DNA from: Malacoraja senta
Lineage: Eukaryota
Direction: 5' to 3'
DNA length: 64,000 nt
Assembly (NCBI GenBank): GCA_038087875.1
Contig: CM075992.1
Coordinates: 5,582,001-5,646,000, forward strand
In this document: positions 1-64,000 of the stretch, in pieces
Position numbering within the stretch: the stretch's first letter is position 1
Layout of the letters: every line of letters starts with the position of its first letter
The notes under the pieces: model-generated
What the model saw: the letters and a program-made list of their open reading frames with translations, nothing else
Told to the model about the DNA's origin: nothing
Databases searched by the model: none
Translations under genes and position numbers: made by a program

Positions 1-144
1 CGAGAATTTGCGCCGAGTTAAAATTATTGACAATTAATTTACATGTAACCGTCCAGTTTCAAAATATTCCTATTCGTCAGAGTGAATGTTAACCAAGGGA
101 ACAGGAGAACTTCATCCAGCGCACGGCACCACAGGGAAATTCCA

Positions 145-997
145 ACACCAACCAAAAGTCGGTGGTTTTGCAGATAGTGAAGATGGTTGTGAAAAATTGC
201 AGCAGGATCTTAATCGATTGGCCAGGCAGGCTGAGGAATAGTTGATGGAATTTAATATAGAGAAATGCGAGGTGTTGCATGTTAGGAAGTCTAACATGGG
301 CAGGGCCTACACAATGAATGGTAAGGCTCCGGGGAGTGTTGTAGAGCAGAGGGATCTAGGAGTGCAGGTGCATGGTTCCTTGAAGGTGGAGTCGCAGGTA
401 GATCGGGTGGTCAAAAAGGCTTTTGGCACATTGGCCTTCGTCAGGGAGAATATTGAGTAGAGAGTTTGGGAGGTCATGTTGCAGTTGTATAAGACGTTGG
501 CGAGGCCGCATTTAGAGTATTGTATTCAGTTCTGGGCACCATGCTATAGGGAAGATGTTGTTAAGCTACAGGTACAGAGAAGATTTATGAGGATGTGGCC
601 AGGACTTGAGGGTCTGAACTATAGGGAGAGGTTGAGAAGGCTGGGACTATTCCTTGGAGCACAAGAGGATGAGAGGTGATCTTATAGAGGTGTATAAAAA
701 CATGAGAGAACTAGATCGGGTAGACGCACAGAGTCTCTTGCCCAGTGTAGGTGAATCGAGGACCAGAGGACATAGGTTTAAGTTCAAGGGGAAAAGATTT
801 AATAGGAATCTGAAGGGTAACCTTTTCCACACAAAGGGTGGTGGGTAGATGGAACAAAGTGCCAGAGGTGGGGTTATCCCAACATTTAAGAAACAGTTGG
901 ACAGGTACATGGATAGGACAGATTTGGAGAGATGTGGACCAAGTGCAGGTGGGCCGAAGCGCCTATTTCCACGCTGTATCTCTAAAATAAACTAAAA
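145..997 (+). mobile_element. 5'-truncated CR1-clade LINE (RT C-terminus and 3' UTR), intronic in the DR1-like gene
   Basis: ORF fragments MEFNIEKCEVLH, LYKTLARPHLEYCIQFWAP and RMRGDLIEVYK/RTRGH are typical CR1 ORF2 C-terminal motifs; broken by stops and frameshifts; ends in a gggccgaag..gctgtatctctaaaataaac tail. Confidence 0.9.
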
Positions 998-1024
998 AGT
1001 AATCTGCAGAGGTGAATAACGTAC

Positions 1025-1247
1025 CTTGTATGGTGTGCTGTGGTGAGATGGTCTTTTTATCAGACTTGTTGCAGATTTCATTTGCTTCTGAGGATAGTAA
1101 ATGAATAAACTCAGTGCAGCAGTTCACCACCATCTCCCTGGCGTCATTCGCGACCCTGATGTTGGGTAGGATCTCTTTGATAATCTTGTTGATGGCAGCT
1201 CTTGGAATAGTTAAGTCTTCGTCATTGTTGCCGGAAGACGAGGCCAT
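1025..1247 (-). CDS. DR1: DR1/NC2-beta-like gene, first coding exon (histone-fold region); remaining exons left of the window
   Basis: ATG at 1247 gives MASSSGNNDEDLTIPRAAINKIIKEILPNIRVANDAREMVVNCCTEFIHLLSSEANEICNKSDKKTISPQHTIQ, recognisably DR1; 223 nt ending in a phase-1 donor CAAG|GTACGT at 1024, matching the vertebrate DR1 intron position as recalled. Confidence 0.92.
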
Positions 1248-4200
1248 ACTCCTTTTTTTCATCTGTGGTTCTTTGAGGTTTGTTTTCAAAGGGCTATCCC
1301 AATTCAGATATGGATCTGCCAAGTCACACGAATACACAAGCCTGCGTAAATCTGATCCACAACACTGTTTGATCCAATAAGATCCAACAGCAAAACATAG
1401 CTGAGCACAAGGAACAGAGGATTAAAATATGCTCCCGATAACCTGAAAAGCAAACCAAAAGACTTTTCAATATGAAAGCTTGCACAATTGCACAATTAAT
1501 TGATCAATAATATTCACAGACAATAGTGTGAATAAAGCAAACAGACCTAGAGAAACTCAGTGGCTTCAGCTGCAGTGGGTAACCCTGTGTTTAAGATAGG
1601 TTTGATTCAGCTGAACCTACGTAGAGTTTCACAACAGCTTGTGGGAGAGAGAAGTCAGGTAGAGCAGAGAGGCAAAGAAAGGTAACAGCGGGGAATAGGG
1701 TTGAGTGGACATTGGGGAGATATGTAGAAGAAAGTATGGGAAAGGGGGGGGGAAAGGAAGAGTATTTTTAGGAAGGGGGATGTTTCTAGAAGGCGGAGGA
1801 GTGTTTCCAGGGAGGGAGGGATGTTTGGAGGGAAAGAGGAATGTTTGCGGGAGAAGGTGGAAAGTGTTGGGGAAAGAGTGAAGGGACACGTTTGGAGAGG
1901 AAGGATGAAATGGGAAAGTATAGAGTGTCATGGATGGGGGGGGGGTGTTGGTTGAAGAGCGGATGGACAGGGAGTGTTTGGGGCGGTGCAGCTATGAGGG
2001 AGTGAAGGGGTGCAATGGATGAAGAGCGGGTGTTTGAAGGTTGCCAAGTGGAGGGGGAGTGTTTGGAGGGAGAGGATGTTGGGAGAAAGGATGTTAGACT
2101 GTATTGGGATGCAGAGAGGATGGGGATGGGGGTGGAGAGGAAGTGATGGGAGAAGCGGGGATGGAGGAAGGTTGGAGGTGGGATGTTTGGAGGGAGAGCA
2201 TGCTGGGGTGGAGGTATATTTAGAGGGTGAGAGCATTGGGGCAGGGGGGTGATTGGAGGCAGGAGATGTTAGTGGTGGATGTGGAGTGCATGGATGGAGA
2301 TGGCGGTGCAGCTGCAAAGGGTGTTTGCAATGGAGAAGAATATCTTTTATGGGATGAGCATGTTAGAGATGGGTAGGACAGCGTTCGTAGGGAGAGGATG
2401 TTAAGGGGTTTGGAGGGAGACAGTGTTGGGGTTCAGGGGGTTTGTTTGTAGGCTGGATTTATGGAGGGTGGAGAAGGAGAACTTGGAGGGGCTATTGGGA
2501 GCAGATGGGGAGAGTTTGCAGGAGCTACCGGCATTCAAGGGGAAGAGTTTGCAAGGGCTATTCGGGGTGGAGCGGGAGGATTTGTAGGGTGGCGGTATTG
2601 GAGGTGGAGGGGGAGTGTTTGGAGGGAACGAGTGTTGGGAGTGGAGTGCCTGGAGGGAGGAGGTGCTGGGGTAGACGTGTTTGTGGAGAGGGGATGCAAG
2701 GGGAGGAAGAGTTTGGAGGCCGGGGGCAGTAGGGGAGAGTTTGGATGGAGGGGACGTTGGGGGCGGAGGAGGTGTTGTGGGGGGAGGGCGAGTTGGGTGC
2801 GGAGGGGGAGTATTCGGAGGGATGGGGTGGAGGGGGTGAGTGTGGGGGGAGAGGTTGTTGGGGATCGATGGTAAGAGTTTGGAGAGAGAGTGGGGTGGGT
2901 GTGGACGGGGAGGGTTTGGGGAGACGGGGTGCAGTGGGAGCGGTTTCAGGCAGAAATAGTTGGGGATGGAAGGGGTGAGTTTCGAGGGGGGCGGTGTTGG
3001 GGGCAGAGGGGGTGCATATGGTGGGATGGGGTACTGGCAGTGGAGGGGGAGGGTTTGCTGTGTCGGAGGGAGGAATTTGGGAAGGAGAGCGGGGTTGGAC
3101 GGCGAGTACAGTTTGCAGACACACGCTGTTTGCACAGAGGAGATTAGTTGGTTGGAAAAGGTAGTTTGGATGGGTGGAGATGTCGGGAGGGTGTGTGAAG
3201 GGAGGGGATTGGAACAAAGCATGAATGTTTGGTGGGTGGGTTTGGGGGGAAGGAGTGTTGGAGGGGGAGGTGGAGTGTATGGAGGGAGGGTCTGATCGGG
3301 GTGAAGTGGAATGGGGGTTTGAAGGGGGAGAGTGAATGGGGTCTGTTTGGAGGGAGGGGGTGTTGGGGGTGGAGGGGGGGTGTTTGGTGGAAGGGGTAGC
3401 TGGGAGTGTAAAGGGGTGTTTGGAGGGAGAGGGTATTGGGAATGGAGGGGGAGCATTGGGAGGGAGGGTGTGTTGGGTGCGGAGTGGAATTGTTTGAAGG
3501 GAGGGTGAGTTGGGGGTGGAGGGGGCGTTTTCGGAGGGAGGGGATGCTGGGAGTCGAGGGGGAGCATTTTGAGAGATGGGCTACAGGGACTGGGAGAGGA
3601 GTAATTGGAGAAAGTAGTTGGGGATGCAAGGGGTATGATTGTAGGGTTGGGCTGGAGGGAGGGGGAGTGTTTAGAGGGAGGTAGAGGAGAATTGTTTGAA
3701 GTGATGACGTGCTGAGGATAGAGAAGGAGCGCTATCGTGGAGGGGGAATTTTGTTCTGATGGTGGGGGAGTTTTGGAGCATGGCAGTTTGGAGGAAAGGC
3801 AGGTCGAAGTGGTGGGTAGCATTTGCGGATAGGGGTTGTTTGGATGAAGAGCGCTGTTTGGATAGATGAAGACATTGGGCGAATGGGATCGGAAGGAAGC
3901 CTGAACATTCGGAGGGAGCGAGAACTGGGGCGACGGGAGGCGATTCGGAGAGAGCTGGTGATGGGGTGGAGAGGGTGAGTTGGGGTACGAGGCAGAGTGA
4001 TAGGTGGGAATAGGCGTCGGGGATGGAGAACGTGTACCCAGAGGGAGGCCATGTTGGAGGGAGAGGGGACAAGGGACGAGAGGGCATTGCAGCGGGATTG
4101 CAGGGAGAGGGGACAAGTTGGGGCCGTAGGGGAAATGTTTTGAGGGAGGGGGCGTTGGGAGTGGAGGTGGAGCATCTGGAGGGAAGGGCTTTGGGGGTGG

Positions 4201-5222
4201 AGGTGGAGAGGTTGGAGGGAGGGCGCTGGGCATTGAGGTGAGCTGTTTGAAGTGAAACGGGTTGGGTGCAGTTGGGGAGTGTTCGGACAGAGGGGATTTG
4301 GGGCTGCGAGGAGAGTGCTTGGACGAAGACGGTGGTCGGGTGGCGGGGATGAGTTTGGAGGGAGGGGTAATGCTCGGAGGGAGCGAAAGGGGGAAGCTGT
4401 TATGTTTGGAGAGGCGGGGTTTAGGGAGAGAGCGTGGGTGGGGGGAGAGTGGTTTGAGGGAGGGGAGTGTTGAGGGAGTGAGTGGGGGGGCAGGGGGTGT
4501 TGTGGAAGAAGATGGTGCTTGGAAGGAAGTCGTCTGGTAGGTGGAGGGGCAGTATTTGGAAGGAGGGGGTATTGGAGGCGGAGGGGGAGTAATCGGAGGG
4601 AGGGGGTGTTTGGGGAGGAGGGCAAGTGTTTGGAGAGAGGGGATGTGGGTGGGGGAGCAGTGTCTTGAGGAAGGGGTTTGTGGTTGGAGAGAAAGGGTTT
4701 GGAAGGAGACAATGTCAGGGGTGGAGTTGGTGTTTTTGGAGGGTGAGGATTTACAGGGTGGATTTAGATTGTTTGTTGTGAGGTGGTACTGAGGGTGAGG
4801 GTTGGGGGTGAAGGAGGAGTGTCTGGAGGAAGGGGGAGTTGGGGGTGGAGGTGGGGTGTTTGGAGGGAATGGGTGGTGGAGAGGCAGTGAGGAGTCAAGG
4901 GAGAGGATGTCGAGTGAGAAGATGTTGGGAGTGGATGCGGAGTGTGTGAAGGGAGGGGTTTCAGGGAGCGGGGGGTAAGTGTCTTGGCGGAAGGGTTGCT
5001 TGATAGAGAGGGAGAGTTTTGGGGGGAATGTTGGGGATGGAGTATTTTGAGGGAAGGATTGCTCAGAGTCGGGAGGCTGCATTTGGAGAGGAGGGAAAAT
5101 GAGAGTGACAGGGGAGAGTGCGGAGAGTGAGGCTGCTGGAGGTGAAGTAGTAGTATTTGGAGGGATGGCTTGTTCTGGGTGGAAGGGAAGTACTTTGAGA
5201 GAGGAGTGTTGGGAATACAGTA

Positions 5223-5276
5223 GGGGTGGAAGATTGCAACCTTCACGTGGTCCGCCCTGTTTCGACGAATGCAATC
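5223..5276 (+). ncRNA. Minimal HDV-like (CPEB3-type) self-cleaving ribozyme, intact, at the 5' end of a short retroelement
   Basis: P1 GGGGUGG(5223-29)/CCGCCCU(5252-58) with G1-U wobble; P2 GAUUGCA(5232-38)/UGCAAUC(5270-76); P3 ACC/GGU; L3 UUCACGU; P1.1 C5244-G5259; P4 reduced to U-UUCG-A; J4/2 C5266-G-A-A. Confidence 0.85.
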
Positions 5277-5356
5277 AACCTGTGCACAATCAAATAAGAT
5301 CAAACAGAACAAGTTGTCCTACAACTTTAGGCTGTGCACGCCATACGCAAGAAGAA
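5223..5356 (+). mobile_element. Ribozyme-headed SINE-like element, copy 1, (AAG)n tail
   Basis: Near-identical to 42275-42417 with the same 5' start; ends in caagaagaa. Confidence 0.85.
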
Positions 5357-7430
5357 ATGCAGGGCAGTGTTAGAGGGGAGGGGTACTGGAGATGGTGAGG
5401 AGTATTTGGGGGAAAAGGGCGTTGGACAGGAATTTTTGGGTGGGCCACAGGGTTAAGTGTGCTGGTGATGAGAAATAATGGTGACTTTGGAGGCAGAGGT
5501 TGTTGGAGGTGTGTTTGGAGAGGGGGACTGGGATAGGAGAGCTGAAGGGGATGGAATGGAGGTGTTTTGAGGGAGCGTTGGAAAGGAAGGATGGATGGGA
5601 GGTGTTTGGAAGAACAGTGTGGCAGTGAGGCAATGTTTGAGGATGGAAGGAGTGATTTGAGGGTGAGGTACAAGAGTTTTTTAGTGCACGGGAAGAATGT
5701 TTTGTGGAAGAGGAAGTTTGATTGAAGCTACATGGTAGAGTGTCAGTGTGGAAACTTGTGGAAGAGGTGCTGTAGCTAATTGTGGAGAGTTCGGCGTGGG
5801 ACAGGCCTGAGGACCCAACAGTTGAGGGGTTAGAAATGATGACAGCCGGGGAAAAAAACTGTTGTAATTGTGTGAGAGCTGCGGAAGGACATTGGTTCGC
5901 AGAAAGAGCTGGTGAATTGGGGGGAGGAGAGGGGAGGGGAGAGGAGAGTCAGGAATCTGCTGGGAAAGGAATGAGGAGCCGTTAGATGGAATGTACAGAC
6001 ATGCTGGTGAAATGTCTCTGTGAGGGTAGGAATGATTGGGAAGGGTTTCCGTAGACGATTGACTTTGCAAGGTAGCTGATACGAGAAGATGCCTTGGAGT
6101 AATATGTAGAATCAGAGTTATCTGGAAAAGATAATGGGATTGGTGACGCAGATACTACAGATCTGGAAAAGAAATAAAACAAGCTGCTAGAGATACTCAG
6201 CAAGTGAGAGGAAAAAATTGTCAACAAGCGGATTGTGCGTGCTCAAATGACAGGCAAGGAAGAAATTGAAGAAATGTAATTAGGGTTCAGTGATGCTGTT
6301 GGGGGAGGTAAAATGCACTGAGGGTAGGAGATGAATTAGAGTAATGGGGAGGGTTTGGGGGGGAGGAGGGAATAGCAGTGGAAAATTTGGTGGAAATGGA
6401 TCAGTAAAAGGGGATGGGATTGTTGTAGTGGGAAGGGGTAAGAGGGGAGAGGATGGGATCAATGTGGCAGGGGGGTTATTGTGGTGGCAAGGGGTAGGAG
6501 ACGGAGGAAGGCATGGATGTGGTGGGAAGGGAGGATGGGCTTGACTTGGGAAAAGAGGTATGAGGAAGACAGGATAGGGTTGATGTAATGGGAAGGATGG
6601 AAGGCTGCAGTTGATGTGGGGGGAAGGAGGGATTGATTTGGAGAGGGGGGAGGATGGGGTAGGAGGATGAGGGGGGAGGATTGTTACGATGGTAAAGGAT
6701 TGATGTGGGTGAGAGGGAGGAAGGAGGGTGGGGTTAATGTGGAAGGCAGGGTAGGGATAATGTGGGGAGGGGGAACGAGTAAGAGGATGGGGTAAAAGGA
6801 GAAGGTGAGGGATAGCTGTGCAGGGAAGGGGTTGATCTGGGTGGGATGCAGGGAGGATGGGGTTGTTGCAGTAGGAAAGGGTAGGAGGAGGAGGGGAGAT
6901 TGTCGATGGGAGGAAGGGGTTGTTGTGGGGGAGGATGGGGTTGATGTGAAAAGCAGGATGGGGTTGATGTAGGAGGAAGGGATATGAGGAAGTGGAGATT
7001 GTCGATGGGAGGATGAGTCGATGTCGAGGGTTGGAGGGGTTGATGTGAAAGGCAGGATGGGGTTGATGTCGTATGAAGGGGTAGGAGGAGGAATTGGAGA
7101 TTGTCGATGGGATGAAGGGGTTGAAGTCGATGGAAGGGTGGGGTTGAAGTCGATGAGGTTGATGCAGTATGAAGGGATATGAGGGTGGAAGGGGAGATTG
7201 TCGATGAGACGGTGGGGTTGAGGTCGACGAGAGGGCGGGGTTGATGTCGATCAAAGATCCTGTCGCGGAGCTGTAGGATTTTTGATGTCGATGAGGGTGA
7301 TGCAGTATGAATGGATATGAGGAGGAAGGAGAGATTGTCGATGGGAGGGAGGGAGGGCGGGTGGGGTTGTCGTGAGGGACGGGGATCGGAAGTGATGGGT
7401 TGGTCGGAGAGTGGCGGTGGCGGTGGCTGT

Positions 7431-7470
<40 letters not shown>

Positions 7471-7489
7471 AGAGGGGTTCCGCAGTTAC

Positions 7490-7615
7490 CGCCTCCCCCG
7501 GCGTCACTCCGGGACTCTCACGTCTCCCTCTCCCGCGATCTTTACCATTTTTTCATTCCAGGAGCCGCTCCACCCGCACCGGAAGCCGCTGCCAGCGCCA
7601 CTTCCGTTTCCAGGG
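7490..7615 (-). promoter_or_regulatory. Probable promoter and non-coding first exon of the DR1-like gene
   Basis: CpG-rich; ETS/GABP-type motifs CCGGAAG 7579-7585 and CACTTCCG 7599-7606; candidate minus-strand donors GCG|GTAACT at 7489 and ATG|GTAAAG near 7545. The link to the DR1 exon is inferred, not shown. Confidence 0.5.
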
Positions 7616-8079
7616 GTAACCGATTTTCAAAAACTAAATTCACCTTAAAACATTTTTTTCCAGTAATTACCACAATTCCTCTTCTATTTGCTCCTTTATT
7701 AAATTTCCATGTCTGGTCCGACGCTATTATATTTATATTTTATGAAAACAATGCTTTCTCGCATTGCATTCTGGGGGTTGTAGTTTTGACCTGCTGTGGT
7801 GTTTAAATTCAAAACTTATTACTAACGAACCTTATTTATCAAAACCAACACCTGCTGAGAACTCAACACAAATTTAGAACAAAGCGTGTAAGTGGATCTA
7901 GCGCCAGTGTAGTTATCAAAAGCTTCTGTTTGCTTTCCATAATTATTCCTAAATTTCCATAATCTTTTCCAATAAGAACACTTCTTGTGATGTAATTTTA
8001 TTTGTATTTATTACGTTTTTTTCCAAAATAAACAGTTTCTATTTGTTTTTTAGCTTTTTTTTTTAAACCATTAAATGAG

Positions 8080-8294
8080 CTGCTCGGTGGTGACCGAGAA
8101 GTCCCGCCTTTTTAGGGCGGGCTGTTACTTGATTGGTCCGTTGTAGGCGGCGTGTACAAAATGGAAGGCGGCTATTGGTTGGCGGACACGTCGGTCAGTG
8201 AAGGTTGCCGTCGCGGATTGGCTCTGAGGGCTGTCCGTCACACGTGGTCCTCCCCCCCCCTCCCCCTCCCGCCGCCGCTTCCGGCAGTGCGGTG
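8080..8294 (+). promoter_or_regulatory. CpG-rich TATA-less promoter/5' UTR of GPR108
   Basis: GC boxes (cccgcc ~8103, gggcggg ~8115), three reverse CCAAT boxes (attgg ~8132, ~8175, ~8217) and an E-box cacgtg at 8241, directly upstream of exon 1. Confidence 0.7.
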
Positions 8295-49523
<41,229 letters not shown>

Positions 49524-51225
49524 AACCGGCCGTTTTCGGATTGCTCGATTCCATGGCAACGAGGCCTGACCCTCCAGCTAGAAATTGGGAGAAAGAACTG
49601 GTACAGGAAATGCGAGTGGTTAAAATGTGTTGGGCAATCACAGGCTCCTGTTGCAATTCCAGTTCGGTAACTGTTAGAGAGCAAATAAAGTGGTTCCTTG
49701 ATCTGTACATATGTAATACATATATTATATCTTTCTATGATACTCTAGCAGGAAGTATTTTATTTCTGAACCTCTGACCAAACTCTTAGGATAAGTGGAG
49801 AACGATATTGTTACAATATACTTCAGTTACTGTCTCACTGTGTGGTTTTTCTGCCATCCTTTGGCAGGGAAGCGCCAGTGGTTTTTATCTGCAAGTCTCC
49901 TCCGTGTCAGCAGCACTTTGTGCCGCGTGATAACCTTCTCTTTCGTCTCTCGTCTGCATGGCCTTGTATTTGAAGGATGGCTTGCCCCGGATAATGTGTC
50001 TCCCAGCTAAGTCTGTAGCTGAGATTCTTGCCAGGAAAGCCGAACCAGAACCGGTTTGACAGCATGCGGGCATTATTTAATTGTGTTACTCAGGATCTGG
50101 TACTGGGAGGGAATTGATCCACAAACTATTGGAGCATATTAGAGAGAGCTTCTCTTGTAATTCATCATCGTGAAATGTTACATTTTCTTTTATTTTTGGA
50201 AGGGAATAGGATTGGTGGAAGGAGGTGTTTAGAAACAGCTCCTGAAAAGCTTTGCCTTCCCAGAAAATGACTTGCCAGCAGCAGTGGTGAGATGCCTATC
50301 TTTATGTAGGTTAATTGTGTCTGGGCAGTAACTTCTCTCCAAGCATCTCTAAACTCCCAACAAACTGGTTATACTTCAGATTTCCTGTTATTTGTATAAA
50401 GACGACTCCTTTTGTACTATTTTTTTCCTTTGCAGTGACTTTAAATCAGTTCTATAGTGAACGTCAGCTTTGCAACTCCTGTCTTTGGGTTTGAGTCTTT
50501 GCATCCGGCTGGTATGATAGGAATTGATGATGTGTATAAAGATTGACGTTAAAGAAAACTGTATAAGGGTATAAATATTTATAATTTTCTTATGAACCGG
50601 TGTAGAAATTTGTATTAAAATAAATTTCAGTGCTTTTAAATTACAGTAAGATTAGTGCTTAAATTATGGGATTCTTGAACTGTCCAAACATTTTTTTTTA
50701 CATATTATTATGTTCTTCTCGTGTCTTTGTGTTGCTCATCATTCTGTTGTGCTCCTTAAGTTTCTCATTGTGTGATGCCGCTCGGCCCACCTTGTATGTG
50801 TTTTATTGGGGTACAGCTGACCTTTCCGAGTGGCTATTCCTGTGCAAGGTTAGACGATAAGTATTGGGTTGCAGCTGACCATCAGAGCAAGTGCCTTTTC
50901 CAGCCGTATTCTTGATGCTCAACATACGCACCAAGAAAGCTGCCTTCTCCGGCTCGAAAGGCAGCATTTTTGCACCCATGTCCTGTACATACAAGTTGCT
51001 ATGATATCCGTGTGCACTTACTGAGTGCAGGTTTAGAGAGACCACATTAAAGCAATGATTAGTACCATAGTTTTCATCAGAACCCATTTTTAATTTATGG
51101 TATTTAGTCGCCTGCTTGGTGTATTTATTTTCTCCGTTTAAATAAGTTTATGCTTTGAAATGATTCAATGTTGCTGTAATGAGATTTTAATTTGAAACAA
51201 ATAAATTGTATACCATTGGAACAAG
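49524..51225 (+). other. Probable GPR108 3' UTR with candidate poly(A) signals
   Basis: Stretch with no recognised repeats after the stop; AATAAA at 49684, 50619 and 51200; repeats resume at ~51280. The signal actually used is unknown. Confidence 0.5.
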
Positions 51226-54200
51226 ACTCCGTCCTTCTGTGCCATGAGGTTTGTAGCAATCCTGGACTGGGGAAGATGTGGACACGAGGAACTACAGATG
51301 CTGGTTTACAAAAAAGGCACAAAGTGCTGGAATAACTCAGTGCGTCAGACAACGTCTCTGCAGAACACGGCTAGGCAACGTTTCTGGTCGAGACCCTTCT
51401 TCAGGCTGATCCTTCAGTCTGAAGGGTCTCGACCCAAAACGTTGTCTATCCGAATTCTCCAGAGATGCTGCCTGACCCGCTGAGTTACTCCAGCACTTTG
51501 TGTCTGGACTGAAGAAAGGGATTTCTGTCCTAGAAATCACTACGCAACTCTGGCATAGATAAGGTGGATGGTCACAATCTTTTTTTTGATAGTGGAATCT
51601 AAAACTAGAGGACGTAGGCTTAAGTTGAGAGGGGAAAGATTTAAAGGGGATGTGAGAGATAACTTCCACAGACAGAATGGCGAGTATATTGAATGACCTG
51701 TCAGAGGAAGTGATGAAGGTGGGTACAATTACCACATTAGAAGACATTTGTGAGATAGGTAAAATTTAGTGGGTATGGGCCAAAACAGGAAAACTGGCAA
51801 AAACAAAATGTTGAAGGAACTCAGCAGGTCAGGCAGTATCTGAGGTGGAATGGACAGGCAGCATTTGGGTCAGGACCTTTTTTTCAGATTGTCGTAGGTG
51901 GGAGGAGAATGCTGGAACAAAAGCCTGTCATTCGCTCCCCAGATGCTGCCTGATCCGCTGCGTCCCTCCAGCACTTTGTGTCTTTGCTCACGATTCCAGC
52001 ATCTGCAGTTTCTTGTCTCCAGGAAAATGAGATTAGCTCAGGAAGGCACCATGGATAAGCTGGCCTTGTTTTTGTTCCGTATAACTCACAGATCTCTATG
52101 ATTTTAGATTTTCAGTTCGCAGTATAATTGATTGTACTTGCACTTGATTTACAGTTTGTAGCTCTCGTTTTCGGGAAACCGTTTTCTGGATTTTGCCCTT
52201 GGTGGCGATCGCCTCAGTAAATTATTACAGACGCAGCAAGGAGAAAAATCATCCTATTACATAACTTGTGAACTTGTCCATTCCTTCCACAGGTTGTACC
52301 TGACCATCTGAGCTCCTCTAGCACTTTTGTTTTTGCTCCAGGTTCCAGCACCTGCAATTTCTTAAGAGATTGGGATGTCTGATTACATGGATACAAGTTG
52401 TTTCCCCTGCCGATATTATTTAAAACCAAGACCTTTTTAAAAATCTGCTTGCCAATTTCCAATGTAACTTTTAAGTGGTTCTCTAGTTCCCATTTGAAAT
52501 GGTTATAACTGAAATCATTCTTAGATACATTGTCAGCCTGTGTTATACAAATAATGTTCCCTAATTCATCACTTGCATTGTATTAACGGAGCGCTTGTTA
52601 AAACAGATGTACAGGTGTTGCCTGTCACTATTTTCCCTAGAGAATGGTGGTGACCTTCTTTCAAAGAAGATCAGAAGCAGGAGTTGCCGATCAGGTTCCT
52701 CGTTCCTGCTGTGACCACCTGATTTGGGGTTTACTCACCGGCCTGCATCATTTACACACCTGGATTTTTAAAACTTATTGAAAAGCATGCTTTGATGTTG
52801 TATTTGCATACTTAAAGCAAAGCTCAACCATTTGAAGCGATGCTTGTAAGCTGACGTTTACCTTGGTGCAGTCGTGGCATACGCACGCACAGTCCCGTGA
52901 CCAGCAGGGGCGAGTTTGCGTTTTGAGTTGGAATTTGATGTGAATTTTTAATGTGATCCGTTCTTGGTCAGCTCTGAACAGGAGCTTCAAGGATAGCAGC
53001 GCAAAGAGGGGTGGTCCAGTTGAAGACCACAATGTGGTGCAGCGCGAGAGACCCGGGAGAGACCCGGGTTCAATCCCGACTGTCTATATGGAGTTTGTAC
53101 GTTCTCCCTCTGACCATGTTGGTTTTCCCTGGGTGCTCTGGTTTCTTCCCACTTTCCAAAGACATGCAGGTTATGTCAGAAAGAACTGCAGATGCTGGTT
53201 TAAATCGAAGGCAGACACAAAATGCTGGAGAAACGTCGCCCATTCCTTCTCTCCAGAGATGCTGCCTCAGCCGCTGAGTTACTCCAGCATTTTGTGTCTA
53301 CCAGGTTTGTAGGTTAGTTGGCTTCTGTAAATTGTTCCTAATGTGTAGATTTGAACTAGTGGACGGGTGATTGTTGGTCGATGCAAACTCGGTGGACCTA
53401 TTTGCACGCTGTATCTCTAAAACTAAAACCACCCATCCTTCATGTACATCCTTTCAGACACATTACATCTAAGTACAGACAAAATGTAGGAAAACTTCAA
53501 TCAAACCACCACGCTTTTACATACTACCGGCCAGATCATTTCCTAAGTAACCTGGTACTTTGCACTTGTCTTTTCATTGGTTATCCCCACTGTTTTCCAC
53601 TCTTGTATCTGTTATAATCCCACAAATGCTAATTTAATATATTGTGTTATACTTTATGTAATGTCTTTGAAAAGGAACAGGCCCCTCAGCCCACAATGTC
53701 CAAACCACACATGACAAACTAATCGCCTCTGCTTGCACGTAATCCATTACTGTCCAGATCCTGATCCAAAAGCCTCTTAAATGCCACAATCATATCCACA
53801 TCCACTCCCACCTCTGGCAGCATATTCCCAGCATTCAACACTGTGTTTGGGTTTTTTTTTAAGCATTCCCTGTACATCCTTAAAATTTGCCCTTCTCGCC
53901 TTTAGCTATGTCCTCTAGTCTTTCACAATTCCATCCGTGTGAAAAAGGTTCTGACTGCCTACATTTTATATACCTCTGTCAGGTTTCCCCTCATCCTACA
54001 ATGCTCCACAGTAAACTATCCAACTCTGTCCACTTCTCCTTATAGCTAATGCCCTCGAATCCAGGCAGCATTCTGGAAACAACATTGATTTCTGCATCCG
54101 TTCCCATCCGCCTGTTAGTTACATCCCCAGGGGGAAAACAAGTTAAATGTGAACATATAAACACAATAAAGTAATATAATTATATTAATACAAATAGTCA

Positions 54201-54863
54201 GATTAGTGAGTTAGGAAGTTTATTTCATTTTGGGTGAGAATTTGGATCCTAGAGATTGAACAAATTAAATTACATTACAATTAAACACAAAGTATTTGTG
54301 CTATATAACTCCAGGATAAGCGCTCAACTCAGTACCAAGCCCAAAGTATTATCTAACTATCTAACTGAATATCCCAACTTATGCTAAGGACAATAAATTA
54401 CTCTGTATGCAAAAAACAGCTACCTACATGTTAAATAGCTCTTTTAAAAAAAAAAACGAATCCTATAGATGCAAGTGTATCATTGGGGTTATCAAGTACA
54501 TCATGGAGGTTCTAGTGTCTGAATACTTAAGCCAATTTTTACTGTTACAGAATTATTGTATCTTTTTAGTGTCGATATATTTTATCCCCTTTACTTTGTA
54601 GAATTCATAGAAAAATTATATTTGCAAAATCACTGTAAAAACTTGAGGGTTTCGTATAGAAGTGCAAAATGCAATTCAACTACTTAAGAGAGACGCAAAA
54701 AAGCTGGAGCAACTGAGTTTGATTGAAAGGTCTCGACCCGAAACGTCACCTATTTCTTCTCGCCAGAGATGCTGCCTGTCCCGCTGAGTTACTCCAGCTT
54801 TTTGTGTCTAACATTTTGTCAACTACTTGATGTTTCCTGAAAGCTAGTTCTTCACGTTCGTGA

Positions 54864-55091
54864 TCAGTTTGGTGAAATTGCATGATTACGAAAGCAGTTG
54901 CAAGTGACAACTTTGAGAAAGTTTAAACTTATCTTGAAGAGATTCCCATGATTAAAAAGTAAGTTGTAAAATGTTCGAACAGACAGGTTTCCTGTGTTGT
55001 CGGCATACTTCATTGCTGTTAGTGGTGTGTACAACATGTTAGTTTGGTAACGAAAAACTGGGTCTTCCATTTTTATCACTTTGACGGTTGC
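54864..55091 (-). CDS. RDH8: RDH8 exon 6, coding part
   Basis: tacaag|[49 protein letters not shown]...[13 protein letters not shown]. Confidence 0.92.
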   Translation of the reverse strand, partial: ATVKVIKMEDPVFRYQTNMLYTPLTAMKYADNTGNLSVRTFYNLLFNHGNLFKISLNFLKVVTCNCFRNHAISPN

Positions 55092-58000
55092 CTTGTAAAA
55101 AGAAAAATAATCAGTGAAGTGCAAAACATGTTAAGTCCCAGGTCAACAATCATGCATCACTCTTGGACACAAAGCTGGATTAACTCAGCGGGACAGCCAG
55201 CATCTCTGGAGAGAAGGAATGGGTGACGTTTTGGGTCGGGACCCTTCATCAGCCCCGCAACGTCACCTATCCCTTCTGTCCCGCTGAGTGACTCCAGCTT
55301 TTTGTGTCTTTCTTCGGTTTAATCCAGCACCTGCAGTTCCTTCCTGCACATACATCACCTTCTCTCCCACAATCTTCTCCTGCTATTGTGCTTAGAAGGA
55401 ACCGCAGATTCTGCTGTAAACCAAAGATAGACACAAAACCCTGCAGTAACTTGGGATCAGGCAGCATCGCTGGAGAAAAGGAATGGGTGAAGAAACCATT
55501 CTTCAGGTCTCGACCCGAAACGTCACCTATTTTCTACAGAGATGCTGTCTGACCCACTGAGTTACTCCAGCTTTTTGTGTCCAGCTGCTATTGTGCTTAG
55601 TATCTTCCCCATGTTGATGAAATCAACCACCATTCAGACTATTATTTCAGCAGAAAATATTGAGATATTTCTCCTGAAAACAGCATGACAGGTACCAGAT
55701 CACATTTGGAAAAGGAAACAGTTAACATCTCAGGTCCAAGAGCCTTGGTCAGATGTGACAAGGTTTTGGGTTTCTCTTACCCAGTTAGAACCGATCAACA
55801 GTTTTGGATTTAATATTCACTGCTTCCTTTTCCGGTTGCTGTCTAGCCTTCTGAGTGTTTCCAAATTTCCAGCAAGTTGTTTTTTTAAGTTTGAGATTTG
55901 TTCGACCCACCGAGTCTGCGCTGACTTGCGATCCCCACACTCTAACACTATCCGACACACTAGGGCCAATTTACAATTATACTGAAACCAATTAACCAAC
56001 AAACCTGTATGTCTTCAGAGCACAGTAAGAAATGGGAGCACCCGGAGAAAACCCATGCGTTCACAGGGAGAAGGTACTAACAGTACCCATAGTCAGGATC
56101 AAACCTGGGTCTCTGGCGATGGGCTTCCTGCTGAAGGTCTCTACCTCAAACCATGAGCAGACAGGGGAGAGGACCAGCTAATCCCCCTATCAATCTTGTT
56201 CAGTAGCCACACCAATGCATTAGATGTAATGCATATAATTCATCTGTATCAATCGTATACTCTCTGGGGGAATTGCCCTGCTTTGTGGGAGGATGCTGTA
56301 GCTTTTCCCCCCTTATTCCTTAAGCAGACGTTTGCTTATTGACTGCACATTTCATCCCATCTTATTACAAATAAATGTTTTTTTTTAATTAAACCAACTA
56401 AATTTAAAATTTAAAACCTGCAAAAGATTAGATACCGACTCATCCCTTGATAAGTTACAGACAACAGGTTAAGCTCTTATATTTGTAGCTGTTTTTGAAA
56501 ATATTACCTTCGCAATAGTCTCAGGCGACTGCCCCAATGTCATAAAAATATCATGAGCAGCAGGCAGGTAGACATCTTTAAAGTACTGGATCGTCTCAGA
56601 GTCCGTTCCTGGATATTCGGAGCAAGACACTTCTTTCATGAGTTTCATTTCGAATTCTGTGTTTACCGGGCCAGGTTCAATCAATGAAACACTGAAATGA
56701 AAAAAAGTGCTCTTATTGCTAGTTCCATAACATGGATTGGATGTAATCAAATCGATGTATTCAGGAGCACTAATGTGATTTTGTTCAGGAATTGGAGAAC
56801 TACTAAAGTTACTTTGAAAAGGGGCAAGTAGAAAAAAAAGCTGTCTTGGGGGAAAGAAAAGTTTCCATGTAGCCTCCCCCCAGTAATCAGATACCAATGT
56901 CACAAGAACATAGCTGCTTCTTTCATTGTGGAAATTAATTGCTTCTATGGGCACTTGTGCAATGTTGCTCCATTAAATAAATGTGTTATTCAGCCTTTAC
57001 TACTTTAGCCTACAGAAACATTATTAGTTAAGACTTTTTTTGAAATTTTTGCAAGGAAAAGTAACTGAGTCTGAAACTTGAGTCCTTAACTCTACTTTTC
57101 CCCATTGACACAATTGTTTTTATAAAATGATTTTCTATAACAAGGTTTCTTCAGAACGCGACTAACATGTTATAGCAGGACATCTTATACAGCACTTATG
57201 GGATGGAGAACAAGATTAGGTTATCATGAAGCTAATGTTAATGAGTGCTGAGTTGAGGGGGAGGGACATTGCAGGAGATGTGTTAGAGGCAGGAGAATAG
57301 AATAGATACAGGATATGGGAACTGTAAAGCGAGAGGGAGTTGTTAAGACTGGAAGAACCAAGTTAACTGCTAAGTTAACTGAGCACTCCTCACTCAAATA
57401 AGGAGAAGATACTGCCATAAAATAAGCTGGCCTACAACTGTTTGGTTCAAGAACACAGAATTGAAAATGCACTTTCTACAGTGAAACATTACTGTAACTG
57501 CTGAGTCATTTTGCAACAGGCCCGATCTCCAACAAACACTTTGCTGCACAGCCTGTGCATCATTCACTGCCAGAGCTCATATGGGGGAAGTTATTGCTCC
57601 CAGGAGCATTCAATATTGGGTACTGCTCCACTGTGCAGCCCTGGAATGAGACCATCCTGCAGTAAGAACACAAATAAAACTCAAGAAGCTGGAAGCCTGA
57701 GCAAAACACAAAGTAGTGGAGGAGGGTGGACATAAAATGCTGGAGTAACTCAGCGGGACAGGCAGCATCTCTGGAGAGAAGGAATGGGTGACGTTTCGGG
57801 TCAAGACCCTTCAGACTGATGTCAGGGCATCAGTGTACGTAGTGGAGGAGGGAATGGGCAGGTGACGTTTTGGATTGGGACCCTTTGTCAGATTCTGAAG
57901 ATGCATCTGTTTATTCCCTCCACAATTCCTCCAGCATTTTGTATTTCGACCCTGCTAAAGTCAATTTAGTTTTTATTTTAATTCAGAGATACAGAAGGGA

Positions 58001-61000
58001 AACAGGCACAACGGGCCACCGATTCCCCACACACTAACTACCCTACACACACACTAGGGACAATTTACATTTACACCAAGCCAATTAACCTACAAACCTG
58101 TATGTCTTTGGAGTGTGGGAGGAGACCAAAGATCTCGGAGAAATCCCACGCAGGTCACGGGGAGAATGTACAGACAGCACCTGTAGTCAGGATCAAATTC
58201 GGGTCTCTAGCACTGTAAAGGGCCTGTCCCACTTGGGCGTCATTTACACGTCACGACGCATGACGCACGCGGTGAGGCGTAGGCGGTGACGCGCGGTCAC
58301 GCGGCGTCCCAGGATTTTAGGATTCACAAGTGGGACAGGCCCTTAAGACAGTAGCTCTACCGCTACGCCACCGTGTCGCCCGATTTAACCGATCTTCTCT
58401 CCTTCGCATACCTCAACTAGTGACCTCCCCTCATTCCCCACTCACTGATCTCACCCCATCAACCTAGTTTGCCGTGGCTCCAAACAGCACGTTGCTTGGA
58501 AAGAGCCCACCGAGCCCAGAGACTACCACAGTTTGATCAAATTGGCCCACAAATGAGCTGTTCCCCTTGTGAGCATCAATTACAACATTTTATAAGTGTT
58601 TGGCTACAAACAAGATTCACTGTACCAAATATTTCTTGAGGAGGCTAATGTATGGACCAGTTTCTGCAAACATTCTTGGTATACACACGTAAATATATGA
58701 ACTTACAATATATTGAACTTCAAAAGTTGAACGGCAAGACTTTCGCAAAATCCTTCCAGTGCAAACTTCGAGGCAGCATAGACATCATTAAATACAATTC
58801 CTGGGCAAAAACAAAATCATTTTTTAGTCAATATTGTAGACCAAATGACTTTGGACATGTGTGTGGAAAGGTTTGGAGGACAATGGGCCAAATGCAGGCC
58901 ATGGATCTAGCCCAGTCGGCTAACAAAGACCTAATACAATTTGTATAACTTCTCAGCTGCAATTGCAGAGTAATTATTCGATCAAATTACAGTATCTGTT
59001 TAGCAATGGCAAGCTAATGTAAGTTTCTTCTAGCCTGTTGAACCTTCACCCCGGCAACATCCTCATAAATCATCTCTGTACCTTTTCCAGCTTCATATCT
59101 TCCTATAGCAGGGTGACCAAATCTGAACAACCTCACCAATGTCTAGTACTTAGATCACAAAGTCCAAAGAAGCTTAAGTACGATATTACGATTGTCACTA
59201 GACTAGCAATCAGAGTTCTGAACCATTATTCAAGAGTTGCAAGTTTGAATCCAACCATGGTAGCTGGAGAATTTTAATTAATGTAATTAAATAACTGTCC
59301 TTGAATAATAATAGAAAAAAGAATCTTGTGACATGTACAATAACTATGAAACGATTGTAGAAACAAAGAACTGCAGATGTTGGTTTATACCAAGTGCTAG
59401 AATAACTCAGCAGGTGAGGCAGCATCTCTGGAGAAAAAAGATGGGTGATGTTTTGTGTCGGGACCTTTCTTCAGACTGGTTCCCTTACTACTCAATTTGG
59501 TTCACTAATGTTTTTCAGGAATGATATTAATTCTCACATTTTTATCTCGGCTGGCCTATATATAATCCACCAATGCGGTTTGACTCTCAACTATCTCCAC
59601 ACTCCAAAGACGTAGAGCCCCAACCCAGCCATTATCTCAATGCCTGACCCCAGCAGGGAAACCTTTTAATATCATAGCTTTGAAACATGATTCATTTAAA
59701 GCACAATTCTGGTGGCACAGATCTATTCCAAAACTTTGAAGAGATGATGGTACCTTGGAGACCCATCACACTGCTCATCATGACAAGGTGACCACTTTTT
59801 CTTCTCTTCATAGCCGGCAACACTGCCTTAACCATCCGGACAACTCCAAAGAAGTTTGTGTCGAACATATTCTTCATTTCTTCCATGCTTAGACTTTCAA
59901 TTGGACCGATCATTCCAACCCCTGCGTTGTTCACTGGACACATTAAAGCAAATTAATTACTAATCAATATCAAAAATAACAGATGCACACAAGTATTGAA
60001 AGCAAAACAATGTCCATTCTAGTTTTAAACCAACAAACTTAATTAATCCATGGTAGACAAAAGTGCTGGAGAAACTCAGCGGGTGCGGCAGCATCTATGC
60101 AGCGAAGGAAATAGGCAACGTTTCGGGTCAAAACCCTTCTTCAGACTGATCATTAATTAATTCTTGTCCTTGATTCCCCTACTCTGGTAAAAGTCAATGG
60201 ACATCAATGGATAACACTGAGTCAGGTTTTGTACAAAGGAAGATGGTTCTTGTTGTTGGGGGTCAGTCAAAGTTGCTGAAGGATTTCCTTGAGGCAACAT
60301 TCTCAGCCCAACCATCTTTAGCTGCTGCATCAAAGACCTGCCTTCTACCATAAGCTCGGATAATCACTAATGATTACATTGTGGATAGTTCCATTTGAGA
60401 CTCTTCAGCAAATGGGACAGTCGACATATACATGTAGTGAGACCTAGGCGATCTGCAGGGATGGGTTTGTAAGTTACAAGTGGCATTCACTCACTAGAAG
60501 TACCAGACAATGTACTTCAACAAGAGACAGTCTCACTCCATGCCCCCAACATCCAGTGGAATTCTCATCACCCATTAACGTCCTGTGGATCAGCATTGAC
60601 CATAAATTCAACTGGACCAGAGGGTATTAACTATAAGGAGAGGTTGGACAAACTTGGATTGTTTTCTCTGGAGCGTCAGAGGTTGAGGGGAGACCTGATA
60701 GAAGTATCAATAATTCTGAGGGGCTTTGATACAGTAGACAGTCAGAATGTGAAGGGAAAGTATATAGTTAATGGCAAACCCCTGAACAAGATCCAAATCT
60801 GCAGCTCCCAAAAGTGGATAGAACAATAAAGGTGGCATAAAGTGCACTTGGAACTGCAAATGGTATGTTCTGCTTGCCTTCATTTATTGAGGTGTTGAGT
60901 ATAAGAGTCAGGAAGTCATGTTACAGTTTTAGAGGACTAGTTAGCATTTGGAGTAAGAATTTTATTATTCCGGTTTGGTACATAGAACATTTACCGCAGT

Positions 61001-62026
61001 TCGGTTTGCCTCATTACTTGAAGAATATGGAGGGTTTGGAGTGGGTACAGAAGAGGTTTACCAGGATTCTGCCAGGATTAGAGAGTATTAGGTATAAGGA
61101 GACGTTGCACAAACATGATAGAAGTATATCAATTTATGAAAAGCATAGATATGGTAGACAGTCAGAACCTTTTTCCGAAGATGGAAATGTCTGAGAGAGG
61201 GCATAGCTTTAAGGTGAGAGGGGGGGCGGGGGGCAAAGTTTAAAGATGATGTGCAGGTTAAGTTTCTAGCTTTACAGGGAGTGGTGGGTGCCTGGAACAC
61301 GCTGCCAGGGGTGGCGGTGGAGGCAGATACGATAACGGCATTTAAGAGCTATCAGACAGGTGCGTGGACATGCAGGGAAAGGAGGGATAAGGATCACGTG
61401 CAGGCAGAGTGGACCAAAGGGCCTGCTGCTCTACTGTGCAACTCTGCAGTGAAATGTGGATTCCTCCTCCTATTGTGGAGATCCACCCTGGATAAAATTC
61501 CAATTCCCCAGTGAAAAGCAAACAAGACTCTTGCGGCCAAACTTAAATTTCTCCACACAAAAATTACATCTGAAATGTGAAAAACAAGAGGTCCCATTGA
61601 CAAAAAAAATGCACTTTGCATTCAACATTTGCAAGCCTGAAAGGGAGGGGTCTGTAGACGGTGATCTTTGTCATACAGCACAGAAATAGGCACTTCGGCC
61701 AAACTCGCCCATGCCAACCAAGAGGCCCCATCTGAGCTGGTCCACTCGCCCCTGTTTGCCCCATATCCCTTCACACCTTTCTTATCCTGTGGGATCCAAC
61801 AACCCATGGAGAAAGTGTGGAAACAGACTTACTGTGGAAGACATGAAACACTTCACTTCCTTACCCAGAATGTCAACTCTTCCACCTTGAAGACTGTTGA
61901 GGCATTCTGTCACCGACTCATCGCTGCACACATCCAGCTGTTGGATGTGTAATGTCTCGTTCAGTCTCTCCCCAGCAGCCTCTTCAAGCTTTCCTTTACG
62001 ACTTAAGTTTCGCATCGTGGCAATAA
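54864..62026 (-). CDS. RDH8: Retinol dehydrogenase 8 (photoreceptor RDH, SDR family), exons 2-6; exon 1 not in window
   Basis: complement join(61865-62026,59754-59933,58707-58800,56508-56691,54864-55091); motifs [29 protein letters not shown], catalytic [15 protein letters not shown]; phases consistent. Confidence 0.9.
56508..56691 (-). CDS. RDH8: RDH8 exon 5
   Basis: ttcag|[61 protein letters not shown]|gtaata. Confidence 0.93.
58219..58343. mobile_element. PIF/Harbinger-type MITE nested in a V-SINE
   Basis: Perfect 17-bp TIR AGGGCCTGTCCCACTTG / CAAGTGGGACAGGCCCT; TAA TSD at 58216-18 and 58344-46; the SINE continues on both sides. Confidence 0.88.
58707..58800 (-). CDS. RDH8: RDH8 exon 4 (YxxxK active site)
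   Basis: cccag|[31 protein letters not shown]|gtaagt. Confidence 0.93.
59754..59933 (-). CDS. RDH8: RDH8 exon 3
   Basis: tccag|[60 protein letters not shown]|gtacca. Confidence 0.93.
61865..62026 (-). CDS. RDH8: RDH8 exon 2
   Basis: ttaaag|(V)[53 protein letters not shown]|gtaagg. Confidence 0.92.
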
Positions 62027-64000
62027 CTTTAAGAAAAAAGAGCAAACAGAATCACTAAGTATGGTGTTCCCTCCTTCTCCGCACCTACACCTACGTTTCT
62101 TGTCATCAGCTTCTCACGCTTCCAGTCTACACAGCAGATCATCACACCAATCAGGTCAGAAAGAGTAATCCAACTAATCCCAACCCAGTGGTGCAGCGGT
62201 AGAGTTGCTGCCTTACAGCGCCAGAGACCCGGGTTCGATCCAGACTACAGGTGGTGTCTGGATGGAGTTTGTACCTTCTCCCCGTGACCTGCGTGGGTTT
62301 TTCCCAGGAGCTCCGGTTTCCTCCCACACATACAGGTTGTAGGTTAATTGGCTTGGTAAAATAGTCCATTGTCCCTCGTGTGTAGGATAGTTTAGCATGC
62401 AGGGATCGCTGGTCGGCACAGACTTGGTGGGCCGTAGGGCCAGTTACCGCGTGGTATCTCTAAACTCAAAACCAAACATTTAATTCTTGATAGAGATGTA
62501 CGAGATTGCAACTGGCTAAACACGACCTTTGTTCCATTACCGATACTGACCTCCCCTCCAATGAAGAGATCTAAAAGCACCATCTCAAAAGGTCAGCTAA
62601 CAACATCAAAGACCTACGCACCCTGTCCATGCTCTCATCTCGCTACCACCATGAGGTAAAATGTAAAAGAGCCTGAGAACTGTGACCTCCAGATTCAAGA
62701 ACAAAATCACACTGTACAACCCTAACCACAACAGCAACGATCTACTCCTATGTAGACCGATTACCCTACACATTTAAATTTGCACTTGTATGATAGACAA
62801 CAGACAATAGGGGCACGAGTAGGCCATTCGGCCCTTCAAGCCAGCACCACCATTCAATGTGATCATGGCTAATCATCCCCAATCAGTACCCCTGATCTAA
62901 CGTATTTTGAGTTTGCTTATGAATGACATTATTGGAATAGAAAATATTGTTTCTGTCTAGACACAAAGAGCTGTTGGTTTCCAAAAAAAGGCAAAGTGCT
63001 GGAGTAACTCAATGGGTCAGACGGCATCTCTCGAGAACGTGGATGGGTGAAGTTTCAGGTCAGGATCCTTCTTCAGACTGATTGTGGTAAGGGGGGGGAA
63101 GGGTGCGGGCAGGACAAAGTCTGCCGAGTGATAGGTGGATACAGGTGAGAGGGAGCTTTGGTAAGCAGATGGTTGGACAAAGGCCAGAGATGAAACGACA
63201 AAAGGTGTAAGAAAAGGGCAGAAGAGATGTGTTTATGGTGCCAATGGAAAGTATAAGACAGCTCAGTCCAAGCTCACAGAAAAATATTCTTGCATCTCCC
63301 AACAGTTTAGAAACTTGCAAGGAAAATACTACCCGAAGGAGTTAATGCTGGTGGTGAGAGCTCCGGTGTGTTAATCAGAAATCGATGGAAGAACTATCCC
63401 TGCGTGATAAACACGGTGTGTTTCTGGAAAGAATCCAATCCTCTTATAATAAGCTGCTCTTGATTGCAGTATGGTGTACATTGTAAATTGGGATGACAAT
63501 TGAATTAACGGAATGGTTGAAGAAAAATGTTAAAAGAAGGCAAAGCAATTGGAGAGCTCTGTTGCGAGTTACAGGATCATGCCGGACTAAGAATCCACGT
63601 GTTTGAATTCTATGGCAATCAGGTAAAATATGCCATGTAATAGAATCCAGTATCAAAAGATACTGAAATTTCATTTGTTGAATGCATACCAAGACTGATG
63701 TACAGAATACATTGATCTTCCTTGCCAGATAATTATAGCTCCCTGCATACTGTGTTTCAGATGAGAATTATAATTGGTTATGCATTCTAGGCCTCTCTGG
63801 CTTTTCCTCTTTCGTTGATAGGTGCTACAGCCTCCATTTTTGCCCTGGATACCTTCTCAGTGAAGTACACTTCTCTGGCTATTGACATCTCACTGCCGCA
63901 GAGAGAGCGACCCCACTACTACAGCAGCGTTCCAGATTCATCACGGTGGAAGCGAGGAGGATAACCCGCACTCTCTCTCGTTGTAAAAAGCCTTCATCCA

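Follow-up and report, generated by a model that had tools for sequence, protein, structure and literature searches.

Short retroposons that keep the two ends of a LINE and little else have been described repeatedly, and the closest to the element discussed here are NARTc with its partner L1Tc and RIME with ingi. These are short, non-coding sequences that share the first ∼77 and last ∼30 nt with their LINE, carry an HDV-like ribozyme that has a single-pair P1.1 and cuts just before position +1, and have a partner in the Ingi/Vingi group (PMC3185411, PMC3383444). The NARTc ribozyme cleaves at +1 (PMC3185411), and the first 77 nt of L1Tc and NARTc serve at once as ribozyme and as Pol II promoter (PMC3383444). 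The R2 SIDEs of Drosophila similarly join a 5′ ribozyme to a LINE 3′ end and are moved in trans (PMC3414825, PMC6765202), and Vingi-1_EE derivatives, SINE2-1_ACar and SINE2-1_AMi arose by internal deletion with several independent joints in the clade to which we assign the partner of our element (PMC5786205, PMC4494074). Given NARTc, RIME, the R2 SIDEs and the Vingi-1_EE derivatives, the concept of a ribozyme-headed mini-retroposon is already in print. A separate literature describes minimal HDV-like and theta ribozymes, nested double pseudoknots of ∼50–60 nt that lack P4, nearly 99 per cent of which lie in gut phages, many beside tRNA genes; the eukaryotes covered by that survey are human, mouse and protists only (PMC10879173).

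The element compared with these systems here lies in a 64,000-nt stretch of the Malacoraja senta genome (hereafter the window). It is 137 nt long where NARTc is 263 nt, ends in (AAG)n rather than poly-A, is present in thousands of copies in an animal rather than in trypanosomes, and begins with a predicted ribozyme of 54 nt without P4; cleavage and promoter activity are known for NARTc, whereas the ribozyme of this element is predicted from sequence. Unlike the R2 SIDEs, which are rare, site-specific in 28S rDNA and dependent on a large R2 ribozyme and an RLE enzyme, it is dispersed and APE-type, and unlike the Vingi-1_EE derivatives, SINE2-1_ACar and SINE2-1_AMi it has no tRNA head. The adjacent phage tRNA gene typical of theta ribozymes is absent, with no tRNA at 4700–5900 and a host genome of 1.94 Gb, and here the minimal fold is the head of an animal retroelement. 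We hold with good confidence that the element is non-autonomous and bipartite and arose from a Vingi-type LINE by internal deletion, and the account proposed below has the same standing. What is new is the predicted minimal ribozyme in an animal retroelement, a predicted helix between the UTRs in three lineages, and sister heads that pass the CPEB3 model. In the literature covered, into which few subscription papers and patents fell, we found neither a Vingi ribozyme nor this mini-element family described. Patent texts are said to place an HDV fold in the 5′ UTR of Vingi-1_Acar.

The predicted head and its copies

Two copies of the element had been reported in the initial annotation, at 5223 and 42275, with (AAG)n ends and a TSD around the second, and all of these were located as claimed. 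The copies are 93 per cent identical across 137 columns. No exact TSD was found at the flanks of copy 1; that of copy 2 is exact over 12–13 bp. Segmental duplication as the source of the copies is ruled out by their differing flanks and TSDs. The features of the two copies and of the head are as follows.

5223..5356, plus strand: copy 1 of the mini-element, 134 nt, with a 3-nt deletion after position 59
5223..5276, plus strand: predicted minimal HDV-like ribozyme, 54 nt, with predicted cleavage 5′ of G5223
5223..5229, plus strand: P1 5′ strand, pairing with 5252–5258, G5223–U5258 being a wobble
5232..5238, plus strand: P2 5′ strand, pairing with 5270–5276
5239..5251, plus strand: P3 (5239–5241 with 5249–5251) and L3 (5242–5248)
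5252..5258, plus strand: P1 3′ strand; 5254 is G or A by subfamily, giving U-G or U-A, so that the pair is kept
5259..5265, plus strand: G5259 and the 7-nt linker in place of P4, with the single P1.1 pair expected from known HDV-like folds
5266..5269, plus strand: J4/2 with the predicted catalytic C5266; 5267 is G, U or C by lineage
5270..5276, plus strand: P2 3′ strand
5349..5356, plus strand: (AAG)n tail of copy 1
42275..42418, plus strand: copy 2, full length, its ribozyme decayed, the predicted catalytic C at 42318 kept
42263..42274, plus strand: left TSD of copy 2, an exact repeat
42417..42428, plus strand: right TSD of copy 2, an exact repeat that overlaps the end of the tail

Copy 1 has a P1 of 7 bp that opens with G-U, a P2 of 7 bp, a P3 of 3 bp, an L3 of UUCACGU and a J4/2 of C5266-G-A-A. 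The earlier statement that the first 54 nt satisfy every element of the HDV/CPEB3 fold thus stands for the pairings of copy 1 but not for copy 2, which is changed at the first base of L3 (42294), by a mismatch in P1 (42305) and in the loop (42315). A strict descriptor of the fold matches the window once, at 5223; none of the 20,000 sequences made by dinucleotide shuffling of the head passes it, nor does anything in 20 shuffled windows, and relaxing it adds copy 2 as the sole further match in the window. Curated covariance models, which had been put forward as a check, gave the head no backing: no Rfam family matches it at the gathering threshold or at E ≤ 10 when the window and 5150–5420 are scanned. 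Nested-only folding programs, which cannot model the double pseudoknot, assign the P1–P3 pairs of copy 1 probabilities of at most 0.06 in the natural G-rich flank, and this flank may slow copy 1.

The 7-nt linker holds at most one pair and occurs in two lineages, while three others have 26–31 nt with a true P4, as in the sister families treated below. The description of this segment as P4 cut to a UUCG cap is right as to a 7-nt linker without a true P4; the letters are not special, as a second mini-family (M2) has its own minimal HDV-like head with different letters in the same 7-nt linker. The autonomous family-1 LINE has the short linker too, which means that the origin of the mini-element involved no trimming of it. 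Among seven heads from five lineages, changes on both sides are seen at 10 of the 17 P1, P2 and P3 pairs, the covariation that had been asked of these helices, while L3, the G after P1 and the C-N-A-A motif are constant; the +1 G-U, L3 and the catalytic C are kept in every lineage examined. The L3 C and G5259, the putative P1.1 pair, are invariant in 8/8 aligned heads, an invariance that leaves no covariation readable. Covariation in P1 and P3 scores 0.59, compared with 0.17 in shuffles (0/500 as high; slid controls at most 0.12), to be read in the knowledge that the heads were picked after inspection and that related sequences can outscore shuffles, and the count of two-sided pairs alone is less extreme (34/500 shuffles).

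Across the 1.94-Gb genome that was searched, a 27-nt motif from the 3′ part of the element has 2,448 exact matches, a lower bound for copy number, and its reversed control has none. The first motif matches along contig 1 were taken as a sample of 30 copies, which, having been chosen by their 3′ part only, is unbiased for the 5′ end. All but one (29/30) reach base 1–3, base 1 being G in 21/30, with G1 lacking in 9/30, and an exact TSD of 8–13 bp flanks 23/30. The predicted cleavage site coincides with the 5′ end of the family as it had been said to do, and the random 5′ ends of a mere 3′ LINE fragment are not what is seen; that candidate is rejected by the 29/30 copies with a 5′ end together with a head shared with the LINE. 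Mean divergence from the majority letter is 3.5 per cent, and 9/30 copies retain a strictly intact predicted ribozyme. With three copies left out, non-CpG change amounts to 1.8 per cent in the ribozyme core and 2.8 per cent in the body (p = 0.17), rates alike enough that the copies appear to decay neutrally, with no visible selection; CpG sites decay some five to ten times faster than others, as in vertebrates, and the repeats nearby look like those known from skates and rays.

The sequence is also present in 20 of the 23 listed public runs, from 12 studies, and these runs comprise six coded organisms, one unlabelled run and one metagenome; the runs were seen as contigs, with the RNA label guessed and X16 flagged as probably DNA. 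In four other runs loose ends pile up at 5223 and 5356 with unrelated flanks, and the two variants met most often in the head there, 5254 G>A and 5267 G>T, both keep the fold.

Several side observations concern the surroundings of the copies. Copy 1 sits inside a G-rich low-complexity tract (window 2000–8000, GC skew up to 0.77) whose minus strand has long open frames rich in Pro, Ser and Thr, among them one of 957 codons (2401–5274), for which a mucin-like exon and a decayed satellite are both readings. The window from 8500 to 63100 is dense in short repeats of other families, dozens of 70–250-bp copies in both orientations, one of which starts ∼45 bp past copy 2. Elsewhere in the genome, L078:1278–1540 and L005 show clustered and head-to-head copies of the element, several of them within 3 kb, some inverted or partly duplicated.

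By analogy with the described HDV-like ribozymes, it is highly probable that the predicted head is active in self-cleavage. There is some reason to think that it might do more than this, as Pr77 is both promoter and ribozyme in the L1Tc/NARTc sister clade (PMC3383444), and dispersed insertion into unrelated flanks favors elements that carry a promoter. If the first 55–75 nt were likewise an internal Pol II promoter, the element would not be promoterless, and its 5′ uniformity would come partly from transcription start, which is compatible with the ribozyme explanation; we regard this as a possibility of the lesser kind, given that the fold explains every conserved position among the five lineages. 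It is a good deal more doubtful that the P4-less head folds yet no longer cuts usefully, serving as a 5′ shield or protein-binding site, with copies full length mainly because 137 nt are short. A linker of only 7 nt, the lack of selection visible among copies, and the protection of R2 template 5′ ends by HDV folds (PMC13708176) would all suit such a head. Every lineage examined nevertheless retains the catalytic C, L3 and +1 G-U, the linker is equally short in the autonomous LINE, natural P4-less variants have been described as ribozymes (PMC10879173), and a common start in unrelated flanks still requires a defined RNA end.

The partner LINE and its clade

The element has no ORF and carries a LINE 3′ end and tail. 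It divides into three parts.

5223..5296, plus strand: part derived from the LINE 5′ end, 87 per cent identical to locus L081 and 90 per cent to L082
5297..5318, plus strand: middle 22 nt, by sequence without a match in the LINE ends
5319..5356, plus strand: part derived from the LINE 3′ end, comprising the last ORF codons, the stop at 5328–5330, the 18-nt 3′ UTR and the tail

The 3′ part was followed by a search with the last 17 nt joined to non-element sequence, and among the 100 of 1,563 overlapping matches that were listed there are other families with the same end. Eight loci picked from these matches (L061–L068) have only the last 38 nt in common with the element, continue upstream into an RT ORF, and are identical to it at 37–38 of 38 nt in seven cases and 36/38 in the eighth (one alignment being 37 nt long); the stop codon of the partner ORF falls inside these common 38 nt. 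Five of the eight stop matching within 145–470 nt and three share at least 1.1 kb, a graded loss of match that, on these alignments, is the usual 5′ truncation of LINEs. A near-complete LINE copy was found by searching the genome with the best protein homologue. This family-1 insertion of ∼2.8 kb, whose ends were read directly and whose middle is mostly covered by protein and genome matches, is bounded by an 11-bp TSD: at its head (L081) the same ribozyme is followed by ∼107 nt of UTR and then the endonuclease frame, and its tail (L087) carries the common 38 nt. An autonomous LINE sharing both ends, which the initial annotation had proposed to look for, thus exists, the head match extending over 67–76 nt at 87–90 per cent (L081 and L082).

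No stop-free family-1 copy occurs among the 55 matches listed, and locus L094 is a 5′-truncated copy without a head. With a head-side pattern that carried an exclusion, most of the 100 matches listed, out of 433, are deletion variants of the mini-element, and a pattern from the middle of subfamily C has one match in the genome, which is not a LINE. At L070, L073 and L074 other head-to-tail joints are found, clean fusions of which one has no filler, and their differences imply that the deletion arose more than once. In the element itself the 22 nt at the joint look like two short duplications, one direct and one inverted. As read from these alignments, the element is LINE nt 1–75, 22 rearranged nt and the last 38 nt of the LINE. 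The shared head, the 38-nt tail and the TSDs uphold the earlier view of a non-autonomous retroposon moved in trans by a LINE; the term SINE-like suits its size, tail and TSDs but not its origin, which is an internal deletion of a LINE whose own head it keeps. As a separate observation, at L082 and L083 a family-1 LINE 5′ end including the ribozyme is inverted against its ORF, resembling twin-priming inversions.

The proteins nearest to the partner are APE-RT proteins of ∼1,000 aa without RNase H, the next nearest (26–36 per cent identity) bear RNase H, and the partner, like 74 of 77 homologues of 940–1,060 aa, has a Cys/His motif at its C terminus. The single-ORF APE-RT architecture is read from the nearest whole homologues, the family-1 copies being broken. 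A compact single ORF with APE and RT and no RNase H is what is described for Vingi (PMC13708176), and the RNase-H-bearing neighbors fit Vingi as sister to Ingi. Compared by eye, the head of a sister family matches nt 2–74 of Vingi-2_Gav in the supplement of PMC5786205, and the resembling heads are those of paralogous loci (L085, L092 and L101–L103); the 5223 head has the fold, L3 and J4/2 alone in common with Vingi-2_Gav. On these sequence comparisons it is very likely that the partner LINE belongs to the Vingi clade. PDB, the ESM Atlas and source names gave no Vingi or RTE label for the relatives of the partner.

The initial annotation had instead proposed a partner of the RTE type. RTE elements are also single-ORF APE-RT elements without RNase H, yet the clade is not known to have a C-terminal Cys/His domain, which the partner and nearly all of its homologues possess. 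RTE elements form bipartite derivatives and have 5′ ribozymes (PMC5786205), but the next-nearest proteins carry RNase H and the paralogous head matches a named Vingi. The Vingi-type architecture, the Cys/His motif and the likeness of the sister head to Vingi-2_Gav speak against the RTE assignment, which we consider quite improbable. Least credible of all is an ordinary Pol III SINE whose head resembles a ribozyme by chance: size, tail and TSDs would suit a SINE, and runs of four T are absent from the main subfamily, but no A or B box was found in the element within one mismatch, in agreement with what was first reported, no tRNA head is present, the head is the LINE's own 5′ end and chance yielded the fold in none of the shuffles. 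Rfam, tRNA and box scans and the shared LINE head likewise rule out a Pol III SINE with a tRNA, 5S or 7SL head. As to the Vingi partner, the protein named P0005, from the eel Synaphobranchus kaupii, is 90 per cent identical to the family-1 query over half of its length, and P0017 is a metagenome protein that reads through what looks like the same 3′ UTR; from these sequences horizontal transfer of the family-1 Vingi is possible.

Sister families, the UTR helix and the CPEB3 ribozyme

At least two more LINE families of the same type are present in the genome, ∼40 and 48 per cent identical to the query. In all sister LINE families and in the second mini-family M2, an HDV-like head forms the extreme 5′ end. 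M2 (L095–L099) has 779 matches within one mismatch, and four of five copies examined are full length, at 130–166 nt with 11–12-bp TSDs and AAG tails; its P1 is 6 bp in nearly all of the 63 one-mismatch matches listed. The 40-per-cent family includes open frames near 1,000 aa without stops (e.g. C8:934716–937556 and C4:35486717–35489629), which makes it younger than the family that made the element. In the family-2 head at L086:207–260 (minus strand) a 26-nt unit running from part of P1 to P3 is repeated four times at the 5′ junction. The 3′ part of SINE2-1_AMi, labelled unknown in the supplement of PMC5786205, terminates in a short hairpin with a 7-nt spacer, resembling the family-2 Vingi 3′ end, and is probably Vingi-derived, as judged by eye.

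Both ends of the element also appear able to pair with one another.

5281..5288, plus strand: 5′ strand of the predicted UTR helix, pairing with 5333–5340, with a putative function

The helix has 8 bp in copy 1 and 10 bp in copy 2; the family-1 LINE has 7–8 bp, family 2 has 9 bp and one M2 copy has 12 bp. It is built from different sequences in the three lineages at like offsets, 4–7 nt after P2 and 6–9 nt before the tail, and pairings across families reach 4–5 bp only. Shuffles match it at rates of 0–1 in 3,000 in the best cases and 0.004–0.015 for the family-1 LINE. It is weak or broken in the single copies L087, L095, L097 and L098 and no such helix was seen in family 3; its family-1 version includes a palindrome of six bases. 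Modelled in this way, the pairing is a probable recognition or cyclisation helix.

The mammalian CPEB3 ribozyme (RF00622), a single conserved intronic copy in contrast to the dispersed heads described here, has the same L3 and J4/2 as the element (PMC8233481). The 5223 head itself has no match to RF00622, its P1, P2 and P3 letters being other and P4 lacking. The sister Vingi heads, however, score 37–64 bits on this mammalian model against a cut-off of 35. From 59 candidates scored, 39 of the 51 matches listed reach the cut-off, the best at 64 bits, and 4 of the top eleven lie directly before LINE ORFs. The passing loci include L085:206–289, L092:37–120, L091 and L100–L105 (family 2 and other copies); the M2 copies picked by the model are a rarer variant. 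The older third family (L101–L103) has a CPEB3-like P4 stem, and its member L102 is ∼255 nt long, with an A-run end, an 8-bp TSD and weak Vingi C-terminal fragments (E 0.004).

Aligned by eye, Vingi-2_Gav matches 38 of the 40 RF00622 consensus bases that precede P4 and 14/14 of those that follow it, and the agreement covers J1/2 and P2, where the letters are not fixed by the fold. It seems likely from this comparison that the CPEB3 ribozyme and the Vingi heads are homologous, and the sister heads that pass the model suggest that the mammalian ribozyme is a domesticated Vingi head. A literature search found no paper tying the origin of the CPEB3 ribozyme to Vingi. The wider proposition, that HDV-like heads ranging from 54 nt without P4 to full P4 occur throughout the Vingi clade, that the CPEB3 ribozyme was domesticated from the 5′ end of a Vingi element and that the UTR helix is a possible recognition structure for the Vingi protein, is one that we favor, although less firmly than the bipartite origin of the element.

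Proposed cycle and significance

These observations would be consistent with the following cycle, in which the cleavage, transcription and trans steps are drawn from HDV-like chemistry, L1Tc/NARTc and R2. A copy would be transcribed by read-through or from its own head, and the 54-nt HDV-like ribozyme would fold and cut 5′ of G1, leaving a unit RNA with a fixed, structured 5′ end. The short helix between the UTRs may then place both ends beside the (AAG)n tail, so that a Vingi APE-RT protein acting in trans could nick the target and reverse transcribe the RNA by target priming, an insertion that would leave a TSD of 8–13 bp. Inserted copies would then decay without selection. We infer mobilisation in trans from the shared ends and similar TSD lengths, and the family may be old enough for its partner to be dead now.

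With a predicted ribozyme, one closing helix and a tail in ∼137 nt and thousands of copies, the element is an unusually stripped case. If this reading is true, minimal P4-less HDV-like ribozymes, reported almost wholly as phage-borne, extend to an animal retroelement. The mini-elements also constitute a natural deletion series for what the Vingi protein requires in trans, and recognition through the UTR helix, if true, would explain the recurrence of two-ended Vingi mini-elements and define a minimal template of ∼90–140 nt, in a clade under development for gene insertion (PMC13708176). The Vingi heads that pass RF00622 make the origin of the CPEB3 ribozyme directly testable and, if the domestication is true, these heads would be the missing non-mammalian outgroups for CPEB3.
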